Positions 1 through 64,000 of a stretch of DNA of 64,000 bases are shown here, piece by piece. Each line of letters opens with the position of its first letter. Positions within the stretch are counted from its first letter, which is position 1. The notes below the pieces were generated by a model. It was not told the origin of the DNA and made no database searches. It saw only the letters and a list, made by a program, of their open reading frames with translations. The DNA lies in NCBI GenBank assembly GCA_021129515.1, contig JAJOLD010000001.1, positions 61,633 through 125,632 of the forward strand, in the 5' to 3' direction. The stretch comes from Minisyncoccota bacterium (lineage in GTDB: Bacteria; Patescibacteriota; Minisyncoccia; Phycocordibacterales; UBA918). A program made the translations under genes and the position numbers.

Positions 1-297
1 ATCACCGAAACACAGCGACGTAGAGAACTCCAGCTTGCGTACAATGAACAACATGGTATCACCCCAGAAACCATCAAAAAAGAAATTCACGACATCACGA
101 GCCAACTTCATACCGAGCACACCGAGACGGTAAACACACTACTCACTGTAGACGCTGAGCGATATGCACAAAATCCAAAGAAAGTTATCAAGGAAAAACG
201 AGCACAGATGGAGGAAGCGGTCAAAATACTCGACTTTGAAACCGCAGCAATCCTACGCGACGAAATAGCAGCACTCGAATCACTCAACAAAAAGTAA
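1..297 (+). CDS. uvrB: Excinuclease ABC subunit B, C-terminal fragment (5' end outside window)
   Basis: Frame-1 translation ITETQRRRELQLAYNEQHGITPETIKKEIHDI...FETAAILRDEIAALESLNKK matches the UvrB C-terminus and UVR domain; TAA stop at 295-297. Confidence 0.85.
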   Translation: MTETQRRRELQLAYNEQHGITPETIKKEIHDITSQLHTEHTETVNTLLTVDAERYAQNPKKVIKEKRAQMEEAVKILDFETAAILRDEIAALESLNKK

Positions 298-322
298 TCG
301 GCACATACCACACTACGCCGTA

Positions 323-341
323 TTAGGGATGCAATCCCTAA
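323..341. repeat. REP palindrome family A, copy 1 (just downstream of uvrB)
   Basis: TTAGGGATgcaATCCCTAA. Confidence 0.7.
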
Positions 342-406
342 TGATGCAGGGTAGTTATCGACAGGCATATATGTCATGGCGTGATGCACTTTGTATACTG
401 TAGGTA

Positions 407-2683
407 ATGGCGACCAAAAAAGTCACCACTTCTAAACGAGTAGGTACAAAAAAAGCAGCCACGAAAAAACGTACAACGAGAGCACGAAGTGCAAAAAAAA
501 CAACAAAAAAGCGAGCTTCAAAAGCACCAACACGTGCAGTTAAAAAACGTGCCGCAACAACAAAAAAACCTACGCAAAAACACAGAGCACTGATGAAGCG
601 TCCTTCAGTTGCACTCAGTGCACGCCGTTTACAACTCTCCATACTCTCTCCGTTTCGTCTTCCTATTAACCATGATGCGATACTCACACAAACAGCACGC
701 TATGCTGGGTGGGCACTTATGAGTATTGGGGTGTGTATTGCATCATTTCAGATACACCACGTACATACCTTCTACGCACAGGTGGTCGCGCAGCAAGCAA
801 GTACTATTACTGCCACGACGGCTACTTCAAGTGGTGCTACTTCTACAGCACCAACAGCTACCGCACCCATTTCAGTGACGCTTGGCACGGCTAACCCATT
901 ACACGATACAACAGGAATACGCATTGAAGCCACTGATGCAGCTGGGGTAACTGCCGTGCTTTTTCATACAGCATCACAGCAATTCATAACACTTGGAAGC
1001 GGCAGCAAACAAGAACAGCATATATGGTACATACCGTGGGACACCACCATGTATCCCGATGGAATCTACACCCTTAAACTAATTGTAAAAGACACATCAG
1101 GCACCTATGACTGGGAGTACGGTGACTCGCTCGTTGTACAAAACACACCCGACCAGCAAAACACGCTCTTTGCAACGACCACAACAGAAACAGCTACCAG
1201 TTCTGCACACACCAGCTCACAGGAAGATGTTGTGCCGTACAACACGACCACTGCTGCCACACACCTCACACCGACCACCACCATACACTTTGCACATGAC
1301 GGCCCCTATAGTGGTCATGTACCGTTTGTTCTAACGGTTGCACATGCAACATCTGTTGAAGTCTATGCGCAACACCACACGGGTCGCCTTGAACAGTATC
1401 TCGGCACCGCACAAACACTTGATGCTGCACGATGGCGTTTTGGATTTGATTCAACAGCACTTCCAAACGGCATCTATACACTTGTCTTTAAAATAACCAC
1501 CCCGTATGGCGTGCACACAGACACGACACACTCACTTACCATTGCAAACGAAATACACACTCCATACACCGAAGCACAGCAAGCCTATATAGACAGTCTT
1601 ACCGTAACGCAGATACCGACACTCACCACACACGACACGCATGCAACGACGAGTACCACACCACCACAAGCAGGGCAGATAGTTACTTCAGCAACTGCGG
1701 ATGCAGCTATACAACCATTGCTCGAGGAGCATCACGAAGCTATTACCGAAGTGCAATTATCGCTTGCGCAAGCAATTCGTTCTGGTAATCAAGACCGCAT
1801 CCATACCGCTCGTGAAGCAGTGCAGACACTCAAACAGACCATTATCGATACACTCGACATCCAGGCAACAACAACCATGCATACCTATACGCAGACACTT
1901 TCACAGGCGTTTGAAGCAATCACCATTGAAACTGAGCGTAATGAACGCCTCATTCGTAGCCGTGTTGGCGATGCAGTTACCGCAGATACCGATGCAGATG
2001 GTGTGACTGATTATGATGAGATAAATTTATACAGTACCAATCCATTTTCAGCTGACACCGATGGTGATGGCTTTACCGATGCCTACGAGATAGCCTCAGG
2101 ATTCAATCCATTAGAGAGCACACCTGAAGCATTGGTCACCTATGCATCACCTAAAGACTCGGGCACAGAGCGTGCAGATATACTTTCAGTGACCGACATC
2201 ACCGCCCTCACTCATGAACATACAGACGCACCGAGCGCAGACATGCCCCCAGCGGCACTTATTACGGGCACCGCACTCCCAAACAGTTATGTCACACTGT
2301 ATATCTTTAGTACACCAATTATGAGCACCGTACGCACTGATGCGGCAGGGAACTGGAGCTATACCTTTGATAAAGCCCTTGAAGATGGCACCCATGAAAT
2401 ATATGTGGGTATGACCGATAACACCGGCGCACTCATTGCAAAAAGTAAGCCGTTTATGTTTGTAAAACGAGCCGCAGCATTTACCCCTGCTACAGCACAC
2501 ACAGCGCATCCACCAGTACCGTCTGAGACACCGACACTAGCAACTGATACAGAGTCGTCGTTCCTTGCGCAACACGTTATTTTGCTCATACTCTCGTTTA
2601 CCATTATTGTGCTTGGACTTGCATTACTTCTTATGGGACTCCATATCAAACCAGAGGCACCTCCTGCGTCCGCACAGGCGTAA
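407..2683 (+). CDS. Large membrane-anchored surface protein. Lys-rich H1-like N-terminal tail, Thr-rich linkers, Ig-like segments, thrombospondin-type-3-like Ca-binding repeats (DTDADGVTDYDE / DTDGDGFTDAYE), C-terminal TM anchor
   Basis: 758-aa ORF. N-terminal KKAATKKRTTRARSAKK... followed by a TM helix (WALMSIGVCIASF); D-x-D-x-D-G repeats; hydrophobic C-terminus (VILLILSFTIIVLGLALLLMGL). Confidence 0.7.
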   Translation: MATKKVTTSKRVGTKKAATKKRTTRARSAKKTTKKRASKAPTRAVKKRAATTKKPTQKHRALMKRPSVALSARRLQLSILSPFRLPINHDAILTQTARYAGWALMSIGVCIASFQIHHVHTFYAQVVAQQASTITATTATSSGATSTAPTATAPISVTLGTANPLHDTTGIRIEATDAAGVTAVLFHTASQQFITLGSGSKQEQHIWYIPWDTTMYPDGIYTLKLIVKDTSGTYDWEYGDSLVVQNTPDQQNTLFATTTTETATSSAHTSSQEDVVPYNTTTAATHLTPTTTIHFAHDGPYSGHVPFVLTVAHATSVEVYAQHHTGRLEQYLGTAQTLDAARWRFGFDSTALPNGIYTLVFKITTPYGVHTDTTHSLTIANEIHTPYTEAQQAYIDSLTVTQIPTLTTHDTHATTSTTPPQAGQIVTSATADAAIQPLLEEHHEAITEVQLSLAQAIRSGNQDRIHTAREAVQTLKQTIIDTLDIQATTTMHTYTQTLSQAFEAITIETERNERLIRSRVGDAVTADTDADGVTDYDEINLYSTNPFSADTDGDGFTDAYEIASGFNPLESTPEALVTYASPKDSGTERADILSVTDITALTHEHTDAPSADMPPAALITGTALPNSYVTLYIFSTPIMSTVRTDAAGNWSYTFDKALEDGTHEIYVGMTDNTGALIAKSKPFMFVKRAAAFTPATAHTAHPPVPSETPTLATDTESSFLAQHVILLILSFTIIVLGLALLLMGLHIKPEAPPASAQA

Positions 2684-2742
2684 CACAGACGCACAGCATC
2701 ACTATGCATTGTGTGGTATATTCATAGACGCATTATTCTTGT

Positions 2743-5382
2743 ATGGCATCAAAAAAACAACCAAAAACTGGCTGGCATGCACGCGATGACGAACACATCA
2801 TCATCCGCGGCGCACGCACACACAACCTCAAAAATATTGACGTCGATATGCCACGCAACAAACTGGTGGTGATTACTGGACTTTCTGGATCGGGCAAGTC
2901 ATCACTTGCATTTGACACTATCTTTGCAGAAGGGCAGCGACGCTATATTGAATCACTATCAGCATACGCACGACAGTTTCTTCGGCAAATGCAAAAACCC
3001 GACATCGATGAAATCTCAGGGCTTTCTCCCGCTATTTCAATTGACCAAAAGTCAGCATCGCGCAATCCACGCTCCACTGTAGCGACCATTACCGAAATAT
3101 ATGACTATTTGCGCATCCTCTATGCGCGCATAGGGCAACCCTACTGTATTGATACCGATGTACCTATTCAAAAACTCTCACAAGATGAGATTTTAGGTAT
3201 TATATTGAAGTCAATCGAAGAAAAAGAAATCAAAAAAGCGACCAAGGCCTCTGCTCAAGAGGTCATGGGTGTGTCAGTAAGTACCGCAAAGGTAGCCATT
3301 TTTTCACCAGTAGTTGTTGGAAGAAAAGGTGAATACTACCAACTTCTCTACGATTTGCTCGGTAAAGGCTACGAAACGGTCAAAATCGATGGGGAAGTGA
3401 AGCAGCTTCGTGAGAAAATCACCCTGAGCAAAACAAAACGCCATGACATAGATGTGCTCATCGACAAAATCTATGTCAGTGAGTTTACAGACGATCCTAA
3501 AGGATCAAAAGAGCGTCTTTCAGAAGCGGTAGAACTCGCACTCAAAGAATCTGAGGGTCTGGTCAAAATTGAGAACCCTGATGGCACCGAGCGCACCCTC
3601 TCTGCAAAATTTATTTGTCCGGTTGATGGCTCCTCATTCCCAGAGGTAGAGCCACGCCTTTTTTCTTTCAATTCGCCCTATGGTGCCTGTGAGGAGTGTA
3701 ATGGACTTGGTACCGTGGGTCTCTTTAATACTGACATTTGTCCAAGTTGTAAGGGTGCACGACTCCGCAAAGAAGCACTTCGGGTATATCTTGGTGGCGA
3801 TGGTAAAAAAGATTTAGGTAAGAACATTGTCGATTTCACCTCTATGACCATCGAGGAAGCCGCTGACTTTATCGCCAATCTCAAACTCAGTAAAACAGAA
3901 CAAGACATTGCATGGCCTGCATTACGTGAAATCATTGAACGCTTGCAGTTTATGATAAATGTTGGTATTGAATACCTCACACTCGATAGACGTGCGAACA
4001 CCCTCTCAGGTGGTGAAGCACAGCGTATTAGGCTTGCCTCACAACTCGGTTCAGGACTGGTAGGAGCACTCTATGTGCTTGATGAACCCACAATAGGGCT
4101 CCATCAACGCGATAATGACCGCCTCATAAAAACCCTTACCGAACTGCGTGACCTTGGCAATACCATCGTCGTAGTCGAGCACGACGAAGACACTATCTAT
4201 GCAGCAGATTATATCGTTGACATTGGTCCTGGAGCAGGAGTCCATGGGGGAGAAGTGGTTGTGTCTGGCTATCTCGACACGTTGCTCGATGCAAAAACCA
4301 ATCCTTCAAAGTCGGTCACACTTGACTATCTCCGCGGAGACAGAGCCATCCCCATACCTGAGCAACGACGAGATGCAGAAAAGGGCTCCCTCAAAATTCG
4401 CGGTGGCAAAGCATTCAACATCAAAAACGCGCAGATAGATATACCGTTGGGTAGATTTATTGCTGTTACGGGTGTTTCAGGATCAGGAAAGTCAACATTT
4501 ATGTATGAAATTGTACACAAAAACCTCAGGTCACGCCTTGATAAAAAATACCGCACCCCAGATACCTACAACGCAAAAAGCGTTACCGGCACCGAGTATC
4601 TTGGGCGCACTATCCTTATAGACCAGTCACCAATTGGGCGCACTCCACGCTCTAACCCTGCGACATATACAGGTGCATTTACCCATATTCGTGATTTATT
4701 TGCCGCAACCAGTGAGGCACGCGCGCGCGGTTGGAAATCTGGACGATTTTCTTTTAACGTCAAAGGTGGTCGGTGTGAGGCGTGTCAGGGTAATGGTATG
4801 GTTGCTATTGAGATGCATTTTTTGCCAACTGTGTATGTAACCTGTGACGTTTGCAACGGCACCCGATTTACCAAAGAAACACTCGACGTTACCTATAAAG
4901 ACAAAAATATCCACGAGGTACTCCATATGACCATTGAAGAAGCCGACAACTTTTTCATTGACGTACCAGCTATTCATGAGCGACTTAAGGCGCTCCTCGA
5001 CGTCGGACTTGGTTATCTTGAGCTTGGACAAAGCGCAACGACACTCTCTGGAGGGGAAGCACAGCGTGTCAAAATTGCGTCAGAGCTCTATCGTCCACAT
5101 ACAAGCAAAACCATGTACCTACTCGATGAACCGACTATCGGACTGCATTACGAAGATGTTCGAAAATTAATTGAAATTCTCCAAGAATTGGTCAACCGAG
5201 GCAACACCGTTATGGTCATTGAGCACAATCTTGACCTTATTAAATGCGCAGACTATATCATTGACATTGGACCTGAGGGTGGCGCACGCGGTGGCAACAT
5301 CGTTGCAAAGGGTACACCGGAAGATGTGGCTAAAAACAAAGACTCTTTCACCGGTCACTATCTCAAAAAGCTTTTGAAATAG
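2743..5382 (+). CDS. uvrA: Excinuclease ABC subunit A
   Basis: Two ABC ATPase modules ([12 protein letters not shown]..., [12 protein letters not shown]...), LSGGEAQR signatures and Cys-rich zinc-finger segments; 879 aa. Confidence 0.95.
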
Positions 5383-5474
5383 TATCGAATGTGCATAACA
5401 CAGACACGTTGTATCAATAAAAAGGTATAATGGGTTTTTAGAGGTTCTCACTTACATCCATACGGAGGTACACC

Positions 5475-5648
5475 ATGGAGAGCAGGGCACTTACTTTCGA
5501 AGAGAGTAGACATTTACGAGAGGTGTATGAAGCATATCGAGACGCACCTCTAGGATTATTGCGGCGTGTATATTGGTATAAGCAATATCACAAGACATCA
5601 TTTATGCGCATAATAAAGGCAATGTGTACACCTCGTACACACAAATGA
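5475..5648 (+). CDS. Small ORF (57 aa) with a strong Shine-Dalgarno
   Basis: acGGAGGtacaccATG; MESRALTFEESRHLREVYEAYRD...; below the ORF-track size cutoff; lies between the uvrA stop and a bidirectional terminator. Confidence 0.3.
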   Translation: MESRALTFEESRHLREVYEAYRDAPLGLLRRVYWYKQYHKTSFMRIIKAMCTPRTHK

Positions 5649-5656
5649 TGTATAGG

Positions 5657-5689
5657 CAAAAAACCTGGGCAAACTGTCCAGGTTTTTTC
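5657..5689. terminator. Bidirectional rho-independent terminator between convergent uvrA and the DEAD-box helicase gene
   Basis: aaaaaACCTGGgcaaactgtCCAGGTttttttct: an A-run and a T-run flank a 6-bp stem. Confidence 0.7.
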
Positions 5690-5707
5690 TCATATATCTC
5701 TCATACG

Positions 5708-7036
5708 CTACTCAGCAATAAAGGTGAGGGCTTTACCACGCTGTGTACCACGACCAGTGCGGCCAATGCGGTGTACATAGTCTTCAAAAGTGCTCGGCAG
5801 GTCATAATTGATAACATGTGAGACATTATCAACATGAATACCGCGCGCGGCGACGTCGGTTGCAACAAGCACGCGTGCATTTCCGCTCTTAAACTTTCGC
5901 AATGAGTGCTGTCGCTGTCCATGGCTCTTGTTACCATGGATTGATTCTGAGGCAATACCGTGCGCCACCAGTGCCTTCGAGAGCTTCTCAACACTGTGTT
6001 TCATAGCACCAAAAATAATGACGCGCTTGAACGCTGGGTCCTCAAGGAGCTCAGTCAATGTGTGGAATTTGTCACTATGCGCGAACGGTACGACGTCTTG
6101 CTCAATACTATTAGTCACGTCTTTCTTCTTTACGGAAATAGTGACAGGGTCGGTAAGGAAGTCGTGCACCAGTGCTTCAATGTCCTTTGACATCGTCGCT
6201 GAGAAAAAGAGCGTCTCATGTGCATGTGGCACTGCGTCCATAATCTTGCGCATGTCATGAATGAATCCCATGTCGAGCATACGGTCTGCCTCGTCGAGTA
6301 CCACCGTGCTGATGCGGTCCATTTTTAGATTTCCACGATCGATAAGGTCGAGGATACGACCTGGTGTACCAATAATGAAATGGTTTTTGCGACGGAGTGC
6401 ATTGATTTGTGGACGAATGTTGGTACCACCCACGCAGGTTGTTGCATACTGCTTAAAACTCTTTGAGAGCTTTCGAAACTCAGCTTCTATCTGCAGTGCA
6501 AGCTCACGGGTTGGGGTTAGAATAATGGTTTGGCGATTGTACTCCTTATCTGTTTTGTGAATGAGTGGAAGCAAAAACGCAGCTGTCTTTCCCGTACCGG
6601 TCTCTGCAAGCCCTATAACATCGCGACCCTTCAAGATTTCAGGAATTGCTTGGTCCTGAATAGGTGATGGGGTTGTGATGCCGAGGTTGTGGACGGTCTT
6701 TACCAATCGATACACCAGCCCAAAGTCTTTAAAGGTGTGCTTTGGTGTATAGATTTCTTCTTTCTGTTCGACAGGGTTTTTGTTGATGAATTGAGATGGA
6801 TCAAATGTTGGCTGTACTCGTCCACCACGACCAGTGCGACGTCCTTTACCGTGGTGTCGACCACCACGAAATGACCCACCGCCACGGCGAGGTCCTTGAT
6901 TGCTTATATTGTTGTTTCGGCGACGTGACCCGCTACTTGAAAACGGGCGTCGCTTGCTCGAATTAGAGCCATTCCGATTGTGTCGGGGGCTCGAACTAGA
7001 GCCATTCCGACTTCGTCGGTGTTGTGTTGTTTGCAT
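5708..7036 (-). CDS. DEAD-box ATP-dependent RNA helicase with an Arg/Gly/Ser-rich N-terminal tail
   Basis: Motifs AETGTGKTAAF, PTRELA, VLDEADRMLDMGF, SAT, HRIGRTGRG. N-terminal RRSRNGSSSS...RRGGGSFRGGRHHGKGRRTGRGGR. Confidence 0.9.
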   Translation of the reverse strand: MQTTQHRRSRNGSSSSPRHNRNGSNSSKRRPFSSSGSRRRNNNISNQGPRRGGGSFRGGRHHGKGRRTGRGGRVQPTFDPSQFINKNPVEQKEEIYTPKHTFKDFGLVYRLVKTVHNLGITTPSPIQDQAIPEILKGRDVIGLAETGTGKTAAFLLPLIHKTDKEYNRQTIILTPTRELALQIEAEFRKLSKSFKQYATTCVGGTNIRPQINALRRKNHFIIGTPGRILDLIDRGNLKMDRISTVVLDEADRMLDMGFIHDMRKIMDAVPHAHETLFFSATMSKDIEALVHDFLTDPVTISVKKKDVTNSIEQDVVPFAHSDKFHTLTELLEDPAFKRVIIFGAMKHSVEKLSKALVAHGIASESIHGNKSHGQRQHSLRKFKSGNARVLVATDVAARGIHVDNVSHVINYDLPSTFEDYVHRIGRTGRGTQRGKALTFIAE

Positions 7037-7240
7037 CTATAGTTGTTGTTTAGTGTGTGGGAGTTACTGAGACAAGCACGAGTACTTTCTGCAGGACATT
7101 ACTAACGAGAGGGTAGTTCTGCATGTCGAAGAGAAACACCCCATGCTTCTGGACCCCACACGAGTATCAAAAGCGTTGCGGTAAAATAACATATTTTTTA
7201 TTATTCGTCAATGTTTCTGTGGAATGATTCGTGATTATAT

Positions 7241-8284
7241 ATGTGCAGAACACACGTATCTTCCACAATCAGTTCGAGAGGAAAAAATCATGTTTACACA
7301 CCTTTTTCATCTCCACAAAGCGTATCTCAGGTACCAGTACCACATAGGGTTGCAAGACCATTGCAAACATGCGCTTCGCTATACGAGCACGAAATTAAAC
7401 ATATTTGGCGAGGCACAGTGCCGCTTCTTGCACATATCAATGATGTGTCGAGACTGCTTGCACATAATACATCAGAGCGCACACTTATAGCCCTTTTGGC
7501 ACCTCAAGCATTTTTAACTGCACGTTTTCTTCCAGGTATTTCGCATGCACAGCTACACACTACTTTGAGCAAAGGTCTTGCAGACATGTCTGCTGCACAG
7601 TTCAATGTAGCAACAGCAGATGCAGATATAGTGAAATTTCTCAAGGTACTTCTGACGTACAACCAGCAGTTCTCTAGAAGACACAATCTACAAGACCTCA
7701 GGAGCACTGCATTCTATAGTGAACTCTTTCTTGATTTAGCGAATACTGCTGAAACACATCAGCTCCCTGACACTGCACAATGGTGCATTGCGGAAGGACT
7801 CACAAGAAGTAGGATGAGCCACGACATCACTCTGTTATACAGCACATTCTTTCGGAAGTTGTTGTCGGCACCTTTGAATCAGCAATACAAAAGATATGGT
7901 GCTTGGAGTATCAAAAACAGCATACTGGAAATACATTCTGAACTAAGACCCCCACATCTGGAATTGTATTGGTCCGTGGTCAGCGATGCCGTAGATGGTG
8001 GAATAGAAAATTTTTCACTCACAGAATCAATTACCTTTCTTATGTCTCAAAAATTTCATTTTACAACACCTGTTGCAAGAATTTTTGGGAAGCTGTATGA
8101 AGAAAACCCCGTATGTGCCAAAGATTTCCCAACCTATCTACTTGATGGGGACGAGGAATGGAAACCTAACGCACTGAATCTCCAAGCACTATATAGGCAG
8201 GTAACATCTCTTCGTGATGCTGGATTATCAGGAGTTTTGGACGCTTCTATAGAAAAAGATGCGGAGGATACAGCAGTACAGTAA
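7241..8284 (+). CDS. Hypothetical protein (347 aa); start uncertain
   Basis: Long ORF with normal amino-acid composition and no recognisable domain. The only SD-supported ATG (7292) is in another frame; see findings. Confidence 0.5.
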   Translation: MCRTHVSSTISSRGKNHVYTPFSSPQSVSQVPVPHRVARPLQTCASLYEHEIKHIWRGTVPLLAHINDVSRLLAHNTSERTLIALLAPQAFLTARFLPGISHAQLHTTLSKGLADMSAAQFNVATADADIVKFLKVLLTYNQQFSRRHNLQDLRSTAFYSELFLDLANTAETHQLPDTAQWCIAEGLTRSRMSHDITLLYSTFFRKLLSAPLNQQYKRYGAWSIKNSILEIHSELRPPHLELYWSVVSDAVDGGIENFSLTESITFLMSQKFHFTTPVARIFGKLYEENPVCAKDFPTYLLDGDEEWKPNALNLQALYRQVTSLRDAGLSGVLDASIEKDAEDTAVQ

Positions 8285-8322
8285 CGAAGCAGGACCACGG
8301 TAACGCCGTGGTCCTCATTGTG

Positions 8323-9363
8323 TTACCGACCCTGACCATAAACCTCCTTTAGTTTTGCCACATGCTCCGCATAGGTCACCGAACAGTAGAAGTTGCTTTT
8401 TGTATCGTGAAAATAGAAGAGGCAGTCCGTGCGGCGCGGGTTGAGTGCTGCGAGCACCGCTTCGGGTGCTGGGTTAGCAATAGGCGATGGCGGTAAACCC
8501 GGATGCTCGTAGGTATTAAATGCAGACGTAATATATTTATCATCAGGCACTACTTTCGGCCACCAAGGTCCGTAGGGAAGTGAACCTTTCGCATACTGCA
8601 AACTAGCATCGAGCTGGAGATTCATATCAATAAAAAGTCGATTCCAAATGACACCGGCAATGTAGCGCATGTCGGTAAAGTCGTAGGCTTCCCGCTCAAT
8701 GAGGGACGCAATAATAAGCGCATCTTTAAGCGGTACGAGCGCGGCAGCTTCATCACTATACCGAGCAATAACCTCGGTATTGAATCGATCAATAACCAAG
8801 TGTGCAACCTGTTCGGGTGTTGTGTCCTTCAGTACGGTATAGCTGCCGGGAAAATAGGTGCCGTCGGAAATATGTGGAGTTGCCTCGTGCATGAGGTTGG
8901 TAAACCGGCGACGCTCCTCTACATTCCAGCGCAAAATATCGGCAAAATTTTTGGCAATTTGTTCTTTACGTTCGCCTGGTTGAATGACTAAAATGCGACT
9001 CATTGGAGATGCGAGGTTTTGGAAAAGGTGCGACCTAGTAAGTGCTGCAAGTGTGCGACGAAACCAACTGGTGCGTTTGCTTGCGGCAGGAGTCTTTGCG
9101 ATATGTGTTTCAAAGAATGCATCAACCAGTGCATGCTCAGTGATTGTTTTTGTGATTGGATTCACACCTATCGGAAATTGTGCATGTGGAGATTCGGCAG
9201 GTACAGTGTCGCTAGTGAAAAATTGTACCGATGTATCAAACGCTACCTCTTTTGCTTTCAAAACAAAGAGCAAGGTCAGACTCATACAACACAATATGCT
9301 AAGCAGTATATACAGAACGAACCGACGGTTAGCAGGTGGTGGTGTGTTTACAGGCATACGCAC
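8323..9363 (-). CDS. mltG: Endolytic murein transglycosylase MltG/YceG family
   Basis: N-terminal TM; conserved LIIASLIEREA and NTYEHPGLPPSPIANPAPEA motifs typical of YceG. Confidence 0.85.
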   Translation of the reverse strand: MRMPVNTPPPANRRFVLYILLSILCCMSLTLLFVLKAKEVAFDTSVQFFTSDTVPAESPHAQFPIGVNPITKTITEHALVDAFFETHIAKTPAASKRTSWFRRTLAALTRSHLFQNLASPMSRILVIQPGERKEQIAKNFADILRWNVEERRRFTNLMHEATPHISDGTYFPGSYTVLKDTTPEQVAHLVIDRFNTEVIARYSDEAAALVPLKDALIIASLIEREAYDFTDMRYIAGVIWNRLFIDMNLQLDASLQYAKGSLPYGPWWPKVVPDDKYITSAFNTYEHPGLPPSPIANPAPEAVLAALNPRRTDCLFYFHDTKSNFYCSVTYAEHVAKLKEVYGQGR

Positions 9364-9463
9364 AAATTACCTGCTTAGTGTACCATTGTTGGTATCGTTT
9401 TTTCTTGTAGTACGAGTATACGAGTGATGCCCGGACGCTTGCGTCCAGGCCGTTGCAGATCTT

Positions 9464-9934
9464 TTAGTGATGTTGCGCACTGACTTTGTGAGTCACTGTT
9501 GCTGCTATGCTCTGGTTTTCAGATGTAATGTCGCAAAGCGCTTCGACCACCTTTTGCATTAAGATTGGTCTATCTTGGAGCGTTTCAATCTGCACATCTT
9601 TGCCACCGGCATCATAATAGTCTTGAATAAAAGGCATCCAGAGCTTAAATATGAGGGCAAAACAACGTTGACCATCTTGGCTCTGAAGCATTTAGAGAAG
9701 CTTGCCAACGTCAATGCCAATTTGTGCAAGCATCTGCCACAACTCTTTTGCCTGTGCCGTATTACTCAGATTAATATGGTAAGTACTTTCAAGCATAGCA
9801 TACAGGCGTTCAGGCAGTTACTTGTGCATCGCCTGCGCCTGCAAAAAGGATATACGTTGAGCATTGCATGTATAGAAGTTTGCAGCTGCTGAAGCAAGAC
9901 TGTCTACGGACAGTTGTTGCTGTCTTCGACTCAT
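9464..9934 (-). pseudogene. Disrupted ORF: three collinear same-frame fragments separated by two in-frame TAA codons
   Basis: Minus-strand reading gives MSRRQQQLSVDS...AMHK* LPERLYAMLESTYHINLSNTAQAKELWQMLAQIGIDVGKLL* MLQSQDGQRCFALIFKLWMPFIQDYYDAGGKDVQ...; no identifiable family. Confidence 0.3.
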
Positions 9935-10177
9935 TCGTTCCCGTCGTTGCTGCCGCTGCCTGCGCGCTTTCTTTGTTTCGGGAGGTGATCTTCGAAGAGA
10001 TATTCTCTGAGAAGCTTTAGGCTACTTTCCACACTTTTGTTTATGACGAACTGTACCACTGCGCCGTTTACCGCAAAGCTTTGCACTTGGGTTCACAAGG
10101 TACTCCTTCTGGACTTTCCAGATGTGTTGAATATTATCCCGTAATATCACAAAAAAATAAAAAAGGAAGTGACATCC

Positions 10178-10213
10178 AAAAAAAGCACCATCATAGTTGA
10201 TGGCGCTTTTTTT
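10178..10213. terminator. Hairpin with flanking A/T runs (bidirectional terminator-like)
   Basis: aaaaaAGCACCATCAtagtTGATGGCGCTttttttt. Confidence 0.5.
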
Positions 10214-10365
10214 AGTGAACTTGGGTTTTTATTTTGAACTACAACCTCCGATGGAGATTGCAACGCTGTTTCTTCGAGCACAATGCGTCTCCTAATCGAG
10301 GTTGAAGGAATGATGTAAATGTTCTTATTTTTGACTACCTATAACGGTACCAATCATGAATAGCG

Positions 10366-10872
10366 GTGTCAAAAAGTCTGAATATCTGCGCTCTTTTGTG
10401 TCATCACTTTGGTATACTAAACAAAATGAGACCGCATACATATACACAACGCATTGAGAAACTTAAGAGCCGTATGCAATTCTCGGTGGTCTTGGCTTCG
10501 TTTTTTCCTGTGTTATTGCAGGCGATATTTTTTGGGAGCGATGCGACAGCAAACCGTATTATTTTGCTTTGGGGTTTTGTGGTTGCCGTACTAATCACAA
10601 GCTACATGCTGATTGAAATATCACGTGGTGTGATTCATGCAAAAATTCTCTCATACACCAATGCGATGGTACTCCTCAACACCGCGTCATATATTCCGGT
10701 CATGATCATTGCAGCGTTAGTACAGGGAAGTGAAGTTTCGTTTGTGCTTGAGGCACTCTTTCAACTGAGTATGCTTGGTGTATTGGTGATACCGGTAGCT
10801 ATCACCACCTTGCTTGTGTGCAATGTAATACTCAAGGCGTTTCGGATTCAAATTGATGCACCTACGGAGTAA
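10366..10872 (+). CDS. Hypothetical polytopic membrane protein
   Basis: Multiple hydrophobic helices. A probable extended -10 (TGGTATACT, around 10405-10413) suggests the real start is Met 10426 (MRPHTYTQ...). Confidence 0.55.
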   Translation: MSKSLNICALLCHHFGILNKMRPHTYTQRIEKLKSRMQFSVVLASFFPVLLQAIFFGSDATANRIILLWGFVVAVLITSYMLIEISRGVIHAKILSYTNAMVLLNTASYIPVMIIAALVQGSEVSFVLEALFQLSMLGVLVIPVAITTLLVCNVILKAFRIQIDAPTE

Positions 10873-11036
10873 GTGCGAATTTGTGTTTTATGCAAAATAC
10901 AGTTGCACTGATTTTTTCAGACATCGTCTATAGACAGACACTCGCAGGTGTGGTTGTATGTAGCAACAAAACAGGGGTAGGGGTGGTCGAGCTCAGTATG
11001 CGCCGTTTTGGATACAATAAATTTTAAGCAAGAACT

Positions 11037-11300
11037 ATGAAAGGAACCATTGCAAACCTCAGTGACCGAGGTTTTGGATTCATCACTCCTGAAAACGGAG
11101 AGAAGGATTACTTCTTCCATGCTCGATCGCTTGTAGAGGGTGTAGAGTACAATGATCTTAACGTTGGTGACGTTGTTATGTTCGACGTTGAAGACGGAGA
11201 GAAGGGACCAGCTGCTGTGAACGTAAGCGTTGCAGAAGGTGGTGCGGAAGCTCCTGCTGCGGATGATGCAGCTATGGATGCAGATGACGCTGCAGAATAG
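11037..11300 (+). CDS. csp: Cold-shock protein (CspA family) with an acidic C-terminal tail
   Basis: MKGTIANLSDRGFGFITPENGEKDYFFHARSL... contains the RNP1/RNP2 motifs; followed by a strong terminator. Confidence 0.9.
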   Translation: MKGTIANLSDRGFGFITPENGEKDYFFHARSLVEGVEYNDLNVGDVVMFDVEDGEKGPAAVNVSVAEGGAEAPAADDAAMDADDAAE

Positions 11301-11319
11301 GTCGTTCATCAAAGCAAAA

Positions 11320-11353
11320 AGCACGCAAAACCAAAGGTTTTGCGTGCTTTTTG
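11320..11353 (+). terminator. Rho-independent terminator of csp
   Basis: AGCACGCAAAACCaaaGGTTTTGCGTGCTtttt. Confidence 0.85.
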
Positions 11354-11367
11354 TATACCTACCGTAC

Positions 11368-11730
11368 TTAGATAATTCTCGAAATAATAATTGCGCCAAC
11401 AGCTAGTGCCGCAAATGTATGTGCCACCACAACCGCAGCAGCTGCCACATCCTTGCTTTGCCCAATGTGTTCATGTCGTTCAGGATGAAGTCTATCAAGT
11501 GCCATCTCGAGGGCAGTGTTCTGCAACTCGGTAATGAGCAGCAGCGTCCAAGACAATGTGAGCGCAACGAGCTCAAACGGGGAGAGCGGCCAGAGCACAT
11601 ACCCTAGTATGAGGTAGAGCACGCCAACCCCAACCTCCATGCGAAAACTTACATCATCACGAAACGCGACATACAGCCCATGCATGGGATGTGCAACTTT
11701 CTTTGCTGCTTTGTGTACAAGTGTCTTCAT
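11368..11730 (-). CDS. dgkA: Diacylglycerol kinase / undecaprenol kinase (DgkA family)
   Basis: 120 aa, three TM helices, conserved ELQNTALEMALDRLHPE segment. Confidence 0.8.
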   Translation of the reverse strand: MKTLVHKAAKKVAHPMHGLYVAFRDDVSFRMEVGVGVLYLILGYVLWPLSPFELVALTLSWTLLLITELQNTALEMALDRLHPERHEHIGQSKDVAAAAVVVAHTFAALAVGAIIISRII

Positions 11731-11915
11731 GTCTATACAGTATACACGGCATTATCAACACACATGAAGGAACAATGACTGATACGCAGTTCCATGTCTA
11801 TAGTATGATATAATGTAACGTCATACTATAACCGTTACATACGGTTGATGCAAAAAGTGTCTCTGGCGACATCGCTACCGCTGAAGGACTTGCATTTAGT
11901 ACCGATGGTACCGCA

Positions 11916-12770
11916 ATGTTTGTACTCGACACCTCAGGCAACGATGTGCATGAGCATATACTCTCAACCGCATGGGATGTATCGACCGCATCACATGAGT
12001 CAAACTATGACTTTACCACCTACGAAACGAGTGCACAGGGCATCACCTTCAACACCGACGGTACTGCTATGTGCATTTCAGGTATTGATAGTGACGAAAT
12101 ACAAACCTTCTCACTTTCTGTAGGGTATGACCTCTCGTCAACCATTACCCATGAGCATTCCCAGAGCATATCGACACATATTGTTGATCCAAATGGTCTT
12201 GTATTTAACAACGACGGTACACGACTCTATGTCGTTGACGCAGACCCTGAAGATGTGACCATGTATGATTTAGATGCTGAAATGAGCGCACATGTCGTTC
12301 TTGATGGCACTGAAAATAGTCATACAGCCACAAGTACCACACCCGTGATTGGACGGGGTAAAATAGGGCAAGGGATTGCACTCGATGGTACCGCTGATTA
12401 CATCGATGTTGGAAATGTAGCATCAGGGATTCAAACGATAGCTTTTTGGATGAAGGCAGATGACATCACCACTCGAGATATTATTGATATTGACGGTACC
12501 GATAGAATTGAAATAAATGGATCAAGCACCATTGTTGCCACAAGCTTTCCAACATATACCATCTATGTAGATGGTTCTTCGAGTTCAGCAACCATTGATA
12601 GTGATTGGCATCATGTGGCAATTACTGTGTCTGCGGGCGTAAACGCAAGCGACTTTGAAATAGGACGGGCAGATGGAGGCTTCTTTGATGGAAACATTGA
12701 TGACGTGCGGCTCTATACAAGTGTCTTAACACAAGACGAGATTACACAACTGTATGGACTTGGCAGATAG
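11916..12770 (+). CDS. LamG / concanavalin-A-like lectin domain protein preceded by beta-propeller-like repeats; possibly 5'-truncated
   Basis: C-terminal GTADYIDVG...FDGNIDDVRLYTSVLTQDEITQLYGLGR (LamG hallmark). The repeat units (F.TDGTAM.V.D) continue upstream of the first ATG with no in-frame canonical start back to the stop at 11829. Confidence 0.55.
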   Translation: MFVLDTSGNDVHEHILSTAWDVSTASHESNYDFTTYETSAQGITFNTDGTAMCISGIDSDEIQTFSLSVGYDLSSTITHEHSQSISTHIVDPNGLVFNNDGTRLYVVDADPEDVTMYDLDAEMSAHVVLDGTENSHTATSTTPVIGRGKIGQGIALDGTADYIDVGNVASGIQTIAFWMKADDITTRDIIDIDGTDRIEINGSSTIVATSFPTYTIYVDGSSSSATIDSDWHHVAITVSAGVNASDFEIGRADGGFFDGNIDDVRLYTSVLTQDEITQLYGLGR

Positions 12771-12794
12771 GCTTTTGCAATGACTATTACTTTT

Positions 12795-13499
12795 TTACAA
12801 TCCCAAATCCTTTAAAAACTGCTTCTGTTCTTCTCCAGTGATTTTGCGAAACTGTCCAGGCTTAATGTCTTTAATTGCAATATCCATAATACGCACTCGC
12901 TTCAATCGCTGGACTTGGTAGCCGAGTGCTGCACACATACGGCGGATTTGGTGTTTCTTACCCTCGGTGAGGGTAATAGTAAATGAGTTCTTTTGCTTGG
13001 GGTGTACCTCAGCTGGCTTAGTTGTGTAGCCCTCTATGTCGACACCCTCTTCCATATGCTTTTTGAAGTGACCGGTAAGGTTCTTATCTACCCAGACGGC
13101 ATACTCTTTTTCATGTGCATTATCGGGATGGAGCAGTCGGTCAGTAATACGCCCATCGTTGGTGAGTATAATGAGTCCTTCGGAATCCTTGTCGATACGA
13201 CCAACAGGGAAAACACCAGTGAGTCCATAGTCCTTTTTAATACGGGCCTCAATATCAGTTTCTCCTTCAGCCGGTGAATGAGTAATAACACCGCGCGGCT
13301 TGTAGTACGCAAGGTATTGGTATTGCTTGGCAGGCTTAAAGCGGACGTCAACGACATCGCCTTCGTTTATTTTCTGCCCAACCGCTGCAACCTCGCCATT
13401 AACCAGCACTTTGCCAGCGGCAATCAACTCATCAGCAGCCCGGCGGGTACAGTGCCCCTTGTGTGCAAGATATTTGTTTATACGAATTGGATATTCCAT
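12795..13499 (-). CDS. Pseudouridine synthase, RsuA/RluB family (S4 domain + PseudoU_synth_2)
   Basis: KYLAHKGHCTRRAADELIAAGKVLVNG (S4); GRIDKDSEGLIILTNDG catalytic Asp motif. Confidence 0.85.
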   Translation of the reverse strand: MEYPIRINKYLAHKGHCTRRAADELIAAGKVLVNGEVAAVGQKINEGDVVDVRFKPAKQYQYLAYYKPRGVITHSPAEGETDIEARIKKDYGLTGVFPVGRIDKDSEGLIILTNDGRITDRLLHPDNAHEKEYAVWVDKNLTGHFKKHMEEGVDIEGYTTKPAEVHPKQKNSFTITLTEGKKHQIRRMCAALGYQVQRLKRVRIMDIAIKDIKPGQFRKITGEEQKQFLKDLGL

Positions 13500-13522
13500 A
13501 CATGTGAGAATTTTCCCTAAGT

Positions 13523-13543
13523 GTCCTAGGGGACCCCTAGGAC
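13523..13543. repeat. REP-like palindrome family B (GTCCTAGGGG-A-CCCCTAGGAC), copy 1
   Basis: Perfect 10-bp arms; identical 21-mer at 23315-23335; sits in the divergent intergenic region. Confidence 0.7.
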
Positions 13544-13626
13544 ATAGCAGGTGGTCAGAGACTCCCTCTGACCATACGGTATATTTCCTTTGAATTAGAG
13601 AGTTATTGTGCTAATATTTCGGCTCT

Positions 13627-14859
13627 ATGTCAAGTTACGACGTCATCATTATAGGAGGAGGACCATCAGGCATGATGGCAGCCGGTCGCGCCGCAGAGCG
13701 TGGACGTCGGGTTTTGTTGCTTGAGAAGAACCGCGTGCTTGGCAAGAAGCTCTCCATTACTGGTGGTGGACGCTGCAATATTACCAATGCGGAGATGGAT
13801 GTACGCACCTTTCTTGACCACTATGGTGAAAATGCAAAATTTTTCTTCAGTGCGTTTTCTCAGTTTGGGGTGCAGCACACCTTCCACTTTTTTGAATCAC
13901 ATGGCTTGCCGCTTGTAACTGAAGCGCACAAACGCGTATTCCCGCGCTCGCAATCTGCTGAGGACGTGACTAAGACTATGAAAGCCTATGCGTCACATTC
14001 AGGAGTAACCATTCGTACCGCAGTCCGCGTTGATGGGTTCATCATGAATGAGGGGAAGATTGTGGGTGTGAAGACGAATCACGGTGACTTTAAGGCTGAA
14101 AACTTCGTGCTTGCAACTGGTGGGCTTTCCCATCCTGAGACGGGTGCAAGTGGTGAAGGTTTTTCATGGCTGCGTGAGCTCGGGCACTCGGTTACTGAAC
14201 CAAATCCTGACATTGTACCGCTCACGGTAGGGGAGGACTGGGTCAAAAATGCCTCAGGACGTACACTCTCATTTATGAAGATTACTTTCGGCGAAGGAAA
14301 GCAGAAATTCTTGAAGGTAGGAAAGATTCTCTTTACTCACTTTGGGCTTTCAGGACCGTTGATTTTAAATAGCGCACATCAGGTAAAGAAGCTTCTCAAG
14401 GATGGCGATGTCCCCGCGACGATTGATATGTATCCCGATACCGATGTGGTAACACTCCGCAATCGAGTACTCGCAGTGTTTGATGCGAACAAGAACAAAC
14501 AACTCAAGAATGTGCTGAAGGAATGTGTGCCGCATGGCATGGAGGGTGCGGTACTTGAGCAGCTTGATACCGAATTAGCAGAAATGAAAGTGCATAGCGT
14601 TGGAAAAGAGGAACGACTTGCGCTTGTTGACCGCCTTAAAGCAATGCCACTGACGGTCACGGGCACCATGGGTTTTGAATGGGCTGTTGTCTCTGATGGT
14701 GGTGTTGACCTGACGGAAGTTGATACACGAACCTTTGCGTCAAAAATCCATCCCAATCTTTTCTTGACCGGAGATGTGCTCAATGTGAACAGACCTTCTG
14801 GTGGATTTTCACTGCAACTGTGTTGGACTTCAGGCTACATCTCAGGTTCTCATGTTTAG
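13627..14859 (+). CDS. FAD-dependent flavoprotein, HI0933/BaiN family
   Basis: N-terminal YDVIIIGGGPSGMMAAGRAAERG dinucleotide fold; 410 aa. Confidence 0.85.
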   Translation: MSSYDVIIIGGGPSGMMAAGRAAERGRRVLLLEKNRVLGKKLSITGGGRCNITNAEMDVRTFLDHYGENAKFFFSAFSQFGVQHTFHFFESHGLPLVTEAHKRVFPRSQSAEDVTKTMKAYASHSGVTIRTAVRVDGFIMNEGKIVGVKTNHGDFKAENFVLATGGLSHPETGASGEGFSWLRELGHSVTEPNPDIVPLTVGEDWVKNASGRTLSFMKITFGEGKQKFLKVGKILFTHFGLSGPLILNSAHQVKKLLKDGDVPATIDMYPDTDVVTLRNRVLAVFDANKNKQLKNVLKECVPHGMEGAVLEQLDTELAEMKVHSVGKEERLALVDRLKAMPLTVTGTMGFEWAVVSDGGVDLTEVDTRTFASKIHPNLFLTGDVLNVNRPSGGFSLQLCWTSGYISGSHV

Positions 14860-14869
14860 AGGGTGCTTG

Positions 14870-15325
14870 TCATTCTGAAGGATTGAGCTGCAGTTGCGTG
14901 GTCTCATTAAACGAGAAGGGGAGGTGAGTGACCGCAAGGCGGTACTGACCATCAACAGCGATGGTGTGTGGCGTAAATACGGTAAAGAGGGTAAATGTCT
15001 TTTTGGTACCAGCAGGAACTTTGTACATACCATTTTCAATGGTGGCATTACTAATAACCATACTGGTGGTGTCACCATCTATGGTTGTGTCGTCCGTACC
15101 ATAGAGTGCATAGGTAAGCGCGGTGTTGCCCCTGTCTTCGGTGGTGGCAGTAATGGGTACGTAGATGTCATGATTCCCGTGCCCGAGCTTAAATGTAATG
15201 AGGTAGATACCAGCAGTGTTGTCGAGAGTAAATGCGGTTTGGTCAGTGATCTTATATCCGTGACTCGAAAGTGGCATCAAGATACATACGGCACAGAAGA
15301 GTGTGAAGAATCCAAAATGTTTCAT
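14870..15325 (-). CDS. Secreted hypothetical protein (signal peptide)
   Basis: MKHFGFFTLFCAVCILMPLSSHG signal peptide. The overlapping plus-strand ORF 14894-15340 was rejected. Confidence 0.5.
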   Translation of the reverse strand: MKHFGFFTLFCAVCILMPLSSHGYKITDQTAFTLDNTAGIYLITFKLGHGNHDIYVPITATTEDRGNTALTYALYGTDDTTIDGDTTSMVISNATIENGMYKVPAGTKKTFTLFTVFTPHTIAVDGQYRLAVTHLPFSFNETTQLQLNPSE

Positions 15326-15408
15326 ACAAAATATAAATAGAATCACTTAATCACACTACATACTATGGCAATATCGAATATGCAGTAATGACACACGTTA
15401 GTGTATGT

Positions 15409-15439
15409 CGACGTCAAAAAGCAACGCTTTTTGACGTCG
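15409..15439. repeat. 31-bp hairpin with perfect 14-bp arms in a divergent promoter region
   Basis: CGACGTCAAAAAGCaacGCTTTTTGACGTCG. Confidence 0.6.
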
Positions 15440-15610
15440 TTACGAGCGAATGCGAAGCAATCCAGAATCTTTGCTACAAAGTACGACTTAAGATATGAAT
15501 TTTAATTAACATAGGTGCCCAGGAAGATACTTGACGTATTAAGAATGTGATGTAGAATATTTCGCAGTAATTAGTTATTCTTATCTTTCTACATCTACTG
15601 GGAGACCGAC

Positions 15611-16603
15611 ATGGTCACACGATTTTTAGTCGTATCCGTAAGTTTTATCCTGCTTGCCATTACAGGCTGTGCAGGTCCGCATATCAAACCAAACGAGGAG
15701 CAAACAAAACGCTGGCAGGCAGCAAATGAAGCAATAGGGGAGCAACATGCTGAATCGCATATATTGGATGCAGAGGAAAACGCTGCTGCCTGGAAGCAGG
15801 TAAATACAGAACGGGGGAATCGTCAGCAAGAGATTGTTGCTGCAGAACTTCGGTTTCGTAAGGAGCAGGCGCAGTGTTGGCGTCATCCACGCGCGGTGAG
15901 TATACGCGGACGATGCGAAATACCACCTGAGGTTGCAGCACGACCCGTGCTGCAACAGCCTGTAGCATCATCGCAATCTACCCAAATACAAGCCCCACAG
16001 AACAAATCTTCTATAAAATCGAGAAACACGGCAGCAGCGTCACAATCTGCTTACCGTAGTGCGACAAAAACAAGTCAGATAGCATTGCAGCACGATCAAC
16101 ATGCTCATGCTTGGGATGCAAGCGGGCGACGTCCATATACACCCCCTGCGTACATTAATCACAGAAAGGGCACAACCTATTCAATGTTTGAGGATATTCC
16201 TCCTGGGAAAAACAGTGTCACACCACTCTCGAAAGCAGGTCTAAACACTATGTTACAGCAAGGTGCAACAGTTGAAGATATTACACGCGCCTTTTGGGCA
16301 GATGTGCCCATTATGACCACAGCTGCATTTTGTGAGTCTACGTTTCGTCAGTGGGATACAAAAGGAAAGGTATTGAGTGGAAAAAAACACGCTCTCGATA
16401 AAGGTGTTATGCAAATCAATATAAAAGTTCATGGTACAGAACTACGGACATTAGGACTTGATGTGGCAGAGTTGTATGACAACCTGTTATTTGCTCGCAC
16501 GCTCTATAACAGGAATGGCGTCAGTGACTGGAGCGCTTCATACCAGTGCATGCTCAGAAAGCATGACGAGATAACGAACGGGCAGCCATATGTACTGAGT
16601 TAA
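15611..16603 (+). CDS. Lipoprotein with a C-terminal lytic transglycosylase (SLT) domain
   Basis: Lipobox LAITGC; C-terminal FCESTFRQ...GVMQIN...LYDN...W matches the SLT E-S...GLMQ catalytic motif; paralogue of 26342-26716. Confidence 0.7.
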   Translation: MVTRFLVVSVSFILLAITGCAGPHIKPNEEQTKRWQAANEAIGEQHAESHILDAEENAAAWKQVNTERGNRQQEIVAAELRFRKEQAQCWRHPRAVSIRGRCEIPPEVAARPVLQQPVASSQSTQIQAPQNKSSIKSRNTAAASQSAYRSATKTSQIALQHDQHAHAWDASGRRPYTPPAYINHRKGTTYSMFEDIPPGKNSVTPLSKAGLNTMLQQGATVEDITRAFWADVPIMTTAAFCESTFRQWDTKGKVLSGKKHALDKGVMQINIKVHGTELRTLGLDVAELYDNLLFARTLYNRNGVSDWSASYQCMLRKHDEITNGQPYVLS

Positions 16604-16643
16604 GAGAGTTTCGTAGAAGTCCCAGGAGTAAAACGGGACATAA

Positions 16644-16672
16644 AGCCGCAGCAGCAATGCTGTGGCTTTTTT
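16644..16672 (+). terminator. Rho-independent terminator
   Basis: AGCCGCAGCAgcaaTGCTGTGGCTtttttt (one G-U pair). Confidence 0.7.
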
Positions 16673-16706
16673 ATGGTTTACCTTTAGTTGACCCACCAAT
16701 GCCTGC

Positions 16707-17960
16707 ATGAGAAAATTGATACACATGAAACAGACGGCAAAAGACCTCTTTATTCCACATGAAGGCAATGCATATGCGCCAAATGTATTGCAGCGAGTAT
16801 CGATAGGAATCATGGCAGTATTGGTCCTACTCTCGTTTGCCCTCGCGAACCTGCAAGCCTTGTTGTGGATTGGTTCAGATTGGATGGTGGGTACCGTACT
16901 GCCGGCGGTCATTGTCGAACTCACGAATGATGAACGTGCAGATGATACACTCGGTATGCTCACACGAAATGCACTGCTTGATGCTGCAGCAACCCAAAAA
17001 GCAAAACATATGGCACAGCATGAATACTTTGCACACTATAGTCCAGATGGCACGTCTCCATGGCACTGGTTCGATGCCGTAGCATATGACTTTGTGCATG
17101 CGGGGGAGAATCTCGCGGTACACTTTAGTGAATCAGACGCTGTCGTGCATGCATGGATGGACTCACCAGGACATCGTGCAAATATTCTCAACGGTGACTA
17201 CACAGAAATTGGCGTTGGGACGGCACAGGGAACTTATAAGGGCTTCCCAACAGTGTTTGTAGTACAACTCTTTGGAACACCACAGGCTATAGCTGCACCA
17301 CCTGAAACGGTTACCCAAGAACCTCCGAGTACCACCACGCAGCCAACCACCACAACACCCACGACAACCAACAATCCACAGGGTGCACAGCCAACACCGA
17401 CCACCACTCCAATCGAAACTCCACTACTCCAAGATACTGAAGTGGCTGGTGTCGATATCATTGCGTTACCTGTGGTTGAAGAAATAGCACTCGCAGTACC
17501 CACCACCACACCTGCAACTGTCGCTTCTTCTGAAGACACCCCTCCAGAGACCAGCTATGCATCCCCGTCAGATACAGCACTTCTCACCGAGCACCATGAA
17601 ACGGCACCCGCAGAAGAAACGGTACATGAAGTACTGGTGGTATACTCAGATTTTGCGACCACATCACGCAGTGGTGTAGCAGCAATGCTTGGTGCTGATT
17701 CGTTTAGTCATGCTACCTCAGGTGGCACCGCACCAACGGCAGGACTCATGGAGCGGAGCGCTACACAGTCAAGCACCTGGCTCCAAGCAGTGTACGTAAC
17801 GCTTGCTGCGTTTGTCGTCATCGCACTCGTGCTCTCTATTGTGGTTGAGTGGCGAAGACAACATCCTGCGCAAATTGCATACGGCACGGGGCTCTTGGCA
17901 GGAATGGCACTGTTATTCTACGCACATACACTACTAGTCGGCGGTGTCACGATTGTGTAA
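16707..17960 (+). CDS. Membrane-anchored CAP/SCP (YkwD-like) domain protein with Thr/Pro-rich linker and C-terminal TM
   Basis: HYSPDGTSPWHWF...HAWMDSPGHRANILNGDYTEIGVG CAP-domain motifs; TM helices at both ends. Confidence 0.7.
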   Translation: MRKLIHMKQTAKDLFIPHEGNAYAPNVLQRVSIGIMAVLVLLSFALANLQALLWIGSDWMVGTVLPAVIVELTNDERADDTLGMLTRNALLDAAATQKAKHMAQHEYFAHYSPDGTSPWHWFDAVAYDFVHAGENLAVHFSESDAVVHAWMDSPGHRANILNGDYTEIGVGTAQGTYKGFPTVFVVQLFGTPQAIAAPPETVTQEPPSTTTQPTTTTPTTTNNPQGAQPTPTTTPIETPLLQDTEVAGVDIIALPVVEEIALAVPTTTPATVASSEDTPPETSYASPSDTALLTEHHETAPAEETVHEVLVVYSDFATTSRSGVAAMLGADSFSHATSGGTAPTAGLMERSATQSSTWLQAVYVTLAAFVVIALVLSIVVEWRRQHPAQIAYGTGLLAGMALLFYAHTLLVGGVTIV

Positions 17961-18022
17961 TAAGGATTGTCTATACAAGAAACAACTATACACATACTCG
18001 GCTCGGGACACTCAAGGAATCA

Positions 18023-18409
18023 CATGACCCGAAGATACTCTATCGTTCGCGTCCAGCAGCGGGGTTTCCCGTTCCAGGAGACGACGCAGTAGAACAAATC
18101 CTCGATATTAATGACCTTGTGGTGAAGAATCCTTCAGCCACCTTTTTTGTACGCGTCGAGAGTGACTCAATGAAACATGCGGGTATTTTTTCTGACGATG
18201 TATTAGTCATCGACCGCTCGGTACAGCCAACACATGGATGCATTGTCGTTGCTGCCGTGTATGGTGAGATGGTTGTTAAGCGGCTCGCACTCACAGACAA
18301 TACGCTCACATTGGTTTCAGAAAATCCTGACTATGCACCGATAGTGGTATCGGACTCCGAAGACTGCCATATATGGGGTGTCGTTGTGGGGAGTATCCGA
18401 GTGTTTTAG
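18023..18409 (+). CDS. umuD: UmuD-like S24 peptidase (LexA C-terminal domain only); start codon unresolved
   Basis: PAAG|FPVPGDDAVEQILDINDLVVKNPSATFFVRVESDSMKHAG...VVKRL aligns with E. coli UmuD including the Ala-Gly cleavage site and Ser/Lys dyad. The ORF-track reading (from 17849) overlaps the upstream gene; no in-frame ATG, GTG or TTG after 17960. Confidence 0.55.
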   Translation, partial: HDPKILYRSRPAAGFPVPGDDAVEQILDINDLVVKNPSATFFVRVESDSMKHAGIFSDDVLVIDRSVQPTHGCIVVAAVYGEMVVKRLALTDNTLTLVSENPDYAPIVVSDSEDCHIWGVVVGSIRVF

Positions 18410-19101
18410 TCCACGATACATGGGAAGGTGAGGGTGAACGTTGCACCCTTATGTTCAGTACTGGTTACTGTGAGTGTGGCATTGTGTTTTTCTGCAATGG
18501 TCTTTGCAATTACAAGCCCGAGTCCAGACCTCTGCATGCCTGCATGCTTGGCATTGTGCGATCGATGGAAACGTTCAAAGACATGCGGCAGATCTTCTTG
18601 CGGTATACCAATACCCGTATCACTAATCGAGAGTACCGCATGGTCTGCGTCTTTGTGTAAGGTAATAGTAATACGTTTCTCGGCTGCTTTTTTCGTGTAT
18701 TTTTCTGCGTTACTTAACAAACTCAGGAGCAATTCTTTGAGTTTTGGTGTATTACCTAATATCGTCACTCCTGAAGCAATATCACTGGTAACGGTCATGC
18801 CACTATGCGCTGCTGAAATTGCAAAATATTCCACAAGGCCAGTGAGTTCAGTACTCAAGTCAATGCGGTCAGTACGTAGATGCTCATTATTAGATTCAAG
18901 TTCTGTGAGTTTCAATAAATCATAGATAAAGCGTGAAATATCATCGATACTTTTTTCAAAGAGCGCTATTTTATCCTGATGTGGAGCATGTGCATGGAGA
19001 AATCCTTCTTCACCATCTTCGGCGACGTCCACAGCAAAACACTCAGCCTCAAGGCTTTTTTTGAGAAAATCACTAATTTTCTTTTCATCTTCTACAAGCA
19101 A
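18406..19101 (-). CDS. Histidine-kinase ATPase half fused in-frame to the first ~33 aa of an OmpR-type receiver; lacks H-box His and sensor (probable deletion remnant)
   Basis: N-term MLVEDEKKISDFLKKSLEAECFAVDVAEDGEEG (REC start), then the post-H-box region (RFIYDLLKLTELESN) and the HATPase_c N, G1 and G2 boxes (NAEKYT, DTGIGIP, GLGLVIAK). Confidence 0.6.
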   Translation of the reverse strand: MLVEDEKKISDFLKKSLEAECFAVDVAEDGEEGFLHAHAPHQDKIALFEKSIDDISRFIYDLLKLTELESNNEHLRTDRIDLSTELTGLVEYFAISAAHSGMTVTSDIASGVTILGNTPKLKELLLSLLSNAEKYTKKAAEKRITITLHKDADHAVLSISDTGIGIPQEDLPHVFERFHRSHNAKHAGMQRSGLGLVIAKTIAEKHNATLTVTSTEHKGATFTLTFPCIVD

Positions 19102-19414
19102 GAATGCGCATAGAGCGGGGATTCATACCAATTTGCAGATTTGATATTTATTTTAAGTTTACTTTAACTAGATTTTAAAACGAGTGCGTATACTAAGGCA
19201 GGTCTGCAAAAGTGTTATTGGGACAAAAGAGCAACAACACACTGTTACTCTTCACTAGAACTCGAACATATACTGTCCGTCGACCTGTGCGGTATATGAA
19301 GTAGGTTGTTATTGCAGAGGCAACACACTTGACCGAGTTCTAGTGAAGGGACACAGTACTGTCTTGAGTTGTGTACTGCAGTGTACACGAGCTGTTGCTC
19401 AACTCAGTAGGTCG

Positions 19415-20155
19415 TTAATGCGTACGATACCTACTAACAAATGCTTTAAGAATATGCGCGGGATAGACAATATCTTGCGTTGCACAATGCGCTTTTACAT
19501 GCTCAGCGTCTTCGGGCTTAAAGTATCCTGCATGCTTATAAAAATCAATACGCAGACAAATACTTTCATAATCAAGCTCCGGATGAAATTGTGTTGCGTA
19601 TATATTTTCTTTAATCCGGAACATTTGTACAGGACACACATCGGAGGTAAGGAGCAATGTTGCTGATTCGGGGACCTCTTGGCACGCTTCTTGATGTCCA
19701 CAAAGTGCGTAGAAATCGTCAGGCAGGTCACGCAGCAATATATCTTGTGCTCCTGCTTCAGTTTTATAGACATGCGTTGGACCCACCTCCTCGCTATACT
19801 TTTCTTTCGAGACACACGCACCTTGGTGTGCTGCAAGAATACCAATACCATAACAAGCGCCCATGTAGGGAATATCGTGCGCATAGACCACATCGCTGAG
19901 TTTGAAGAGATCCGCATCAAACTTCAGTTGTTCGGGCGACTGATCTTCTTTTGGTGTACTAACGCACGTAGGACCACCACCAACAATAATACCTGCATAG
20001 TCTTGCGGATTGATGTCATCGGGAATACCGTTGTGTTCAATACGCACCCGATGTACCTCGTCTTCAGTGAGCCCTCCCATACGCAGCATGGCATGGAATT
20101 CATTGTCTGCCACCTCGTCATCTGCACGAAGTTGAAGAATTAAAAATTTTTTCAT
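19415..20155 (-). CDS. Class-I glutamine amidotransferase-like protein
   Basis: Catalytic GACYG Cys and FHPE His motifs; real start MKKFLILQL at 20155. Confidence 0.8.
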   Translation of the reverse strand: MKKFLILQLRADDEVADNEFHAMLRMGGLTEDEVHRVRIEHNGIPDDINPQDYAGIIVGGGPTCVSTPKEDQSPEQLKFDADLFKLSDVVYAHDIPYMGACYGIGILAAHQGACVSKEKYSEEVGPTHVYKTEAGAQDILLRDLPDDFYALCGHQEACQEVPESATLLLTSDVCPVQMFRIKENIYATQFHPELDYESICLRIDFYKHAGYFKPEDAEHVKAHCATQDIVYPAHILKAFVSRYRTH

Positions 20156-20183
20156 ATGAGCAAATATACCATGACTCGACATG

Positions 20184-20209
20184 AAAAAAGCCCGCGCTAT
20201 CGCGCGGGC
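20184..20209 (-). terminator. Rho-independent terminator (minus strand)
   Basis: GCCCGCGCtatcGCGCGGGC followed by T6 on the minus strand; downstream of ORF 20235-20504. Confidence 0.75.
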
Positions 20210-20234
20210 CTTGCAAGCATATCCTTGAGTAAAA

Positions 20235-20504
20235 TCAAAAAAATATTTCAACATTGCCACTACCAGGAACAGAAGCACACACTATGTATGGCTTGTCTGG
20301 ATTAAATAGGAGAGCAGTAACCTCTGTAGGTTTAGTGACTCCAGATCGAGCGCACACAAGCTCTATTCTCTTTATAATTTCAGGGTGTGCTTTTGCGTCC
20401 ACTGATTTGGAAGCAATAACCAGGAACACATGTTTCTGTGGTTGAGAGTTCCGCTTATTTATTGTTACCGTGACACGGTATAGTCTTTCTTTTTTTACTG
20501 CCAT
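20235..20504 (-). CDS. Hypothetical small protein (89 aa)
   Basis: ORF with its own terminator; no recognisable domain. Confidence 0.4.
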   Translation of the reverse strand: MAVKKERLYRVTVTINKRNSQPQKHVFLVIASKSVDAKAHPEIIKRIELVCARSGVTKPTEVTALLFNPDKPYIVCASVPGSGNVEIFF

Positions 20505-20634
20505 GATGGCTCCTTTGTGAGTTGCATGTGTCGACCATATACATACCGTACATAGTCAAAAGAGAAAGGTATCTAGTGCAGAATTTAACAATATATATAA
20601 GACAAGTCAAGTAATCTCTGCGGATTTTAGAGAC

Positions 20635-21261
20635 TTGCTATGCTATGCTACTCATATGTTAATTTTGGATGTTGAAGCCTCAGGCACCGAGTATTACAAG
20701 CACTCAATCGTCTCGATTGGTGCGGTTGATGTACTTAATCCTGAGAATCGCTTTTATGGTGAGTGCAAAATCTGGGATGGTGCACATATTATGGACGGTG
20801 CGCTCGAGGTAAATGGATTTACCGAGGAAGAAATCACCGATGAAACCAAGCTCACAGAAGGGGAGCTGGTGCAGCAATTTCTTGAGTGGGCTGAACCAAT
20901 CGAAGACCGAACCCTCACTGGGCAAAACGTCTCCTTTGACCGCGATTTTGTAAAAGCGGCGTGTGAACGCGCGGGTATCGCATACAATCTCGCATATCGC
21001 ACACTCGATACACACACCATGTGTTGGATGCATATGGTCAAGCGAGGCATGGATGTGCCTATTGATGCAGAACATCACCGTTCCAAATTGAATCTCGATG
21101 CAGTCCTCAACTACTGTGGTATTCCCGAGGAGCCTGAACCACACAATGCACTCACCGGCGCACTCTGCCATGCTGAAGTGACCGCTCGACTCCTCGACGA
21201 CAAGAAGCTCCTTCCTGAATTTGAGCAATACGACATGCCGTGGTTGAAAAATAGCACGTAG
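20635..21261 (+). CDS. DEDDh 3'-5' exonuclease (DnaQ / RNase T-like)
   Basis: Exo I LILDVEASG, Exo II GQNVSFDRDF, Exo III H-x4-D (HNALTGALCHAEV). Start may be Met 20659. Confidence 0.8.
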   Translation: MLCYATHMLILDVEASGTEYYKHSIVSIGAVDVLNPENRFYGECKIWDGAHIMDGALEVNGFTEEEITDETKLTEGELVQQFLEWAEPIEDRTLTGQNVSFDRDFVKAACERAGIAYNLAYRTLDTHTMCWMHMVKRGMDVPIDAEHHRSKLNLDAVLNYCGIPEEPEPHNALTGALCHAEVTARLLDDKKLLPEFEQYDMPWLKNST

Positions 21262-21284
21262 CGCTGAGCACCTAGTACTTAGAA

Positions 21285-21320
21285 AGCACCCGAAAGCCAA
21301 CGGCTTTCGGGTGCTTTGCT
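21285..21320 (+). terminator. Rho-independent terminator
   Basis: AGCACCCGAAAGCCaacGGCTTTCGGGTGCTttgct. Confidence 0.7.
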
Positions 21321-21406
21321 GTGAATGTTCTATCTATATCCCCCATACGCTCGTGCTACACTAGTAGCATAAAATGTTAGTACTTTTAACTGCATAGCAA
21401 AAACAT

Positions 21407-22126
21407 ATGAAAAAGAAAAAAACGTCAAAGAAAGACGAGGAAATGATGCATTGTCGGGTCATCACCGATCTATTTGAAAGCGATGACGCAGTGCAATCAT
21501 GGCGGACCTTCCGCATTATGTCTGAGTTTGTGCAGGGATTTGAGGTACTCCGCAAGTATGGCACTGCCGCTACATTCTTTGGAAGTGCGCGGACCGTCGC
21601 CGGTGACGATGTATACAAAGCAGCAGAAGAGCTTGGCGCACGACTCGCCAAGGCAAACTTTGCCGTTATTACCGGTGGTGGACCGGGTGTTATGGAAGCT
21701 GGGAATGTGGGCGCCTTCAAGGTGGGCGGCAAATCGGTAGGGCTCAATATCGAGCTACCCATGGAGCAAAAGCTCAATCCCTATGTGACCGAGAGTGAGG
21801 ACTTTCACTTTTTCTTCTCACGCAAGGTGATGCTCTCCTTTGCCTCTGAGGTATATGTCTACTTCCCAGGAGGATTTGGCACCATGGATGAGTTCTTCGA
21901 AATCATCACACTCATCCAGACCAAAAAAATCTCTCGTATTCCAATTGTACTCTACGATAAGGAGTACTGGGAGCCACTCCTAAAATTCTTCAAAACCACA
22001 TTACTTAAAGAATACAAAACCATCAGCAAAGAAGATTTAGATTTATTCCATGTAGTTGATACGGTTGATGATGCGTATGAATATATTATGAAAAATGTTG
22101 ATGTGAACACCCCGCGCCAAATCTAA
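21407..22126 (+). CDS. LOG-family (TIGR00730) Rossmann-fold nucleotide-binding protein
   Basis: FGSARTVAGDD...VITGGGPGVMEAGN...PGGFGTMDEFFE hallmark motifs. Confidence 0.85.
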   Translation: MKKKKTSKKDEEMMHCRVITDLFESDDAVQSWRTFRIMSEFVQGFEVLRKYGTAATFFGSARTVAGDDVYKAAEELGARLAKANFAVITGGGPGVMEAGNVGAFKVGGKSVGLNIELPMEQKLNPYVTESEDFHFFFSRKVMLSFASEVYVYFPGGFGTMDEFFEIITLIQTKKISRIPIVLYDKEYWEPLLKFFKTTLLKEYKTISKEDLDLFHVVDTVDDAYEYIMKNVDVNTPRQI

Positions 22127-22271
22127 AAGAAAAGCATACGCAGGTGGCAAACTTCTTTATCCTTTCCGTCGTTCGGACGCTCACCGTATAGGCATACGGC
22201 TCGCGTCCTCACTCTGTCACTCCTCGAATTTTACTCACCTGTGTATACTTTTAAGTAAGTAGACAAAATAA

Positions 22272-23306
22272 TTGCAAAGCATATGTCACAGTTTCGCTCC
22301 CTGGTTCCTCGAAATGCATCCAAACCTACGTACCCTAAGTGATGAGTACATTAAAAAAGAGACTATGAGCTACCCAAACAAACAAATTCTCGACACCTTC
22401 ACCGAAGAAACACTGCCTGACTTAGATGTGGTCACGCTTGGTGCGCTCGAGCTCCTTGGTGGTGCCGCGCTCCCAAATATCGACACACTCTTGAGTAAAC
22501 GCACACTTGTGGTCGGCAGTGGCAACGCAGGCGTCACCGGTCGGATCATCTTTGATGGTGTCAAAGCACTTCACGCAGACGAAGGCACCTACAAGCAAAT
22601 TCTTTCAACTGCAAAAGAAAGTCTCGACAGCGCCGTACTCATCTCTGCGTCAGGAGGGAAGCATGCGGTCGAAATCGCTGAGGAATTGAAGCGTTCAGGA
22701 CTCATGGTGCATCTCATGACCACAAATTCAAAAGCAGAGGCAGCGGTCTTTGTCGACAAAGACCGCTGGTATACATTCCCAAAGAATCGAGAGCCATACA
22801 CCTACAACACCTCAACCTACATGAGTATGTTGCTTGCAAAAACAGGGGAAAGTCCGGCGGCAATTTTGGCATTTCTTATGGAAGATACGGCGCGCAGATT
22901 GCCCGATACCTTGGGGCAGTACGACGCCTTCTACTGCATCATTCCACCTGAATTTGCAGCCATGCGCGAGATGTTCACCACAAAGTTTGATGAACTCTTT
23001 GGCGCAAAAGTATCCGGGCGTGTATTTACCTATGAGCAGACCAAGCATGCAAAGACCGTGGTTCCTGGCGACAACGAATGTTTCATAAGCTTTGGAGCAG
23101 AGAACACCACCTTTGGCATCCCCGGCTGCCGCGTGCATGTACCACTTCCACGCGAGGTGGGATGTGTCGGTATGATGGCAGTTGCGTATTACACCATCGG
23201 ACAAATCCAAAAACAGCACCCGCCATACTATAGAGACAACATCCAAAACTACACCCGCGAAGCATCCAAATTATTCGGAAGCATCATTACACCGGTAGTT
23301 GAATAA
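22272..23306 (+). CDS. Hypothetical protein with a possible SIS-like (sugar isomerase) N-terminal fold
   Basis: LVVGSGNAGVTGRII...AVLISASGGKHAVEIAEELKRSG pattern. Start may be MSYPNKQ at 22365. Confidence 0.45.
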   Translation: MQSICHSFAPWFLEMHPNLRTLSDEYIKKETMSYPNKQILDTFTEETLPDLDVVTLGALELLGGAALPNIDTLLSKRTLVVGSGNAGVTGRIIFDGVKALHADEGTYKQILSTAKESLDSAVLISASGGKHAVEIAEELKRSGLMVHLMTTNSKAEAAVFVDKDRWYTFPKNREPYTYNTSTYMSMLLAKTGESPAAILAFLMEDTARRLPDTLGQYDAFYCIIPPEFAAMREMFTTKFDELFGAKVSGRVFTYEQTKHAKTVVPGDNECFISFGAENTTFGIPGCRVHVPLPREVGCVGMMAVAYYTIGQIQKQHPPYYRDNIQNYTREASKLFGSIITPVVE

Positions 23307-23314
23307 ACCCATAC

Positions 23315-23335
23315 GTCCTAGGGGACCCCTAGGAC
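23315..23335. repeat. REP-like palindrome family B, copy 2
   Basis: Identical to 13523-13543; 8 bp after the stop of the upstream gene. Confidence 0.7.
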
Positions 23336-23368
23336 ACTAGTAAATAAAGAAGAAGGGAATTGATAATT

Positions 23369-23400
23369 AAAAAAGCCGCCCTGACCTGGGCGGCTTTTTG
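23369..23400. terminator. Bidirectional terminator
   Basis: aaaaAGCCGCCCtgacctGGGCGGCTtttt. Confidence 0.7.
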
Positions 23401-23547
23401 GTTAACGCACGCTGCGCGTTATGTAGAGATGTCTTCTTCTCCGGAGTTTTCGGAGTCGTCCTGCTCCGTGTTGTCCACAAGCGTCTCCTCGCCATCATCA
23501 TGTGTTCAAACTTAAAAAACCCGAGATTTTAGCTCTCGGGTTTTATT

Positions 23548-24040
23548 TTATGCTTTAGCAACAACACACATCCACCGCAACTGAATATCCGATTTTGATT
23601 CAGGATACATCGGAACCCTAGAATTTGCCTCATAGTCGAGCCATAGTCTGAGGAATTTAATTTTTCCCATTTTTAACATCTTACCAGCTGTAGGTTCGGC
23701 TAGGTAAATATGGTCTTCACAAACTTTTTCTAGAACACTCAGATGTCCAATGTATCCATCTAACATCCAGTAAAGAATAATGACAGAATCTTTAGTGTTT
23801 AATTCTGTTAATTCGTCCCATGAAACATTCTTTAGCACCTTTGTTTTAAGTCCATAGTGTTTCAGAGCAGTCACAAGCTGTTTGTTGTATATACCACCCT
23901 CTTTTTTGTAGTTAGTTTACCTTGGCAATATCTGCAACTGTATATGGTACTCCAAAGTATCTTAAAGTCATTTCAATACAAGTTGGTCCACAGGCACTAG
24001 TGTCTCTTTGTTTGATAGGTCTTATTTTGGTATTCCTCAT
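23548..24040 (-). pseudogene. C39-like papain-fold peptidase domain gene split by a frameshift
   Basis: N-terminal fragment MRNTKIRPIKQRDTSACGPTCIEMTLRYFGVPYTVADIAKVN* (24040-23912) and 108-aa ORF with GH...L.EP.G (23874-23548) are in different frames, joining near 23912-23920 next to an A6 run. Confidence 0.5.
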
Positions 24041-24051
24041 ATAACCACCAG

Positions 24052-24585
24052 TTACTTTTTAACAATACCAAAATGGAGTACATTGACTCGCTTTCCGTTT
24101 TTTACCCGAGCTGACTCAAATAGCCCATCCTGTGTGAAGCCGATTTTTTCGAGCACCTTTGTCATTGGTACATTTTCTGCTTCGACCTCGGCGCTGATTC
24201 TCACAATACCCATATGTGCAAAGGCATAGCGCACCAGAGCAGTAAGTACTTCAGTTGCAACACCCGTACCCCAATAATTTTTGTCACCAATCACAATACC
24301 AAGGTCTGCAACACCATGGTGCTTGTTGAATTCAGTGAAGGCAACAGTCCCAATAGTCACACCATCTGTAGTTTCGATTGACCAATAGTATCCTTCCTCA
24401 TCAGCCTCACATGCTTCGATGTATGCACATTGTTCTGCAATGTCTTCTGGTTCATTGAGCGGTCCAGGCATATGTGCCTGTACTTCAGGGTCAATATCCC
24501 ACACCTGCCATAACGCAGCATCGCTCTTTGTAAAAGGTCGAAGCATGTAGTGGATTGATTCAATCGTTGGAGATTTCATATGCAC
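24052..24585 (-). CDS. GNAT family N-acetyltransferase (RimJ/RimL-like)
   Basis: IGTVAFTEFNKHHGVADLGIVIGDKNYWGTGVATE acetyl-CoA-binding motif. Confidence 0.85.
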   Translation of the reverse strand: MHMKSPTIESIHYMLRPFTKSDAALWQVWDIDPEVQAHMPGPLNEPEDIAEQCAYIEACEADEEGYYWSIETTDGVTIGTVAFTEFNKHHGVADLGIVIGDKNYWGTGVATEVLTALVRYAFAHMGIVRISAEVEAENVPMTKVLEKIGFTQDGLFESARVKNGKRVNVLHFGIVKK

Positions 24586-24714
24586 AGTATACTAAAATGG
24601 TTTTTTAATCATCCTCATGCTCACCACATCATCGGCGTCGAGAATTCCGTCATGGGGGTTATTGCACCAAATTTGTTTGGGTGGTGAATGTCCTTGTATT
24701 AAATATCGCAGTAA

Positions 24715-25062
24715 GTGACTGACAAAGTAAAAGTTATCCGGATAACTGCTATAGGGACCTTGATTAAACATGCCTTTTCTCCTGACAGAGTACAGCCGCC
24801 AAATCCTCAACCGGTGCCGGAGTTGTCCGTTACTAACAACTTTAAACGACCTGACGGTAGTGATTTCGAAGATACGACAGTTCAAAACATAACTGTCGGT
24901 CATGGTCTACTTGCTCGTGCGATATGGAAAGCTTTCAGGAATCCAATCAGTCATGAGTTGGCTGCCGACCTACGTGATTCTGGACTATATACAGAGCAAG
25001 ACTGCTTGGATGCTCTCGGCTTGCTGTCCCATCTCTTCAGACGGCTCGATAATTCAGCATAA
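24715..25062 (+). CDS. Possible gene fragment with a TIGR02391/Hypoth_Ymh-like C-terminus
   Basis: C-terminal FRNPISHELAADLRDSGLYTEQDCLDALGLLSHLFRRLD recalls the conserved RNP.SH...RRLD motif of that family. The N-terminal half looks non-genic. Confidence 0.3.
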   Translation: MTDKVKVIRITAIGTLIKHAFSPDRVQPPNPQPVPELSVTNNFKRPDGSDFEDTTVQNITVGHGLLARAIWKAFRNPISHELAADLRDSGLYTEQDCLDALGLLSHLFRRLDNSA

Positions 25063-25140
25063 CAGATAATCTATCTCTGATTATTCAAACAACATAAAAA
25101 CTGCTATATTGTCTGTATTAGAAAGCTAAGTATTTGAGTT

Positions 25141-25899
25141 ATGCAGTGGATTTTTATTGCGGTTATTATTCTTCTCATCTCATTTCTCCGTGAGGTGAAG
25201 CAGTATGAGCGCGGTGTCATGCTTACCATGGGTAAGTACACGGGGCTTCGGAATCCGGGGTGGAGTATTGTGGTCCCTATCTTTCAGAAGATGATTAAGG
25301 TGGACCTCCGTGTGAAGGCGGTGGATGTGCCTGACCAGAAGGTGATTACCCGGGACAACGTGTCTGCGAGTATTAACGCCGTGATTTACTACAAGGTATC
25401 GGACGCGGCGAAGGCAGTGCTCGAGGTAGAGGACTTCCGGCATGCGGTCTCGCAGCTTGCGCAAACGACTATGCGTAACGTGGTTGGTGGTGCGGAGCTC
25501 GACCAGGTGCTTGCGGAGCGTGAAGAGCTCTCAGCACGTATTAAGGAAGTGATTGACCGTGAGACCGACCAATGGGGAATTGCGGTAGAGAATGTGGAGC
25601 TCAAGGACTTCTTCCTGCCCGACGACATGGAACGAACCATTGCAAAGCAGGCTGAGGCAGAGCGAGAGCGACGTTCGGTGATTATTAAGGCGGAAGGGGA
25701 GGTTGCTGCGGCTGAAAATATGGCAAAGGCGGCTGCGATGCTTGCGTCTGCTGATGGTGCGCTGCATTTGCGCACACTCCAAACGCTGAACGACTTGAGC
25801 TCAGACCAGTCAAATACGGTAGTGTTTGCAACGCCGATTGAGGTTTTGCGTGCACTAGAAGGACTTGCGCCTAAGAAACGTACCGATAATCAAGGGTAG
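25141..25899 (+). CDS. SPFH/band-7 (stomatin/prohibitin-like) domain protein
   Basis: N-terminal TM, then the conserved YERGVMLTMGKY...VITRDNV...AVIYYKV SPFH core and an Ala/Glu-rich coiled-coil tail. Confidence 0.9.
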   Translation: MQWIFIAVIILLISFLREVKQYERGVMLTMGKYTGLRNPGWSIVVPIFQKMIKVDLRVKAVDVPDQKVITRDNVSASINAVIYYKVSDAAKAVLEVEDFRHAVSQLAQTTMRNVVGGAELDQVLAEREELSARIKEVIDRETDQWGIAVENVELKDFFLPDDMERTIAKQAEAERERRSVIIKAEGEVAAAENMAKAAAMLASADGALHLRTLQTLNDLSSDQSNTVVFATPIEVLRALEGLAPKKRTDNQG

Positions 25900-25912
25900 G
25901 TGGGTGACTTCT

Positions 25913-26092
25913 GGATTGCTTCGTCATTCCGTTTCACTCCACTTCTCGCAATGACGTCTAGCTGAAACTTACTGTATCCGACTAATTAGTCGGATACAGT
26001 ACGTATGTTGTGTGCTGCGACGGCTAAAAGCGAAGATTTTAGCCGGTGACGAACGCGAAGCGTTCGTCATTGCGAACGGAGTGAAGCAATCC
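25913..26092. repeat. Dense inverted-repeat cluster / MITE-like structured element
   Basis: Terminal inverted segments (GGATTGCTTC...TCGCAATGACG vs CGTCATTGCGA...GAAGCAATCC). Central 30-bp perfect palindrome ACTGTATCCGACTAATTAGTCGGATACAGT (25971-26000). Two further perfect hairpins (CGGCTAAAAgcgaagaTTTTAGCCG; GACGAACGCgaaGCGTTCGTC). Confidence 0.6.
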
Positions 26093-26201
26093 AGTAGGTA
26101 AAAAATCCTGAAAATAGGGGCTAAACTAGAGTAACACAGAAAAAACGGCTTAAAACATGCCTATTGTAACTATTGACACACATCCGAAGTCATTGCATAA
26201 C

Positions 26202-26229
26202 TTGACTTTGGGTATAGGTGTGCTATAAT
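26202..26229 (+). promoter_or_regulatory. Near-consensus sigma70-type promoter (TTGACT-16-TATAAT)
   Basis: TTGACT at 26202-26207, TATAAT at 26224-26229. Confidence 0.5.
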
Positions 26230-26341
26230 AGGCGCATAAGCGGCTAACGCCGTTTTTTTTGTTGGATAAGACTCTTGGCTTATTTTATCAAGCGTTATTA
26301 CTGCAATTCTTGCGGTAACACAGATTGGCGCAGTTCCTGCA

Positions 26342-26716
26342 TTGGATACTGCATATGGGCACATTGCAACAAATGAAGCACTCATCGCTGAAACACTCGA
26401 AGAAATGACTACCGAAGAAGCGGTACGTACATACTTCAGCGATATACCGGTTATGATCCACATTGCTCGCTGTGAGTCAACGTTTCGACACACACTTGAA
26501 GATGGTTCAGTTCTTCAGGGACGGGTAGACCCAGCAGATACTGGGGTAATGCAAATTAACAAGCGTTACCACGAAACTACTGCTGATACCCTTGGTCTTG
26601 ATTTGGACAACCTCTACGATAATATGGCGTACGCGCGTAATCTCTATGAGAGACAAGGCGTACAGCCATGGAGTGCTTCGGCACCGTGTTGGGGAAAGAC
26701 CATTGCGATGCGTTAA
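26342..26716 (+). CDS. Small SLT (lytic transglycosylase) domain protein, TTG start, no signal peptide
   Basis: IARCESTFRH...GVMQINKRYH...LYDNMAYARNLY...W; paralogue of the C-terminus of 15611-16603. Confidence 0.6.
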   Translation: MDTAYGHIATNEALIAETLEEMTTEEAVRTYFSDIPVMIHIARCESTFRHTLEDGSVLQGRVDPADTGVMQINKRYHETTADTLGLDLDNLYDNMAYARNLYERQGVQPWSASAPCWGKTIAMR

Positions 26717-26782
26717 ACCCTATAACAAAAGCCGCACCCACTTCGTGGGTGCGGCTTTTGTTGTGCCTGCGTGTGGCACTAC

Positions 26783-26801
26783 TTAGGGATACGAACCCTA
26801 A
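26783..26801. repeat. REP palindrome family A (TTAGGGAT-acg-AACCCTAA), copy 2
   Basis: One mismatch from copy 4 at 33178-33196; lies between convergent genes. Confidence 0.7.
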
Positions 26802-26811
26802 GAGTTGGTGG

Positions 26812-27213
26812 TTATCTTTTCATTGCCCAGCCCTCACCAGGACCATACGCCATGACATAGAGGAGCCCTCCCATGATTGCGAGGTTCTTGAAGAGTCCAT
26901 GGTCGTTGATATCCAAATGGAAGAAGAGTGTGGCAAGCGCGGTAAAGCCAAGAAGGAGAAACGCACCGCACCCGACACGGTAGCCGAGGATAAGTGACGC
27001 GCCACCAAAGAGCTTCACGGCGAGGACCAGCCATGCGAGGAGTCCTGCAAGTGGCAGTCCCGCGTTCATAATCATGCTGGCAGTACCTTCCATACCCCCG
27101 GGGGTCATAAGCATACCAACACCACTAAAGAAAAAGAGCAATCCCATGAGCACACGTCCCACCAAGGTGCCGTGGCTCCGGAGCATTGCTCGCTGTGATT
27201 CACTCATCATCAT
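26812..27213 (-). CDS. DoxX family membrane protein
   Basis: Four TM helices; DoxX-like GLLFFFSGVGMLM...LAVKLFGGASLILG. Probable start MMMSESQ. Confidence 0.75.
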   Translation of the reverse strand: MMMSESQRAMLRSHGTLVGRVLMGLLFFFSGVGMLMTPGGMEGTASMIMNAGLPLAGLLAWLVLAVKLFGGASLILGYRVGCGAFLLLGFTALATLFFHLDINDHGLFKNLAIMGGLLYVMAYGPGEGWAMKR

Positions 27214-27485
27214 AATACGTTTTGGTTGTATGAATAATGTGGAGAGTCTTAGAGTGTGTTCAAAAAGACTTCGAGTTTCAAAGATGGTCAAAATTGGTGG
27301 CAAAAAATTGATAAAATTTCGAGCAATACTAAGCTATGGGGAGAAATTATAGCCGTTTTTTGATCAAATTTTGGCAATCGACGAACAGAAACAAATAGAA
27401 AGTTTAAACTATTTGTGTAGGATTTTTGAACATGCTCTACTATACATTATATCGTGTTTGCGCCATTATATATATAATTTCTATG

Positions 27486-27944
27486 CAATATTGGTTAATG
27501 AAGAGTGAACCGTCGTGTTATTCGATTGACGACCTAGCGCGCGATGGTGTTGAACCGTGGGATGGTGTCCGCAATTACCAGGCGCGCAACCTCATGCGTG
27601 ACGATATGCAGGTAGGGGACATTGCCTTTTTCTACCACTCCAATGCAAAAGAGATTGGTATTGTGGGGCTCATGACCATTGCAAGCGCGGCGTACCCCGA
27701 CCCGACCCAATTTGACAAACAAGAAGACCATTACGACCCGAAATCTACCAAGGAAAATCCACGATGGCTCTTGGTTGATGTGAAATTCAAGCAGAAGTTC
27801 ACGGATATTATTCCGCTTGCAGTTCTGAAGAACGACCCCGCATTTGCCGACATGGCACTGACCCAGAAGGGGATGCGGCTTTCGGTACAACCCGTGAAGG
27901 AGAAGCATTACAAGAAAATAATGAAGATGGTAGGACAGTCATAA
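27486..27944 (+). CDS. EVE (PUA-like) domain protein
   Basis: MQYWLMKSEPSCYSIDDL...VRNYQARNLMRDDMQVGDIAFFYHS matches the EVE/DUF55 N-terminus. Confidence 0.8.
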   Translation, partial: QYWLMKSEPSCYSIDDLARDGVEPWDGVRNYQARNLMRDDMQVGDIAFFYHSNAKEIGIVGLMTIASAAYPDPTQFDKQEDHYDPKSTKENPRWLLVDVKFKQKFTDIIPLAVLKNDPAFADMALTQKGMRLSVQPVKEKHYKKIMKMVGQS

Positions 27945-27956
27945 CAACGTATTTGT

Positions 27957-29159
27957 ATGGAACGATTTGTAGTAGTAGCACGACGGTATCTCTTTATGCA
28001 GAGTTCAAGCATGGCGTTTGTGAAGCTCTTTGTCACCAAGCGGCTCATTCATGGTGCAGCAACCGCACTGCTTGGGGTGTTTGTCCCTATTTTCCTCTAT
28101 GTCACAACCGGCGAAAACTTCTATGTTGTGGGGACGTTTTTTGCGGTGGTGTCGCTGGCGTACTTCTTAGTATTAGTACCCGCAGCGCAGATTATGAACC
28201 GCTTTGGTACGCGCGTCTCTTTGGTGATTGCGGGTATCTTTAATGTCTCATTCTATGTGATACTCTACTTTGCCGACGAGACCAATATCTGGATGTTGCT
28301 TGGTCCGTTGTCTGGTGCACTCTTACTCCTGCGACTCTTCCACTGGGTGCCGTATCATGTCGACTTTGCAACCTTCACCAAAGACGGACAGCGTGGCAAA
28401 AGCGTTGGGCTGACCTACGCGACCATTGCGTTTATGGGCATTATTGGTCCCATTCTTGCAGGGTACATCATCAAAAATTCCGGATATGATGTGCTCTTTG
28501 CTATTTCCGTGATACTGCTGGGGGCTGCAGCGGTGTCGTATGCCTTTGTCCCTAAGACACACGAGAAGTTCACCTGGACGTATGGAGAAACACTTAGGCG
28601 CATGTGGTCACCCGAGTATCGACCCATGGTCTATGGCTCTTTTGCCAACGGGCTTGAAATACCAATCACCCTCATTGCGTGGCCCATCTTCCTCTATGAG
28701 ATTCTCGACGGCAATGTATTTGAAATTGGTGCAGTATCAACCTTGGTGACTGCCATTACCATATTGTTGCAACTGGTATTGGGCAAATATCTCGACGGTG
28801 CAAAAAGCGCAAAACAAAAAACGCTGCGTGTCGGGAGTACGCTTTACGCCATTGGATGGATTATCAAGATTTTTGTCTTGAGTGCCGCACAAGTGTTTTT
28901 CGTCGGACTCTACCACAACATCACGAAGGTCTTTACCAAGACACCCTTTGATACCATTCTCTACGATATGTCTGCCGACCAGGGTCGGTATGTCGATGAG
29001 TTTACCGTCATGCGTGAAATGTCCAACCACCTCGGGCGGGCCGTTTCTCTCGCACTCATTGTACTTATGACGCTCTTTATACCGCTCAAATGGACCTTCG
29101 TTATTGGTGCAGGCGCAGCGCTGTTGCTCAATGTGGTGTACAAAGCAATACACGATTAA
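27957..29159 (+). CDS. MFS transporter
   Basis: About 12 predicted TM helices; internal start possible. Confidence 0.8.
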   Translation: MERFVVVARRYLFMQSSSMAFVKLFVTKRLIHGAATALLGVFVPIFLYVTTGENFYVVGTFFAVVSLAYFLVLVPAAQIMNRFGTRVSLVIAGIFNVSFYVILYFADETNIWMLLGPLSGALLLLRLFHWVPYHVDFATFTKDGQRGKSVGLTYATIAFMGIIGPILAGYIIKNSGYDVLFAISVILLGAAAVSYAFVPKTHEKFTWTYGETLRRMWSPEYRPMVYGSFANGLEIPITLIAWPIFLYEILDGNVFEIGAVSTLVTAITILLQLVLGKYLDGAKSAKQKTLRVGSTLYAIGWIIKIFVLSAAQVFFVGLYHNITKVFTKTPFDTILYDMSADQGRYVDEFTVMREMSNHLGRAVSLALIVLMTLFIPLKWTFVIGAGAALLLNVVYKAIHD

Positions 29160-29201
29160 CGGCACAAACTAAAGCTTAAAAGTTATCAACACAAGAAAAA
29201 C

Positions 29202-29230
29202 TTGACGGTGAACGAACGTTCACCTATACT
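29202..29230 (+). promoter_or_regulatory. Promoter (TTGACG-17-TATACT) with an SOS/Cheo-type LexA box (GGTGAACGAACGTTCACC) filling the spacer
   Basis: The 8-bp inverted arms GGTGAACG/CGTTCACC contain the GAAC-N4-GTTC core; located 45 bp upstream of the small ORF + lexA. Confidence 0.65.
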
Positions 29231-29275
29231 ATATGTATCACTTGGAGAGGAGATTATACATTTAGGTCAAGGTAT

Positions 29276-29476
29276 ATGAGCAAAAAAGAATACATCAAAG
29301 CACTCAACGAAGAAATCCAAAAGCTAAACGGTCTTATCGACTACAAAATCATCCATGACGATGACTACCGCAGGGAAGCGCGCCGTCACAAAAAGCTCCT
29401 TGCACAGATTCGTAGGGAAGAGGCAGGACGAATGGTCAACCGACTCATGCGTACCCTCGTACCATCATGGAAATAA
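29276..29476 (+). CDS. Small basic protein (66 aa), first gene of the putative SOS operon
   Basis: MSKKEYIKALNEEIQKLNGL...RREARRHKKLLAQIRRE; AAGGT 4 nt upstream of the ATG; ends 10 bp before lexA. Confidence 0.5.
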   Translation: MSKKEYIKALNEEIQKLNGLIDYKIIHDDDYRREARRHKKLLAQIRREEAGRMVNRLMRTLVPSWK

Positions 29477-29485
29477 TCACACAGT

Positions 29486-30064
29486 ATGAGCAAGTACGAA
29501 TCATACAAAGAAAAAATATTCGCATTCTACGAAGCGCAAAAGCGCATGCCCAGCTATGCCGAAATCATGGAGCTCGTCGGCTTTAAGTCAAAAAATGCCG
29601 TATCAAAACTCATCGACAAGCTCATGGATGAAGGACTTATCGATAAAGATGCACAGGGGAGACTCATCCCCGCGTCACTCGACACCGGTGTACCACTCTT
29701 GGGGCTGGTAGAAGCCGGCATTCCCACCATGGCAGATGCCGACATGCTCGACTCTATTAGTCTTGATAACTACCTAATAGAAGATAAAGCAAAAACCTTC
29801 ATCCTCGAGGTAAAGGGTGACTCAATGATTGAGGCGCATATCGAAGAAGGCGACTACGTCATTGCAGAACGCACCGAAGATGCACGCGACCGCGATATTG
29901 TCGTGGCAGAAGTCGATGGAGAGTGGACGCTCAAATATCTCCGTAAAGATCCCGCACAAAATACCATCTGGCTTGAACCGGCAAACAAGAACTATGCACC
30001 CATTCATCCCGCGCATTCATTGCGCATTGCAGCAATTGTAAAGGGTGTATTAAGGAAATATTAG
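29486..30064 (+). CDS. lexA: LexA repressor
   Basis: N-terminal winged HTH (AEIMELVGFKSKNAVSKLIDKLMDEGLI), Ala-Gly cleavage site (VEAG), S24 peptidase with GDSM and KYL Ser/Lys dyad. Confidence 0.9.
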   Translation: MSKYESYKEKIFAFYEAQKRMPSYAEIMELVGFKSKNAVSKLIDKLMDEGLIDKDAQGRLIPASLDTGVPLLGLVEAGIPTMADADMLDSISLDNYLIEDKAKTFILEVKGDSMIEAHIEEGDYVIAERTEDARDRDIVVAEVDGEWTLKYLRKDPAQNTIWLEPANKNYAPIHPAHSLRIAAIVKGVLRKY

Positions 30065-30106
30065 TTAGTCAGATAAACTACACGCTTAGTTTATCTGACT
30101 AACTAA
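30061..30106. repeat. Perfect 20-bp-stem hairpin overlapping the lexA stop codon
   Basis: TTAGTTAGTCAGATAAACTAcacgctTAGTTTATCTGACTAACTAA; no U-run. Confidence 0.7.
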
Positions 30107-30252
30107 TTCCGTGTCATCATTGCGAAGCATGGAGCAGAGCGGAATGCTGAAGCCTGACTGCATGCGACGCACCTGTTTGCGTAAGTATACGCACAGGCAA
30201 TCCAGAAAGGGTAACCAACATAAAACTTTTTATGTTATAACGTCTATCACAT

Positions 30253-30993
30253 ATGAAGATAGGCTTTTTTGATTCAGGACTCGGGGGACTCACCATTATG
30301 GATGCGGTACGAGCGGCGATGCCGCAGTACGACTACTATTACTACGGAGACACCGCGCACGTGCCGTATGGCGATAAGACCGAAGCAGAAGTATACGAGC
30401 TCACAAAAGCTGGTGTGACACACCTCTTTGAACAAGGTGCGCTCATCGTGATTATTGCCTGCAACACCGCGTCTGCAGAAACACTCCGCAAACTGCAAGA
30501 CACTTTTTTAGTAGAAGCATATCCTGACCGGCGTATTCTCGGCATGATAATTCCCACCATAGAAACCCTCTTAGCTGCAGGCAGCACAAAACCCTTACTC
30601 ATAGGAACCAAGCGCACCGTTGATTCAGGCAAGTACCAAATTGAGCTTGATAAAGTTTCAGAAACACATATTGCGTTACAATCCCTCGCAACACCAACAC
30701 TCGTGCCGTATCTTGAAGCAAAAAGTAGCAACAAGGCGTGTGCGGAACTCACGCAACTGTTGCATGCCTACGCACACCCCTTTGATGCACTTATTTTAGG
30801 ATGCACGCACTACACGATACTTACTGACTGCGTACGTAACCAATATGGTGACCAATGTGTCGTACTCTCACAAGACGAAATCATTCCAACCAAACTCCAA
30901 GAATATCTCAGTCGACACCCAACACTTGAACATGCCTTGACTAAGGGTAGAAACACAACTTGTTACTATAGTGGAGCGTCACACACTATCTGA
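30253..30993 (+). CDS. murI: Glutamate racemase
   Basis: FDSGLGGLTIM, ACNTAS and LGCTHY active-site motifs. Confidence 0.9.
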   Translation: MKIGFFDSGLGGLTIMDAVRAAMPQYDYYYYGDTAHVPYGDKTEAEVYELTKAGVTHLFEQGALIVIIACNTASAETLRKLQDTFLVEAYPDRRILGMIIPTIETLLAAGSTKPLLIGTKRTVDSGKYQIELDKVSETHIALQSLATPTLVPYLEAKSSNKACAELTQLLHAYAHPFDALILGCTHYTILTDCVRNQYGDQCVVLSQDEIIPTKLQEYLSRHPTLEHALTKGRNTTCYYSGASHTI

Positions 30994-31091
30994 GTTGCTG
31001 TGTGCAATAATTCTGGACAAATATTTTCTTAGTGGCATACTACATTTGGACATACAAGTAATATTTGTTTTTTCATAAAGGAGACAGGGCT

Positions 31092-31223
31092 ATGAGTAAC
31101 CATCAGAAAAAACCACCCACAACACCACCTACAAAAAGCAGACCCGCAGAGCCGGTTTCAACTTTTGCGTTGATTGCATTTAGCCTGTGTGTAATATACA
31201 TAGGCATCACTGGTTCTGAATAA
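31092..31223 (+). CDS. Small single-TM protein (43 aa) with a strong SD
   Basis: AAAGGAGAcagggctATG; MSNHQKKPPTTPPTKSRPAEPVSTFALIAFSLCVIYIGITGSE. Confidence 0.35.
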   Translation: MSNHQKKPPTTPPTKSRPAEPVSTFALIAFSLCVIYIGITGSE

Positions 31224-31350
31224 ATCTGTCGCTGTCGTGGACATCTCTTGATGCCCACATCTTTACGCCATTGTATAGTGGTTGAAAATAATCGATAAAT
31301 ATTACTCCGTAGATTACTGCATAGGCAAATATAGTCGAGAGGTTCTTTAA

Positions 31351-31560
31351 ATGGCTGCAATCGTTTTACAGAGACCCTGTATGGGTACACACCCAAGAGA
31401 TACAGTTAACCACTTCTGCCAACACTGTCATAAAGCAGTATCTCCAAGTCATTGTGGATCGAAAAGCCTCACCATTAATGGTATCTTTGTATGGTTTTGT
31501 GATGATGTATGCGAAAATGCTCATCTAAAAAATAGAAAGATCACACCTGATCACAGATAA
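31351..31560 (+). CDS. Small Cys/His-rich protein (possible zinc ribbon)
   Basis: CQHCHK...HCGS...FCDDVCENAH; followed by a clear terminator. Confidence 0.35.
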   Translation: MAAIVLQRPCMGTHPRDTVNHFCQHCHKAVSPSHCGSKSLTINGIFVWFCDDVCENAHLKNRKITPDHR

Positions 31561-31571
31561 GTCTAAGAACC

Positions 31572-31600
31572 GCCGAGAAAACTTCTCGGCTGGTTTTTAT
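31572..31600 (+). terminator. Rho-independent terminator
   Basis: GCCGAGAAaacTTCTCGGCtggttttt. Confidence 0.75.
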
Positions 31601-31897
31601 TTTATCTGCTACGAAATATAGCGTTGCACACTAAATACCCGAGATAAAGAGGGAAGCAGTGATGGAAAAAATTAGCATGTATCTCAAATCACTTACAAAT
31701 GCAGCCGGAACGATAGATAGTGAAGTTGAGTGTGAGTAGTGTATGGCACGGGTCCAGCGTTGTAACACAAAACCTTTGCTGGCATAGTTTGCAAAAGGAA
31801 TTCCTGATAGTGCAATAAAAAGAGAAGTGGCTTTACGCCACGCTTTTATAATTATATAAGCGTCGTACAATATATCTTTTGCGACATATAGAATACT

Positions 31898-32384
31898 TTA
31901 AATACGTTCTAATATATATCCTGTACCATCCCACAATAAACGACTTGTTGTATCGTTGTTGATACGTAAGTCGCGCATGTTTTGTGTGTAGGTATCCAAT
32001 ACTTCAATTGTTTGTATCGTATAGAAAAAATTTTCTATTGCATCAAAACTTCCTGTTTCGCTTTGCAAAAAAATGCTACTCATACATCCTGCATTACCAC
32101 ATGAAATATCTGATTCCAGAACAGCAACTATGTCCTTACGATCATCATTATTGATATCAACATACTGGGTATTAAGATGAAAGTCCTTAAAATCGATTTT
32201 AGAGCCTTGTGGCACACCGATTCGGTCAATAAAGTGCTGAATGATTTTTGCCTCAGTTTGGGTACCGCTGATGCCAGACAAAATCAATGCAGCCGGCATG
32301 TCGTTTGTAAATTCTGTATATACGTTTTGTCCAAGCAAAAAAAATAATTCCCAACAATATGAGTGTCACCAAGAGTCGCTTCAT
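31898..32384 (-). pseudogene. Secreted hypothetical protein gene interrupted by a +1 frameshift in a T8 homopolymer
   Basis: ATG at 32384 encodes signal peptide MKRLLVTLILLGIIFF. The 146-aa ORF (31898-32338) continues in another frame; deleting one base of the A8/T8 run (32337-32344) restores MKRLLVTLILLGIIFLLGQNVYTEF... Confidence 0.5.
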
Positions 32385-32487
32385 ACTATCAGTGTAGCAT
32401 CAAAAGTACTGATTTTTGGTGTCCGGTAGGGGTTTTGCAACCTACCCCTCCCCTGAGCACAACCCCCTAAATAGGTCGCACAATTTA

Positions 32488-32506
32488 TTAGGGTTCGTAT
32501 CCCTAA
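32488..32506. repeat. REP palindrome family A, copy 3 (left flank of RAYT-1)
   Basis: TTAGGGTTCGTATCCCTAA; inverted relative to copy 4. Confidence 0.7.
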
Positions 32507-32513
32507 TACAAAA

Positions 32514-33143
32514 TTATTCCAGTAAGCATGCGTCATTAAATCTGCGTTTTTTATATATTGACTGTGCGAGTCTGGCAGCTTCTCGCGCATTGTATGCACT
32601 AGTATGTTTTGTGACTGAGTCAGGCATGAGTACACTTCTCTTTTTACCTGTGTAATGTAACGAGCTTGTATACCAAATATGCTGTGGCACTGCTACGTCG
32701 TGAACAGTATGATTTTCGTTTATATACGCAAAAAGGTATTGATACTGTTCCTCACTTACAACATGCACTCGCTTAAATCGTCCTTGAAATAATGCGCCGC
32801 TTCTTTCATTTTTTTCATTGAAATACCCTGCATACCCCACGCTTACGCGTCTCATGAACTCAGTAATGCCATCCTCGATCACTTGTTTGATGAGCAAATG
32901 AAAACGGTTTCCTACCAAGGCATACGCATGAATATCGACCAATTGCTTATTAGAATCATGTCGGTGTATGTATGCCTGTTGAAAGTTAATGATTGGTTCT
33001 ACTGTATTAAAGAGCTGCAGTGAATAATAGAATCGCTTGTAATCAGCTTCATTGCAGAAAATGGTGCGTGTATCCACACCTCGACTATATATATGGTAGA
33101 TTTCATTGGTTATGAGCGGAACTTTTTTGTACGGCATAGGCAA
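32514..33143 (-). CDS. REP-associated tyrosine transposase (RAYT; IS200/IS605 Y1 HUH family), paralogue 1
   Basis: YHIYSRG, HUH motif RFHLLIKQ, catalytic-Tyr motif LFAYINENHTVH; flanked by family-A palindromes. Confidence 0.8.
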   Translation of the reverse strand: MPMPYKKVPLITNEIYHIYSRGVDTRTIFCNEADYKRFYYSLQLFNTVEPIINFQQAYIHRHDSNKQLVDIHAYALVGNRFHLLIKQVIEDGITEFMRRVSVGYAGYFNEKNERSGALFQGRFKRVHVVSEEQYQYLFAYINENHTVHDVAVPQHIWYTSSLHYTGKKRSVLMPDSVTKHTSAYNAREAARLAQSIYKKRRFNDACLLE

Positions 33144-33177
33144 TTATCACAAAAAGAATAATAATTGACCTGTGGTA

Positions 33178-33196
33178 TTAGGGATACGATCCCTAA
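33178..33196. repeat. REP palindrome family A, copy 4 (right flank of RAYT-1)
   Basis: TTAGGGATacgATCCCTAA, 8-bp stem with 3-nt loop. Confidence 0.7.
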
Positions 33197-33202
33197 GAAT
33201 TT

Positions 33203-34516
33203 TTAGCGTTGAGGTAGATAGAGCATCGGGTCGATATAGGCATCAGTAGGTGCTACTGGTGTAGTCGCAGCTCCACAACCAGTCACCGTTTTGATTTCGT
33301 TGAATTTCCGAATAGTAACAGCTTCTTGTACATATACCGTAAAGTGAAGGTGTGGACCGGTCGAGTATCCTGTATTTCCGATATAACCTAATATTTCCCC
33401 TGTTGCTAGTATGTCCCCAGGGTTCGATGAAATAACACTCAAGTGAGCATAGAGCGTTGAAAGACCATTTGCATGATCAACCAGCACCCATTTACCCCAA
33501 GAATAGCAACCAGGCACTGCATCAGTATTTCCAACTGCACGCACGGTTCCCGCAAGTGGTGCATAAATTGGTGTACCTCGAGGAGCACCAAAATCGACAC
33601 CTGGATGGTATGGGCGCCCGCCATATACGTGCGCATTCCGCTTAGCAAATTCTGTACCCCCAAATAGTTGTGTGATAATAGGGTTTGCTACTGGCCAGTT
33701 AAACACCACGGTACCTGGAACAGGAATAGTATTTGGATCAAGAATAAATTGGAGTTTGGACTCAAAGTCGCGCAACTCTTTCAAAAGCTGCTCCTGCGCA
33801 GCTTTCCTGTCTGCTAAAAGCCGCTGATACTCCACCTCTTCGTTCTTGGTTTGTTTCAAAAGATCATCTTTCTCAGATTGGTTATTGACCAATACTTCGT
33901 TTTGGTCTGAATATTGTGCCTTAAGTGATACAAGCTCTTCTCGTTTATAGGTACTGCTCACTTTTTTTTCTTCAAGCAGCACTTTCTGTGAAACAAGACT
34001 TTTGACCCGGTCGCTCATAACACTTCGTACTTGTTCCAGCTCTTGCACAGTGTTCCAAAATGCAGAGAGATTCTCATGGTTCAATAGCGACTCAACAAGT
34101 GGCACCTCATCAGATTCATGAATGCGGCGCAGAATTTCGCTAATTGCTTGCTCATTAACCGTTATGGTGTCACTTGTGTCCCTAATCTCGATACTGAGGC
34201 GGTTGATTTCAAGATCGGTAGCACCGATTTTGTTTTGAGTGTAGCTGATGTCAGCATTCACTTTTTTTCGCTCAAGCTCGAGTTGATTAATAGCGCTTTG
34301 GAGCGTGCTTTTTTCTGCACCTACCTTTTGAATTTGTTGTTGATATTCTGCTATCTCTTGTTCAATTTCTTTTAGTCGTCCCTGTCGGTCATCGATTTGG
34401 TTTTGAAGTTTTTCAACCTCTGTTTGTGCAAAGGCATCATAGGTTGTATACGCAAAAAACGGCGTACAAACGACACTTATGCAAAGTATGTATAGAGCAA
34501 ATCTACGTTGTATCAT
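33203..34516 (-). CDS. M23 (LytM) metallopeptidase with N-terminal coiled coil (EnvC-like)
   Basis: HPGVDFGAPRGTPIYAP...GNTGYSTGPHLHF M23 motifs; long Q/E/K-rich coiled coil. Confidence 0.85.
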   Translation of the reverse strand: MIQRRFALYILCISVVCTPFFAYTTYDAFAQTEVEKLQNQIDDRQGRLKEIEQEIAEYQQQIQKVGAEKSTLQSAINQLELERKKVNADISYTQNKIGATDLEINRLSIEIRDTSDTITVNEQAISEILRRIHESDEVPLVESLLNHENLSAFWNTVQELEQVRSVMSDRVKSLVSQKVLLEEKKVSSTYKREELVSLKAQYSDQNEVLVNNQSEKDDLLKQTKNEEVEYQRLLADRKAAQEQLLKELRDFESKLQFILDPNTIPVPGTVVFNWPVANPIITQLFGGTEFAKRNAHVYGGRPYHPGVDFGAPRGTPIYAPLAGTVRAVGNTDAVPGCYSWGKWVLVDHANGLSTLYAHLSVISSNPGDILATGEILGYIGNTGYSTGPHLHFTVYVQEAVTIRKFNEIKTVTGCGAATTPVAPTDAYIDPMLYLPQR

Positions 34517-35871
34517 GCACTTAAAATTGTATCACATGCAGACTGTACGCGTTTGTATGACTCTGCTGAACCAAGAATATGAATGAGTGTAAATGGATCT
34601 GGAGACCGTTCGCGTCCTGAGAGCGCAACCCGGAGTGGCCAGAGCACCTCTCCCTTCCCTATCTCTTCAGCATAGTTCCAGAGGGCGTTTTTTGCATCGT
34701 CAGCTGTACATGCATCTGGAATAGTTGAGAGAATCTCAGCCACTTTTTGGAGTCGCGGCAATGGATCACGAACATGTTCGTCTTTCTTCCACATAAGCAT
34801 TTCAGCGGGTGGTTTCGGTGCAGCAAACGCAAAGTCATACTCGCCTTTTTCTGCTTCTTGCGCGATGTCATATGCAACACTGACGCGCTCACGAATAATC
34901 GGCGCAAGTTTTTCAAGACGCGCACCCGTATACTGCGGAAGTGCTTTTTGTGTATCAGGCATACGATCGGTAACCATAATACGAAATTCGTCGTCGCTGA
35001 GGCGACTCATGTGTTCACGATTCATCCAGCGTAGTTTCTCGATATCGAAAATAGCACCTCCCTTCTGCACACCAGCAATATCGAATTCTGACACAAGCTC
35101 ATCAAGCGTGAAGACTTCTTGATCGGTGCCTGGATTCCAACCGAGCAGTGCAAGATAGTTTGTAATCGCACCAGGCATATAGCCTTTTTCAGCATATTGG
35201 GTAAGTGAAACTGGTCCATGTCGCTTGGAAAGCTTTGAACGATCAGGCGCCAAGAGTAGTGGTAGGTGTGCATAGGTTGGGCGTTCAAATCCAAGTGCTT
35301 CTTGGATAAGTATTTGCCGTGGCGTGTTGGGGATATGATCTTCACCTCTAATGATATGTGTAACTCCCATTTCATGATCATCAACGACATTGACAAAATG
35401 AAAGAGTGGGTCGTCGATAGCGCGTGCAATAACAAAATCCCCCAAGTCTGTGGTGTCCATGGTTACTTCACCACGTATTTCATCTTCAAAAGTGATAGTT
35501 TTGTTTGGGTTCTTCAATCGTACCACCTCAATTTCTGTACCTGGCTCACGAGTACTATCCTCTTTTGAGCGGTATGCAGCACCGTCAGCAATTGCCTGTT
35601 CTAGATACGGACGATATACCTCGCTGCGCTCTGACTGACGATAGTAGGCATCCCACGACATACCAAGCCATGTGAGTCCTGCTATAATTTCTTCTTCAAA
35701 TGCAGCGGTACTTCGTTCCTTATCGGTATCCTCACAGCGCACAATAAAATCACCACCCTTGTTCTTTGCGTAGAGATAGTTATAGAGTGCGGTTCGTGCA
35801 GTACCGACATGCAAATGCCCGGTGGGGCTTGGCGCCATACGGGTCACTACTTTTTTTCCGTGCGTAAACAT
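34513..35871 (-). CDS. gltX: Glutamyl-tRNA synthetase
   Basis: HIGH motif (PSPTGHLHVGTAR) and KLSKR (KMSKS); 452 aa. Confidence 0.9.
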   Translation of the reverse strand: MFTHGKKVVTRMAPSPTGHLHVGTARTALYNYLYAKNKGGDFIVRCEDTDKERSTAAFEEEIIAGLTWLGMSWDAYYRQSERSEVYRPYLEQAIADGAAYRSKEDSTREPGTEIEVVRLKNPNKTITFEDEIRGEVTMDTTDLGDFVIARAIDDPLFHFVNVVDDHEMGVTHIIRGEDHIPNTPRQILIQEALGFERPTYAHLPLLLAPDRSKLSKRHGPVSLTQYAEKGYMPGAITNYLALLGWNPGTDQEVFTLDELVSEFDIAGVQKGGAIFDIEKLRWMNREHMSRLSDDEFRIMVTDRMPDTQKALPQYTGARLEKLAPIIRERVSVAYDIAQEAEKGEYDFAFAAPKPPAEMLMWKKDEHVRDPLPRLQKVAEILSTIPDACTADDAKNALWNYAEEIGKGEVLWPLRVALSGRERSPDPFTLIHILGSAESYKRVQSACDTILSA

Positions 35872-35876
35872 AAGTA

Positions 35877-37004
35877 TTAGGTATGCTCCAGACCAATTTC
35901 AAGCAGCGTTGAAGCGAGCATGTGTGCAGCCTGTCTTGGTGCAAATGCTATTGCCGCTTCAGACATTGATCGATAGGTCATAGGGTCGCTCATAATACGT
36001 GTTATCTCACCAGTAAGCAAGCCATCAGTAAGGTTTTGTTCTTCCATCACCACAGCAGCGCCAGTACGTGCATATGCGTAGGCATTGGTACGCTGATCAT
36101 GACTGACATCCTCAGGAATCGGAATGAGAATAGCAGGTTTTCCTTTGACCGCAATTTCGTGAATACCAGTGCTTCCTGCTCGAGAAACAATAATGGTAGC
36201 ACTATGCATTGCCATGTTGAGTGTTTCGGCAGACATAAACGCAACAGGATGATAGTGTCGGAGTAACTCAGTATCCGTAATGAGTGTTTTTGCAGTTTCG
36301 GTAATCACATCAAATGAAGCCTTGCCTGTTTGATGAATAATGGTGTACTCTGGCAACAACTCATCAAGCGTTTCCAGTATGAGCTTATTGACTCGTTCGG
36401 CACCTTGTGAACCTCCCAAGACTACTATGACAGGGCGCGAAGCATCGATTCCCAACCGTTCATGTAGATTATCAACTGGTGCAGCAAGCATCTTTTTTCG
36501 CATTGGAATGCCGGTAAAGGCAGTCTTGCTCTCAGGAAAATATGTTATAGCATCATTGTATGAAATAGCGATATAGCGTGCAAAAAGTCCTCCTATACGA
36601 TTTGCAGACCCAGCTACCGCGTCAGACTCGTGCACAACGATTGGAATACGCAAGAGTCCTGCTGCAATGGTGACCGGTACACTCGTGTAGCTCCCTTTGC
36701 TCATCACGACATCAGGATAGAGTATAAACAACTTCCACAGCGCAACTAAAATGCCAAAACTTGTTTTAAAAAAATCGAGTATATTAAGTGGCGAGAAATA
36801 TCGTCGACGCTTTCCTGCCGGACATGCAATAAAACGAATACTGCGCGCCGTAAGCGCTGCTTCATCATACGTATCTGGCCCCATGTAGTATAACTCTGGA
36901 GTATCAATTTTTTTTTCCTTGGCAACATCATACACAGCATCAGCAATTGCCATTAATGGATAGAAATGTCCTCCCGTACCTCCTGCGACAAACACAATTC
37001 TCAT
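35877..37004 (-). CDS. murG: UDP-GlcNAc:lipid I N-acetylglucosaminyltransferase MurG
   Basis: GGTGGHFYPLMAIA N-terminus; GT28 architecture. Confidence 0.9.
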   Translation of the reverse strand: MRIVFVAGGTGGHFYPLMAIADAVYDVAKEKKIDTPELYYMGPDTYDEAALTARSIRFIACPAGKRRRYFSPLNILDFFKTSFGILVALWKLFILYPDVVMSKGSYTSVPVTIAAGLLRIPIVVHESDAVAGSANRIGGLFARYIAISYNDAITYFPESKTAFTGIPMRKKMLAAPVDNLHERLGIDASRPVIVVLGGSQGAERVNKLILETLDELLPEYTIIHQTGKASFDVITETAKTLITDTELLRHYHPVAFMSAETLNMAMHSATIIVSRAGSTGIHEIAVKGKPAILIPIPEDVSHDQRTNAYAYARTGAAVVMEEQNLTDGLLTGEITRIMSDPMTYRSMSEAAIAFAPRQAAHMLASTLLEIGLEHT

Positions 37005-37016
37005 ATGTTCTTTATT

Positions 37017-38120
37017 TTAGCATGCTGTACGCCGTTGGTAGCGTGACACACTGAGAATAATACCCACCGCAGTAAGCGTCGCCAACAACGCAGTTCCACC
37101 ATGACTAATAAACGGCAACGGCAATCCCGACAACGGTGCCAGCGCAAGCATGGCAGCAATATTGAGAAAGGCTTGTACCAATATTAGTGTTATGAAGCCA
37201 ACAACAAGCAACATACCAAAGAGATCTTTTGCATGCGAAGCAATACGGTAGCCTCTAAAACCAAGTACCGTAAAGAGCATAATGAGCACCACACTTCCTA
37301 TAAATCCAAACTCTTCCGCATACACGGCAAACACGGAGTCTCCGATAGGCTCTGGAAGATACTCAAATTTTTGAATACTTTGTCCAAAACCACGTCCCAC
37401 CGCACCACCTGAACCAACGGCAATGAGTGATTGATGTATCTGATAACTCGACCCCTGCGGATCAATGGTGGGATCAAAAAAGGTAGTAATTCTGTCCATG
37501 ATGTATGGTCTGGAAAATGCCAATGCAGCAATAAGCACGACACCGGCAAGCACCATTAAACACACATCACGCAGTCGCCCTCCTGCGGTAATAAACATTG
37601 CCACACCTGCGGCACACATAATTGCGTACGTATCTGTATCGGGCTGCAAGAGCATCACCACCCCTACTAACGCAGTAATACCAACAAACGGCAAGGTACC
37701 CCGCACAAACTTCTTCACGTGTGTGTGCATACCAGAGAGCCAGGTTGCCATATAAATCACAAAGGCTATTTTAAGGAATTCTGCCGGTTGAAATGAAAAA
37801 CCACCGAGCAAAATCCACCGCTTGGCACCACCATGACTCATGCCGAGCCCCGGAATAAACACCAAAAGTGTTAGCAGGAGTGCCCCAACAAATATATAAA
37901 AGGCATATTTTCTCCAAAAACGGTAATGCATGGAACTGGTAATAAAAAGCGCAATAGACCCACCGACAATACCGAACAGTCCGTGATTCAACGCAACCGA
38001 AGAAAACCGTGCACCCGAACGCGAGAGCAGCCCGAGTGACGCAGATGAAAATATAAAGAATCCCATGACCACGAGTATGATTACAATCGTGAGGAGTGTT
38101 CTATCAATTTTTTTAGGCAT
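37017..38120 (-). CDS. ftsW: FtsW/RodA/SpoVE (SEDS) family protein
   Basis: About 10 TM helices, SEDS motifs; start MPKKIDR at 38120. Confidence 0.85.
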   Translation of the reverse strand: MPKKIDRTLLTIVIILVVMGFFIFSSASLGLLSRSGARFSSVALNHGLFGIVGGSIALFITSSMHYRFWRKYAFYIFVGALLLTLLVFIPGLGMSHGGAKRWILLGGFSFQPAEFLKIAFVIYMATWLSGMHTHVKKFVRGTLPFVGITALVGVVMLLQPDTDTYAIMCAAGVAMFITAGGRLRDVCLMVLAGVVLIAALAFSRPYIMDRITTFFDPTIDPQGSSYQIHQSLIAVGSGGAVGRGFGQSIQKFEYLPEPIGDSVFAVYAEEFGFIGSVVLIMLFTVLGFRGYRIASHAKDLFGMLLVVGFITLILVQAFLNIAAMLALAPLSGLPLPFISHGGTALLATLTAVGIILSVSRYQRRTAC

Positions 38121-38121
38121 A

Positions 38122-39195
38122 TCAAAAAACAACTGACAAAATAACACCAATGAGTGCAAACACAAATCCAAGAATCCAGTAGCGCATCGTTACCTTTTCT
38201 GCAGGCCAACCGATTGCCTCAAAATGATGATGTATGGGTGCAATATGAAATATTTTTTTGCCCCGTACTTTTTTAGAGAGTACCTGGAGCACATCTGAAG
38301 CAACGGTAAGCACGAGCAAAATACCAATGACCGGAAGAAGTGAGACCCCCTCTCCACCAGCAATGCTGTCGGTCATAAAGGCAACGATGGTGAGAGTCAT
38401 CGTGAGCGCCATGATACCTGTTTCAGTCATGTAGAAACGTGCAGGCGGCACGTTGAACCATAAAAATGCAAGGATGCCGCCCACAATAGTGGCACAGTAT
38501 GCAGCGAGGTCTACCTGATTCTGCAGCAACGCAATACCTGCATACGCAGAGAAAATAAACATAAACGTGCCACCTGAAAGCCCATCGAGCCCATCAATGA
38601 CACTACTTGCATAGATACCCACTGCCACGAGCACAAAAAACGGTATGAAATATATACCGAGATCAAGTGGTCCATGTCCAATAAGCGTGACAGTTGACAC
38701 CTCTAGTTTTTCATAAAACCACCATGCTGAAAAACTCGCAGTGGCAGCAACAACCATAAGACGATGTGAAAGCGGAATACCACCCGCAAAGTGAGTACCA
38801 CTGCCCCGCACCACAACCAAATCATCCACAAAGCCGACCACAGCACCGATCAGCAATGCAAAGAGTGGCAGCCACGTCTGTGAACGACTCAGAAAATCAA
38901 GTGAAGCAAGAAATGAGTTGGGGAAGATAAATTGTAGAATCCAAATCACAAAAATGGTCAGCAGTACACTCATCCAAATCACGATACCGCCCATTCGTGG
39001 TGTATTTGTATCTTTTTCTTTGTGCAGCGCATCAAAGAGCGGTGTATTTCCTCCCCCATAGCCAGTCCCCTTACCCGCTTTCTTCTTCCACATTTTATGT
39101 TTGTAGAGGTAGTGCGTGACGAGCGGTGTGATAAGCATCCCAATACCAAAGGCCACAGCCGTTGGTGCAAATACTTTGATAATGACACTTTCCAT
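38122..39195 (-). CDS. mraY: Phospho-N-acetylmuramoyl-pentapeptide transferase MraY
   Basis: Polytopic; conserved DD/ NVPPARFYMTETG-type motifs; start MESVIIKV at 39195. Confidence 0.9.
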   Translation of the reverse strand: MESVIIKVFAPTAVAFGIGMLITPLVTHYLYKHKMWKKKAGKGTGYGGGNTPLFDALHKEKDTNTPRMGGIVIWMSVLLTIFVIWILQFIFPNSFLASLDFLSRSQTWLPLFALLIGAVVGFVDDLVVVRGSGTHFAGGIPLSHRLMVVAATASFSAWWFYEKLEVSTVTLIGHGPLDLGIYFIPFFVLVAVGIYASSVIDGLDGLSGGTFMFIFSAYAGIALLQNQVDLAAYCATIVGGILAFLWFNVPPARFYMTETGIMALTMTLTIVAFMTDSIAGGEGVSLLPVIGILLVLTVASDVLQVLSKKVRGKKIFHIAPIHHHFEAIGWPAEKVTMRYWILGFVFALIGVILSVVF

Positions 39196-39202
39196 ACAAT
39201 AC

Positions 39203-40300
39203 TTATTGCACGAGCTGTGCACGAGCTGCACGGGTTAATGCTAATACATCACGAAACCTTCCCTCACGTGAAGAACCAAGGACCGAAACAATAATCGGTC
39301 GATTAAGCCCTGCATCAAATGCCACTACCAGATTCCCACCAGCAAGGGTTGTATAGCCTGTTTTGGAGGCAATTAATCCAGGGATTGCTTCTGTATACGC
39401 ATTGGTGTTTTGTGCCGCATGTGCAGCCCCACTATCATTTGCAATATGCGTAAAATCCTCACGCGTGCTCTCAAGCAATGACGGATAGGTAGTAATAATA
39501 TGCTCCATCAAAAAGGTGACATCACGGGCCGACCCGTACGCACCACTCTGTGTCTCCGACACATCAAGTCCTGTAGTGTTATAGAACCGTGTTTGTGAGA
39601 GTCCAATATCCTCGGCACGGATATTCATCGCGCGCACAAATGTCTGCTCAGCATTGCGATCAGGAAAGAGCGACGCACCCGCAGCCGCTGCCAAGGCATA
39701 CGCACCATCATTTGATGAAGTAATCAACGTGAGATCGGTCAAATTTTGCATACTAAATGTCTCCCCACCAAGCAGACCGCTATCACCATCCTGATGCAGT
39801 GCTTCAGTCGTGATTTCCACAGCGTCAGTGCCTTCTAGCAATTCATATGCAACCATCGCCGTCATCAGCTTTGTAATGGACGCAAGCGGGAGTTTTGTGT
39901 CAGCGTCCTTGTTGTAGAGTACCCGCTGTTCGCGCACATCCCATACATATGCTGATTGTGCTTCAAGATACACTTCAGCAAACATATCAGTCTCCACTGA
40001 CTCCTCAGGAACGACTACATGGTCAACACGAGCGGCAGGCACTGCTGCAGGTGCATGGTGCTGTTCTGCAGGCATGTTTTTTTCTTTTTGTGCAAGGACG
40101 GATAGTACATCATCAATATACGAAGTGCCAAAAATAAGCAAGAGTATACCGAGCGTAATACCCAACTGCTGCACAACAGGGATCCGTGTTTCTGTATCGT
40201 GCAGCACAGCATTCACATCAAAATCCTCAGCAGCATCTGGTGCATCTGCTTTAGCGATAGTTGTATCTACCTCAATGTCCGGAAGTGGTTCTGTACTCAT
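39203..40300 (-). CDS. Serine-type D-Ala-D-Ala carboxypeptidase (S11/PBP5-like)
   Basis: SITK (SxxK), SSND (SxN), KTGYT (KTG) motifs. Confidence 0.8.
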   Translation of the reverse strand: MSTEPLPDIEVDTTIAKADAPDAAEDFDVNAVLHDTETRIPVVQQLGITLGILLLIFGTSYIDDVLSVLAQKEKNMPAEQHHAPAAVPAARVDHVVVPEESVETDMFAEVYLEAQSAYVWDVREQRVLYNKDADTKLPLASITKLMTAMVAYELLEGTDAVEITTEALHQDGDSGLLGGETFSMQNLTDLTLITSSNDGAYALAAAAGASLFPDRNAEQTFVRAMNIRAEDIGLSQTRFYNTTGLDVSETQSGAYGSARDVTFLMEHIITTYPSLLESTREDFTHIANDSGAAHAAQNTNAYTEAIPGLIASKTGYTTLAGGNLVVAFDAGLNRPIIVSVLGSSREGRFRDVLALTRAARAQLVQ

Positions 40301-40306
40301 ACGTTT

Positions 40307-40864
40307 CTATTGTGGTGCCTTTTCTGCGTCTTCAGATTCTTTCTGACTCGCTTCAAATGCATCCAATGCATTCAGAATGTCCTCATATTGCGGAAGTTCT
40401 TCTTTTTTTGCAATACCCAAATGACCAAGCAGTGTTGGCGTCACAGTGTATTGAAAAGTCAGCTTTCCTTTTACGTTGACCCGCTCAATGAGTCCTCGAA
40501 TCAAAAGATTTCGTAAGATAAAACTTGAGTTCACACCCCGAATTTTATCAATCTCTGCTCGTGCAACAGGTCCGCGATACAGGATAATAGCAAGCGTTTC
40601 AGCGCCCGCTTTACCAATCGTCTTAGACAATTCGTCTTTGCGCAACCCCTCAATAAGGTCACTCAATTCTGGTGCGGTCGTGAGCTGCACTTCGGTATCG
40701 GTACGCACAAGGCGTGTTGCCCCCGCCTGCAAGCGTGTTTCAAGTGCCGTGAGTGCTTCACGAACGGTCTCTTCTTGCTCCTCAAAAAAAGCCGCAAGCG
40801 TCTTTATTTTCATAGGTTCTGTTTTATAAAACAAAACACCCTCAATTTGTTGCTCAAGGCTCAT
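40307..40864 (-). CDS. scpB: Segregation and condensation protein B
   Basis: IEGVLF, paired winged-helix architecture. Confidence 0.85.
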   Translation of the reverse strand: MSLEQQIEGVLFYKTEPMKIKTLAAFFEEQEETVREALTALETRLQAGATRLVRTDTEVQLTTAPELSDLIEGLRKDELSKTIGKAGAETLAIILYRGPVARAEIDKIRGVNSSFILRNLLIRGLIERVNVKGKLTFQYTVTPTLLGHLGIAKKEELPQYEDILNALDAFEASQKESEDAEKAPQ

Positions 40865-40916
40865 ACCTGTAGTATACCAGCAAAAACCATTATTTTAAGC
40901 GGTATACACACCCTGC

Positions 40917-40953
40917 ATACACCACTTGGGGTTTTAACCCCCAAGTGGTGTAT
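40917..40953. repeat. Perfect 15-bp-stem hairpin in the scpA-scpB spacer (GGGG...CCCC core)
   Basis: ATACACCACTTGGGGttttaacCCCCAAGTGGTGTAT. Confidence 0.6.
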
Positions 40954-40989
40954 ATACTCATACTACATACTTATACGAAATACTTGCTG

Positions 40990-41760
40990 CTAGATATAGC
41001 GTGGCACCTGATTACTTTCCCGTTCAATTTGAATATCTGAAAAGCGCGCATGTTGCTTCACAAGGACATTGCCCTGCTTTACCATTTCAAGTACTGCCAA
41101 AAATCCCACAATCACCGTAGTAGGTTCTTGCGAGTGCCCGGTAAATTCTTTAAATCCAAAACGCAATTGCCGTTCAACACGCTGCTTTAATCTATCAATC
41201 ATTTCTTCCAAAGACACCACCGGACGAACCCGAACCTTTTGCCTTACTTCTTTCTTTGGGAGTTTTGCAATCACCTCTTGTATCGCAGTCGCAAGCATAT
41301 CGGTTTCGGTAAACTTGTCGGTTACAAAAAGTGGTTCGCTATAGGGCGCATATGTTTTCTTATACGCAATCTGTTTTCCAAAGCGATCTGCAACTATGTT
41401 ACCTGCATCTCTGAAAATCTGGTACTGCTTCAGGCGATCTTGCAGGTCCTCAATACTCTCTTCCTCTTCACTGGTGAGTGAGAGTACGGGAAGTAGTGAC
41501 TTTGATTTAATCAAAAGGAGTGTTGACGCAAGCGCAACAAAGCGCGTGGTTTCTTTAAGCGGATTACGCTCCATTTCAGCGACGTGCGCAATATAGTCAT
41601 CAGTGACCGTTGCAAGTGAGATGTCGTTTACGAGGAGCTTACGCTTTTCAATAAGTTCAATCAGCAACTCCAAAGGCCCCGAAAACACTTCGGTTTGCAC
41701 AGCAAAATCAGTCACTGATGTAGGGTGCTCTACGTCCTGCATGTCTGTATAGTATAGCAC
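40990..41760 (-). CDS. scpA: Segregation and condensation protein A
   Basis: FSGPLELLIELIEKRKL N-terminal motif. Confidence 0.85.
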   Translation of the reverse strand: MLYYTDMQDVEHPTSVTDFAVQTEVFSGPLELLIELIEKRKLLVNDISLATVTDDYIAHVAEMERNPLKETTRFVALASTLLLIKSKSLLPVLSLTSEEEESIEDLQDRLKQYQIFRDAGNIVADRFGKQIAYKKTYAPYSEPLFVTDKFTETDMLATAIQEVIAKLPKKEVRQKVRVRPVVSLEEMIDRLKQRVERQLRFGFKEFTGHSQEPTTVIVGFLAVLEMVKQGNVLVKQHARFSDIQIERESNQVPRYI

Positions 41761-41796
41761 CCTTATTTCAAGGCTGTATTTTGGTTATACACCATT

Positions 41797-41830
41797 AAAA
41801 ACAACTAGGTCTGATTCAGTTGTTTTTGTA
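41797..41830. terminator. Bidirectional terminator
   Basis: aaaaACAACTaggtctgattcAGTTGTtttt. Confidence 0.7.
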
Positions 41831-41837
41831 GATTTTT

Positions 41838-43265
41838 TTAATATTGTTCCAAAAATCGAACCAGGAGTCGGACCGGTTCTCCGGTTGCGCCTTTTGCGAG
41901 TTTGTCTGAGGGAACAGCATCCATACGTGGCGCCATATCGATATGTGCCCAAGGCACATCCTTCGGCGCAAAGTGTGAGAGAAACGTCCCACCTTCGATA
42001 CAGCCACCCCATCGAGAAAAATTTGGTGCCATATTTGCAATGTCCGCCCGCGTACTCTTCAGGTGTGCTTTGTATTCATCCCAGAGCGGCAGTGGCCACG
42101 TGTAATCGCCACTTTCCTCACCGAGCTCTTTGAGCTTCGCTTCAAGCTTCGCATCTTTAGTCATGCAGGCGCTTGCGTGTTGACCGAGTGCTACAAGTGA
42201 TGCCCCGGTCAGTGTTGCAACATCGAGCATAACACGTGGATTGTACTTTGTTACGTATGAGATACCGTCAGCGAGCACCAAGCGCCCCTCAGCGTCGGTG
42301 TGAATGACCTCAATGGTTTTTCCTGCATGTGAACCAATAATATCGCCTGCGCGCATTGAGCGGTCTGAAATAGAGTTTTCAGCAGCAGGGACAACTGCCA
42401 CAATGTTTTTCTTAAGTCCCAGCTTTGCAGCACATACAATACTCGCAATAACTGCTGCACCCCCCGACATATCGAGGTGCATCTCATGCATAGCGCCTGC
42501 TGGTTTTACATTAAGCCCACCTGAATCATAGGTAATGCCTTTCCCAACAAGCGCAATAGGCTGCTTCTTTTTGTCTTTTGTTCCTTTGGTTGGCTTTCCT
42601 GCGCCGTAGTACTCCATGAGAATAAAGCACGGAAGGTCGTCAGCTCCTTTCCCCACTGCCCAGAGTGCTGGGAAGTCTTTCTTTACCTTTTTGTGGTCAA
42701 AGATGGTGACTTTCACACCCGTTCCTCGTGCAAGTTTTTGTGTGGTTTTGCCGAGGATTGACGGCGTCATGTCGTCACCCGTGGTATTGGCAATATCACG
42801 TGCCTGGTTGGTGTACTCGCCGACGGTGCGTCCTTCGGTAAATGCTTTTTTCTCCTTTGGGCTCATGCTGCCACAAACAAGTACTTCTGTAAGTTTTTTC
42901 TGCTTGGCAGTACTCGTTTTGTACTTCGTGAACTCATACGCTGCAATAGTGAGATTCTCTGCGAGTGTACGCATCATCCAGGTATCACCATGCTCTGCAA
43001 GTTTCGGGAATACTGTGTTTGAGAGTTGCAGTGCAAGATGTTCTATCTGGTGGCTCTGTGCTGCCTGCACAATGGTCCGCACAAAGATGATAAACCCGCG
43101 TGGTGTCATATCCTTCCACTTCCCTGCACCCAGACGGTACTCAAGTGTGCCGTCCTTGCACTCAACAAGACGATGTACACTTGGTGCGTCTTCGGTTACA
43201 ACAAGCCGACAGTACTTCTTGTGCGCACCGGAAATATCCTTAGTCGTTGTCTTTATCTTCGTCAT
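41838..43265 (-). CDS. pepA: Leucyl aminopeptidase (M17)
   Basis: NTDAEGRL-type HTDAEGRLVLADG and VGKGITYDSGG motifs. Confidence 0.85.
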   Translation of the reverse strand: MTKIKTTTKDISGAHKKYCRLVVTEDAPSVHRLVECKDGTLEYRLGAGKWKDMTPRGFIIFVRTIVQAAQSHQIEHLALQLSNTVFPKLAEHGDTWMMRTLAENLTIAAYEFTKYKTSTAKQKKLTEVLVCGSMSPKEKKAFTEGRTVGEYTNQARDIANTTGDDMTPSILGKTTQKLARGTGVKVTIFDHKKVKKDFPALWAVGKGADDLPCFILMEYYGAGKPTKGTKDKKKQPIALVGKGITYDSGGLNVKPAGAMHEMHLDMSGGAAVIASIVCAAKLGLKKNIVAVVPAAENSISDRSMRAGDIIGSHAGKTIEVIHTDAEGRLVLADGISYVTKYNPRVMLDVATLTGASLVALGQHASACMTKDAKLEAKLKELGEESGDYTWPLPLWDEYKAHLKSTRADIANMAPNFSRWGGCIEGGTFLSHFAPKDVPWAHIDMAPRMDAVPSDKLAKGATGEPVRLLVRFLEQY

Positions 43266-44601
43266 TATCTTTAGTCTTAGAGAGTAATGTATCGATACGG
43301 TTAATATCGCGCGGGAAGTACGTTGCTTCCTTTACATTGTGTACACCCGTGAATTTTTGGGTGAGTCGTTCAAGACCGAGCCCAATACCGCCGTGTGGAG
43401 GCATGCCGTGTTTGAAGGCTTGGAGATAGTAGTCAAATTTTTCTGGCTCAAGCCCTTTTTCTTCAAGTCGAGCCACCACGTCATCGTACTTGTGGACACG
43501 CTGACTTCCTGAACACATCTCGAGTCCACGGAAGAGGAGGTCAAAGCTGCGGGTGAACTTGGGATCTTCAGGCTCTATATAGGTATAGAATGGTCGCTTG
43601 CTCGTTGGGAAATGTGTGACGAATACAAAATCTGAGTCAAGATTTTTGTTTACATACTCACAGAGAAATCGTTCATCTTCTGGTTCTAGGTCTGGTTCAT
43701 TGGTCTTGTCAACGCCTGTTTCTTTAAGGATGAGCTCTTGCGCTTCGCGAAGTGTAAACACGGGGAATGCCTCGGGAGCTTTTGCCGGTTCCATCTCAAG
43801 AAGCGTGAGTTCGTCCGCGCATTCAGTCGCAACAGCATCTGCAACAGCACGCATGAGTTTTGTGGTCATATCCATCACATCGGTATGGTCTTTAATGAAT
43901 CCCATCTCGAAATCAAGCATGGCGATTTCGCTGAGGTGGCGTGAGGTGGCACTTCGTTCTGCACGGAAGGTAGTACCAGTTGCAAACACGCGTTCGAATA
44001 CACCGACGAGGATTTGTTTGTAGAGTTGTGGGCTGGTTGCAAGGAACGCGTCTTGGTCGTTGAAGTACTCTACCTTAAACACTTCCGCACCTCCTTCAGC
44101 ATCTCCTCCGACAAGCTTTGGTGTTTGAAACTCAGTAAACCCTTCTCCAGCAAGGAATGAACGGAATGTGTTTACTATTGTGTGCTGTACTTTAAAAATT
44201 GCTTGCTCATGCTCACGGCGAAGCGTGATTGGTCGATAGTCAAGGAGTGTGTCGATAGTGAGCTCACTCTCAAGATCAAAGGGCAGTGCATGTGCTTCGT
44301 TGAGGACTTCGATACCAGTGATTTCAATTTCAATATCACCATTTTGCACATCTGCTTTGCGCATGTTTTCTGGTCGTTCGTTGACCACTCCCGTAATAGC
44401 AACCACCCATTCGGCCTTAAGTGTCTTTGCCACCTCAAGCACTTCGGGTTTCCCAAAGACCACCCCCTGCACTTTCCCCGTGCGGTCACGAAAGTCGAAG
44501 AACGCCATCTTTCCTTGATTGCGTTCAGTGTCTACCCAACATTGAATAGTCACTTCCTTTCCTGTATGTTCCGACAAATCTGTAATCAATATTCTCTCCA
44601 T
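43240..44601 (-). CDS. aspS: Aspartyl-tRNA synthetase (short, archaeal/type-2-like length)
   Basis: Class II motifs FRAE...RH, GGIGLGLERL; TSPQLYKQ (the AspRS QSPQ signature). ATG at 44601 has an AAGAAAAGG SD. Confidence 0.85.
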   Translation of the reverse strand: MERILITDLSEHTGKEVTIQCWVDTERNQGKMAFFDFRDRTGKVQGVVFGKPEVLEVAKTLKAEWVVAITGVVNERPENMRKADVQNGDIEIEITGIEVLNEAHALPFDLESELTIDTLLDYRPITLRREHEQAIFKVQHTIVNTFRSFLAGEGFTEFQTPKLVGGDAEGGAEVFKVEYFNDQDAFLATSPQLYKQILVGVFERVFATGTTFRAERSATSRHLSEIAMLDFEMGFIKDHTDVMDMTTKLMRAVADAVATECADELTLLEMEPAKAPEAFPVFTLREAQELILKETGVDKTNEPDLEPEDERFLCEYVNKNLDSDFVFVTHFPTSKRPFYTYIEPEDPKFTRSFDLLFRGLEMCSGSQRVHKYDDVVARLEEKGLEPEKFDYYLQAFKHGMPPHGGIGLGLERLTQKFTGVHNVKEATYFPRDINRIDTLLSKTKDNDEDKDND

Positions 44602-44617
44602 ACCTTTTCTTGTTACG

Positions 44618-44636
44618 TACAAGGTCCGACCTTGTA
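44618..44636. repeat. Diverged family-C-like palindrome (TACAAGGTC-c-GACCTTGTA) between the T-box terminator and the aspS RBS
   Basis: 9-bp perfect arms; shares the GGTC.GACC core with the RAYT-2 flanking palindromes. Confidence 0.5.
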
Positions 44637-44639
44637 GAT

Positions 44640-44990
44640 TTAATAGTGAATAAAAAACACCCCTACAAACAAACCATAACCCTTAAGGAATGATGTGTTT
44701 GTAGGGGCGCTCGTGGCGCGGTGCCACCCTACGTTCTCCAACCGTATGCAAAGCACATGGTATAGGACTTCATTGTGCGTGTGTCGTACGCGAACGGAGG
44801 GTTCTACTCAATGGGCAACGTTGTATTGACTGCGACATCCAGCAATTTGCTTTAGGTAAGAAGCAAATTGGGATGAAAATTCGCAATAGTCGCGTACGCT
44901 CGTTTACTCATTTTTCCTCCCTCACCTCAGCAGAGTTAGCTGCATCATAGGTGTAGCATCAATACTAGGATGAGCGCTACAATTTGTCAA
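44640..44990 (-). ncRNA. Putative T-box riboswitch leader of aspS, including its promoter and terminator
   Basis: Minus strand: TTGACA-17-TAGTAT promoter (44990-44962); T-box sequence UAGGGUGGCACCGCG (complement of 44717-44730); terminator hairpin CCCCUACAAACA...UGUUUGUAGGGG followed by a U-run (44707-44652). Confidence 0.6.
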
Positions 44991-44995
44991 AGTGT

Positions 44996-46000
44996 TTAGA
45001 ATGTAATGCCAATAGCTTCTCGCACACGAGCAAGTTGTTGGTGCGATACTTCGCGCGCCTTAGTTACCCCTATTTCGAGCACCTGCTCAATATCAGCATC
45101 AGAGATGTTTTTATAATTTTCTCGCATTGGGGCAACCACAGCTTCGATATCTGCGACAAGTGCTTTCTTGAGGTCTCCGTAGCGTCCTTCATGTTCTGTA
45201 TAGAGCGTTTCAAGTTCTGCTTCATCCTTAAATAGTTTGTGGATGGCATATACGTTCTCAGGGCGCTTCCCTTCAGAGTCGGTTACGATACCCATCACGG
45301 CTTTGCTGATTTCTTCTTCTGACCCAAAGAGTGGGATAGTGTTTTTGTAACTCTTACTCATTTTTGCGCCATCAGTACCAGGCACCACACCAACAGCTTT
45401 GAGAATAAGCTCTTTTGGTTCTTTTAGTGTTCCACCGTAGGTATTGTTAAATTTGGTTGCGGCTTCGCGGGTGTATTCGAGGTGCTGCCGTTGATCTTCT
45501 CCTACCGGTACCACATCAGCATTATAGAGCATGATGTCTGCCGCCATAAGCATTGGGTAGGTAAAGAGTCCTGCATTTGCTTCAAGACCTTTTGCAACCT
45601 TATCTTTATAGGCATGTGCTTGCATCAAAAAGGGCACGGTCACCAGACAATTAAGGATCCATGCAAGTTCCATATGGTCTTGATTATCTGATTGTCGAAA
45701 TAGGGTTACCTTTTCTGAGTCTATCCCTGCTGCAAGGTAGGTGCGCACAATGTCATATATATTGGCACGAAGTGCCTCTTTGTCGCGAATAGACGTGAGC
45801 GCATGATAGTCAGCAACCATGAGGAAGCTCTCATATTCCTCATACATATCCTGAAATGGCTTGAGTGACCCAAAGTAGTTCCCAATATGAAGCGTGCCTG
45901 AAGGTTGGAGACCAGTGAGTAACACTTGCTTCTTTTGCTCGCTTGGAAGAACGATACTATCATCTCGCTCGGAAGTAAGTAATCGTGTTTTCTGTGACAT
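44996..46000 (-). CDS. trpS: Tryptophanyl-tRNA synthetase
   Basis: GLQPSGTLHIGNY (HIGH-like) and KMSKS. Confidence 0.9.
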   Translation of the reverse strand: MSQKTRLLTSERDDSIVLPSEQKKQVLLTGLQPSGTLHIGNYFGSLKPFQDMYEEYESFLMVADYHALTSIRDKEALRANIYDIVRTYLAAGIDSEKVTLFRQSDNQDHMELAWILNCLVTVPFLMQAHAYKDKVAKGLEANAGLFTYPMLMAADIMLYNADVVPVGEDQRQHLEYTREAATKFNNTYGGTLKEPKELILKAVGVVPGTDGAKMSKSYKNTIPLFGSEEEISKAVMGIVTDSEGKRPENVYAIHKLFKDEAELETLYTEHEGRYGDLKKALVADIEAVVAPMRENYKNISDADIEQVLEIGVTKAREVSHQQLARVREAIGITF

Positions 46001-46018
46001 ATAGGAATAGTAGCAAAG

Positions 46019-46053
46019 ACGCCGCGGAAATGCTATGCATTTCCGCGGCGTCG
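46019..46053. repeat. Perfect 16-bp-stem hairpin downstream of the histidine kinase gene
   Basis: GACGCCGCGGAAATGCtatGCATTTCCGCGGCGTC. Confidence 0.6.
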
Positions 46054-46073
46054 TGCGTATAACACCACTTCCC

Positions 46074-47252
46074 TTATACCGTTGGCATTTCTACCGTAAA
46101 CGCAGAACCCTTTCCTTCTCCTTCTGACGTTACCGCTATCGCACCTCCCATTTCCTCAACCATCTTCTTTGCAACAAACAGTCCGAGTCCAGTGCCAGTT
46201 GTATTTATATTGTTTGCATTTTTTGCACGCACAAACTTATCAAACACATCTTCAAGTGCTGTGGCATCCATCCCCACACCGGCATCTTGTACAGTGATGC
46301 GCATCTTTTTGGTAGCGACATCGTTGTGTGCAATCACGTCAATACTTCCCTTTGGGGTGTATTTCATAGCATTATCAACAAGATTTTGAATGACCTGCCG
46401 CATTTTACCAATATCGGCATTGACCACACACGACCCATCGCAATCTGAACGATACATGAGCACCAAACCTTTCTTCACTGCAGTTGGACGCATATCATCA
46501 ACAAGTTTTTCAGTCTCCTCGGCAAGGTTAAAGTCGCTCATTTCATAGCACATATTACCTGCTTCAATCCGAGACACATTCAAATAATCCTCAATGGAGA
46601 GCGCCATAAACCTGCTCGACTCAGCAATACGCTCCACCGCCTCAGTTGATTTTTTTGAGAGTGCACCAAATGAACCTTCAAGCAGCATTGAGGTATATCC
46701 ACGAATAGCCGTAAGCGGACTCCTGAGTTGGTGCGATGCAATCGAAACAAACTCTGACTTCATCTTATCGAGCACCTTGAGCTTTTCGTCTGCCTGCGCA
46801 AGCATCGCTGCTGACTCTTTTAAAGACGCAGTATACCGTCTCGACGTCATAATAATGATGAGCGTCAAAATAGTAATCAATAGAATCAAAAAGATGATAA
46901 ATATCAAAAATGGAAGGAGTGTCTGTGTGATGATGGTGAAGAAGTCGTCAGCCTTAATATCAGTTGCAATGACTGCCGCGACCGAATAGAATGATTCGGT
47001 GTAGCTAAAGGCGAGCGCTTCCTGCAAGTGACCAATCGCAATATCTTGCAACATCTGACTCACCGCAACACCGACAGCAAACAACACCAACTTTATGCGG
47101 TATGACCACTTACTAAAGGCGGTATACCCATCTGCCATCCCAAACAGTATAAGTCCTACTACAGTGACCAAAATCGCTATCATTTGTCCTGTAGAGACAC
47201 TGTCGGTATATATCGAAAATTGTGCAAGAAGTATGGAAAGCACCAACACCAC
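46074..47252 (-). CDS. Sensor histidine kinase (no response regulator gene seen in the window)
   Basis: H-box SHQLRSPLTAIRGY; N, G1 and G2 boxes (NAMKYT, DAGVGM, GTGLGL); N-terminal TM segments. Confidence 0.85.
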   Translation of the reverse strand: MVLVLSILLAQFSIYTDSVSTGQMIAILVTVVGLILFGMADGYTAFSKWSYRIKLVLFAVGVAVSQMLQDIAIGHLQEALAFSYTESFYSVAAVIATDIKADDFFTIITQTLLPFLIFIIFLILLITILTLIIIMTSRRYTASLKESAAMLAQADEKLKVLDKMKSEFVSIASHQLRSPLTAIRGYTSMLLEGSFGALSKKSTEAVERIAESSRFMALSIEDYLNVSRIEAGNMCYEMSDFNLAEETEKLVDDMRPTAVKKGLVLMYRSDCDGSCVVNADIGKMRQVIQNLVDNAMKYTPKGSIDVIAHNDVATKKMRITVQDAGVGMDATALEDVFDKFVRAKNANNINTTGTGLGLFVAKKMVEEMGGAIAVTSEGEGKGSAFTVEMPTV

Positions 47253-47268
47253 AACACCACCATAGGTG

Positions 47269-47625
47269 TTACCCCCTCATACAACGACAATTCTGTAGCA
47301 CCCCCACAAGTTTAGCTTCCCGTGTATCTGCAGGAAACATCACCAAGAAATAGAACCAGTTTGCCCAAATCAGGACAACACCTGCCATGCATGCAATGCC
47401 AGCGGGCAGCAACGGCACCAGGTGCCAATGTACATTCCACGCAACAAACGGATAGTTATCAACAAATGTAAAAATGAACATCGGCACAGTAAGCAGCGGT
47501 ACAATCGCACTGACAATCATCGCATGTGCCGACCGAGTATATACCTTTAAGCCTGCAAAGACGATATCCATGATATAGAACAGCCCCATTGCAAGGGCAC
47601 TTACCAATGCAAATTGATAGTGCAT
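47269..47625 (-). CDS. Hypothetical membrane protein
   Basis: Four predicted TM helices. Confidence 0.5.
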   Translation of the reverse strand: MHYQFALVSALAMGLFYIMDIVFAGLKVYTRSAHAMIVSAIVPLLTVPMFIFTFVDNYPFVAWNVHWHLVPLLPAGIACMAGVVLIWANWFYFLVMFPADTREAKLVGVLQNCRCMRG

Positions 47626-47709
47626 AATATCTACTTATGTGTGATAAAAACTGATACAGTTATACTATGAATTTAGTGAAAAGCAATAGAGTGGCATCAT
47701 GCAATACCC

Positions 47710-49656
47710 CTACCGCACGGTCCATCCCTGTGCAATGACGGCTGCGTTGACAGTTTCCATAATTTCATTCACCTCTTCATCGGTGAGTGTTCGTTCGTCT
47801 GATTGGAAGACGAGTTTATATGCATACGATACCTGCGAAGTGCCATCTTCGTTTTCTTTCGTAAAGACATCAAAAAGTCGTGGTGCACGCACAAGCAAAT
47901 CACCTCCCGCTTTGGTTAGTATATGCTCAAGCGCTGTCTGATCTGCTTCACTAGGTACAAAAACAGCAATATCGCGAGACATATGCGGATATGGTGAAAT
48001 AGGTGCAAACGTACACTCAGGCGCACCTGTTTCGAGCACAGTATCGTAGGTGTCTGGTTGCGGAAGCACTTCAATGAGTGCAGTAAAGTCAATTTGCACG
48101 GTAGCACCACCCTCGTGTCGGTCGACGATGTCTCCAGGCACCTCTATACCAAGGTCTTCTGAAAGTTTCTTAAGTACCGCTTCGAGCGCTGCCTGCTCTC
48201 CTGCTTTGCTCTTCTTTCGCTTTGGATTATGGTAGCCAATACCCAATGCCGTATATTCTCTCTCTGGGGTGAATATCGCACCAAATTCAAATATATTCAC
48301 TGTGTCTGCACCAAGCAAATCAAGATTACGTGCGTTGAGTATCAGACTATCGGTGATACCATCATGTATATTGTCACGTAAATATGGGCGGTCTTTTGCC
48401 AGTGGGTTTTCAAGCACAAGAGCACCTGTTGCACGAAGCACGTAAGTCTGTACTTCAGAGTACCCATAGTCATTGAGTACCTGACGGATTTTATTTCTAT
48501 AATAAAACTCCTTGAGGACAGTTGGTGCAAAATCCATAGCACTCGGTAGTTCCTCAGGTACCTTGTCGTACCCGTATATACGCGCAATCTCCTCAATGAG
48601 GTCTTCAGCGATACGCATATCCAGCCGCTCATGCGGCACAGTAATGGTAACGTCGGTATCAGTCGCATCATATGGAAAACCAAAGGCTTCAATAATACGG
48701 ATAACTTCGTCACAGGGCACCTCAATACCAATCACTTGGTTAATCTTTGCATATGACACGGTTATCGTTGCCTGCGTTTCTGAATGTGGGTATACATCAG
48801 TACATGGTGCTACCACAGTATCGTCAGTGCCTGCAAGTGCTTGTATCAGTGCTGTTGCCATCTCGATACCGTGCGCAGCCATTTCTGAGGTAATACCATT
48901 TTCATAGCGCTTTGATGCATCAGTTTTAATCTGTGTTTTCTGCACTATTTTGCGCACCAATACGGAATTAAAATTAGCCGACTCAATCACAATGTTGGTG
49001 GTATGCTCGTCTACTTCCGCTTTCTTGCCACCTTTAATACCCGCGAGTGCTATTGGGTCCTTGCCGTCTGCAATCACGAGCACCGTTTCGTCGAGTTCGA
49101 TTTCTCTGTTATCGAGTGTGGTTATGGTTTCACCTGCACGAGCAGAACGAATCCTGATTTCACCATCCTCAATCTTGTCCGCATCAAACACATGCAGTGG
49201 TTGCCCCATGCCAAAGAGAACGTAGTTGGTAATATCAACAATATTGTTGATAGACCGTTGTCCGAGAGACTCAACGCGTTCCCGCAACCAATCCGGTGAT
49301 GGTCCCACGGTCACATTTGCCATATAACGACCAATATATCGAGGACAAAGCGCTTCGTTTTCAATGGTTACTGACAGTTTTTCACGCAAGGTTTCATCTC
49401 CTGGTACTGGTTCGTACACCTTCTCTGTGACCGGTGTATTGGTAAGGACACCAATTTCACGTGCAATACCTCGATGACAGAGACAGTCGTGCGCACGGTT
49501 TGGCAGCACATCAACATCGATGAGGTAGTCGTCCCCCTGCGGAGTCACTTGCTCAATCTCAAAAGCACCCTTGGTAATACGGGTAACCAGTTCCCTAGGA
49601 TCGGGCAATGTGCCATTGAAATACTCTTCTGCAAGCCATTTATATGAAACGTCCAT
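47710..49656 (-). CDS. pheT: Phenylalanyl-tRNA synthetase beta subunit
   Basis: N-terminal MDVSYKWLAEEY..., B3/4 and B5 domains. Confidence 0.9.
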   Translation of the reverse strand: MDVSYKWLAEEYFNGTLPDPRELVTRITKGAFEIEQVTPQGDDYLIDVDVLPNRAHDCLCHRGIAREIGVLTNTPVTEKVYEPVPGDETLREKLSVTIENEALCPRYIGRYMANVTVGPSPDWLRERVESLGQRSINNIVDITNYVLFGMGQPLHVFDADKIEDGEIRIRSARAGETITTLDNREIELDETVLVIADGKDPIALAGIKGGKKAEVDEHTTNIVIESANFNSVLVRKIVQKTQIKTDASKRYENGITSEMAAHGIEMATALIQALAGTDDTVVAPCTDVYPHSETQATITVSYAKINQVIGIEVPCDEVIRIIEAFGFPYDATDTDVTITVPHERLDMRIAEDLIEEIARIYGYDKVPEELPSAMDFAPTVLKEFYYRNKIRQVLNDYGYSEVQTYVLRATGALVLENPLAKDRPYLRDNIHDGITDSLILNARNLDLLGADTVNIFEFGAIFTPEREYTALGIGYHNPKRKKSKAGEQAALEAVLKKLSEDLGIEVPGDIVDRHEGGATVQIDFTALIEVLPQPDTYDTVLETGAPECTFAPISPYPHMSRDIAVFVPSEADQTALEHILTKAGGDLLVRAPRLFDVFTKENEDGTSQVSYAYKLVFQSDERTLTDEEVNEIMETVNAAVIAQGWTVR

Positions 49657-49659
49657 ATC

Positions 49660-50445
49660 TTAAAATTGATTTACAAGCCTCAGATCACCACTCGACATAA
49701 GGCGAATATCAGTAATGCCATACTTGAGCATTGCAAGACGCTCCACACCCGTACCAAATGCAAATCCCTGATACCGCGTAGCATCAATACCTGCAGCGTT
49801 TAGTACATTTGGGTGCACCATGCCAGCGCCAAGAATTTCTATCCAGCCACTTTGCTTGCAAGTTGGGCAGCCGTCACCACCACACTTAAAGCACACCATA
49901 TCAATTTCAACACCAGGTTCCACAAATGGGAAAAAGCCTGGACGAAACTGCGTTTGCACATCGTCACCGTAGAGCTTGCGGAGATAATGATTCAACGTAC
50001 CTTTAAGATGCGCCATAGTGACATCCTCCCCAACAACAAGCCCTTCTACCTGATGAAATTGAAAATCATGAGTCGCGTCAGTTGCTTCATTACGAAAGAC
50101 ACGCCCCGGTACAATTATTTTAAACGGTGGCTTTTTTGTCTCCATGTATCGTCCCTGCACAGCTGAGGTCTGTGTGCGGAGGACTGTTTCCTTGAGTCCC
50201 TTGACCCAAAAGGTATCCTGCATATCACGTGAAGGATGGTCACGCGGGACATTCAGTATGTCAAAATTATACTGCTCAGTTTCCATCTCTGGTCCAGCAG
50301 CAACTTCAAAGCCCATCTCAATCAGTGGACGTGCAATGTCGTTAATAATATGTGTTACTGGATGCGTATGCCCTTTCTGTGTTTCCATAATCGTACTCGC
50401 GATTATACCGCTAAAAATAGAAATAATAAAGGAAAGCACTTGCAT
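49660..50445 (-). CDS. pheS: Phenylalanyl-tRNA synthetase alpha subunit (short form)
   Basis: Class II motifs FRPGFFPFVEPG, GAGMVHPNVL. Confidence 0.9.
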   Translation of the reverse strand: MQVLSFIISIFSGIIASTIMETQKGHTHPVTHIINDIARPLIEMGFEVAAGPEMETEQYNFDILNVPRDHPSRDMQDTFWVKGLKETVLRTQTSAVQGRYMETKKPPFKIIVPGRVFRNEATDATHDFQFHQVEGLVVGEDVTMAHLKGTLNHYLRKLYGDDVQTQFRPGFFPFVEPGVEIDMVCFKCGGDGCPTCKQSGWIEILGAGMVHPNVLNAAGIDATRYQGFAFGTGVERLAMLKYGITDIRLMSSGDLRLVNQF

Positions 50446-50447
50446 GA

Positions 50448-50912
50448 GTGTCGTTTTTTGTGCATCATCAATCGCAGGTGTGCATACCTGTGAGGTGCGT
50501 CATGAATGATGATGAATTGCGGCAACATAACGAACAATGTTTTGAAGTGTCACAAGGACCGCTACGTGGATTCATTGATTATACTGAGCAGTTTGCGGCA
50601 TTTCTGTATGCGGTTCTCTTAATACAGAAGGACAGTGAGACATGGGATCAGCTTGTGTCTTATCTGCAAAAGGAATGCCCAAACGGTTATCTCTCATTCA
50701 GAAACTATACGATTTGTGCAGTTAAGCGGTGTACTGCTGAGGTATACATCGCTGGACATCCAGAACTGGAAGACAACATGCAGATGCAAAATCTCATCCT
50801 AGGTGATATTGAGCATCATGAAGTGAAGGTGTTTGTGTGCACTGAAAAATATTTGTCAGTGAGAACCATGCCTATATCAGTCTACGAAGCGGCGTCGCAT
50901 AGCGATGCTTAA
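50448..50912 (+). CDS. Hypothetical protein
   Basis: ORF ending at a bidirectional terminator. Confidence 0.45.
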   Translation: MSFFVHHQSQVCIPVRCVMNDDELRQHNEQCFEVSQGPLRGFIDYTEQFAAFLYAVLLIQKDSETWDQLVSYLQKECPNGYLSFRNYTICAVKRCTAEVYIAGHPELEDNMQMQNLILGDIEHHEVKVFVCTEKYLSVRTMPISVYEAASHSDA

Positions 50913-50918
50913 AATAAA

Positions 50919-50946
50919 AAGAGTCTGCAACAGCTGTTGCAGACTC
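50919..50946. terminator. Bidirectional terminator (12-bp perfect stem)
   Basis: aaaaAGAGTCTGCAACagcTGTTGCAGACTCT. Confidence 0.75.
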
Positions 50947-50952
50947 TCTGTG

Positions 50953-51441
50953 TTATAGAAAGAAAAGTCCAAGAAGGGGCAACAGCATCCACCAGAAGAA
51001 GTGTGCCTCAGACGCAAAGAGTGTATGAATTGGTGAACCGGGCGTAATAAGGTCGGTAACCGGGAGTACATGATAGCTATATGCCATCACAAGCACTGAC
51101 GCCATGATTGCGAACAGTGCTTTTTTTCCAAAACCTTCAAAGGCGGTTTCATCAGGATCAATGGGCATCAAGCGACCAAACAACATCGTGCTCAAGATGG
51201 TAAAGACTGCAAAGATAATAATCATGATAATCGAGTCACTCGACTGGTCCCCCACCTCTCCACTTAAGAATGATTCAAAGTATGGAAATTCAAGTGTAAT
51301 GAGGAGTGCGACATAGAGTCCCAAAATTAAGTTAATGAGCGACTGCCGCCCACGAATCATTGCAAACATCATGAATGCACAAAACACCAAAATCAGAAAT
51401 AATGATTCATGCAAAAAGCTAACCAATGTTGCTGTGTCCAT
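50953..51441 (-). CDS. Membrane protein (CvpA-like topology)
   Basis: Four TM helices. Confidence 0.5.
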   Translation of the reverse strand: MDTATLVSFLHESLFLILVFCAFMMFAMIRGRQSLINLILGLYVALLITLEFPYFESFLSGEVGDQSSDSIIMIIIFAVFTILSTMLFGRLMPIDPDETAFEGFGKKALFAIMASVLVMAYSYHVLPVTDLITPGSPIHTLFASEAHFFWWMLLPLLGLFFL

Positions 51442-51494
51442 AACGACATTATATGGTCATGAAACCAAATTTTCTTATAAGCCTCGGGATAAGA

Positions 51495-51517
51495 ATACAG
51501 GGGTCGGACCCCTGTAT
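51495..51517. repeat. REP palindrome family C (ATACAGGGGTC|GGACCCCTGTAT), left flank of RAYT-2
   Basis: Perfect 23-bp palindrome. Confidence 0.75.
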
Positions 51518-51533
51518 AGGATATACTAAAATC

Positions 51534-52157
51534 ATGCCAAGAAATCTTACTCCCCTTATTACGGGCGAAACATACCATATATACAATAGAGGTACTGAGA
51601 AGAGAAATATTTTCTGTGATAAGCAAGATTACCTCAGGTTTTATGCATCATTAGACCGTTTCAATATTGAAGAACCAGTTTTGAGCTTGCGGGATGCGAA
51701 AAGAAATAGTGATACAGATATCAAGCGTCTTGTTTCTATATCTGCATATTGCTTACTTCCAAATCATTTCCATCTTATGATGACTCAGTTATTGGATGGC
51801 GGTATTAGTGAATTCTTAAAAAGAGTCACTGGTGGTTACAGTGGCTATTTTAATGAAAAAAACAATCGTTCAGGCTCTCTATTTCAAGGTAAATTTAAAC
51901 GCATTCATGTAGATAGTGAAGCATACAGGCAATATTTGCTTGTATACATCAATGAAAATCATCATGTACATAAACTTGATGGTGTTTGTGATATATATCA
52001 TACAAGTTCCGTGCATTATCAGGGTCTCAAGCGCAGTAATCTTATTCAAGACAGTCATATCGAAAAATATTCAACACAAGAAGCCAAAAAGTTGGCAGCT
52101 GATATATACCAAAGACGAAATGCTGAAAAGAAACTACTTCAAGTCTTAGGTGAATAA
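51534..52157 (+). CDS. REP-associated tyrosine transposase (RAYT), paralogue 2
   Basis: YHIYNRG, HUH motif NHFHLMMTQ, Tyr motif LLVYINENHHVH; about 55 % identical to paralogue 1; flanked by family-C palindromes. Confidence 0.8.
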   Translation: MPRNLTPLITGETYHIYNRGTEKRNIFCDKQDYLRFYASLDRFNIEEPVLSLRDAKRNSDTDIKRLVSISAYCLLPNHFHLMMTQLLDGGISEFLKRVTGGYSGYFNEKNNRSGSLFQGKFKRIHVDSEAYRQYLLVYINENHHVHKLDGVCDIYHTSSVHYQGLKRSNLIQDSHIEKYSTQEAKKLAADIYQRRNAEKKLLQVLGE

Positions 52158-52163
52158 ATACAC

Positions 52164-52188
52164 TATACAGGGGTCGGACCCCTGTATA
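52164..52188. repeat. REP palindrome family C, right flank of RAYT-2
   Basis: TATACAGGGGTCGGACCCCTGTATA, perfect 25-bp palindrome. Confidence 0.75.
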
Positions 52189-52204
52189 CAGGCTTGTGTG
52201 TATG

Positions 52205-52621
52205 TTACATGCGATTTATTGCATAGGTTGTGGCGTCCTGTACGTGTTTAAATCTATCTCCCATAAGCTTGATGCCACCAAACCAGCGGGTGACACAGAC
52301 GACACAGTTTGAGACATCTTGTTTTTGCATAATGCGGAGAATGACCATACCGGCACCGGTCTCACCGTCGTCATTCTTTGTTTCAAAAATAGCTCCATCT
52401 TTGCTAATACGTGCTGCCCATGAGTTGTGTGTTGCTTTTGCGTACTTTTTGTTTTGTTTGAGTGTTTTGAGGAATTGTTTGATATCTTCCCCACCTTCGA
52501 CTCTTCCGATACTCACAGAATAGATACTGCCACGGTCTTTGATAATCTTTTCATACAGCACAAAAGAACCTTGCGGTTCTTTTGTGTCTCCAAAATCAAA
52601 TTGTGTGTTTTGCTTGGGCAT
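52205..52621 (-). CDS. IMPACT/YigZ (UPF0029) family protein
   Basis: ATHNSWAAR...DDGETGAGMVIL...VCVTRWFGGIKLMG. The longer ORF-track N-terminus overlaps dnaJ and was trimmed to Met 52621. Confidence 0.75.
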   Translation of the reverse strand: MPKQNTQFDFGDTKEPQGSFVLYEKIIKDRGSIYSVSIGRVEGGEDIKQFLKTLKQNKKYAKATHNSWAARISKDGAIFETKNDDGETGAGMVILRIMQKQDVSNCVVCVTRWFGGIKLMGDRFKHVQDATTYAINRM

Positions 52622-52733
52622 GATGTGACTATGGAGATGTAAGTGGTCGCTCTCTGGATTGCCTGCCTGTGCATGTTCACATGCAATCGGGCTTGTCACT
52701 TCACTTCGTTTCGCTCCTCGCAATGACGGTAGG

Positions 52734-53798
52734 CTATATTCCTTCATTTCGTAAGTCCTCCACGAGCTTTTTTGCTTTCCGTGACAGTTTCTGTGGAATA
52801 TCGATTGCAACCTTAACCATGAAGTCGCCGCGTTTGCCCTGTACAGGCACCCCCTTTCCTTTGATGCGGAGCATTTCTCCATGACTGATGCCTGCAGGTA
52901 TCTTGATAGTCACTTCTCCATCGAGGGTCTCTACAGCGTATGAGCTGCCGAGTATTGCATCAGATAGTTTTACGCGGAGTGGGCTGATGAGCGTTGCACC
53001 TTCGCGTTTGATGCTCTCGTGTGGTGCAACGTGAATCTTTACATAGAGATCGCCCGGTGTACCGCCAGGCACTGCTTCTCCATGTCCGGTAAGGCGGACC
53101 ATTTCACCATGTTCGATGCCTGCTGGGATGTTGATTTGTACCTCGTCATCACTACGGCGCACGCCAGTTCCAGAACAGTTTGCACAGACCTCCTTCGGAA
53201 TCTGTCCCTTGCCGTGACACTTGCTACATTCGCGAACGGTCGCAAAATTCCCCATGATACTCTGACGCACTTCACGTATTTTTCCATTTCCGTTACACAC
53301 GTCGCAGGTAGTCGTCTCAGATGGGTTTTTTGCTCCTGTTCCGTTACAGGTCGTACATTCGTTGTTCTTGGTGAGCTTGAGTGAACGCTTGGTACCAAAC
53401 ACTGCTTCTTTGAATGAAAGCTCAATATCGACAGAGATATCGTTACCCCGCGCACGACCGCCTCCTCGCCCGCCACCAAACATATCACCAAAGTTCTCAA
53501 AGATGTCGTTAATATCAAACTCAACGCCACCTTGTCCTCCCTGGAATCCGCCAAAGCCACCGAAGCCTGCACCTGGTCCACCTGCAGCCCCGTTGTATGA
53601 ACGACCATAGGTATCGTACTCGGCACGTTTTTTGTCATCAGAGAGCACTGAGTATGCCTCGCTGATTTCTTTGAACTTGGCTTCGTCTCCCGTTTTTTTG
53701 TCAGGGTGGTACTTACCGGCGAGTTTGCGAAAGGCCTTCTTCACGTCAGTCTTCGACGCGCTTTTTTCGACACCAAGAATTTGATAGTAGTCCTTCAT
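52734..53798 (-). CDS. dnaJ: Chaperone DnaJ
   Basis: J-domain with HPD; four CxxCxGxG repeats. Confidence 0.95.
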
Positions 53799-53981
53799 CC
53801 CGTTAGAGTTTATTAATGATAATTCTATGTCACTATAACACTTCCTTCACAACTAAGTTCTTTGTACCAGAATACTCTTTTTTATAAACTCTAACGGGAT
53901 TCATCCCTGGCACTATAGAGTTTAGTTTACAATCCAAGCAAATGAACGCCTTTATCTCTAACGGGATTCATTGTTCAAATA

Positions 53982-55901
53982 CTATTTTGAATCGTCAGTT
54001 TTCTCTTCGTCAGTCACTTCTGCGTCACGCACAGCATCCTCTGATTGTGGAGCTTCCTGCGTGTCAGCATCTGCCTCTGGTGCGGCTCCTGCATCACCTC
54101 CCTGCTGTTGCATGGCCTCACCAATCTTTTGCATTTCGGTTGAGAGTGTTTCGGTTGCTGTGGTGATTGCGTCCTTGTCGTCTTTGTCTTTCACCTCTTT
54201 TACACCAGCAATCGCTTTTTCGACTGCTTCTTTCACGTCGTCACCGATTTTATCCTTGTGGTCAGTCAGCGACTTCTCTGCAGTGTAGATGAGCTGCTCT
54301 GCAATATTGCGCGTCTCGATGAGCTCTTTCTTCTTCTCATCTTCACCTGCATGCTCTTCAGCTTCCTGCTTCATGCGTTCGATATCGTCTTCTGAAAGAC
54401 CTGAGTTAGCTTCGATGCGGATTGACTGCTCTTTTCCGGTTGACTTGTCTTTTGCAGTTACATTGAGCACTCCGTTTGAGTCAACGTCGAAGGTTACCTC
54501 AATCTGTGGCACGCCGCGTGGTGCTGGTGGAATACCATCGAGCACAAAGCGTCCAAGTGACTTGTTGTCAGTCGCCATCGGTCGTTCTCCTTGGGTGATG
54601 TGAATCTCAGTACTGGTTTGGTTGTCAGCTGCGGTTGAGAACACCTGCTCTTTCTTGGTTGGGATGTGGGTGTTCTTGTCGATAAGTTTTGTTGCAACAC
54701 CACCCATAGTTTCAATGCCGAGTGAGAGTGGAATCACATCAACAAGCGTGATGTCCTGTACGTCGCCCTGGAGTACACCTGCCTGAATTGCCGCTCCTTG
54801 TGCAACCACTTCGTCAGGGTTAATGCTCTTGTTTGGCTCTTTACCAAAGAGTTCTTTTACTGCCTCCTGGATACGTGGCATACGAGTCTGTCCACCAACG
54901 AGAATGACTTCGTTGATTTCTTCCTTTGAGAATGATGATGCCTCGATTGCGCGCTTGGTGATTTCGATTGAGCGGTCGATGTATTCTGCTGAAAGCTCTT
55001 CAAGCTTCGCTCGAGTGAGGGTAAGAATAAGGTTCTTCGGTCCATCTTCACCGTAGGTAATGAATGGAATCTGAATTTCAGTCTCAGGTGTTGCTGAGAG
55101 CTCCAGTTTTGCTTTCTCAGCAGCGTCGTCGAGTCGCTGGAGTGCGAGTGGGTCCTTTCCAAGGTCGATACCTTCTTCTTTTTTAAATTCTTCAATAAGG
55201 TGTCGCACGATAGCACGGTCGATATCACGACCACCCATATGTGAGTCACCGTCAGTAGACTGCACCTCAACCACGTCGTCACCAACTTCAAGTACGGTCA
55301 CGTCAAAGGTGCCACCACCGAAGTCGTACACCACAATCTTTTCGTCTTTCTTTTTGTTGAATCCGTATGAAAGTGCCGCTGCAGTTGGTTCGTTGATGAT
55401 GCGCTTTACGTCGAGCCCTGCAATTTTCCCTGCATCCTGTGTTGCCTTTCGCTGTGCGTCGTTGAAGTATGCTGGTACAGTAATCACCGCTTCAGTAATC
55501 TTCTCACCAGTCTTTGCCTCAGCATCAGCTTTGAGCTTTGAGAGAATCATTGCTGATACCTCTTCTGGGCGGTACTCCTTCTCACCCATGACCACAATAG
55601 CACCACCATCCTCGCCCTTCTTGATTTCAAATGGCACGATATCCTGATCGTCTTGTACAGACTTGTCATCAAAATTGTGCCCCATAAGGCGCTTAATGCC
55701 GTAGATAGTATTTTGTGGGTTGGTTTCAGCTTGTCGCTTCGCGATTTGCCCAACGAGCCGCTCGTTCTTCTTTGAAATTGCAACGATAGAAGGCGTTGTT
55801 CGATTACCTTCTGCGTTTTCAATGATTGTTGGTTCACCACCGTCAACAATAGCCATTGCTGAGTTGGTGGTTCCAAGGTCGATTCCTAAAATTTTTGCCA
55901 T
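53982..55901 (-). CDS. dnaK: Chaperone DnaK (Hsp70)
   Basis: [17 protein letters not shown] and other signature motifs. Confidence 0.95.
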
Positions 55902-55908
55902 ACGTTTG

Positions 55909-56496
55909 TTATGAGTTACTTATGATTACTTTTGCTGGACGAATAATAGTGCCGTTTCGTTCGTAGCCGTATTGGATGACTTTCAGTACCGTATCTTTTG
56001 GTGCATCAGCATTTTCTTCAATCTTCATTGCCTCGTGACGCTCTGGGTCGAATACCTCTCCTTCTGGATGTATTTCGGTGACACCGTGCATGGTGAGAAT
56101 ATTCTTCAGTTGTGCATGGATTCCCTCTACGCCGACACGCCAGTTCTTGTCGACTGCCTCCCAGGCTTCTTTGTTTGCCATTGCCATGGTGAAGCTGTCG
56201 CACAGTGGCAGGAGGTCTTGAATAAATCCTTCGGTAATACGTTCGGTGTCACGCGAGAGCTGTTCTTCCAGTCGTTTCTTGCTGTTGAGGAAGTCTGCTT
56301 TCGTGCGCTGGAGATTTTCGAGGTGTTGCATTTTTTCCTCCTCACAGACTTTGAGCTTTTCACGCAAGGCCTTCATTTTATCGCCTGATTGTGCTTCTTC
56401 CTCTTCTAATTCGAGTTCGGGAGGAGCTTGGTCTTCCGTTTCGGGAATAAATTCCTCCTCGTCAAGGTGCTTTTCTTCTTTCATAGTGAACAACAT
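55909..56496 (-). CDS. grpE: Nucleotide exchange factor GrpE
   Basis: Conserved C-terminal GrpE domain; start at Met 56496 or 56484. Confidence 0.85.
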
Positions 56497-57183
56497 TATA
56501 AATGGAAAAGAGTGTTGTGTAAAGAGAATTTTAGGGCTTGTATAAAGGGTATAATAGTGATGTAAAGATTCCTGGTTATTTAGGCGCCGCCGCGCTTGCT
56601 TATTAACCAACTGTGCTCGTGCTACGAGAACAGTTAAACCAATAAAAAATATTACAACTTATTTTGTGATTAAAAAACCCTGAAATTTTATTTCGGGGGG
56701 TTAATAGAGCTACACACATCAATCAAAGAATTCGTCAGCGGGCTCTATATTGAGCTCTACTACCATCTTAATAATCTCATTCCGAGTAACTAATTGTGGA
56801 ATCAGTGATTCATGACCAAGATACATGGGCGAATATATATAGTTCCTTGCTCGTCTTTGTTTCCGAATGAACTCAGGTATTACTTCGTCTACGGGTATAT
56901 TTTGCGTATTTGCAATCAATTGCTTGAACAAAGGTTCAAGGTCAGTACCCGAATATTACTGAATAATTTCTAGGTTTGTCACTGCTTGTCTCCTTTGGAA
57001 CGAAATCAAACTTTCAACTACCATATCTGCATATAAAGTGCATGATATTTTTTATCGTTTACCTCACAAGTTGCTAACTATTTTAAGAAACTGCGTTTTT
57101 AAAATAGTAAGTACTCGCGAGCCCGCCTCGCGGTTCGTCGCCCTAGGTTAGGGGCGACTCACAACGCTCCGGCCGTCGAAACT

Positions 57184-57211
57184 AAAAAAAGCCGCGAAGG
57201 CGGCTTTTTTT
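57184..57211. terminator. Bidirectional terminator-like hairpin (unit 1)
   Basis: aaaaaaaGCCGCgaagGCGGCttttttt. Confidence 0.7.
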
Positions 57212-57322
57212 AACGCTTTGGCGTCAGGTTTGTAACTCGCTGCGCTCCTAACAACCTCCTGCCCGGGCTCGCTCGTTTCGGCATGTAGGAATAGCCGAAA
57301 CATTGCTCCGCCTGTCCAAGCT

Positions 57323-57350
57323 AAAAAAGAGCCCGCAGGGGCTCTTTTTC
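57323..57350. terminator. Bidirectional terminator immediately downstream of rpsI (unit 2)
   Basis: aaaaAGAGCCCgcaGGGGCTCTtttt. Confidence 0.75.
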
Positions 57351-57752
57351 TTAACGCTTGGACCACTGTCCGCTCTTTCGAGCTTTCTTGAGACCAAATT
57401 TCTTTCGTTCTACTGAGCGTGGGTCTCGCTTGAGGAATCCTGCTTTCTTGAGTGGGACACGTCGTTCTGCGTCTTCTTTCACGAGTGCGCGCGCAATACC
57501 GAGTCGAATTGCTTCTGCTTGTGAAGAGAGTCCGCCGCCATGCACCTTTGCAGTAATGGTGTATGTGCCTGCAGCTGCATCTTCAGTATCAAGTACTGAA
57601 AGGACATCTTTCTGGAGTGCCTCAGCTGCAAAGTATTCTGCAAGCGCTTTGTCGTTTACGAGGATTGACTGCTCTTTCGCAGGAGTAATACGAACGCGTG
57701 CTGATGCGGTCTTTCGTCGTCCGATTCCCTCAATGTATTGTGTCGTTGCCAT
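57351..57752 (-). CDS. rpsI: 30S ribosomal protein S9
   Basis: Full-length match to the S9 family (...GLKKARKSGQWSKR). Confidence 0.95.
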   Translation of the reverse strand: MATTQYIEGIGRRKTASARVRITPAKEQSILVNDKALAEYFAAEALQKDVLSVLDTEDAAAGTYTITAKVHGGGLSSQAEAIRLGIARALVKEDAERRVPLKKAGFLKRDPRSVERKKFGLKKARKSGQWSKR

Positions 57753-57766
57753 ATATTAATAAATGA

Positions 57767-58117
57767 TTACTCGGTTACTTCTAGATTATGCATACGAAGC
57801 TTCTGAAGCTTGTTCTTAGGAAGCATGCCGTTTACTACGCGACGTACTACCTCAGCGTATCCTCGTCGTGCTGCGAGGTGTCCGAGGGTTTCTTCCTTGC
57901 GTCCCCCTGGGTATCCAGAATAGGTCTGAAATACTTCAGTCGCTCGTTTTTCTGAGATATCAAGCTTGCTTGCGTTCTCGATTTTGACCGTTACAGGTGC
58001 AACTACATTTTTTGCAAACTCAGGAGTATCTTTCCCAATGAGTATAGTTGCAGCTTCAGTTGCTACACGACCAAGTCGCTTCCCTGTTGCGTCGATGATG
58101 TGTTCTCGTGTTTCCAT
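57767..58117 (-). CDS. rplM: 50S ribosomal protein L13
   Basis: IIDATGKRLGRVATEAATILIGK. The ORF-track N-terminal extension overlaps rplQ and was trimmed to Met 58117. Confidence 0.9.
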   Translation of the reverse strand: METREHIIDATGKRLGRVATEAATILIGKDTPEFAKNVVAPVTVKIENASKLDISEKRATEVFQTYSGYPGGRKEETLGHLAARRGYAEVVRRVVNGMLPKNKLQKLRMHNLEVTE

Positions 58118-58121
58118 ATAC

Positions 58122-58475
58122 CTATACAAATTCGATAACTGCCTCCTCACGTCCGGCAGGAGTTGAACCAGTCTTAATGATACGGGTGTAGCCACCGTCT
58201 CGATCCTTATAATTCACTGCAATCTCATCAAAGAGTTTTTTAATAACATCGCTCCGTGGTTCACCAAGCTTTGTTGCAGCGTTTCGACGTGCAGCAACAG
58301 TTCCTTGCTTTCCATAGGTGACGAGTCGTTCTACGTATGGACGAAGTTCTTTTGCCTTTGCCTTCGTAGTCTGAATCTTTCCGTGTTCAATCAACGAGAT
58401 TGCAAGGGTGCGCAAAAGTGCTGTACGTCCACGACGGGTTCGTCCGAATATTCTGTTTTTATTATGGTGACGCAT
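58122..58475 (-). CDS. rplQ: 50S ribosomal protein L17
   Basis: MRHHNKNRIFGRTRRGRTALLRTLA... Confidence 0.95.
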   Translation of the reverse strand: MRHHNKNRIFGRTRRGRTALLRTLAISLIEHGKIQTTKAKAKELRPYVERLVTYGKQGTVAARRNAATKLGEPRSDVIKKLFDEIAVNYKDRDGGYTRIIKTGSTPAGREEAVIEFV

Positions 58476-58498
58476 AATGCTTAGTAATCAGTTAGAGC

Positions 58499-59461
58499 TT
58501 AATCTTTGAGCTGGATACCCATATCCTTAAGGAGCACTTCAATCTCTTCAAGTCCTTTGTCTCCAATACCGTCGAGCGCAAGAATATCATCTTTTTTCTT
58601 TCGCACAAGTCCTCCGACAGTGCGGATGTTTGCATGTTCAAGTGCTGCAAGGGTTCGACCCGACAGGTCAAGTGTTTCGATGCGTGTTTTGAGCGCGTCA
58701 GAATCCACTTCTTGCTCCTCAGCTTCAGCCGCTTCGGGAAGTACTTCTTCTTCTGGCTCAGGAGTATCTTCTTGGAATCCAATCACTGCTTTGAGCTGGT
58801 GAATCATGATTTCAATAGAATTTTCAAGCGCTTCACGAGGTGTGAGTGTGCCGTCAGTTTCCACAAATACACGCAGACGGTTGTAATCAGTACGGTCGCT
58901 GACACGCATGTTCTCTACTTCGTAGTTTACGCGGCGGATTGGGGTAAACACGGCATCAAGGGCAATAGTACCGATTTCAACTTTGTCCTTCTGGTGTACT
59001 TCGCGTGGCACGTAGCCGAGTCCTTGCTCAACCGTCATCTCAACTTCAAGCTTAGTGCTTTTGTTGGTGATTTCTGCGATTGGCTGTTCTGGGTTCAACA
59101 CCTCGATTTGTGATGGCGCTTCAATCTGTGCAGCCGTTACTACTCCCTGACCGTTTGCCTTAAGCGTCATGGTCACAGGCTCATCGCCATGCATTGCGAT
59201 ACGAACACGCTTGAGGTTAAGCAGCATAGTAATAACATCCTCCTTTACACCTGCAAGGGTGGCAAATTCGTGCTCTGCACCATCAATTTTTACCTGCGTA
59301 ATTGCAGCACCCGGAAGTGATGAAAGAATGATACGACGAAGTGAATTACCGAGGGTATGTCCGTACCCTGGGTAGAGCCCGTCAATTTCAAACGTTCCCT
59401 GAAATTTATCTTCAGATACAACTCGTGGCTTTGATGGTAGTGTTACATTTGTCTCAAGCAT
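58499..59461 (-). CDS. rpoA: DNA-directed RNA polymerase alpha subunit
   Basis: N-terminal dimerisation domain and C-terminal alpha-CTD (LDLSGRTLAALEHANIRTVGGL). Confidence 0.95.
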   Translation of the reverse strand: MLETNVTLPSKPRVVSEDKFQGTFEIDGLYPGYGHTLGNSLRRIILSSLPGAAITQVKIDGAEHEFATLAGVKEDVITMLLNLKRVRIAMHGDEPVTMTLKANGQGVVTAAQIEAPSQIEVLNPEQPIAEITNKSTKLEVEMTVEQGLGYVPREVHQKDKVEIGTIALDAVFTPIRRVNYEVENMRVSDRTDYNRLRVFVETDGTLTPREALENSIEIMIHQLKAVIGFQEDTPEPEEEVLPEAAEAEEQEVDSDALKTRIETLDLSGRTLAALEHANIRTVGGLVRKKKDDILALDGIGDKGLEEIEVLLKDMGIQLKD

Positions 59462-59500
59462 AGTAATTGCTAATTAGTGGTGAATAATAATTGGTTCCTA

Positions 59501-60109
59501 CTATCGGCTATAGTACTCAAGTACTTGCTGTGGATCGAACTGTGTTTCTGAAGGTTCGTATGTCGGCATATCTTTCATTTCTCCAGAGAGTTTCTTCAAG
59601 TCAAAACCGAGCCAGTTTGGCACACCTGCTGCTTCATGCGTATCAACAAGTGTTGCAAAGAGTGGAGATTCTACACTACGAGCTCGTACCGCAACGGTAT
59701 CGCCTACGCGCACTTTGTGTGATGGTACTTTTACACGCTTTCCATTTACGTCGATATGTCCATGTGCAACGATTTGTCGTGCAGCCTGACGAGTCTTTGC
59801 GAGCCCGAGGCGGAATATAACGTTATCAAGACGTGATTCAAGTCGACCAACAAGCAAGGTAACTGGCTGATGACTCTTTGCAGTTGCTTCATCAACATAG
59901 CGGCGGAGCTGCTTTTCTGAGATACCGTAGGTAAAGCGCATCTTTTGTTTTTCGATAAGCTGACGCTTATAGTCACTCATCTGACCAGGACGCTTGCGGT
60001 TGGTACGACCAGAGCGCTGCTCTGAAAGTGCAAATTTTGCAGTTTGTGTTTTTGCAAAGATTGGTGCGCCAAGACGCTTTGCAATTTTATATTTTGGACC
60101 AATTATCAT
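59501..60109 (-). CDS. rpsD: 30S ribosomal protein S4
   Basis: S4 N-terminal region plus S4 RNA-binding domain. Confidence 0.95.
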   Translation of the reverse strand: MIIGPKYKIAKRLGAPIFAKTQTAKFALSEQRSGRTNRKRPGQMSDYKRQLIEKQKMRFTYGISEKQLRRYVDEATAKSHQPVTLLVGRLESRLDNVIFRLGLAKTRQAARQIVAHGHIDVNGKRVKVPSHKVRVGDTVAVRARSVESPLFATLVDTHEAAGVPNWLGFDLKKLSGEMKDMPTYEPSETQFDPQQVLEYYSR

Positions 60110-60122
60110 AATGCATTAATTA

Positions 60123-60554
60123 CTACACGCGACGCTCTTTCGGTGCACGAGGACCGTTAAATGGTACCGGTGTATGATCAGTAATCTTAGTAATAGCAAT
60201 ACCTTTTCCAGCAAATGCTCGAAGTGCAGACTCACGACCCGGACCTACACCACGTACAACAATAGTTGCCTCCTTCATACCCATCTGCTGTGCTTTTTCA
60301 CCGATTACTTCACCCACCTTTGCAGCTGCAAACGGTGTACTCTTTCGAGACCCCTTGAAGCCAAGCGCGCCGCTTGACGCAGCAATAATCGCATTTCCTT
60401 TTGTGTCTGCAAGCGTGAGGATGGTGTTATTAAATGTTGCAAGAATATTAAGTGTACCTGCTGCAACTTTCTTTTTTGGTACACGAGTAAGGGCACGTGA
60501 TGTACCTGCCACGTCAGAACCGCCCTTTTTCTTTATGATTCGTTTCTTACCCAT
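60123..60554 (-). CDS. rpsK: 30S ribosomal protein S11
   Basis: Full-length S11 match. Confidence 0.95.
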   Translation of the reverse strand: MGKKRIIKKKGGSDVAGTSRALTRVPKKKVAAGTLNILATFNNTILTLADTKGNAIIAASSGALGFKGSRKSTPFAAAKVGEVIGEKAQQMGMKEATIVVRGVGPGRESALRAFAGKGIAITKITDHTPVPFNGPRAPKERRV

Positions 60555-60583
60555 AGGAATGTTGAATATCTAGATAGCAAATA

Positions 60584-60961
60584 TTAAGTCTTTTCGAGCT
60601 TACGACGACCAGATCCCATAGTCTTCTTAACCCCCTTCAATGTGCGTGCATTGGTCTTGGTACGCTGACCCCGCGCAGGGAGACGACGTGCATGTCGCAT
60701 GCCTCGGTACGATGTAATGTCTTTGAGGCGCTTAATATTAGCTGAAACTTCACGCTTGAGTTCCCCTTCAATAGTAAACGACTCTATTTTGTCACGAATA
60801 GCATTCTCCTGATCTGTTGAGAGATTGGTTGGCTTCTGTGATGCTTCAATATTGAGTTCTGCAAGAATCTGCTCAGCACGTGCGCGACCAATACCGTATA
60901 CGGCAGTCAAGCCGTATCCGAGTTGTTTTGTGTCTGGAATTGTAATACCTGAAATTCGCAT
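60584..60961 (-). CDS. rpsM: 30S ribosomal protein S13
   Basis: MRISGITIPDTKQLGYGLTAVYGIGRARA... Confidence 0.95.
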   Translation of the reverse strand: MRISGITIPDTKQLGYGLTAVYGIGRARAEQILAELNIEASQKPTNLSTDQENAIRDKIESFTIEGELKREVSANIKRLKDITSYRGMRHARRLPARGQRTKTNARTLKGVKKTMGSGRRKLEKT

Positions 60962-60969
60962 ATGTAATA

Positions 60970-61086
60970 TTAACCTTGTCGCTGCTTATGGCGAGGCTTT
61001 TTCTTATTAATGACGTATACACGCCCGCGCCGGCGAACAATAATGTCGTCCGGGCTCATTTTTTTAACTGATGATCGTACCTTCAT
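60970..61086 (-). CDS. rpmJ: 50S ribosomal protein L36, lacking the zinc-ribbon cysteines
   Basis: [38 protein letters not shown]; the canonical C-x2-C...C...H residues are replaced. Confidence 0.8.
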
Positions 61087-61223
61087 ATGTTTCTTTATGA
61101 AATTTCCTACACACTGTAGATGCATATGCTCCAGGTGCAAAAATGTTGCGCTGATGCCGTATCGCAATACGGCAATTGAACAAGATTTCGAAACTGGTGC
61201 AGATGCGTTACGTATGGAAGAAA

Positions 61224-61448
61224 TTACAGACGTTTAGTTATGCGCCCTTTACCACCGTAGGGGTCCGGGACAATCGCAACTTTATCGCCCACAAGTACAC
61301 GTATGCGAAACTTCCGCATCTTACCTGCGAGGTATGCGATTTGTGATTCTTCTTCTCCGTCTATCAGAACACGAAAAAGGGCGTTCGGTAACGCCTCTTC
61401 TACCGTTCCGTAGATGAGTTTTTCCTTGTCTGAATGTTCTTGCATCAA
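61224..61448 (-). CDS. infA: Translation initiation factor IF-1
   Basis: [14 protein letters not shown]...[16 protein letters not shown]...GRI S1-like fold. Confidence 0.9.
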
Positions 61449-61489
61449 ACGACAATGACTTTAACAAAGTTGCTGGATTTCGTCAACTC

Positions 61490-62842
61490 CTATGCATCTG
61501 GTTTATCCCCAATGACGGTGTGTACCTCAATCTCAGAAACAGTATCAGGGAATGCTTGTTTCCAAAATGGTCGAACCACAGCCTCGGCACGTTCAATTGC
61601 AGGATACCCAGACAACACATTTGGTAACGCAGTCTTCGATACACCAGTAATATCATTGAGCAATGCGGCGTCGTTATACTGCCACACAATACGCGATTGT
61701 CCTGCAAGGTTAAATGAGAGTTCCGTGTGCGGCGCGATATCACTCGTAGTGGTCGTTGGTGAGGTATACGCAAAGGTCAATGTAAATGGATCTGGCAGTG
61801 CAACTGGCGCACCTTCATATCCCGCGACGGTGTTTTTAGCGAGATATGCAGCAAATTCTGATTCCTTGAAAATAGGCACCTGCAGCCGTGCACGCTCCTT
61901 GATAGTTGCAAGCTCATTCCCATACTCAGTTGCTGGCAACGTGTCGAAGGCAAAGGTCACAGCATCTGGATAGAGCACAAAACCTGCAGGACGTTCTTCA
62001 TCAATACGCGCGAGTAGTGCATTGCGCAACTCAAGCTGGAGCGCCTGCTTTGCTGTCGTGAGTTCGTCGTCATCAATAATAAACCGCTTCCCTTCAAAAC
62101 CGCCCATGAAGCCTGTGTTAGATGTTGCGTACATCTTGTCGTACTGCTCGCTTCCCTTCAGACCGGGAATGGTAAATTGTCCTGCAGCAATGTTGTATTG
62201 CTCACCGGTACCATCGGCAAATACTGTTGCGGTAATAACACCAGGCACCAGCTTCCCATCCGCATCTTTGGTAGCACCAGGCACCACAACCGATTCATTG
62301 ATACGGAAAATGAGCCCCTCTGGTGATTCGAATCGGGTGTTTTTAATGAGTCGCTGTGTATCTGTACTGTATGCGTTATAAATGAAAATATCGCCCATTG
62401 CCCGCTCTGACACCTCTTCTTGCCCGGTTGCCGACACCTGCCGCTCGCCGTCGGCTTCAATGGTCAGCAATTCATAACTCAACTCACCAGCACCCGGTGT
62501 GCGGTGTGCGGTAAAGGTTGCCTGGACCGTTGCGTCCTTAAACTTAGGATAGACTGTAATTTCTGCACCACTGAGGAGCGTGCTCATAAAGAACCCACCT
62601 CCCAAAATAAGTGCAGCAACAATCGCAGCAGTAAACACCCGCTTGCGCTTAGACGCGCCACCATCGAGAATTTCAAGTGTGGTCACATCGTCAGTATGCT
62701 CAGTATGCGACGGCTCATGTGCGGGTCGCCGCGTCGGGCGCACCATATCCTGTTGTGGACGATTCGATGCCTTTGGGCGCGCGCTACTCCGCTGCGGTCG
62801 TTCAGGCGGCTTAATATCCTGGAGATTCCATTTTTGTGACAT
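61490..62842 (-). CDS. Hypothetical bitopic membrane protein (basic cytoplasmic N-terminus, single TM, large extracytoplasmic domain)
   Basis: TM FTAAIVAALILGGGFFMSTLL around aa 70-92; 350-aa C-terminal domain with no recognised family. Confidence 0.55.
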   Translation of the reverse strand: MSQKWNLQDIKPPERPQRSSARPKASNRPQQDMVRPTRRPAHEPSHTEHTDDVTTLEILDGGASKRKRVFTAAIVAALILGGGFFMSTLLSGAEITVYPKFKDATVQATFTAHRTPGAGELSYELLTIEADGERQVSATGQEEVSERAMGDIFIYNAYSTDTQRLIKNTRFESPEGLIFRINESVVVPGATKDADGKLVPGVITATVFADGTGEQYNIAAGQFTIPGLKGSEQYDKMYATSNTGFMGGFEGKRFIIDDDELTTAKQALQLELRNALLARIDEERPAGFVLYPDAVTFAFDTLPATEYGNELATIKERARLQVPIFKESEFAAYLAKNTVAGYEGAPVALPDPFTLTFAYTSPTTTTSDIAPHTELSFNLAGQSRIVWQYNDAALLNDITGVSKTALPNVLSGYPAIERAEAVVRPFWKQAFPDTVSEIEVHTVIGDKPDA

Positions 62843-62860
62843 AGGTATAGTATAGCTTCT

Positions 62861-64000
62861 TTACGACATCTCGAGGTCACCACAACCATGTAATTTGTGG
62901 AAAAATCGACTGCTGAGTGCAATAAAGATATCAGGGTTCTGTGTCTGTGCTGTTTCCTGTAAGAGTGCTGCGCGTAATTCAAGGGCAGTATAGGTGCTTT
63001 TGCTCCGTGACTCCATCGTCGTTGGTAACAAAGTACTAAAGAGTGTCTCTAATTCTGGATCAGCAGTCACAATCATAGTGAGTGGTATCCGCCGACTCTT
63101 CTGTAATGAATCAAATACCGTACCTACTGACTCTGTGTATGTAGCAAGCGCTTTTTTAATCACGCTCATATTACTTGGTGCTAAGGTGCCTTCTGCATGC
63201 GACCTGAGCAAGGATACCGCATCATCATGTGTGCCTTTTGTCTGCTCCTGCACCGCACGCACCAGTGTGTGACTCCCCGTGGGTACATGCGACGTCTCTC
63301 GCAACACACCCACTTCAACAATACCAATCTCAGTTGATTCACTGGTGATATCAACAATACAAAATGATGGCATCTCTGAAAACAAATCACGCATCACACA
63401 ATACGCAACCAACATATAGGTATGTACCGAAATTGATGCATTCACAAAGGTCTTATCATGCATTTCATCAATTGTTTCAAGCATTGCCCCTGGAATCAGC
63501 CCCGTGATGTGTGACAGGTCGATGGTCGTACCTTTGAGCCCCACTGGATCTTTTACCAGATATCCATTAACACGGACATCGACAGTATTGCGCTCAACAA
63601 CGTGTAATCCAAGTTTTTCAATAATTGCTGACTCTTCAAGGGTATTTGCAATTTCATCTTCAGCACTCGCAATTAAGTCTGCAATTAATCCTTTAGTAAT
63701 ACGGTCACGCTCCTCATGGTCATATGAGATACTGCGCGAAATAGTGTGTGACCAGGGTGATGAGCACGTCACCAACACCTTTTCTATCGTGGCATGTTTT
63801 GCATGCGCACGTAATGCCGCTAATCCGTCACCATTGAGTACCAGCAATGCCGCAAAGAGTGCCTCGCGCAACTTACGCATACGCACATCACGGTTTTTTG
63901 ATATCGCACCCGTTGTGCGTAAATACTCTCGGTGTGTAAAGAGAAGCTGCGGTACAGCAGCACCTTCACGAGACGCAACAACCCCAACCCCAACACTTCC
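62861..64000 (-). CDS. Actin-fold (FtsA/PilM- or Ppx/GppA-like) ATPase domain protein; N-terminus beyond the window
   Basis: The reading frame stays open to the window edge. IVDITSESTEIGIVEVGVL...PTGSHTLVRAV resembles the second subdomain of actin-like ATPases. Confidence 0.45.
   Translation of the reverse strand, partial: GSVGVGVVASREGAAVPQLLFTHREYLRTTGAISKNRDVRMRKLREALFAALLVLNGDGLAALRAHAKHATIEKVLVTCSSPWSHTISRSISYDHEERDRITKGLIADLIASAEDEIANTLEESAIIEKLGLHVVERNTVDVRVNGYLVKDPVGLKGTTIDLSHITGLIPGAMLETIDEMHDKTFVNASISVHTYMLVAYCVMRDLFSEMPSFCIVDITSESTEIGIVEVGVLRETSHVPTGSHTLVRAVQEQTKGTHDDAVSLLRSHAEGTLAPSNMSVIKKALATYTESVGTVFDSLQKSRRIPLTMIVTADPELETLFSTLLPTTMESRSKSTYTALELRAALLQETAQTQNPDIFIALSSRFFHKLHGCGDLEMS

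Follow-up and report, generated by a model that had tools for sequence, protein, structure and literature searches.

What is the 180-bp segment at 25913-26092, a cluster of perfect hairpins with inverted ends that sits between an SPFH gene and an SLT-like gene? The initial annotation considered a miniature transposable element, a structured regulatory RNA or a recombination site. The segment was examined for structure, copies, relatives and neighbourhood, with the 64-kb stretch of DNA around it (the window) as the frame of reference. The features are listed in Table 1.

Structure and folding of the segment

All the stems and inverted ends that had been described were present. The ends comprised two outer arms (CTTCTGGATTGCTTC, 25908-25922, and GAAGCAATCCAGTAG, 26083-26097; 15 nt, 93%) and two inner arms (TCGCAATGACG, 25946-25956, and CGTCATTGCGA, 26065-26075; 11 nt, 100%). 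The perfect palindrome reported as 30 bp extended to 32 bp (H1), and no second copy of it was found within the 64-kb window. The two hairpins reported with 9-bp stems and GAA-containing loops were both present (H2 and H3), but the stem of H3 was really 10 bp.

Table 1. Repeat units, hairpins and flanking features, with positions in the window.
Feature	Position	Strand	Description
SPFH/slipin gene, MCD5381750.1	25141..25899	+	Directly upstream; stop codon 25897-25899
Left repeat unit U1	25911..25956	-	Reads CGTCATTGCGAG...GAAGCAATCCAG from tag to tail; flanks identical to the family consensus
Spacer hairpin H1	25970..26001	.	32-bp perfect palindrome TACTGTATCCGACTAA / TTAGTCGGATACAGTA; encloses the 30-bp palindrome 25971-26000
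Spacer hairpin H2	26021..26045	.	CGGCTAAAA-GCGAAGA-TTTTAGCCG; perfect 9-bp stem
Spacer hairpin H3	26047..26069	.	TGACGAACGC-GAA-GCGTTCGTCA; perfect 10-bp stem, GCGAAGC cap
Right repeat unit U2	26065..26094	+	CGTCATTGCGAACGGAGTGAAGCAATCCAG; near-canonical 30-nt copy, low-GC variant
Promoter-like site (26202-26229), then small hairpin and T8 run (26238-26262)	26202..26262	+	Outside the insertion, not part of the element
Family member U3	15435..15465	+	CGTCGTTACGAGCGAATGCGAAGCAATCCAG; basal stem decayed, GT replaces AT
Family member U4	30112..30205	+	Long variant with a TGTC tag; inserted hairpins span about 70 nt
Family member U5	52654..52728	-	Long variant of the 36-nt subtype, hairpin inserted

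The minimum free energy of the segment folded as RNA was -92 kcal/mol on the plus strand (z -8.0) and -85.8 kcal/mol on the minus strand (z -9.25), and 0 of 200 shuffles folded as well. Folded as DNA, the segment reached -54.3 kcal/mol (z -8.05). The structure was far beyond chance, with z about -8 for RNA or DNA and on either strand. Simulations of the window with a first-order Markov model gave about 1.5 perfect hairpins with a stem of at least 9 bp, whereas the window itself had 30. Since hairpins as such are common in this genome, the distinctive part of the segment is their clustering together with the conserved termini.

A tRNA/tmRNA scan gave no match. Searches of Rfam gave nothing credible at the gathering threshold (whole window and 18 family loci) or at E<=10 (the element and a canonical Bradyrhizobium dimer). 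Matches to CRISPR-DR20, S15 and SAH were far under thresholds, were due to hairpin shape, and were rejected.

The repeat unit in the window and in other genomes

The inverted termini were two copies of a repeat unit of 30-46 nt. Read from tag to tail, the unit consisted of an unpaired CGTC tag, ATTGC, GA, a variable apical hairpin, GAA, GCAAT and a CCAG tail; the commonest apical hairpin was a GCGNAGC mini-hairpin, and the canonical unit sequence was CGTCATTGCGAGCGAAGCGAAGCAATCCAG. The canonical unit has GCGAAGC at its apex, and the loop of H2, GCGAAGA, was similar to it. The exact string CTGGATTGC occurred 5 times in the window against 0.62 expected, a count that 0 of 100 shuffles reached. 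The unit can be written as the pattern [CT]GTCATTGCGA-N(0-45)-GCAATCCAG. As for the additional copies asked about in the initial annotation, self-BLAST of the window showed that the whole 180-bp segment was single-copy, while its terminal motif recurred.

Five units could be aligned in the 64-kb window (U1 to U5). Every one was intergenic, and four of the five loci started about 12 nt or less from a stop codon or overlapped one. The tag was CGTC in U1, U2, U3 and U5 and TGTC in U4; ATTGC...GCAAT followed by CCAG was seen in the consensus and in U1, U2, U4 and U5. U1, 46 nt long, was atypical: its middle was enlarged and contained a small hairpin (CGTCATTCCG / CGCAATGACG). U2 was identical at 28 of 30 positions to TGTCATTGCGAACGCAGTGAAGCAATCCAG, a unit that flanks a nuclease gene at locus L163 (see below), and its CGTC tag fell within the 3' arm of H3. 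U3 matched a Melainabacteria unit (L027) and was adjoined by a 14-bp perfect hairpin (15409-15439) that took in its tag. A perfect palindrome with a 21-bp stem (30060-30107) lay on the tag side of U4 and overlapped the stop codon of a LexA-like gene, and U5 had its tag end 5 nt behind the stop codon of dnaJ. With three atypical copies (U1, U4 and U5) and a decayed one (U3), the family members in the window may be relics.

A strict pattern matched at least 120 stretches of species-representative genomes and at least 120 stretches of viral contigs. Hosts among the matches listed were Alphaproteobacteria, Gammaproteobacteria, Bacteroidales, Melainabacteria, Bacillota (L096) and Parcubacteria (L121), and among these matches the unit was abundant in Bradyrhizobium, sphingomonads, Legionellales, Bacteroidales, CPR and viral contigs. 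The flanks were conserved, and the apical hairpins varied in sequence and kept their structure (GCGNAGC with N any base, GCCGAAGGC, CCGGCGTCGTTGGACGCCGG, AAAATTTTTAATTTT and others). DNA folds of the units showed a 5-bp basal stem, a GA/GAA internal loop, an apical stem of 2 bp (or longer and variable) and a GNA loop. The unit sequence was nearly constant across phyla, in genomes of 33% to 70% GC, which argues for sequence-specific protein recognition or frequent horizontal transfer.

Units occurred singly or in pairs. Before CATTGCGA, the 135 partner units, which were unconstrained by the search pattern, carried the tag CGT in 94 cases and TGT in 11. At the 120 loci listed, 85 pairs were tail-facing, 11 were tag-facing and 1 was tandem. 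The pair in the window was tag-to-tag, i.e., in the minority orientation, and its 108-nt spacer carried the three perfect hairpins H1 to H3; a spacer made of perfect hairpins was found in 0 of 12 tag-facing pairs elsewhere. Clustering of the ORFs at the 120 loci listed showed no transposase enrichment beside the repeats, and the neighbours common to these loci were housekeeping genes (e.g., ABC transporters, SDRs and two-component systems).

Assignment to the CGTC-tagged REPs and link to the Ssn nuclease

The features of the unit were compared with those of the CGTC-tagged REPs (Di Nocera, De Gregorio and Rocco 2013, BMC Genomics 14:522), which include dRS3 of Neisseria and RPE-4 and RPE-6 of Rickettsia. 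These REPs are short stem-loops with an unpaired CGTC (variants TGTC and CCTC) at one end, A-T pairs at stem positions 1 and 2, and a short unpaired CCA tail; families CGTC-1 to CGTC-4 have stems of 8-9 bp and loops of 4-5 nt (Di Nocera 2013). Among their dimers one inverted orientation is dominant, the other is rare and tandem copies are negligible, and the hosts are mainly Alphaproteobacteria, with Bacteroidetes, Spirochaetes, Coxiella, Rickettsia and Micavibrio also reported (Di Nocera 2013).

The family in the window shared the CGTC/TGTC tag, the stem start of two A-T pairs and the CCA(G) tail. Its units also formed mostly inverted dimers of one orientation with negligible tandem copies, and were intergenic, close behind stop codons and without a linked transposase. 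Dimers of CGTC-tagged REPs may have structured spacers, and the pair in the window likewise had a spacer of hairpins. The unit differed in having a 5-bp stem, a GA/GAA internal loop and an apical mini-hairpin, where the named families have an unbroken stem of 8-9 bp and a loop of 4-5 nt. Compared by described geometry, it was therefore placed in the CGTC superfamily by tag and tail, and in none of CGTC-1 to CGTC-4. The host, Patescibacteria/CPR, lies outside the five phyla reported by Di Nocera 2013, and the locus itself differed from most CGTC-tagged REPs in its rare orientation and its 108-nt three-hairpin spacer. No string matching the unit was found in the supplements of Di Nocera 2013, and a literature search with literal DNA and peptide strings of the unit returned primer coincidences only.

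When linked to the GIY-YIG single-strand nuclease Ssn/SsnA, repeats of the CGTC-tagged class are called NTS/SRM (Chenal et al. 2025, Nat Commun 16:2388). In single-stranded DNA such units form folds that Ssn binds and cuts a few nt 5' of the tag; Ssn is a small nuclease of about 95 aa, and its gene typically lies between its own repeats (Chenal et al. 2025). The ends of the window family, CGTCAT...ATCCAG, were identical to those of NTS (CGTCATTCCCGCGMAVGCGGGAATCYRG), and the apical loop was of the GNA type in both. Repeats of the form CGTCAT...ATCCAG were found near Ssn-like GIY-YIG genes at 71 of 82 loci, within a limit of 1.5 kb (4 kb for two loci with longer flanks); the published figure for tagged repeats at ssn loci is 71% (Chenal 2025).

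The ATTGCGA subtype, to which the window units belong, was associated with two Ssn genes. At L163, the ssn gene (754-1041) had ATTGCGA-type units on both sides, two upstream and three downstream, and the locus also carried a tag-facing pair resembling that of the window. At L214, one such unit lay 3 nt upstream of the ssn gene (2501-2788) and another lay 13 nt downstream. The two genes were 74% identical, their proteins matched Pfam GIY-YIG (PF01541), and the repeat-ssn-repeat architecture was like that of the Ssn system. An Ssn-like protein was common in CPR bacteria (L128, L130, L215-L219). Unlike Ssn systems with their own gene, the window had no ssn: no ssn-like ORF was found in its 64 kb by profile search (E<=10) and regular expressions, and none was found by HMM search in the 120 repeat loci listed. 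Among the 120 viral loci listed there was one ssn-like ORF, with no unit nearby. When the L163 Ssn was used in a protein search, the source contig of the window was absent from the best 120 matches.

The published SRM search motif, HGTCWYN(0-2)YYVSBRHN(0-5)WNVSBRGN(0-2)RNCYNB (Chenal 2025), was applied as a regular expression. It matched NTS and gave one unrelated match in the window. The ATTGCGA subtype was missed by this degenerate motif, which matched neither the canonical 30-nt and 36-nt units nor the L163 unit nor U1-U3 of the window. Since a very abundant subtype escapes the motif, census figures for Ssn-linked repeats are probably underestimates.

Tag, tail and pairing pattern showed that the repeats belong to this family. 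The repeat class is known; the host (Patescibacteria) is new and the sequence variant probably so, and the CGTC-REP/Ssn repeat world is extended to Patescibacteria. The reading preferred here, with a probability of about 0.75, is that the segment consists of two CGTC-tagged REPs (NTS/SRM) of the ATTGCGA subtype, inverted tag to tag around a three-hairpin spacer of 108 nt, and that this pair was inserted behind the SPFH stop codon in Candidatus Pacebacteria. On this reading, a conspicuous hairpin cluster is accounted for by a class of repeats for which the partner enzyme did not become known until 2025.

Insertion behind the SPFH gene and alternative explanations

Alignment and synteny tables showed that a block of about 190 bp (25902..26098), which starts 3-12 nt past the SPFH stop codon, was missing from L213, L210 and L212. 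The relatives L210/L211, L212 and L213 kept the gene order SPFH, SLT-like, DoxX; EVE and MFS followed in L210/L211, and the contigs of L212 and L213 ended earlier. Because these three syntenic relatives lack it, the block was inserted relative to them, which points to a lineage-specific insertion and not to a conserved regulatory RNA. The near-consensus promoter proposed downstream (TTGACT-16-TATAAT) was confirmed as a consensus match, at 11 of 12 positions. Its region, with the small hairpin and T8 run behind it, was kept in L213, and the promoter/leader was retained in L210/L211, L212 and L213 despite the missing block, i.e., independently of the element. The check for a target-site duplication gave at best a weak direct repeat, (G)TAGGT at 25896-25901 and 26094-26099, which could be chance.

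Under the preferred reading, an inserted REP pair, the element would be a non-autonomous repeat, selfish or domesticated, with no sequence-specific host function of its own. It would make up the 3' untranslated region of SPFH, and if transcribed with this gene its very stable stem stack could act as a 3'-end barrier or stabiliser. The stack may have replaced a simple terminator that the relatives carry at this place. A T-run typical of intrinsic terminators did not follow the stem stack.

It was judged unlikely that the segment is a structured RNA selected for its fold, be it the gene of an sRNA or an element that regulates the SPFH or SLT-like gene in cis or terminates its transcription. Such an RNA would account for the extreme predicted stability and for the position in the SPFH 3' region immediately before the promoter of the next gene. 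The ancestral terminator hairpin of the relatives appeared degraded in the window, H1 fitted a loose terminator pattern, and REPs of other bacteria work as 3'-UTR elements, as described in Di Nocera 2013 and in a 2026 preprint on E. coli. However, the block was missing at three orthologous loci, the stems were pure Watson-Crick palindromes without G-U pairs, both strands folded about equally, and no Rfam family matched, even at E up to 10; a conserved sRNA or cis-RNA is unlikely on these grounds. In addition, no promoter of its own was found for the block, and the outer stem had no T-run behind it. The suggestion of a miniature transposable element was supported in part, as the segment is small, non-coding, repeat-derived and apparently inserted, with related copies; what did not hold was a classical MITE, given the pair orientation and the lack of an enriched transposase at the 120 loci listed. 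A classical MITE would be a deletion derivative of an IS whose ends (CTGGATTGCTTC...) are recognised in trans by a DDE transposase, with a target-site duplication, and was considered quite improbable here. Like the bacterial MITEs Correia, QMITE and Chunjie, the segment falls within 100-200 bp, has inverted ends and strong secondary structure, is inserted between genes and differs in presence among relatives; the possible (G)TAGGT repeat borders both sides, and three Logan contigs from the independent samples SRR27899015, SRR10294826 and SRR1636508 stop within the left arm, at 25939 or 25954, an ending that heterogeneity of repeats or alleles could explain. Against this, the motif occurred mostly singly or with the CTGG ends inward, and terminal inverted repeats would give the opposite of the 85 to 11 ratio of pair orientations. 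No shared transposase or parent IS was found at the 120 loci listed, where the neighbours were housekeeping genes, and the sole gene found between such repeat units was that of a 95-aa GIY-YIG nuclease. The candidate duplication is short, lies 9 nt off the left end and is compatible with chance. The segment differs from MITEs in lacking IS-type terminal inverted repeats, a clear target-site duplication and a parent IS, and its building block is a palindrome of 30 nt in its own right that occurs in both orientations.

Two further explanations were regarded as very unlikely. In one, the segment would be of REPIN type and would be mobilised by a tyrosine transposase (Y1, IS200-like) that a RAYT-like gene of the window encodes at 51534-52157. 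This protein matched Pfam Y1_Tnp at E 1.3e-4 and NCBIfam REP_Tyr_transpos at E 6.6e-7, in both cases short of the curated cut-off. According to the literature, RAYTs mobilise inverted REP doublets in Pseudomonas and E. coli. The REP/BIME and REPIN-RAYT systems of these bacteria resemble the present class in several respects: short imperfect palindromes occur as singlets, inverted doublets and clusters, in intergenic 3' locations, and the Ssn class also shares with them action on single-stranded DNA and a cognate single-copy gene, for a HUH enzyme or a nuclease, bordered by its own repeats. However, the repeat that flanked the RAYT-like gene, in two copies, was another palindrome, TACAGGGGTCGGACCCCTGTA, with no relation to the CGTC units, and RAYT was rejected as their mobiliser for this reason. 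The blocks TACAG and GTCGGA occur both in H1 and in this palindrome, in a different order, a likeness that was judged coincidental. The units had no GTAG-type features, their tag being CGTC and not GTAG and the enzyme of their class a GIY-YIG nuclease and not a Y1 HUH transposase; CGTC-tagged REPs adjoin no transposase gene, and no RAYT flanked by CGTC repeats was found by Di Nocera 2013. REPIN families are lineage-specific and vertically inherited, whereas the ATTGCGA unit was nearly unchanged across phyla. The other explanation, drawn by analogy with dRS3 of Neisseria, is that the segment would be a site-specific recombination or integration target, not itself mobile, for filamentous-phage or IS110-type recombinases. 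Chenal 2025 reports dRS3, a member of the same class, as a recombinase target, REPs are known targets of IS110/IS1111, and the units were frequent in viral contigs (at least 120 stretches). No integrase or IS110 gene was found near the segment, though, and the hairpins stood alone between the arms with nothing integrated.

A more far-reaching form of the REP-pair reading may be sketched, which we hold to be doubtful. A distinct clade of Ssn proteins, like those of L163 and L214 and common in CPR, would act on the ATTGCGA unit, which would still be mobile, and the tail-facing doublets would be gene-less miniatures of the repeat-ssn-repeat arrangement, spreading between phyla partly on phages. 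The pair might control which incoming single-stranded DNA is integrated in DNA-scavenging CPR cells. The block in the window would then be a recent composite insertion, with the hairpins as cargo between two predicted cleavage sites and a terminator role behind SPFH.

The class assignment guards against mis-annotation of such segments as sRNA, MITE or terminator. Spurious peptides translated from such units pollute the annotations of hypothetical proteins; the peptide LDCFASLAMT is a direct translation of the unit consensus.

Structure and insertion of the hairpin block

The inverted arms, the palindrome and the two further hairpins reported at 25913-26092 in the initial annotation were all present in the sequence. 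The predicted RNA fold of the region was -92 kcal/mol (z -8.0) on the + strand and -85.8 kcal/mol (z -9.25) on the - strand, and the DNA fold was -54.3 kcal/mol (z -8.05). The window held 30 perfect hairpins whose stems reached 9 bp or more, versus about 1.5 when its sequence was simulated with a first-order Markov model; many were of the A-run/GC stem/T-run type (e.g., 23370-23399, 26724-26762, and 57183-57212) and look like bidirectional intrinsic terminators. The genome was hairpin-rich overall, and therefore the special characters of the element were its clustering and its conserved ends.

Features of the hairpin block, the repeat units (U1-U5) and the SLT-like gene (window positions unless a relative is named)
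Feature	Position	Strand	Description
Outer arms	25908-25922 / 26083-26097		CTTCTGGATTGCTTC / GAAGCAATCCAGTAG
Inner arms	25946-25956 / 26065-26075		TCGCAATGACG / CGTCATTGCGA
H1	25970-26001		perfect palindrome, 30 bp, extendable to 32 bp
H2	26021-26045		perfect hairpin, loop GCGAAGA
H3	26047-26069		perfect hairpin, loop GAA
U1	25911-25956	-	inserted hairpin mid-unit
U2	26065-26094	+	near-canonical
U3	15435-15465	+	near-canonical
U4	30112-30205	+	inserted hairpins mid-unit
U5	52654-52728	-	inserted hairpin mid-unit
SLT-like gene	26270-26716; L210 3979-4410; L212 4023-4409; L213 2263-2682

The block was compared with three relatives syntenic at the SPFH gene (L210/L211, L212, and L213), which had SPFH sequences 86-88% identical and kept the order SPFH, SLT-like, DoxX; EVE and MFS came next in L210/L211, and the L212 and L213 contigs ended earlier. 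Between SPFH and SLT they carried a simple terminator hairpin together with a promoter of the TTGACA type and a conserved leader, and these features aligned with window 26130-26300. About 190 bp at 25902-26098 had no counterpart in any of the three; thus, the block was a lineage-specific gain, 3-12 nt past the SPFH stop codon. Each border carries a (G)TAGGT repeat, which may reflect duplication or chance. Directly 3' of SPFH, the relatives carried a clean terminator hairpin (L210 3795-3830, L212 3798-3830, L213 2035-2060; e.g., AAAAAATGGCTTATTAAAGCCATTTTTTG), and the window counterpart (26136-26170, AAAAAACGGCTTAAAACATGCC) had lost most of the stem and the T-run; at about 26140-26165, the place of the ancestral terminator, the window looks degraded. 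This fits a takeover of the 3' barrier function by the hairpin stack but is no proof of it.

In other samples, the same strain yielded four contigs with the identical element. Three Logan contigs (L002, L005, and L007), which come from independent sequencing runs, broke off within the left arm, at 25939 or 25954, two of them at the same base. This suggests that the assembly graph branches here (repeat copies or allele heterogeneity) or that coverage drops at the hairpins.

The repeat units and their family

Self-search of the window revealed no second copy of the 180-bp block, and three other places matched its ends over short stretches. Exact CTGGATTGC occurred five times (0.62 expected), a count that none of 100 shuffles reached. 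Reading and alignment of the matching places gave five related units, U1 and U2 being the two ends of the block. All five were intergenic, and four of the five loci started no more than about 12 nt from a stop codon or overlapped one (SPFH, a LexA-like gene, dnaJ); the SPFH protein upstream of the element is MCD5381750.1 of this Candidatus Pacebacteria MAG (Patescibacteria/CPR). The GCGAAG motif of the unit apex capped both H2 and H3. In this genome, a perfect hairpin abutted or included the tag at U2, U3, and U4, and none of 12 tag-facing pairs from elsewhere had a perfect-hairpin spacer.

The strict pattern CTGGATTGCTTC-N(1-31)-TCGCAATGA matched at least 120 stretches of one-genome-per-species bacterial contigs. 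Among the matches listed, the hosts included Bradyrhizobium, other Hyphomicrobiales, sphingomonads, Rhodospirillales, Rickettsiales, Micavibrio, Legionellales/Coxiellaceae, Lysobacterales, Solimonas, termite-gut and rumen Bacteroidales, Spirochaetaceae, Chitinispirillales, Opitutaceae, a Deltaproteobacteria-labelled MAG, Melainabacteria, one Bacillota MAG, and one Parcubacteria MAG. Thirteen large plasmids or chromids also matched, with no annotation under the matches, as did at least 120 stretches of IMG/VR viral contigs (L220-L339), which may be phage DNA proper or prophage host flanks; 1.1 Mb of these contigs held one ssn-like ORF, without a unit beside it.

Read tag first, the commonest unit among the matches listed was the 30-mer CGTCATTGCGAGCGNAGCGAAGCAATCCAG (N, any base), followed by the 36-nt variant CGTCATTGCGAGGAGCGAAGCGACGAAGCAATCCAG; rarer units kept the flanks around unrelated middle hairpins. 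The units are therefore built from a tag and a 5-bp basal stem (ATTGC/GCAAT), with a GA/GAA internal loop between this stem and an apical hairpin that varies. The most frequent apex was GCGNAGC, a very stable DNA mini-hairpin of the classic GNA-triloop kind. The unit sequence was kept across genomes of 33% to 70% GC. The 120 listed loci contained 85 pairs with CCAG tails facing (about 20 nt between), 11 tag-facing pairs (gaps 12-132 nt) and one tandem pair. Some genomes carried alternating-orientation arrays or tandem partial copies resembling BIME-like clusters (L008 26-345, L020 150-400, L051 410-700, and L078 550-700, where units were followed by repeated GCTTCGCTCGCAATGACGAAATGT...).

Probable relationship to CGTC-tagged REPs and the Ssn nuclease

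CGTC-tagged REPs are defined by an unpaired CGTC (or TGTC) tag, with a stem beginning A-T, A-T and a CCA tail; they lie directly behind ORFs without a dedicated transposase, and a single inverted dimer type dominates, tandem pairs being negligible (Di Nocera et al., 2013, PMC3733652). The two units of a dimer can be 20-100 bp apart, with spacers that may contain stem-loops, and the hosts are mostly Alphaproteobacteria, also Bacteroidetes, Spirochaetes, Coxiella, Rickettsia (RPE-4/6), Micavibrio, and Neisseria (dRS3) (PMC3733652). In Neisseria the repeat takes the form NTS (CGTCATTCCCGCGMAVGCGGGAATCYRG), which the 94-aa single-domain GIY-YIG nuclease SsnA binds and cuts as single-stranded DNA only and on the tag strand only; the pair modulates natural transformation in this genus, and SRM repeats flank ssn genes across phyla (Chenal et al., 2025, PMC11893778).

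The window units had ends identical to those of NTS (CGTCAT...ATCCAG). The ATTGCGA subtype differed in geometry from the four described CGTC families. The published SRM motif matched neither this subtype nor any window unit, and the Ssn link was therefore tested directly. An approximate Ssn-like consensus used as protein query returned a huge real family of GIY-YIG proteins of about 95 aa, and CGTCAT...ATCCAG repeats, mostly NTS-like ATTCCCGC, lay near 71 of 82 such genes (1.5 kb flanks; 4 kb at two loci with longer flanks). At one ssn locus (L163), ATTGCGA-type units stood on both sides of the gene; the unit TGTCATTGCGAACGCAGTGAAGCAATCCAG matched U2 at 28 of 30 positions, and a tag-facing pair was present as in the window. 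The closest homologue of this Ssn with usable context among the matches listed (L214, 74% identical) likewise had ATTGCGA-type units on both sides, 3 nt before and 13 nt after the gene. CPR lineages (Doudnabacteria, Taylorbacteria, Moranbacteria, Patescibacteria) were the source of other close homologues, and the repeats flanking these belonged to other CGTC/TGTC subtypes. Cognate-looking Ssn genes thus exist for the subtype, and the system is common in CPR bacteria. No ssn gene was found in the 64-kb window or the 120 listed repeat loci.

In four Candidatus Taylorbacteria stretches (L215-L218, about 500-2800), an ssn-like GIY-YIG gene lay within a type-IV-secretion/conjugation-like cluster (PrgI, TraC-like, TraG P-loop) with six or seven NTS-type TGTCATTCCCGCG...GGGAATCCAG repeats between its genes; L216 had an additional 48-aa GIY-YIG fragment.

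The element had been read as MITE- or sRNA-like. This reading was partly right, since the block proved repeat-derived and inserted, and partly wrong, since neither a TIR transposon nor a conserved RNA describes it. The listed repeat loci shared no transposase and had ordinary neighbour genes, neither the element nor the family loci matched Rfam, and the 64-kb window contained no tRNA genes or Rfam families. The block is probably (about three chances in four) a dimer in which two CGTC-tagged REP/Ssn-type units of the ATTGCGA subtype face each other by their tags across a hairpin-rich spacer, a known repeat class here in a new host phylum. If Ssn acts at its published position, a few nt 5' of each tag, the spacer would contain both predicted cuts.

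Downstream gene and other palindromes

The promoter proposed for the SLT-like gene, TTGACT-16-TATAAT at 26202-26229, was recovered with 11 of 12 consensus positions. Just 3' of it, a small hairpin and T8 run (26238-26262 in the region 26202-26262, GCGGCTAACGCCGTTTTTTTT), conserved in L213 (about 2060-2165, GCGGCTTCGGCCGTTTTTT), could be a leader/attenuator of this gene or a very short RNA. The product had no Pfam or NCBIfam match at E<=0.01 and showed, by eye, an ES...GVMQIN lytic-transglycosylase-like motif. Upstream of the annotated TTG, an in-frame open segment encoded a hydrophobic N-terminal LSSVITAILAVTQIGAV, nucleotide-conserved in the relatives; it contained no ATG, GTG or TTG, but translation could begin non-canonically at a conserved in-frame ATT (26282). 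The gene, previously called truncated, may not be so.

A RAYT-like/IS200-like Y1 transposase gene (51534-52157, MCD5381777.1; region 51495-52188) scored below the curated cut-offs of Pfam Y1_Tnp (E 1.3e-4) and NCBIfam REP_Tyr_transpos (E 6.6e-7). On either side of it lay a copy of the palindrome TACAGGGGTCGGACCCCTGTA (51496-51516 and 52166-52186), the two being identical and in the same orientation. This REPtron-like or IS200-like unit is separate from the CGTC units and has no sequence relationship to them. Small perfect palindromes at 13522-13544, 23315-23335, and 44618-44636, GTCCTAGGGG-A-CCCCTAGGAC (two copies) and TACAAGGTC-C-GACCTTGTA, had a design similar to the RAYT-flanking palindrome (..AGGGGxC / GxCCCCT..) and may be a second small REP family of this genome.

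Follow-up and report, generated by a model that had tools for sequence, protein, structure and literature searches.

A predicted LexA-controlled operon with a small lexA-linked gene in a member of the Patescibacteria

The locus discussed here lies in a stretch of 64,000 nucleotides, which we call the window. It consists of a promoter with a palindrome in its spacer, a small ORF, lexA, and a long perfect hairpin followed by a dispersed repeat. A 9-mer that resembles a DnaA box stands just upstream of the promoter. Table 1 gives the coordinates. The Patescibacteria (CPR) account for a large share of bacterial diversity, yet they have very small genomes with few regulators and almost all of them are uncultured. 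The genes they keep under LexA show the needs of a minimal DNA-damage response.

Table 1. Features of the lexA locus and copies of the dispersed repeat in the window
Feature	Position	Strand	Basis
DnaA-box-like 9-mer TTATCAACA	29183-29191	+	one mismatch to TTATCCACA, at position 6
-35 hexamer TTGACG	29202-29207	+	promoter scan; TTGAC/TTGCA kept here in relatives
Predicted LexA operator GGTGAAC-GAAC-GTTCACC	29207-29224	+	core GTGAAC-N4-GTTCAC at 29208-29223
-10 hexamer TATACT	29225-29230	+	promoter scan, comparison with relatives
Small ORF, 66 aa, uncharacterised Patescibacteria family	29276-29476	+	homologues, lexA linkage, dN/dS, AF2
lexA, 192 aa, predicted winged-HTH domain and S24 autopeptidase domain	29486-30064	+	TIGR00498, Pfam S24
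Perfect A+T-rich 21-bp hairpin, 6-nt loop	30060-30107		folding; absent from relatives
Dispersed intergenic repeat (G)TCATTGCGAA ... GAAGCAATCCAGAA	30116-30207	+	repeat copies in window
Dispersed repeat, further copies	15440-15467; 25909-25955 (-); 26066-26096; 52654-52727 (-)		

The promoter and its predicted operator

The promoter reads TTGACG-GTGAACGAACGTTCACC-TATACT (29202-29230), matches 10/12 promoter positions, and is the best sigma-70-like site that a promoter scan finds within 28500-31000. The initial annotation claimed that an SOS-type operator fills the 17-bp spacer between the two hexamers, and the sequence confirms this. The opening G of the palindrome GGTGAAC-N4-GTTCACC doubles as the final base of the -35 hexamer, and its GAAC-N4-GTTC core lies at 29210-29221. 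Transcription is predicted to start near 29237, at a conserved 'AT' 7 nt downstream of the -10 hexamer. In leaderless relatives this predicted start position coincides exactly with an ATG, that of lexA or that of the small ORF.

The GAAC-N4-GTTC motif is the Gram-positive LexA consensus (PMC11442139). It is not rare when taken alone: 1.0 site would be expected in the window and there are 2. We judge the second, TTGAAC...GTTCAA at 56926, to be chance; it lies near grpE, where a small ORF on the minus strand has its 5' end. The window contains a single copy of the full GTGAAC-N4-GTTCAC. The same operator sits in the same place, in the promoter spacer, in 37 of 38 related Patescibacteria loci; 36 copies are exact, one has a single mismatch (AAAC in one arm), and the contig of the 38th locus stops short of the promoter. 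The window and the 38 loci together, 575 kb, hold 37 exact boxes where 0 are expected, and every one of the 37 lies in the spacer of a small-ORF/lexA operon promoter. Across the related loci the arms are invariant, the N4 bases are free to vary, and the flanks beyond the promoter are not conserved. As a positive control, the same scan of actinobacterial loci shows the known TCGAAC-N4-GTTCGA boxes near lexA. A scan of metagenomes for the box plus a -10 hexamer gave 124 matches. The small ORF lies downstream in 82, 26 drive lexA or an S24 gene directly and are mostly leaderless, and 4 have the order box-lexA-small ORF. Three viral matches to the box-plus-TATA pattern have no -35 and look like chance.

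It could be argued that the palindrome is the site of some other regulator, or merely a conserved promoter spacer. The window has only one box, hence no regulon is visible there. We consider either reading very improbable, since the motif belongs to the GAAC-N4-GTTC LexA class and the box goes together with lexA in over 150 loci. The box module is also found before umuD-like plus Y-family polymerase operons in three contigs and before a Y-family polymerase alone in a fourth (L178); umuD-like/Y-family polymerase operons are the most conserved SOS targets (PMC8565304). Finally, a lexA paralogue in one relative (L022) has a diverged box, TAGAAC-N4-GTTCTA, at the same promoter position, as one would predict if every LexA binds an operator of its own. 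The identification of the palindrome as an SOS operator in a promoter spacer, to which LexA is predicted to bind, is strongly supported.

The initial annotation also proposed a search for boxes near DNA-repair genes. In the window there are none near uvrA (2743-5382) or the umuD-like gene (17849-18409); in other Patescibacteria contigs they precede the polymerase operons just described. Relaxing the search brings no excess either: GTGAAC-N4-GTTCAC with up to 3 mismatches occurs 18 times in the window against 31 expected, and within 10 kb of lexA in the 38 relatives there are 6 boxes with up to 2 mismatches against 16.7 expected. A tblastn search of the window and the related loci with an E. 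coli RecA query did not find recA.

The 9-mer TTATCAACA lies 10 nt upstream of the -35 hexamer, and its centre precedes the predicted transcription start by about 50 nt. DnaA boxes are 9-mers of the pattern TTATNCACA, and the consensus TTATCCACA is the canonical DnaA box (PMC8203912). At a fixed offset (start 22-25 nt before GTGAAC, + orientation) 153 related promoters have the exact TTATCCACA in 76 cases and one mismatch in 45, or 79% together, whereas only 3% of control windows have such an element. The possibility that TTATCCACA is a general promoter element of these genomes was rejected. The DnaA-like box probably adds an input from replication status to the SOS promoter, with DnaA as the protein that its consensus predicts.

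lexA and the small gene beside it

The lexA gene product matches the TIGR00498 equivalog model over its full length (122.5 bits, cutoff 110.95), and its C-terminus matches Peptidase_S24 (PF00717) with E = 5e-26. The match to LexA_DNA_bind (PF01726) is 22.0 bits, just under the cutoff of 23.7. In PDB matches the N-terminal part can be aligned, from residue 14-21 onward, with the DNA-binding domain of LexA. A77-G78, S113 and K150 align opposite A84-G85, S119 and K156 of E. coli LexA (structure sequences), so the first pair is the predicted cleavage site and the other two residues are the predicted catalytic dyad. Judged by these alignments, this gene is a bona fide lexA.

The first gene of the transcript had been described as an unannotated basic protein of 66 amino acids. 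The length and the basic character (pI 10.1) are right, but NCBI does list the ORF, in a Candidatus Pacebacteria MAG, as the hypothetical protein LR017_00385. Members of its family share the motif E[IL]xxLNxxIDxKI[IV]xGxxYxxEARRHKxL, in which the R-H-K of EARRHK lies on helix 2 and is invariant; after this motif comes an amphipathic C-terminal tail. The family forms 244 clusters at 90% identity and at least 375 at 50%; its members are 48-147 aa long and are never fused to another domain. The small ORF adjoins lexA in all 38 related Patescibacteria loci and is in the lexA operon at 72 of the 73 metagenome sites with both genes in reach, and this linkage is kept in both gene orders. The gap between the two genes is 9 nt in the window and -4 to +25 nt in most loci. 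With the frames this close here, and abutting or overlapping in many relatives (gaps of -4 to +4 nt), translation is probably coupled.

Its dN/dS is about 0.1-0.16, from pN of 0.16-0.29 and pS of 0.68-0.99 with synonymous sites saturated. This purifying selection, together with the conserved length and motifs, rules out the reading of the ORF as a leader or as non-coding. One metagenome locus (L146) is especially informative about its control. There the small ORF and lexA are 2.5 kb apart and each has its own promoter and box, which indicates that the small ORF is itself LexA-controlled. The initial annotation had called the ORF a LexA-regulated gene, which these results support, and had suggested a check of its conservation in related genomes, where it is indeed conserved. 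By these comparisons the 66-aa protein is a genuine, selected protein whose expression goes with the box in all three arrangements: upstream of lexA, downstream of it and separate from it.

What this protein does is a more speculative matter. The AF2 model is a helical hairpin (pLDDT 86.5), the median pI of the family is 10.6, and the tail is amphipathic or hydrophobic. Among 39 members there is no transmembrane segment, judged by 19-residue windows with a Kyte-Doolittle mean above 1.6. The protein has no match in Pfam, NCBIfam or PHROG and none in a profile search of the PDB, and Foldseek against the PDB returns only generic helical hairpins (E >0.8). B. subtilis Sda is a DnaA-controlled checkpoint protein that is also a helical hairpin; hhalign against Sda gives a probability of 0.2%. 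From position, size and tail chemistry we tentatively suggest a DNA-damage checkpoint effector of the SulA/YneA/SosA class, whose genes typically neighbour lexA and which is a functional class and not a homology family. The basic helical hairpin would reach its target, possibly the membrane or the divisome, through the amphipathic C-terminal tail.

The tight coupling to the lexA operon fits equally well with a protein that is not a downstream effector at all but acts as a partner to LexA or to RecA. It could be a co-repressor or modulate cleavage, and its amount would be fixed relative to that of LexA. A shared operon in nearly every locus with both genes in reach, frames that abut or overlap, linkage in both gene orders and a small all-helical product are all what one would want for such a partner, and phage GIL01 gp7 and DinI/RecX are analogues of the role. 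We nevertheless think this unlikely. The two genes are separate transcription units in L146, about a quarter of the Patescibacteria lexA promoters of the box type have no small ORF nearby, viral contigs contain no homologue, and the protein resembles no solved partner protein in sequence or fold. It could instead be a small basic regulator that binds nucleic acid, possibly at the TTATCCACA-like element, and so forms a second SOS feedback loop. The high pI and the invariant R-H-K on helix 2 are suggestive, and the element is present in 75 of 82 small-ORF promoters against 8 of 26 promoters that drive lexA or S24 directly. This co-occurrence may be purely phylogenetic, however, and DnaA is the simpler candidate for TTATCCACA because that sequence is the canonical DnaA box. 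A single asymmetric 9-mer would also be an unusual target for a helical hairpin, and no DNA-binding fold is recognised. We regard such a regulator as improbable, more so than a LexA or RecA partner, and retain the checkpoint effector as our working suggestion.

The hairpin and the dispersed repeat

The initial annotation reported a perfect 20-bp hairpin without a U-tract after lexA. The hairpin is real and has no T-run, but the stem is 21 bp long, with arms at 30060-30080 and 30087-30107. Five of its 21 perfect pairs are G-C. It folds with an MFE of -34 kcal/mol (z = -7), and its 5' arm includes the TAG stop codon of lexA (30062-30064). An intrinsic terminator has a G+C-rich stem and a U-tract; this stem is A+T-rich, its tail TCCGTGTCATCA has no T-run on the + strand, and a terminator scan reports the site on the minus strand only, where the tail is T-rich.

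The hairpin is followed by an intergenic repeat with five copies in 64 kb. Its 3' motif occurs 7 times against 0.54 expected, three copies adjoin long perfect palindromes, and Rfam has no family match for it. It is like REP/MITE-type repeats in several respects: it is short, lies between genes in several copies, occurs with long perfect palindromes and differs among related genomes.

It is possible, though we doubt it, that the hairpin is a functional part of the lexA unit and sets the level of LexA, whether as a terminator that lacks a U-tract, as an RNase III site or as an element that stabilises the mRNA. Its very stable perfect stem is placed exactly at the end of lexA, the next gene, murI, is on the same strand and starts 146 nt further on, and the site does score as a terminator on the minus strand. 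Against this, none of the 36 relatives whose sequence continues beyond lexA has the hairpin. These include a locus (L001) with the same lexA-murI synteny, where the gap between the genes is 44 nt and not 188 nt as in the window. The sense strand has no T-run, and canonical U-tract terminators are used elsewhere in this genome. One hairpin arm also resembles, in 13 of 16 bases, an arm of a palindrome at 25967-26004 that is flanked by the same repeat. Since the hairpin is absent in relatives and abuts the dispersed repeat, it does not belong to the SOS module. That absence rules out a conserved terminator or riboregulator, as do searches of 209 loci with BLAST and of Rfam, neither of which gave a match. 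On this comparison the hairpin arrived in an insertion that is specific to the strain and bears the repeat, and its role would be no more than to end or stabilise the transcript.

The proposed model and its relation to known systems

We believe that 29183-30064, as far as this can be read from sequence, is very probably the SOS master operon of a bacterium of the Paceibacteria type (Patescibacteria/CPR), and that it regulates itself. In our model the spacer of a near-consensus sigma-70 promoter is an 18-bp palindrome that belongs to the GAAC-N4-GTTC class and has the lineage-specific arms GTGAAC/GTTCAC. A LexA dimer on this palindrome would sit over the spacer between the two hexamers and exclude RNA polymerase. 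After DNA damage, RecA on single-stranded DNA would cause LexA to cleave itself at A77-G78 by means of S113/K150. The promoter would then open and give one transcript, from which the 66-aa protein would be made first and new LexA second.

A broader proposal is possible but considerably less certain. The small protein may represent a new class of SOS factor that is specific to the Patescibacteria and obligatorily coupled to lexA, as a checkpoint effector or as a co-regulator that binds LexA or DNA. It may come together with a two-signal promoter module in three parts (DnaA-like box, -35, LexA box in the spacer, -10) that has been copied before translesion polymerase, methylase-like and phage-like genes. 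The DnaA-like box has a fixed position next to the LexA box, which suggests a single promoter that responds to both replication status and DNA damage. The 66-aa protein could be a new checkpoint factor or a factor that modulates LexA. A gene that is linked to lexA in hundreds of species and matches no known family is a concrete candidate that would be cheap to test.

Sanchez-Osuna, Barbe and Erill reportedly described the SOS (LexA) network of Patescibacteria (Environ Microbiol 2017;19:3465, ref. 9 of PMC8565304), and the operator fits within that published framework. The superphylum, the regulator and a LexA box upstream of lexA are common to that network and to the locus described here. Our search of a literature library for LexA in Patescibacteria found nothing beyond this 2017 network study. 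The operator is also like the Gram-positive Cheo box of LexA/DinR (CGAAC-N4-GTTCG) and the actinobacterial TCGAAC-N4-GTTCGA in its palindromic core, in lexA autoregulation and in overlapping the promoter. It differs in that GT...AC flanks the core, with T...A innermost and not C...G, and this is invariant in the lexA-proximal sites. It differs as well in being a single operator placed exactly in the spacer.

SosA, YneA and SulA are small LexA-controlled division inhibitors that are mutually unrelated, and sosA adjoins lexA (PMC11442139). The small ORF resembles S. aureus sosA, B. subtilis yneA and E. coli/Pseudomonas sulA as a small lineage-specific gene that adjoins lexA, with LexA control predicted here from the box. 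In contrast to those genes it is co-directional with lexA, usually upstream, and in one operon with it. Unlike YneA, SosA and SidA the 66-aa protein has no transmembrane helix or LysM domain, and it has no sequence similarity to SulA. Dual control by DnaA and LexA is described for E. coli uvrB and recN (Wurihan et al. 2018, as summarized in PMC8203912), and as there a DnaA-box consensus 9-mer stands beside a LexA-repressed promoter. Here the promoter is that of the lexA operon itself, and the 9-mer keeps a fixed offset upstream of the -35 hexamer in many species; the copy in the window has one mismatch and the binding of DnaA is a prediction. The LexA regulation is of a known kind; what is new, as leads, are the small protein and the DnaA-like box.

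Predicted operator and promoter of the lexA operon

The initial annotation placed an SOS-type operator inside the promoter of an operon made up of a 66-aa ORF (the small ORF) and lexA, and this is confirmed. The top sigma-70-like site in a promoter scan of 28500-31000 has 10/12 matches and reads TTGACG / GTGAACGAACGTTCACC / TATACT. The palindrome GGTGAAC-N4-GTTCACC forms its entire 17-nt spacer, together with the final G of the -35. The GAAC-N4-GTTC core by itself is not rare, turning up 2 times in 64 kb where 1.0 would be expected. The full box, GTGAAC-N4-GTTCAC, occurs once in the window and its near-matches are not enriched there (18 against 31 expected), so the regulon that was hoped for within the window did not emerge.

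Features in the window
Feature	Position	Strand	Detail
umuD-like gene	17849-18409	+	S24 domain ~18041-18406
DnaA-like box	29183-29191	+	TTATCAACA
Promoter	29202-29230		
Palindromic operator	29207-29224		
Small ORF	29276-29476		66 aa
lexA	29486-30064		192 aa; 9 nt after small ORF, same frame
Hairpin arms	30060-30080 / 30087-30107		6-nt loop
Repeat copy 3' of hairpin	30116-30207		(G)TCATTGCGAA ... GAAGCAATCCAGAA
Other repeat copies (dispersed, intergenic)	15440-15467; 26066-26096		
Other repeat copies (dispersed, intergenic)	25909-25955; 52654-52727	-	
Palindromes adjoining repeat copies	15409-15439; 25967-26004; 30060-30107		

The second gene of the operon is LexA: it scores 122.5 bits against TIGR00498 (cutoff 110.95), has a Peptidase_S24 domain (E = 5e-26), and, aligned to structures of E. 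coli LexA, places A77-G78, S113 and K150 opposite that protein's cleavage site and catalytic dyad. The rest of the window holds housekeeping genes, among them tRNA synthetases, dnaK-grpE-dnaJ, murG-ftsW-mraY, rpoA and uvrA. It also holds a second S24 peptidase gene, umuD-like and without an HTH domain, with the motifs AAGFP, SDSM and VVKRL. This gene has no adjoining Y-family polymerase, no upstream LexA box and no obvious ATG; its sole listed in-frame start is a GTG that gives a 112-nt overlap with the preceding CAP-domain gene.

Our first comparison covers 38 loci: 6 contigs encoding homologues of the small ORF and 32 species-representative genomes with a LexA 52-68% identical, all of them Patescibacteria (Paceibacterota, Zambryskibacteria, Taylorbacteria and similar). 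The exact box lies upstream of lexA in 36/38. One genome (L026) has a box with one mismatch in the same place, and the contig of the other (L030) begins too late to include the promoter. With the window included, exact boxes total 37 over 575 kb, where 0 are expected, which supports reading the box as a LexA operator. Weaker boxes elsewhere within 10 kb show no excess in these loci (6 against 16.7 expected). The boxes upstream of lexA all make up the spacer, with TTGAC/TTGCA on one side and TATACT/TATAAT on the other; the N4 varies by locus, and conservation does not extend beyond the promoter.

One related genome (L022) has a second full-length lexA paralogue (12230-12960, minus strand, 51% identical), leaderless and followed by a Y-family polymerase gene. 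Its promoter has the same layout with a diverged spacer box, TAGAAC-N4-GTTCTA (TTGACA-TTAGAACAAACGTTCTAC-TATACT), which looks like operator divergence after duplication of lexA.

A wider module and a DnaA-like box

Scanning metagenome contigs for the exact pattern GGTGAAC-N4-GTTCAC-Y-TATA gave at least 120 loci, which together with three viral hits make up at least 124 matches. The viral hits have no -35 and look like chance. Among the 124 matches listed, the small ORF is downstream of the box in 82: 72 have lexA within reach, 9 are ended by the contig edge, and 1 is a split locus (L146). In another 26 among the matches listed, lexA or an S24 gene comes directly behind the promoter, and these genes are mostly leaderless, their ATG following the -10 by 7 nt. 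This spacing, seen where lexA or at some loci the small ORF directly follows the promoter (L102, L119 and L158, for example), would imply leaderless mRNAs. Leadered promoters such as that of the window (~29237) have a conserved 'AT' where leaderless genes have their ATG. Four loci among the matches listed (L087, L100, L138, L155) have the order box, leaderless lexA, small-ORF homologue.

The module also precedes operons that pair a umuD-like gene with a Y-family polymerase at three loci among the matches listed (L101, L120, L189), a lone Y-family polymerase gene (L178) and an S24-only gene (L197). Since no SOS targets are better conserved than the translesion polymerases (PMC8565304), the box before these polymerase genes lends support to LexA as the probable binder. 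Further copies stand before two large DNA-methylase-like genes of restriction-modification type (L089, L110) and a phage terminase-small-subunit-like gene (L111, L142), identified from motifs read by eye; Patescibacteria may in this way place defence or prophage functions under LexA.

A third element of these promoters resembles TTATCCACA, the consensus DnaA box (PMC8203912). It is read on the + strand, beginning 22-25 nt before GTGAAC, or 5-8 nt upstream of the -35. It is found at this offset in 121/153 promoters (79%; 76 exact, 45 with one mismatch; loci L001-L206) against 3% of windows drawn at random from those loci. Exact copies number 32 in 493 kb of related genomes, where 3.8 are expected, and this promoter accounts for 17 of them. 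The element does not belong to promoters in general. The window lacks an exact copy, and it holds no more one-mismatch copies than chance would give (15 against 18 expected). Among the matches listed, the element is at 75/82 small-ORF promoters as against 8/26 driving lexA or S24 directly, a difference that may simply be phylogeny. Elsewhere in the window, TTATCGACA at 355-363 differs from the DnaA box by one mismatch. A TATACT (394-399) stands 31 nt downstream of it, at a spacing like that of the lexA promoter, ahead of the gene at 407-2683, after which comes uvrA.

The small protein

The ORF had been called unannotated. Its length of 66 aa and its place at the head of the operon stand, but it is present in NCBI, identical to hypothetical protein LR017_00385 of a Candidatus Pacebacteria MAG. 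Relatives keep it beside lexA: it adjoins lexA in 38/38 genome loci, with gaps usually of -4 to +25 nt. Between close relatives nonsynonymous change is 0.16-0.29 per site, synonymous change is saturated (0.68-0.99), and dN/dS is 0.11-0.16 where computable; the other reading frames are closed. Comparison across loci shows the ORF to encode a real protein, with its predicted expression tied to the LexA box in three gene arrangements. In the split locus L146 the small ORF (609-812) and lexA (3356-3925) are 2.5 kb apart with three unrelated genes between, and each (579-812 and 3316-3925) has its own TTATCCCCA / -35 / LexA box / -10 module. The proposal that the small ORF is a LexA-regulated gene is supported by these arrangements.

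Members of the family fall into 244 clusters at 90% identity and count at least 375 representatives at 50% (E up to 1e-3). They are 48-147 aa long, without domain fusions, all named 'hypothetical' and with no Pfam domain; Pfam, NCBIfam, PHROG and PDB-sequence searches gave no match consistent across the family, and no viral homologue was found. E13, N18, I21, D22, Y31, E34, R37, H38 and K39 are invariant in a 40-sequence alignment, from which AlphaFold2 predicts a helical hairpin (helices 3-26 and 32-61; mean pLDDT 86.5, above 90 for residues 1-50 and ~60 in the tail). Foldseek against PDB returned generic hairpins only (E > 0.8). With a median pI of 10.6 the proteins are strongly basic, and a segment of transmembrane grade is absent from every member examined. 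They end in ~14 residues of amphipathic or hydrophobic character, MVNRLMRTLVPSWK in the window and typically SWFxR...VSTFMF in relatives.

A small, LexA-controlled gene that is specific to one lineage and sits beside lexA typically encodes a division inhibitor, as sosA, yneA and sulA do (PMC11442139). We rank a division-inhibitor-type effector first, tentatively; a peripheral membrane or divisome target would go well with the amphipathic tail. A partner of LexA or RecA would fit the tight operon coupling, although the split locus fits it less well, and we consider this role unlikely. The charge of the protein and its co-occurrence with the DnaA-like box would fit a DNA-binding regulator, which seems to us more doubtful still.

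The hairpin, and comparison with known systems

The perfect hairpin without a U-tract after lexA is real, and slightly longer than described (21 bp rather than 20). It overlaps the lexA stop codon, has a folding energy of -34 kcal/mol (z = -7), and no T-run follows the stem on the sense strand. Its implied significance for the lexA unit is not borne out, since no perfect stem of more than 9 bp follows lexA in the 36 relatives with downstream sequence. The gap between lexA and murI, which follows in both, is 44 nt in the related locus L001 against 188 nt in the window. BLAST of 30055-30255 matched none of 209 loci, and an Rfam search with hairpin and repeat found nothing. The 3' motif of the adjoining repeat occurs 7 times against 0.54 expected, and three repeat copies adjoin long perfect palindromes. 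That at 25967-26004 is flanked by two inverted copies, and its arms match the hairpin arm at 13/16 positions. The repeat may be a REP/MITE-like element. Given the absence in relatives, the adjoining repeat and the similar palindrome arm, the best reading of the hairpin is as one piece of an insertion that carries the repeat and is specific to this strain. It may terminate the transcript here or make it more stable, but it does not belong to the SOS unit. Apart from the hairpin's significance and the regulon within the window, the interpretation in the initial annotation is supported overall.

The SOS network of Patescibacteria was reportedly the subject of a comparative study by Sanchez-Osuna et al. 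in 2017, so we treat the operator and lexA autoregulation as being of a known kind. That work is cited in PMC8565304 and PMC7739468; full-text searches found no further literature on LexA in Patescibacteria. As far as we can tell, and leaving the 2017 study aside, the small-protein family, its obligate lexA linkage and the DnaA-like box are undescribed. Dual DnaA/LexA control at E. coli uvrB and recN (PMC8203912) is a precedent for the putative DnaA site here. The GAAC-N4-GTTC box class is known from Gram-positive bacteria (PMC11442139). The arms of the box are invariant across our loci, and the same scan recovers the actinobacterial TCGAAC-N4-GTTCGA boxes at distant LexA loci as a positive control; the Patescibacteria box is thus a lineage-specific variant of that class, distinguished by its GT...AC flanks.

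Follow-up and report, generated by a model that had tools for sequence, protein, structure and literature searches.

The window analysed here is a stretch of 64,000 nt from the Minisyncoccota contig JAJOLD010000001.1 (assembly GCA_021129515.1; positions 61,633–125,632 of the forward strand). At 32488–33196 it contains a 709-bp cassette in which a gene on the minus strand (32514–33137) lies between two copies of a short palindrome that we refer to as P1. The gene, paralogue 1, encodes a probable class-2 Y1/HUH protein of 207 aa that is RAYT-like (NCBI MCD5381759.1, annotated 'hypothetical'); an in-frame TTG is present two codons upstream of its ATG, at 33143. The P1 copy in the 3' flank (32488–32506; TTAGGGTTCGTATCCCTAA) is located 7 nt past the stop codon and has one T·T mismatch in its stem, and the copy in the 5' flank (33178–33196; TTAGGGATACGATCCCTAA) has a perfect stem and is 40 nt away from the ATG. 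The loops of the two copies are opposite on the plus strand, reading CGT and ACG respectively, which bears out the description in an earlier note of a Y1/HUH gene flanked by 19-bp hairpins in opposite orientation.

We scanned the whole window with the pattern TTAGGGWTNNNWWCCCTAA, corresponding to the P1 consensus TTAGGGWT-N3-WWCCCTAA (GGGATACG), allowing up to two mismatches, and recovered exactly the four sites that had been listed previously: the two flanking copies and two others at 323–341 and 26783–26801. Only 0.11 matches are expected by chance, and none of 100 shuffles equalled the observed count. No further credible copy was seen anywhere in the window at three or five mismatches, and half-site and 5-mismatch searches of the window found no degenerate relics of P1 or of the palindromes P2 and P3 described below. 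Scanning the contigs of our collection with TTAGGGATNNNNNCCCTAA gave at least 119 matches, mostly single ones arising by chance in unrelated phyla; among the matches listed, none came from the source MAG. When folded as single-stranded DNA, all four P1 copies are predicted to form hairpins of −5.0 to −6.7 kcal/mol, with z-scores of −3.5 to −5.5.

The two solitary copies are positioned as the earlier note had described them. One (323–341, loop GCA) is intergenic and 26 nt past the stop codon of uvrB, with UvrB domains on record for the strain contig L208; the other (26783–26801) has one stem mismatch and lies between convergent genes, namely a plus-strand ORF with a terminator hairpin at 26724–26762 and a minus-strand DoxX gene, of which the stop is the adjacent end. 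This second solitary copy agrees with the flanking copy at 32488 at 19 of 19 positions on opposite strands, and the two have the stem mismatch (T·T / A·A) in common. Overall, two of the four copies have stem mismatches, and there are three different loops among them. Contigs of strains 99.9% identical to the window extend the sequence by about 9.6 kb and contain no extra P1 copy, giving two solitary copies, both intergenic, in ~73.5 kb. No palindrome site is polymorphic between the window and these strains. The species is present in Brazilian and Logan samples (ERZ23488011, ERZ23488236, SRR10294826 and SRR27899015). An apparent indel in L207 is a scaffold gap of Ns and not an insertion.

The window contains several other solitary hairpins. 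P3 is present twice, between divergent genes (13523–13543; GTCCTAGGGGACCCCTAGGAC) and 8 nt past a stop codon (23315–23335); no gene with this cognate palindrome was found in the window, and no match to P3 was found among 209 collected loci. The P4 hairpin (40917–40953) lies between scpA and scpB, and its 19-nt core matches the cognate palindrome of one related Y1 gene (L128) at 17 of 19 positions and by eye is also close to that of another (L126). P5 (44618–44636; TACAAGGTCCGACCTTGTA) matches the cognate palindrome of a third Y1 gene (L173) at 18 of 19 positions. None of the six solitary hairpins in the window lies within a gene, and since the window has no tRNA and no Rfam family, they are not parts of known RNAs. 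We saw no REPIN-type inverted doublets in the window and no GTAG or GT[AG]G tag at the feet of the P1, P2 or P3 hairpins, and the window flanks that we inspected show no conservation outside the palindromes.

Fold, family and metal triad of paralogue 1

An AF2 model of paralogue 1 (pLDDT 89.7) contains the HUH-fold core with the catalytic tyrosine on a C-terminal helix. Its best PDB match in Foldseek is 4ER8, TnpA_REP with a REP hairpin (E 6e-6, TM 0.69), and the matches to IS608 and ISDra2 TnpA are about 100-fold weaker; 4ER8, 2A6M, 2XMA and 2VJV all have a probability of 1.00, and IS200 TnpA was also matched. The comparison of TnpA_REP and IS200 profiles suggested by the earlier note points the same way, with NCBIfam REP_Tyr_transpos matched by all 28 aligned family members (best E 1.5e-16) and the IS200 profile weakly by three of the 28. 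Paralogue 1 itself scores below the curated cut-offs of both Pfam Y1_Tnp (15.8 bits vs 23) and REP_Tyr_transpos (22 vs 80). The weak Y1_Tnp match is the only Pfam match of either window paralogue, and neither has a C-terminal HTH-like domain (Bac_DnaA_C, HTH_23 or HTH_28) in Pfam. Together, the modelled fold and the profile matches support placing paralogue 1 among the Y1/HUH proteins, probably closer to TnpA_REP/RAYT than to the TnpA of IS200.

The family comprises some 1,900 clusters when E≤1e-10 is required. Its motifs, namely F-Q together with N-H-[FYI]-H and Y-[IV]-x-x-N, broadly agree with class 2 of Quentin et al. (PMC6006769). Among 230 members, Tyr138 and the Y-x3-N motif are each present in 228, the Phe and Gln of F-Q in 222 and 206 respectively, and NH[FY]H is common; a Pro follows Y-x3-N in 86 members, and a His occupies this position in paralogue 1. 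The branch is large, mostly from Patescibacteria, and apparently undescribed. A full-text literature search found no paper connecting RAYT, REPIN or REP with Patescibacteria or CPR, and the sole paper in which 'REP-associated tyrosine transposase' occurs together with 'candidate phyla radiation' refers in passing to an archaeal K07491 match. The surveys of Bertels 2017 and Quentin 2018 were built on complete genomes, and the latter (PMC6006769) does not mention Patescibacteria and reports that these genes are enriched in large genomes.

The catalytic motifs of paralogue 1 are not fully conserved. Its tyrosine motif is Y138-INE-N142, followed by His, and its metal triad is degenerate, reading R78-F-H80; the sequence RFHLL, previously read as the HUH motif, is thus not a true HUH, because the first His is replaced by Arg. 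In IS608 TnpA the first HUH His is a metal ligand. Position 78 is Arg in all five sequences of the paralogue 1 cluster, which come from several public sources, and His in all 225 other family members. This substitution suggests that paralogue 1 is probably catalytically impaired and, taken together with the partly degenerate P1 copies, that it most likely no longer cleaves DNA and could at most still bind hairpins. The solitary P1 copies would then stem from earlier activity. The earlier description of the system as active or recently active is therefore doubtful for paralogue 1, given R78 in five of five sequences and stem mismatches in two of four P1 copies.

An alternative explanation is that the system is still active and P1 dispersal ongoing, either because R78 is tolerated or because P1 is a substrate in trans for another paralogue. 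All five cluster sequences have an intact ORF, and every other invariant family residue is retained, so that residual activity or another function may persist; in addition, the identity between a solitary copy and a flanking copy suggests fairly recent copying, and a paralogue with an intact H-F-H triad is located 18 kb away. However, the first His is invariant in all other members, two of the four P1 copies have stem mismatches and three different loops occur, and the palindrome sites do not vary between strains that are 99.9% identical. Action in trans is not expected since the palindrome of the second paralogue differs from P1. We regard continued activity as unlikely.

A second paralogue at a conserved chromosomal position

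The earlier note had proposed checking that the gene is single-copy; the window contains a second, divergent paralogue. Paralogue 2 (51534–52157, plus strand; 207 aa, H-F-H intact; NCBI MCD5381777.1, annotated 'transposase') is 52% identical to paralogue 1 and is bracketed by a different palindrome, P2, with one copy 17 nt from the ATG (51496–51516; TACAGGGGTCGGACCCCTGTA) and the other 8 nt past the stop codon (52166–52186), its loop oriented as in the 5' copy. A possible third paralogue of the source MAG, P0014, belongs to another assembly.

Paralogue 2 adjoins an Impact_N-dnaJ-dnaK-grpE cluster, and the gene order hyp162-[cassette]-Impact_N-dnaJ is common to the window, to L001 (the complete 1.08-Mb contig ERZ25072999 ctg321093; palindrome AAAGTAAGGTGTTAAACACCTTACTTT) and to L002. 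In these three genomes the conserved neighbours are 46–80% identical and the Y1 proteins 50–52%; the palindrome differs from genome to genome, and within each genome the two copies, of 21–27 nt, are identical. The L001 cassette is exactly inverted between its conserved neighbours, and a fourth Y1 cassette, in L210, also adjoins dnaJ. We conclude that the paralogue 2 cassette is inherited vertically at a fixed position and is not a classical insertion sequence. We found no relatives with the gene neighbourhood of paralogue 1 among the sampled loci.

These observations bear on the possibility that the 709-bp cassette is a mobile, autonomous IS200-type element, with the palindromes acting as subterminal left-end and right-end hairpins. 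Its size of ~0.7 kb, the single Y1 gene with a hairpin near each end, the NCBI annotation of paralogue 2 and the Foldseek matches to IS608, ISDra2 and IS200 TnpA are all consistent with such an element. However, IS200/IS605 transposition requires asymmetric ends on one strand, whereas the two end hairpins here are perfect palindromes of the same sequence, which may point either way relative to each other. The tyrosine motif is Y-x3-N instead of Y-x3-Q, there is no tnpB, hairpin copies occur alone and within genes without the gene itself, and the cassette has kept its position among neighbours that have diverged to 46–80% identity. The two window copies moreover share only 52% identity and each has a palindrome of its own, whereas IS200 copies within one genome average 99% identity (PMC6006769). 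An IS200-type element is thus very improbable, in line with the earlier suggestion that the unit is not a classical IS.

Bracketing by cognate palindromes across the family

We examined 81 loci of the family, most of them taken from metagenomes of Patescibacteria, and in 35 of these the same palindrome is present on both sides of the gene, compared with none of 550 control intervals. Bracketing by cognate palindromes is thus supported as a family-wide and non-random property. The palindromes share the centre GRGGTC-N-GACCYC and lie a median of 22 nt upstream of the start codon and 6 nt downstream of the stop codon. They co-diverge with the proteins, with a Mantel r of 0.34 between protein identity and palindrome identity that was reached by none of 2000 permutations. 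Direct orientation of the flanking loops is seen in 19 loci and inverted orientation in the other 16; to our knowledge, no known Y1 mechanism predicts such a mixture.

Copies are also found in other arrangements. In 13 loci the cognate palindrome is situated in-frame inside the coding sequence, using all three reading frames and at two positions in the protein, either ~20–25 residues before HUH or ~8 residues after Y-x3-N; such copies are absent from both window paralogues. Inverted doublets beside or inside the gene are present in four relatives (L149, L159, L169 and L173), and relatives also have tandem copies. Relatives have 11 extra copies in 312 kb, of which almost all are no farther than about 400 bp from the gene. 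The palindrome dispersal envisaged previously is low in the window, with two solitary copies in ~73.5 kb, and sparse in relatives, and a function limited to the locus of the gene itself would be equally compatible with these data.

An alternative interpretation is that the palindromes are fixed cis-regulatory sites, such as operators, terminators or mRNA hairpins, that are matched by selection and have no mobility. The stereotyped positions of the flanking copies are consistent with this, as is the finding that most relatives carry copies at the gene alone. In many loci the upstream copy leaves too little space for a promoter, so that an overlap with the promoter or with the 5' UTR is probable, and the P2 copy downstream of paralogue 2 has a terminator-like score with respect to Impact_N, which is convergent. 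A scan for sigma-70 consensus sequences turned up nothing that convincingly resembles a promoter of either paralogue. Where palindromes are called as terminator-like, the call is on the strand opposite to that needed for ending Y1 transcripts. Against the interpretation, the hairpins lack T-tails when read on the gene's own strand. Regulation also does not readily account for solitary intergenic copies at unrelated sites, one of which matches a flanking copy including its mismatch, for copies inside coding sequences in three frames and at two protein positions, or for the inverted doublets and tandem copies in relatives, and the identity over 21–27 nt, extending beyond the conserved core, is poorly explained by selection for binding alone. 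We consider purely cis-regulatory sites highly unlikely.

Proposed mechanism and comparison with known systems

The interpretation that we favour, with a probability of roughly 70%, is that the 709-bp unit is a vertically inherited cassette of the REPtron/TIRtron type with a past of hairpin copying, in which paralogue 1 most likely no longer cleaves. In such cassettes a dimeric enzyme would bind the palindrome once this has folded into a hairpin within a DNA single strand. The analogy is with the solved structures of TnpA_REP from E. coli and TnpA from IS608, the structural relatives being ~12–15% identical. Tyr138 would cut beside the hairpin, with the HUH histidines and Asn142 holding the metal, and the enzyme would rejoin the strands after the cut. 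Hairpins would be copied mostly over short range, to both flanks, to sites in the coding sequence that correspond to surface loops of the enzyme itself and to neighbouring positions where inverted doublets result, and rarely to distant intergenic sites, here those at 323 and 26783. The same process may keep the copies of one locus identical while palindromes drift between genomes, and the cassette itself would stay in place and be passed on vertically.

It is also possible, though we think it improbable, that the family is a self-contained and self-homogenising module acting on its own locus and not a disperser of hairpins. The two or three cognate hairpins in the 5' flank, coding sequence and 3' flank would then serve autoregulation, or inversion or exchange of the cassette by the enzyme. 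This is suggested by the L001 inversion, the random loop orientation and the identity of palindromes within each locus despite ~50% protein divergence. If true, the long vertical retention of these genes in ~1-Mb genomes would reflect a host function in single-stranded DNA processing.

Under the favoured interpretation of a REPtron/TIRtron-type cassette, the annotation of paralogue 1 should be corrected to a RAYT-like protein that is not part of an IS and, judging from its triad, is probably catalytically impaired. This branch of the family persists in bacteria whose genomes are among the smallest, at least once at a fixed position on the chromosome, and is unusual in having its own minimal palindrome around each gene, very limited genome-wide spread and frequent in-gene copies. 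It also bears on the question of whether these enzymes have the spread of hairpins as their function or cause it as a side effect, and the 35 matched protein-hairpin pairs constitute a compact natural test set for the Y1 recognition code.

The cassettes share with IS200/IS605 elements (IS200, IS608 and ISDra2) the Y1/HUH fold, a single-gene unit of ~0.7 kb and, by analogy, probable recognition of hairpins in single-stranded DNA. They differ in the Y-x3-N motif, the divergence of the paralogues, the fixed locus, the symmetric and identical ends and the presence of solitary hairpins.

The similarities to TnpA_REP and RAYT systems are closer. These comprise the REPtron of E. coli TnpA_REP (Ton-Hoang 2012; Messing 2012, PDB 4ER8) as well as RAYT-REP and REPIN systems (Nunvar 2010; Bertels & Rainey 2011). 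Common features include the Y1/HUH fold with 4ER8 as best structural match and the REP_Tyr_transpos profile, the location of both window paralogues between their own cognate hairpins, one palindrome family per paralogue with low identity (52%) between the paralogues within the window, and vertical inheritance at a fixed locus in the case of paralogue 2. In contrast to RAYT/REP systems, there is no GTAG/GT[AG]G tag beside the hairpin, each repeat consists of one nearly perfect palindrome of 19–25 bp, and F-Q is present where RAYTs have a W motif; unlike REPIN systems, the window contains no doublets and flank orientation is random. Dispersed copies are also very few and canonical REPs far more abundant, flanking 16-mers being present at 57–140 per replicon in Bertels groups 2 and 3 and about 12 in group 1. 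The REP/RAYT architecture proposed in the earlier note thus stands with respect to cognate bracketing (35/81 vs 0/550) and low paralogue identity, but not with respect to REPIN doublets or a GTAG tag in the window.

A further comparison is with the TIRYTs and TIRtrons of Di Nocera et al. 2013 (PMC3733652), which have been equated with TnpA_Y1 subclass 2.1 (Quentin 2018) and Bertels group 1. The NH[YF]H, FQ and Y[IV]HLNP motifs of this subclass match more distant members of the family, TIRtrons likewise have flanks other than GTAG REPs and low repeat abundance, and the GGGGWSAS sequence of some TIRs overlaps the family core GRGGTC-N-GACCYC; by inspection, the palindromes of L002 (GGGGTGAC) and L188 (GGGGTCAG) fit GGGGWSAS exactly and P1 does not. 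However, each flank here is a full palindrome and not a single arm of a long TIR, and the subgroup nearest to the window reads Y-I-N-E-N-H, with Pro absent. Subclass 2.1 is described as lacking REP-like structures and having a C-terminal HTH-like domain (Quentin et al., PMC6006769), of which Pfam shows none in the window paralogues.

Subclass 2.4 of TnpA_Y1 (Quentin et al. 2018) differs in that its REPs have GT[AG]G feet, and the in-gene sites here are before HUH or after Y-x3-N. As in subclass 2.4, cognate hairpins are accommodated within the gene's own reading frame, and the frame is left unbroken.

P1 hairpins and the gene between them

A scan of the window with the pattern TTAGGGWT-N3-WWCCCTAA finds the 19-base hairpin P1 at only four sites, against 0.11 matches expected by chance and with none of 100 shuffles reaching this count. 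Scanning the window at 3 or 5 mismatches gives no further credible copy, and the window together with about 9.6 kb of strain contigs contains the same four copies and none besides. All four fold as single-stranded DNA hairpins (-5.0 to -6.7 kcal/mol). Two of them, with oppositely oriented loops, flank the Y1/HUH gene that we call paralogue 1 (32514-33137, minus strand), one at 32488-32506, 7 nt past the stop codon, and the other at 33178-33196, 40 nt ahead of the ATG. The solitary copies lie at 323-341, 26 nt past the uvrB stop, and at 26783-26801, between convergent genes and directly past a terminator hairpin; the scan thus bears out both the bracketing pair and the two outlying copies described in the earlier note. 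On opposite strands, the 26783 and 32488 copies agree at 19/19 bases, down to a mismatch that breaks the stem, which points to a relationship by copying rather than separate origins. A dispersed repeat with a core identical to that of P1, YGTTAGGGAT-N3-ATCCCTAACRY, is also present in a Flavobacteriales MAG, JALTUD01 (pieces L009, L016, L029, L035, L050, L053, L062, L069, L076, L080, L085, L089, L097, L098, L103, L111 and L112), and the fetched pieces of this MAG (1.5-8 kb) contain no homologue of the window Y1 proteins.

Paralogue 1 (MCD5381759.1) is annotated as a hypothetical protein; its contig, 363,874 bp long and with locus tags LR017_, belongs to an NCBI metagenome-assembled genome assigned to "Candidatus Pacebacteria/Paceibacterota". 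It scores below threshold with both Pfam Y1_Tnp (15.8 bits; threshold 23) and NCBIfam REP_Tyr_transpos (22 bits; cut-off 80), and a PDB profile search returns 4ER8 and ISDra2 TnpA alike at E ~0.01. Among 28 aligned family members, all match REP_Tyr_transpos (best E 1.5e-16) and only three match the IS200 model, weakly. The solved structure closest to a confident AlphaFold model of paralogue 1 (pLDDT 89.7) is 4ER8, E. coli TnpA_REP with a REP hairpin (E 6e-6, TM 0.69), with the IS608 and ISDra2 transposases about a hundred-fold weaker. Sub-threshold as paralogue 1's own profile scores are, the family matches and the best structure lean consistently towards TnpA_REP rather than IS200.

The family signature over 230 sequences (N-H-[FYI]-H, F-Q, Y-[IV]-x-x-N) resembles that of TnpA_Y1 class 2, particularly the second of the motif sets given for subclass 2.1 (Quentin et al. 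2018, PMC6006769). The sequence RFHLL, which had been read as the HUH motif of paralogue 1, does not hold up as one: the triad is R-F-H. The five sequences of its 90% cluster, drawn from several public sources, all have Arg at the first position, where the remaining 225 of 225 family members have His. In solved relatives such as IS608 TnpA the first His is a metal ligand, and because Arg replaces it paralogue 1 is probably impaired as a nuclease. With this, and with a P1 family that is small and partly degenerate, the proposal of an active or recently active system becomes doubtful for paralogue 1. Two strain variants in the paralogue 1 cluster, P0074 and P0075, are recorded at 195 aa, ending 12 residues early, which may be due to contig ends or to an altered 3' end beside the downstream palindrome.

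A second paralogue at a conserved locus

A tblastn search of the window locates paralogue 2 at 51534-52157 (plus strand), 52% identical to paralogue 1. It is annotated as a transposase (MCD5381777.1), has an intact H-F-H, and is bracketed by copies of a perfect palindrome unlike P1, P2 (TACAGGGGTCGGACCCCTGTA, at 51496 and 52166), with both loops oriented alike. Two divergent paralogues with a hairpin each is reported behaviour of the RAYT type and not of IS200 (Quentin et al. 2018, PMC6006769). We do not take the unit for an IS200-type element.

Paralogue 2 lies between a gene for a 162-aa hypothetical protein and Impact_N-dnaJ-dnaK-grpE, a position kept in other Paceibacteria genomes, and both neighbours also flank a Y1 cassette (the hairpin-gene-hairpin unit) in two relatives, L001 (a 1.08-Mb contig) and L002; in a fourth genome, L210, the cassette adjoins dnaJ. 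The neighbours are 46-80% identical among the window, L001 and L002 and the Y1 proteins 50-52%; the cassette thus holds its position over long periods and is inherited vertically. Among the fetched loci we found no syntenic relative of paralogue 1's own locus. The L001 cassette (6459-7210) is inverted with respect to both conserved neighbours, the homologue of the 162-aa gene and Impact_N, compared with those in the window (51496-52186) and L002 (9945-10659), which suggests inversion at its palindromes. At this locus the palindrome differs from genome to genome and the two copies within each genome are identical over 21-27 nt; the hairpins of one genome evolve in concert, kept matched by re-copying, gene conversion or selection for binding. 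The divergence of the paralogues, their differing palindromes and the conserved position of the paralogue 2 cassette agree with the earlier view that this is not a classical IS.

Cognate palindromes in relatives and elsewhere in the window

We sampled 80 relatives' loci from metagenomes and several from assemblies, and scored a gene as bracketed if the same hairpin (stem at least 7, identity at least 85%) occurs on both sides. This strict test is positive in 35 of the 81 loci with usable flanks, both window paralogues counted, and in none of 550 random equal-length intervals from the same loci; a simple shared-k-mer test suggests a higher true fraction. Median distances are 22 nt from the end of the upstream copy to the start codon and 6 nt from the stop to the beginning of the downstream copy. 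The palindromes vary by locus around a common centre, G-R-G-G-T-C-N-G-A-C-C-Y-C, and their similarity rises with that of the proteins (Mantel r 0.34, matched by 0/2000 permutations).

An extra in-frame cognate palindrome lies within the coding sequence at 13 of the 35 positive loci (L005, at 10189-10211, L126, L128, L131, L142, L149, L151, L152, L159, L173, L175, L182 and L201), with all three frames in use across loci. In the protein these copies fall at one of two fixed places, some 20-25 residues N-terminal to the HUH strand or about 8 past Y-x3-N, both of which are predicted loops on the AlphaFold model. In-gene REPs have been described as unique to subclass 2.4, where they lie between HuH and Y (Quentin et al. 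2018, PMC6006769); those here lie before HUH or after the Tyr motif, and the positions are therefore new. Back-to-back inverted doublets of the cognate palindrome, REPIN-like, occur beside or inside the Y1 gene in several relatives (L149, 4914-4955; L159, 5177-5223 and 5761-5807; L169, 561-603; L173, 244-281); together with the in-gene copies, we read them as signs that the hairpins have been mobile in relatives. Copies beyond the gene's immediate surroundings are rare in relatives (11 per 312 kb), nearly all no more than 400 bp away.

All six solitary hairpins in the window are intergenic. P3 (GTCCTAGGGGACCCCTAGGAC) has two identical copies (13523-13543 and 23315-23335), with no Y1 gene nearby and none of its own in the window, and we predict that its cognate gene lies elsewhere in the genome. 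P4 (40917-40953) and P5 (44618-44636) are single and likewise have no gene nearby; the 19-nt core of P4 matches the cognate palindrome of L128 at 17/19 positions, that of L126 also being close by eye, and P5 matches that of L173 at 18/19, against a mean of 0.26 such matches in shuffled controls. Two other hairpin features were seen. Three consecutive strong hairpins (25970-26069; stems of 14, 9 and 10 bp) lie in a stretch of about 440 bp without ORFs and have no Rfam or tRNA match. At 30060-30107, in the gap between one ORF that ends at 30064 and another that starts at 30253, is a perfect 48-nt hairpin (stem 21 bp) unlike the Y1-type palindromes.

Relationship to known systems

Our literature search found no paper connecting RAYT, REPIN or REP with Patescibacteria, and JGI uses the label "REP element-mobilizing transposase RayT" for a few homologues. 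By analogy, we infer that the Y1 proteins would bind, cleave and copy their hairpins. The REP/RAYT (REPIN) architecture proposed earlier stands in part: a RAYT-like gene does lie between cognate hairpins, but these lack the GTAG tag of canonical REP/REPIN systems, form no doublets in the window, and are scattered thinly in the window and the ~9.6 kb of strain contigs, far below canonical REP densities. The two window proteins also differ from TnpA_Y1 subclass 2.1 in lacking its C-terminal HTH-like domain, and the mixed loop orientation of the flanking copies (direct at 19 loci, inverted at 16) follows the rule of neither IS200 nor the REPtron. The REPtron, reportedly described by Ton-Hoang in 2012, is a RAYT-like gene bracketed by cognate repeats, and the TIRtron is a RAYT-like gene between cognate repeats (Di Nocera 2013, PMC3733652). 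The arrangement here is like either of these, and we conclude that the unit is a cassette of REPtron/TIRtron type, belonging to a large branch of the RAYT-like family in Patescibacteria.

Follow-up and report, generated by a model that had tools for sequence, protein, structure and literature searches.

A predicted T-box riboswitch with an ultrashort Stem I and an intrinsic terminator upstream of aspS in Patescibacteria

T-box riboswitches are usually treated as a trait of the Firmicutes, the Actinobacteria and a few other phyla. The Patescibacteria (CPR) have very small genomes with few recognisable regulators, and a search of the literature found no paper linking T-boxes to this group. In Clostridium acetobutylicum, Saad et al. 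are said to have described (JBC 2012, PNAS 2013) an Asn T-box, or 'NT-box', in a tRNA-dependent amidation operon, where a T-box with an AAC specifier reportedly controls a non-discriminating AspRS. That element is reportedly a canonical long-Stem-I T-box of the Firmicute kind with a two-codon specifier loop, and its operon is said also to encode GatCAB. T-boxes with an 'ultrashort' Stem I have reportedly been described as well, by Sherwood in 2015.

Four classes of T-box are defined in PMC10482949. In class III, represented by ileS of N. farcinica, Stem I is short and has no elbow platform, the specifier lies in a penta- or hexanucleotide apical loop and Stem II is required; classes III and IV 'mostly regulate translation initiation' (PMC10482949). 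T-boxes that act on transcription have been argued generally to need a long Stem I, or elbow platform, for fast capture of the tRNA (PMC7583486). The short-Stem-I model of TBDB was run only in Actinobacteria (PMC7778990).

The leader described here lies upstream of aspS on the minus strand of a 64-kb stretch of DNA (the window, by which we mean the whole stretch analysed). On sequence evidence it is a true T-box riboswitch built to the short-Stem-I (class III) plan. With the class III ileS elements of Nocardia farcinica and Mycobacterium tuberculosis (PDB 6UFM, 6UFG) it shares a K-turn Stem I of about 30 nt that lacks the elbow-binding double T-loop and presents the specifier in an apical loop of six nucleotides; in both, a Stem II that contains an S-turn comes immediately 3' of Stem I. 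A compact pseudoknot, IIA/B, which measures about 20 nt and has an F-box-like segment that reads CCG(A/U)NA in class III, is also common to both (PMC10482949, PMC7583486, PMC10651847), as are Stem III and the T-box discriminator; the comparison is with published descriptions of the actinobacterial RNAs. The leader differs from class III in its expression platform, which is an intrinsic terminator with a U run, an unusual partner for a short Stem I, and not a structure that sequesters the Shine-Dalgarno sequence, and in its Asn or Asp specifier, its gene (aspS) and its host group (Patescibacteria), in place of Ile, ileS and Actinobacteria. The pair that closes helix A2 is G-C in the leader, whereas it is G.U in class III.

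With class I (the B. subtilis tyrS type, modelled by RF00230) the leader has in common the T-box, the 7-nt bulge for the NCCA end of the tRNA and the competition between antiterminator and terminator, along with the K-turn, the Stem II S-turn, the IIA/B element and Stem III. It is, however, without the long Stem I, the internal specifier loop, the AG bulge and the distal loop platform, and its 29-nt Stem I is a single hairpin with a 6-nt loop. The class II glycine T-box of glyQS is likewise reduced and acts by transcription termination, but there the long Stem I is retained and it is Stem II that is missing, the reverse of what is seen here. Compared with the C. acetobutylicum element, the leader has an ultrashort Stem I and the operon partner of aspS is an aminopeptidase gene, not gatCAB.

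Genes and promoter around the leader

The aspS gene (43240-44601, minus strand) encodes a protein of 453 aa that matches the NCBIfam model NF003483 and was assigned on that match as an archaeal-type aspartate--tRNA(Asn) ligase. NF003483 and TIGR00458 are both 'aspartate--tRNA(Asn) ligase' equivalogs with curated cut-offs; in profile searches the product scored 497 bits with the former (cut-off 353) and 392 bits with the latter (cut-off 368), while AsnRS models scored under their cut-offs. The protein belongs to the non-discriminating AspRS family, and non-discriminating activity is predicted for it. Its relatives come from genome bins of Paceibacteria, Parcubacteria and other Patescibacteria, which assigns the window to a bacterium of the candidate phyla radiation. 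The start codon is an ATG at 44601 with AAAAGG just 5' of it. At the other end of the gene, pepA (41838-43265, minus strand), which encodes an M17 leucyl aminopeptidase, overlaps the aspS stop by 26 nt, and because of this overlap pepA is probably co-transcribed with aspS under the same control.

The gene order trpS-aspS-pepA, found at 41838-46000 on the minus strand of the window, is conserved among the related loci, numbered L001 to L066, with trpS adjoining aspS in 48 of them and pepA lying 3' of aspS in 21. Of the 45 species-representative loci, 34 are without a T-box, and in these aspS abuts trpS directly. The patchy occurrence of the leader and its promoter suggests insertion into an older operon or loss from it. 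A motif scan of the 64 kb found no T-box at the other synthetase genes of the window (trpS, pheS, pheT and gltX). Neither asnS, gatCAB nor an AspRS paralogue was found within the window, and tRNA genes are absent both from it and from 65 of the 66 related loci, the exception being L064, which carries a tRNA-Asp gene. A sensor histidine kinase gene (46074-47252, minus strand), preceded by a 118-aa ORF (47269-47625, minus strand), lies between pheST and trpS, so that a two-component gene is placed within a run of synthetase genes.

The minus-strand promoter TTGACA-17-TAGTAT given in a preliminary description of this locus is present at 44962-44990, as a sigma-70-like site with the -35 box at 44990-44985, a 17-nt spacer and the -10 box at 44967-44962 (10 of 12 matches). 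The -35 box lies 8 nt past the end of trpS. This was the sole promoter-like site found by a promoter scan of 44400-45200, and about one of such quality is expected by chance in an 800-nt region; the prediction gains weight only because homologous leaders carry TTGACC-17-TATAAT at an equal distance 5' of Stem I. Transcription would start at about 44955, a few nt 5' of Stem I, which gives about 354 nt from the start to the ATG and agrees with the leader length of about 350 nt proposed earlier.

Structure of the leader and its conservation

Stem I (44924-44952; this and all further features of the leader are on the minus strand) is ultrashort, with 29 nt, and was located by a structure-aware scan, by alignment and by folding; the minimum-free-energy fold of the single sequence also predicts it. 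It comprises a C-stem (ACC/GGU), a 3-nt bulge (UAU), the tandem G.A/A.G pairs of a K-turn (GA at 44946-44945 and GA at 44928-44927), a 4-bp helix (GCAG/CUGC) and an apical loop of 6 nt, CUAACU (44939-44934). Loop positions 3-5 hold AAC, an Asn codon (44935-44937), which is taken as the specifier by positional homology and is followed by U44934. We read the pattern ACC-UAU-GA...GA-GGU as a predicted K-turn hairpin that presents the codon in its apical loop. A GAC or GAU specifier flanked by a purine had been expected in Stem I from the preliminary description; neither that specifier nor a canonical long Stem I with an internal specifier loop is found here.

Among the relatives, Stem I is made up of a C-stem of 3 bp (ACC/GGU), a bulge of 3 nt, tandem GA/GA, a single unpaired pair and a helix of 3-4 bp, and the loop, of 5-9 nt and usually 6, reads YU-[G/A]AC-A (CUGACA in most). 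Of 33 leaders, 31 showed a K-turn hairpin with [G/A]AC in its loop in the structure-aware scan. In L048 and L051 the hairpin was assigned by eye; L051 has one mismatch in the C-stem and L048 has an extra hairpin inside the K-turn. Compensatory changes occur, in an alignment of 19 sequences, at three of the four pairs of the upper helix and two of the three pairs of the C-stem. The base after the specifier is U in the window, as opposed to the usual purine, and it is U also in L002 and in L058/L064.

The same alignment defines Stem II (44797-44923). Its base helix, GAGGG (44923-44919) with CCCUC (44801-44797), is 98.9% paired in the 19 sequences; the GGAGG/CCUCC pairing of the minimum-free-energy fold was dropped for this family-conserved version. 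Next comes an internal loop of AGGAAA (44918-44913) opposite GAGUAGAA (44809-44802), in which AGUAGAACCCUC is near-invariant across the alignment and an S-turn is predicted. An upper helix (AAUG/CAUU) follows, and then an apical extension of about 95 nt. The length of this extension ranges from about 20 to 110 nt among the relatives, and the sequence found in the window is common to L055 and L057. A search of the rest of the leader for a canonical Stem I or a GAC specifier turned up GAC in GCGACUAUUGCG, which lies in this variable extension of Stem II and forms no separate element, and it was rejected.

An H-type pseudoknot of 20 nt, Stem IIA/B, lies at 44777-44796. Alignment with MAFFT was unreliable at the pseudoknot and at Stem III, and the pseudoknot was read in 24 leaders by an anchor-based script. 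It consists of S1, CGU (44796-44794) with ACG (44787-44785), and S2, GCGU (44791-44788) with ACGC (44780-44777), and its F-box-like segment in the window is ACGACA. Both helices covary across the 24 leaders: the third pair of S1 is G-C in 15 and U-A in 6, and S2 is always of 3-4 bp, in 13 distinct sequence combinations. Stem III (44737-44767) is predicted by the minimum-free-energy fold as UCC-UAU-ACC-A-UGUGC UUU GCAUA-C-GGU-U-GGA, with a conserved AA (44735-44734) 3' of it; relatives have a hairpin at this place, followed by GAAGU. Its 5' flank, UGAAG, matches the RRRxG motif at four of five positions, and its 3' flank has one extra C before A1, to give GAACGU where the relatives have GAAGU. 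Thus the window departs from the family at conserved unpaired spots, namely the U after the codon, UGAAG and the extra C in GAACGU.

The T-box itself, AGGGUGGCACCGCG (44730-44717), agrees with the conserved 14-nt consensus, AGGGUGGNACCGCG, at 14 of 14 positions and is its single exact occurrence in the 64 kb; the motif had been correctly recognised in the preliminary description, but as a 14/15 match, which is wrong. By simple arithmetic, chance alone would yield a perfect 14-mer about 0.002 times in 128 kb. The only other T-box-like motif, with two mismatches at 37089-37102 (minus strand), lies inside an FtsW/RodA-like coding sequence and was discarded as a chance match. The 14-mer forms the 5' side of an antiterminator (44701-44732) that is predicted by both folding and alignment, with helix A1 formed by GUAGGG (44732-44727) and CCCUAC (44706-44701) and helix A2 by GCGC and GCGC (44719-44707). 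Between A1 and A2 is a 7-nt bulge of the UGGNACC type, UGGCACC (44726-44720), with C at the variable position (44723). The energy of the antiterminator is -12.4 kcal/mol, and both helices are 100% paired in the 19 aligned sequences, with one compensatory pair. The closing pair of A2 (44707/44719) is G-C in the window, as it is in 17 of the 19 sequences, and is G.U in two; a G.U wobble at this position is described as a steric sensor of aminoacylation (PMC7583486), a T-box feature that the window lacks.

An intrinsic terminator with a 14-bp basal stem and a U run is predicted at 44652-44709 from pairing energy and the U run. Here CGCCCCUACAAACA (44709-44696) pairs with UGUUUGUAGGGGUG (44671-44658), at -29.1 kcal/mol, and UUUUUU (44657-44652) follows. 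The stem can be counted as 12-14 bp, in line with the 12 bp claimed earlier. Its loop of 24 nt explains why a scan limited to hairpin loops of at most 8 nt missed it. Antiterminator and terminator have nine bases in common (44709-44701) and are mutually exclusive, as the T-box reading of the preliminary description requires. The terminator ends 50 nt 5' of the ribosome-binding site, with which it forms no base pairs; with respect to the upstream gene, the hairpin is 290 nt past the trpS stop and 3' of the promoter. Of 32 relatives, 27 have a terminator hairpin that is followed by a U-rich tail.

A T-box precedes aspS in 11 of the 45 species-representative loci, and 21 more leaders came from metagenomes scanned for the T-box together with the strand of the S-turn. 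This gives a total of 32 homologous leaders upstream of aspS, from Patescibacteria (Paceibacteria) genomes and metagenomes. For the five helices, 99.5% of the cells in the 19-sequence alignment are paired, and compensatory changes are seen at six of the 21 pairs. Covariation scores 0.207 in this alignment and 0.111 in shuffled ones, and none of 500 shuffles reached 0.207; in slid-alignment controls the paired fraction drops to 41-63%. A covariance model, R1, built from 18 relatives with the window left out, matched the window end to end at 44954-44701 (minus strand) with 83.4 bits (E=9.5e-26), the only significant match in the window. A second match of R1, of 8.7 bits at 3292-3424 (plus strand), falls inside uvrA and is ascribed to chance.

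A match to RF00230 had also been anticipated, and none was significant at the gathering score of 93; nor was this score reached by any of 20 related loci. Taken literally, this outcome triggers the refuting condition set in the preliminary description. In E-value mode on 801 nt, RF00230 gave 21.7 bits (E=0.014), well below the gathering score because the window lacks the class I features of Stem I. A forced alignment has 3 nt where 73 nt of Stem I are expected and 111 nt where 10 are expected, setting the short hairpin on Stem I and leaving a 111-nt gap in Stem II. RF00230 thus fails on this leader because Stem I is only 29 nt, and it is the wrong test for the short-Stem-I architecture. Other Rfam matches in E-value mode (SNORA44, mir-BART19 and GlsR14) were regarded as noise, and at gathering scores Rfam matched nothing in the window or in the 20 loci. 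The core T-box reading of the preliminary description is supported instead by the perfect T-box match, an antiterminator and a terminator that exclude each other, the 32 leaders with covariation and the leave-one-out model.

The effector tRNA and the mode of control

At the specifier position the 33 leaders have GAC in 28 cases, GAU in one (L039) and AAC in four, these being the window, L028, L041 and L053. Two independent assemblies agree at every base of the window leader, and the AAC is therefore not an assembly error. All four AAC leaders precede an AspRS gene and none an AsnRS gene; three of these enzymes are archaeal-type, and that of L041 is of the short bacterial type. The four leaders differ in architecture, which argues that AAC arose independently in each of them. 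In the window the change is recent, since L055, the closest relative by Stem II sequence, has GAC.

The best-fitting effector is most likely tRNA-Asn (anticodon GUU), because the specifier is AAC and tRNA-Asp would give an A-C mismatch at the first codon position. By established identity rules, bacterial tRNA-Asp and tRNA-Asn both carry G73. The pairing of the bulge C with G73, proposed in the preliminary description for tRNA-Asp, therefore stands in so far as UGGC fits G73, but the AAC specifier implies tRNA-Asn. One relative, L064, encodes a tRNA-Asp(GUC) (1913-1986) with G73 and no encoded CCA end, and the T-box of this relative combines GAC with UGGC. Sensing of tRNA-Asn would be sensible, as this enzyme family loads Asp onto tRNA-Asn, the first step of indirect Asn-tRNA synthesis. 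An Asn codon in front of an AspRS gene would be an independent, sequence-only hint at the indirect Asn-tRNA pathway in the source organism.

We consider it probable that transcription of aspS-pepA is attenuated by the T-box and that the attenuation is relieved by uncharged tRNA-Asn. The AAC in the 6-nt apical loop would bind uncharged tRNA-Asn(GUU) in a groove to which the S-turn of Stem II contributes, and the S-turn and the IIA/B pseudoknot would clamp the codon-anticodon helix. The 3' GCCA end of the uncharged tRNA would then pair with UGGC of the T-box bulge. This would keep the antiterminator, the weaker structure (-12.4 kcal/mol), from giving way to the terminator (-29.1 kcal/mol), and RNA polymerase would read on into aspS-pepA. 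A charged tRNA could not pair in this way, and transcription would stop at the U run (44657-44652). We infer tRNA binding, the identity of the tRNA and termination alike from the features of the leader. Control is placed at transcription, not translation, because a U run follows the hairpin and 50 nt separate the end of the hairpin from the ribosome-binding site. Of the tRNA-dependent antitermination of the Asp synthetase gene that had been put forward, the T-box leader core is supported and tRNA-Asp as the effector is not.

The same T-box and attenuation might still respond to tRNA-Asp, or to both tRNA-Asp and tRNA-Asn, which we judge unlikely but deserving of consideration. AAC would pair with the anticodon GUC at two of three positions, the aspS product charges tRNA-Asp too, UGGC fits G73 of tRNA-Asp, and GAC is the specifier in 28 of the 33 family members, the closest relative L055 included. 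Relaxed specifier reading is known as well, in that the AAA T-box of B. cereus lysK is partly induced by tRNA-Asn (PMC2916919). Set against this, the A-C mismatch would occupy the first position of a helix of only 3 bp, and the codon-anticodon helix is the main contact with the tRNA in class III T-boxes (PMC7583486, PMC11297988). Moreover, AAC has at least four origins before AspRS genes, which looks like selected switching and not drift. tRNA-Asn is thus the effector that we prefer.

Two further readings would deprive the leader of tRNA sensing altogether. In one, which we hold to be improbable, the T-box is a decaying or inactive relic, so that the terminator acts constitutively and partially or aspS is read through from trpS. 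The alteration in the window of single-stranded positions conserved in the family (the U after the codon, UGAAG and GAACGU) would fit such decay, and the 34 of 45 species-representative loci in which trpS abuts aspS with no T-box indicate that the element is dispensable in the lineage. However, every helix is preserved, as are the pseudoknot, the strand of the S-turn and all 14 nt of the T-box, the U 3' of the specifier recurs in L002 and L058/L064, and a terminator of -29 kcal/mol before an essential, single-copy synthetase gene would be harmful if there were no route to anti-termination. In the other, the hairpin would be a plain terminator after trpS or an element that sequesters the ribosome-binding site, and the T-box-like motif would be there by chance. 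That RF00230 did not reach its gathering score, and that class III T-boxes act mostly on translation (PMC10482949), would agree with it; yet the hairpin lies well past the trpS stop and 3' of the promoter and falls short of the ribosome-binding site with no pairing to it, the exact 14-mer has a negligible chance expectation and the family model scores 83 bits, and we find this reading very hard to credit. Attenuation by a T-box sensing tRNA-Asn remains the reading that we favour.

Relatives with other layouts

Several relatives carry leaders that are reduced further. In L041 (2792-2915, specifier AAC) a linker of 17 nt joins the short Stem I to Stem III and the antiterminator, and Stem II is missing. 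In L044 (2801-2944) and L005 (2781-2939) there is only a small hairpin in the place of Stem II, and L007 (2832-2945) and L027 (2815-2925) have a mini hairpin together with an exact CCGUUA F-box. L028 (2838-2950) retains the S-turn, while its pseudoknot and Stem III are absent. None of the four described classes comprises T-boxes that lack both the elbow platform and Stem II.

It is possible, and we suggest it tentatively, that Paceibacteria and their kin harbour an uncatalogued lineage of transcription-terminating T-boxes that lack the elbow platform and, in L041, L044 and L005, apparently lack Stem II too. If functional, such elements would contradict the view that co-transcriptional T-boxes need the distal platform of Stem I for fast tRNA capture, as well as the view that short Stem I forms require Stem II. 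The repeated GAC-to-AAC switches before AspRS genes would, again if functional, be natural evidence that AspRS is regulated by tRNA-Asn charging in cells that use the indirect pathway. The points of interest are the host lineage, the pairing with a terminator, the switching between Asp and Asn codons and the blind spot in Rfam. A short-Stem-I decoding module that has so far been studied as a translational switch of ileS would here occur also with an intrinsic terminator and with Asp/Asn specificity, and the combination of short Stem I and terminator offers a natural test of the kinetic need for the elbow contact. If the aspS leaders were included in the seed alignment for T-boxes, a family now overlooked in annotation would be recovered.

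Some minor features of individual relatives were also observed. In L064, two tRNA-Met genes lie near the tRNA-Asp(GUC) gene, about 3.5 kb upstream of the aspS T-box. Three relatives with a GAC specifier, L001 (2896), L060 (2130) and L066, have the bulge UGGU, not UGGC, and could pair with G73 only if a U.G wobble were formed. L055, whose Stem II extension is most like that of the window, has a terminator-like hairpin (downstream of 4340) and then AAAAACUUAAGUGAG before a U-rich stretch; its expression platform may work differently or be damaged. In L020 (2658-2996), and downstream of the terminators in L051, L056 and L059/L061, an acidic ORF of 100-112 aa precedes aspS. This ORF would be under the control of the aspS T-box, since it sits between the T-box terminator and aspS; it had no Pfam match and has a C-terminal hydrophobic II(I) motif. 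L039, in which the loop contains GAU/AUG and the bulge is UGGU, has a membrane-like ORF of 201 aa between the T-box and aspS.
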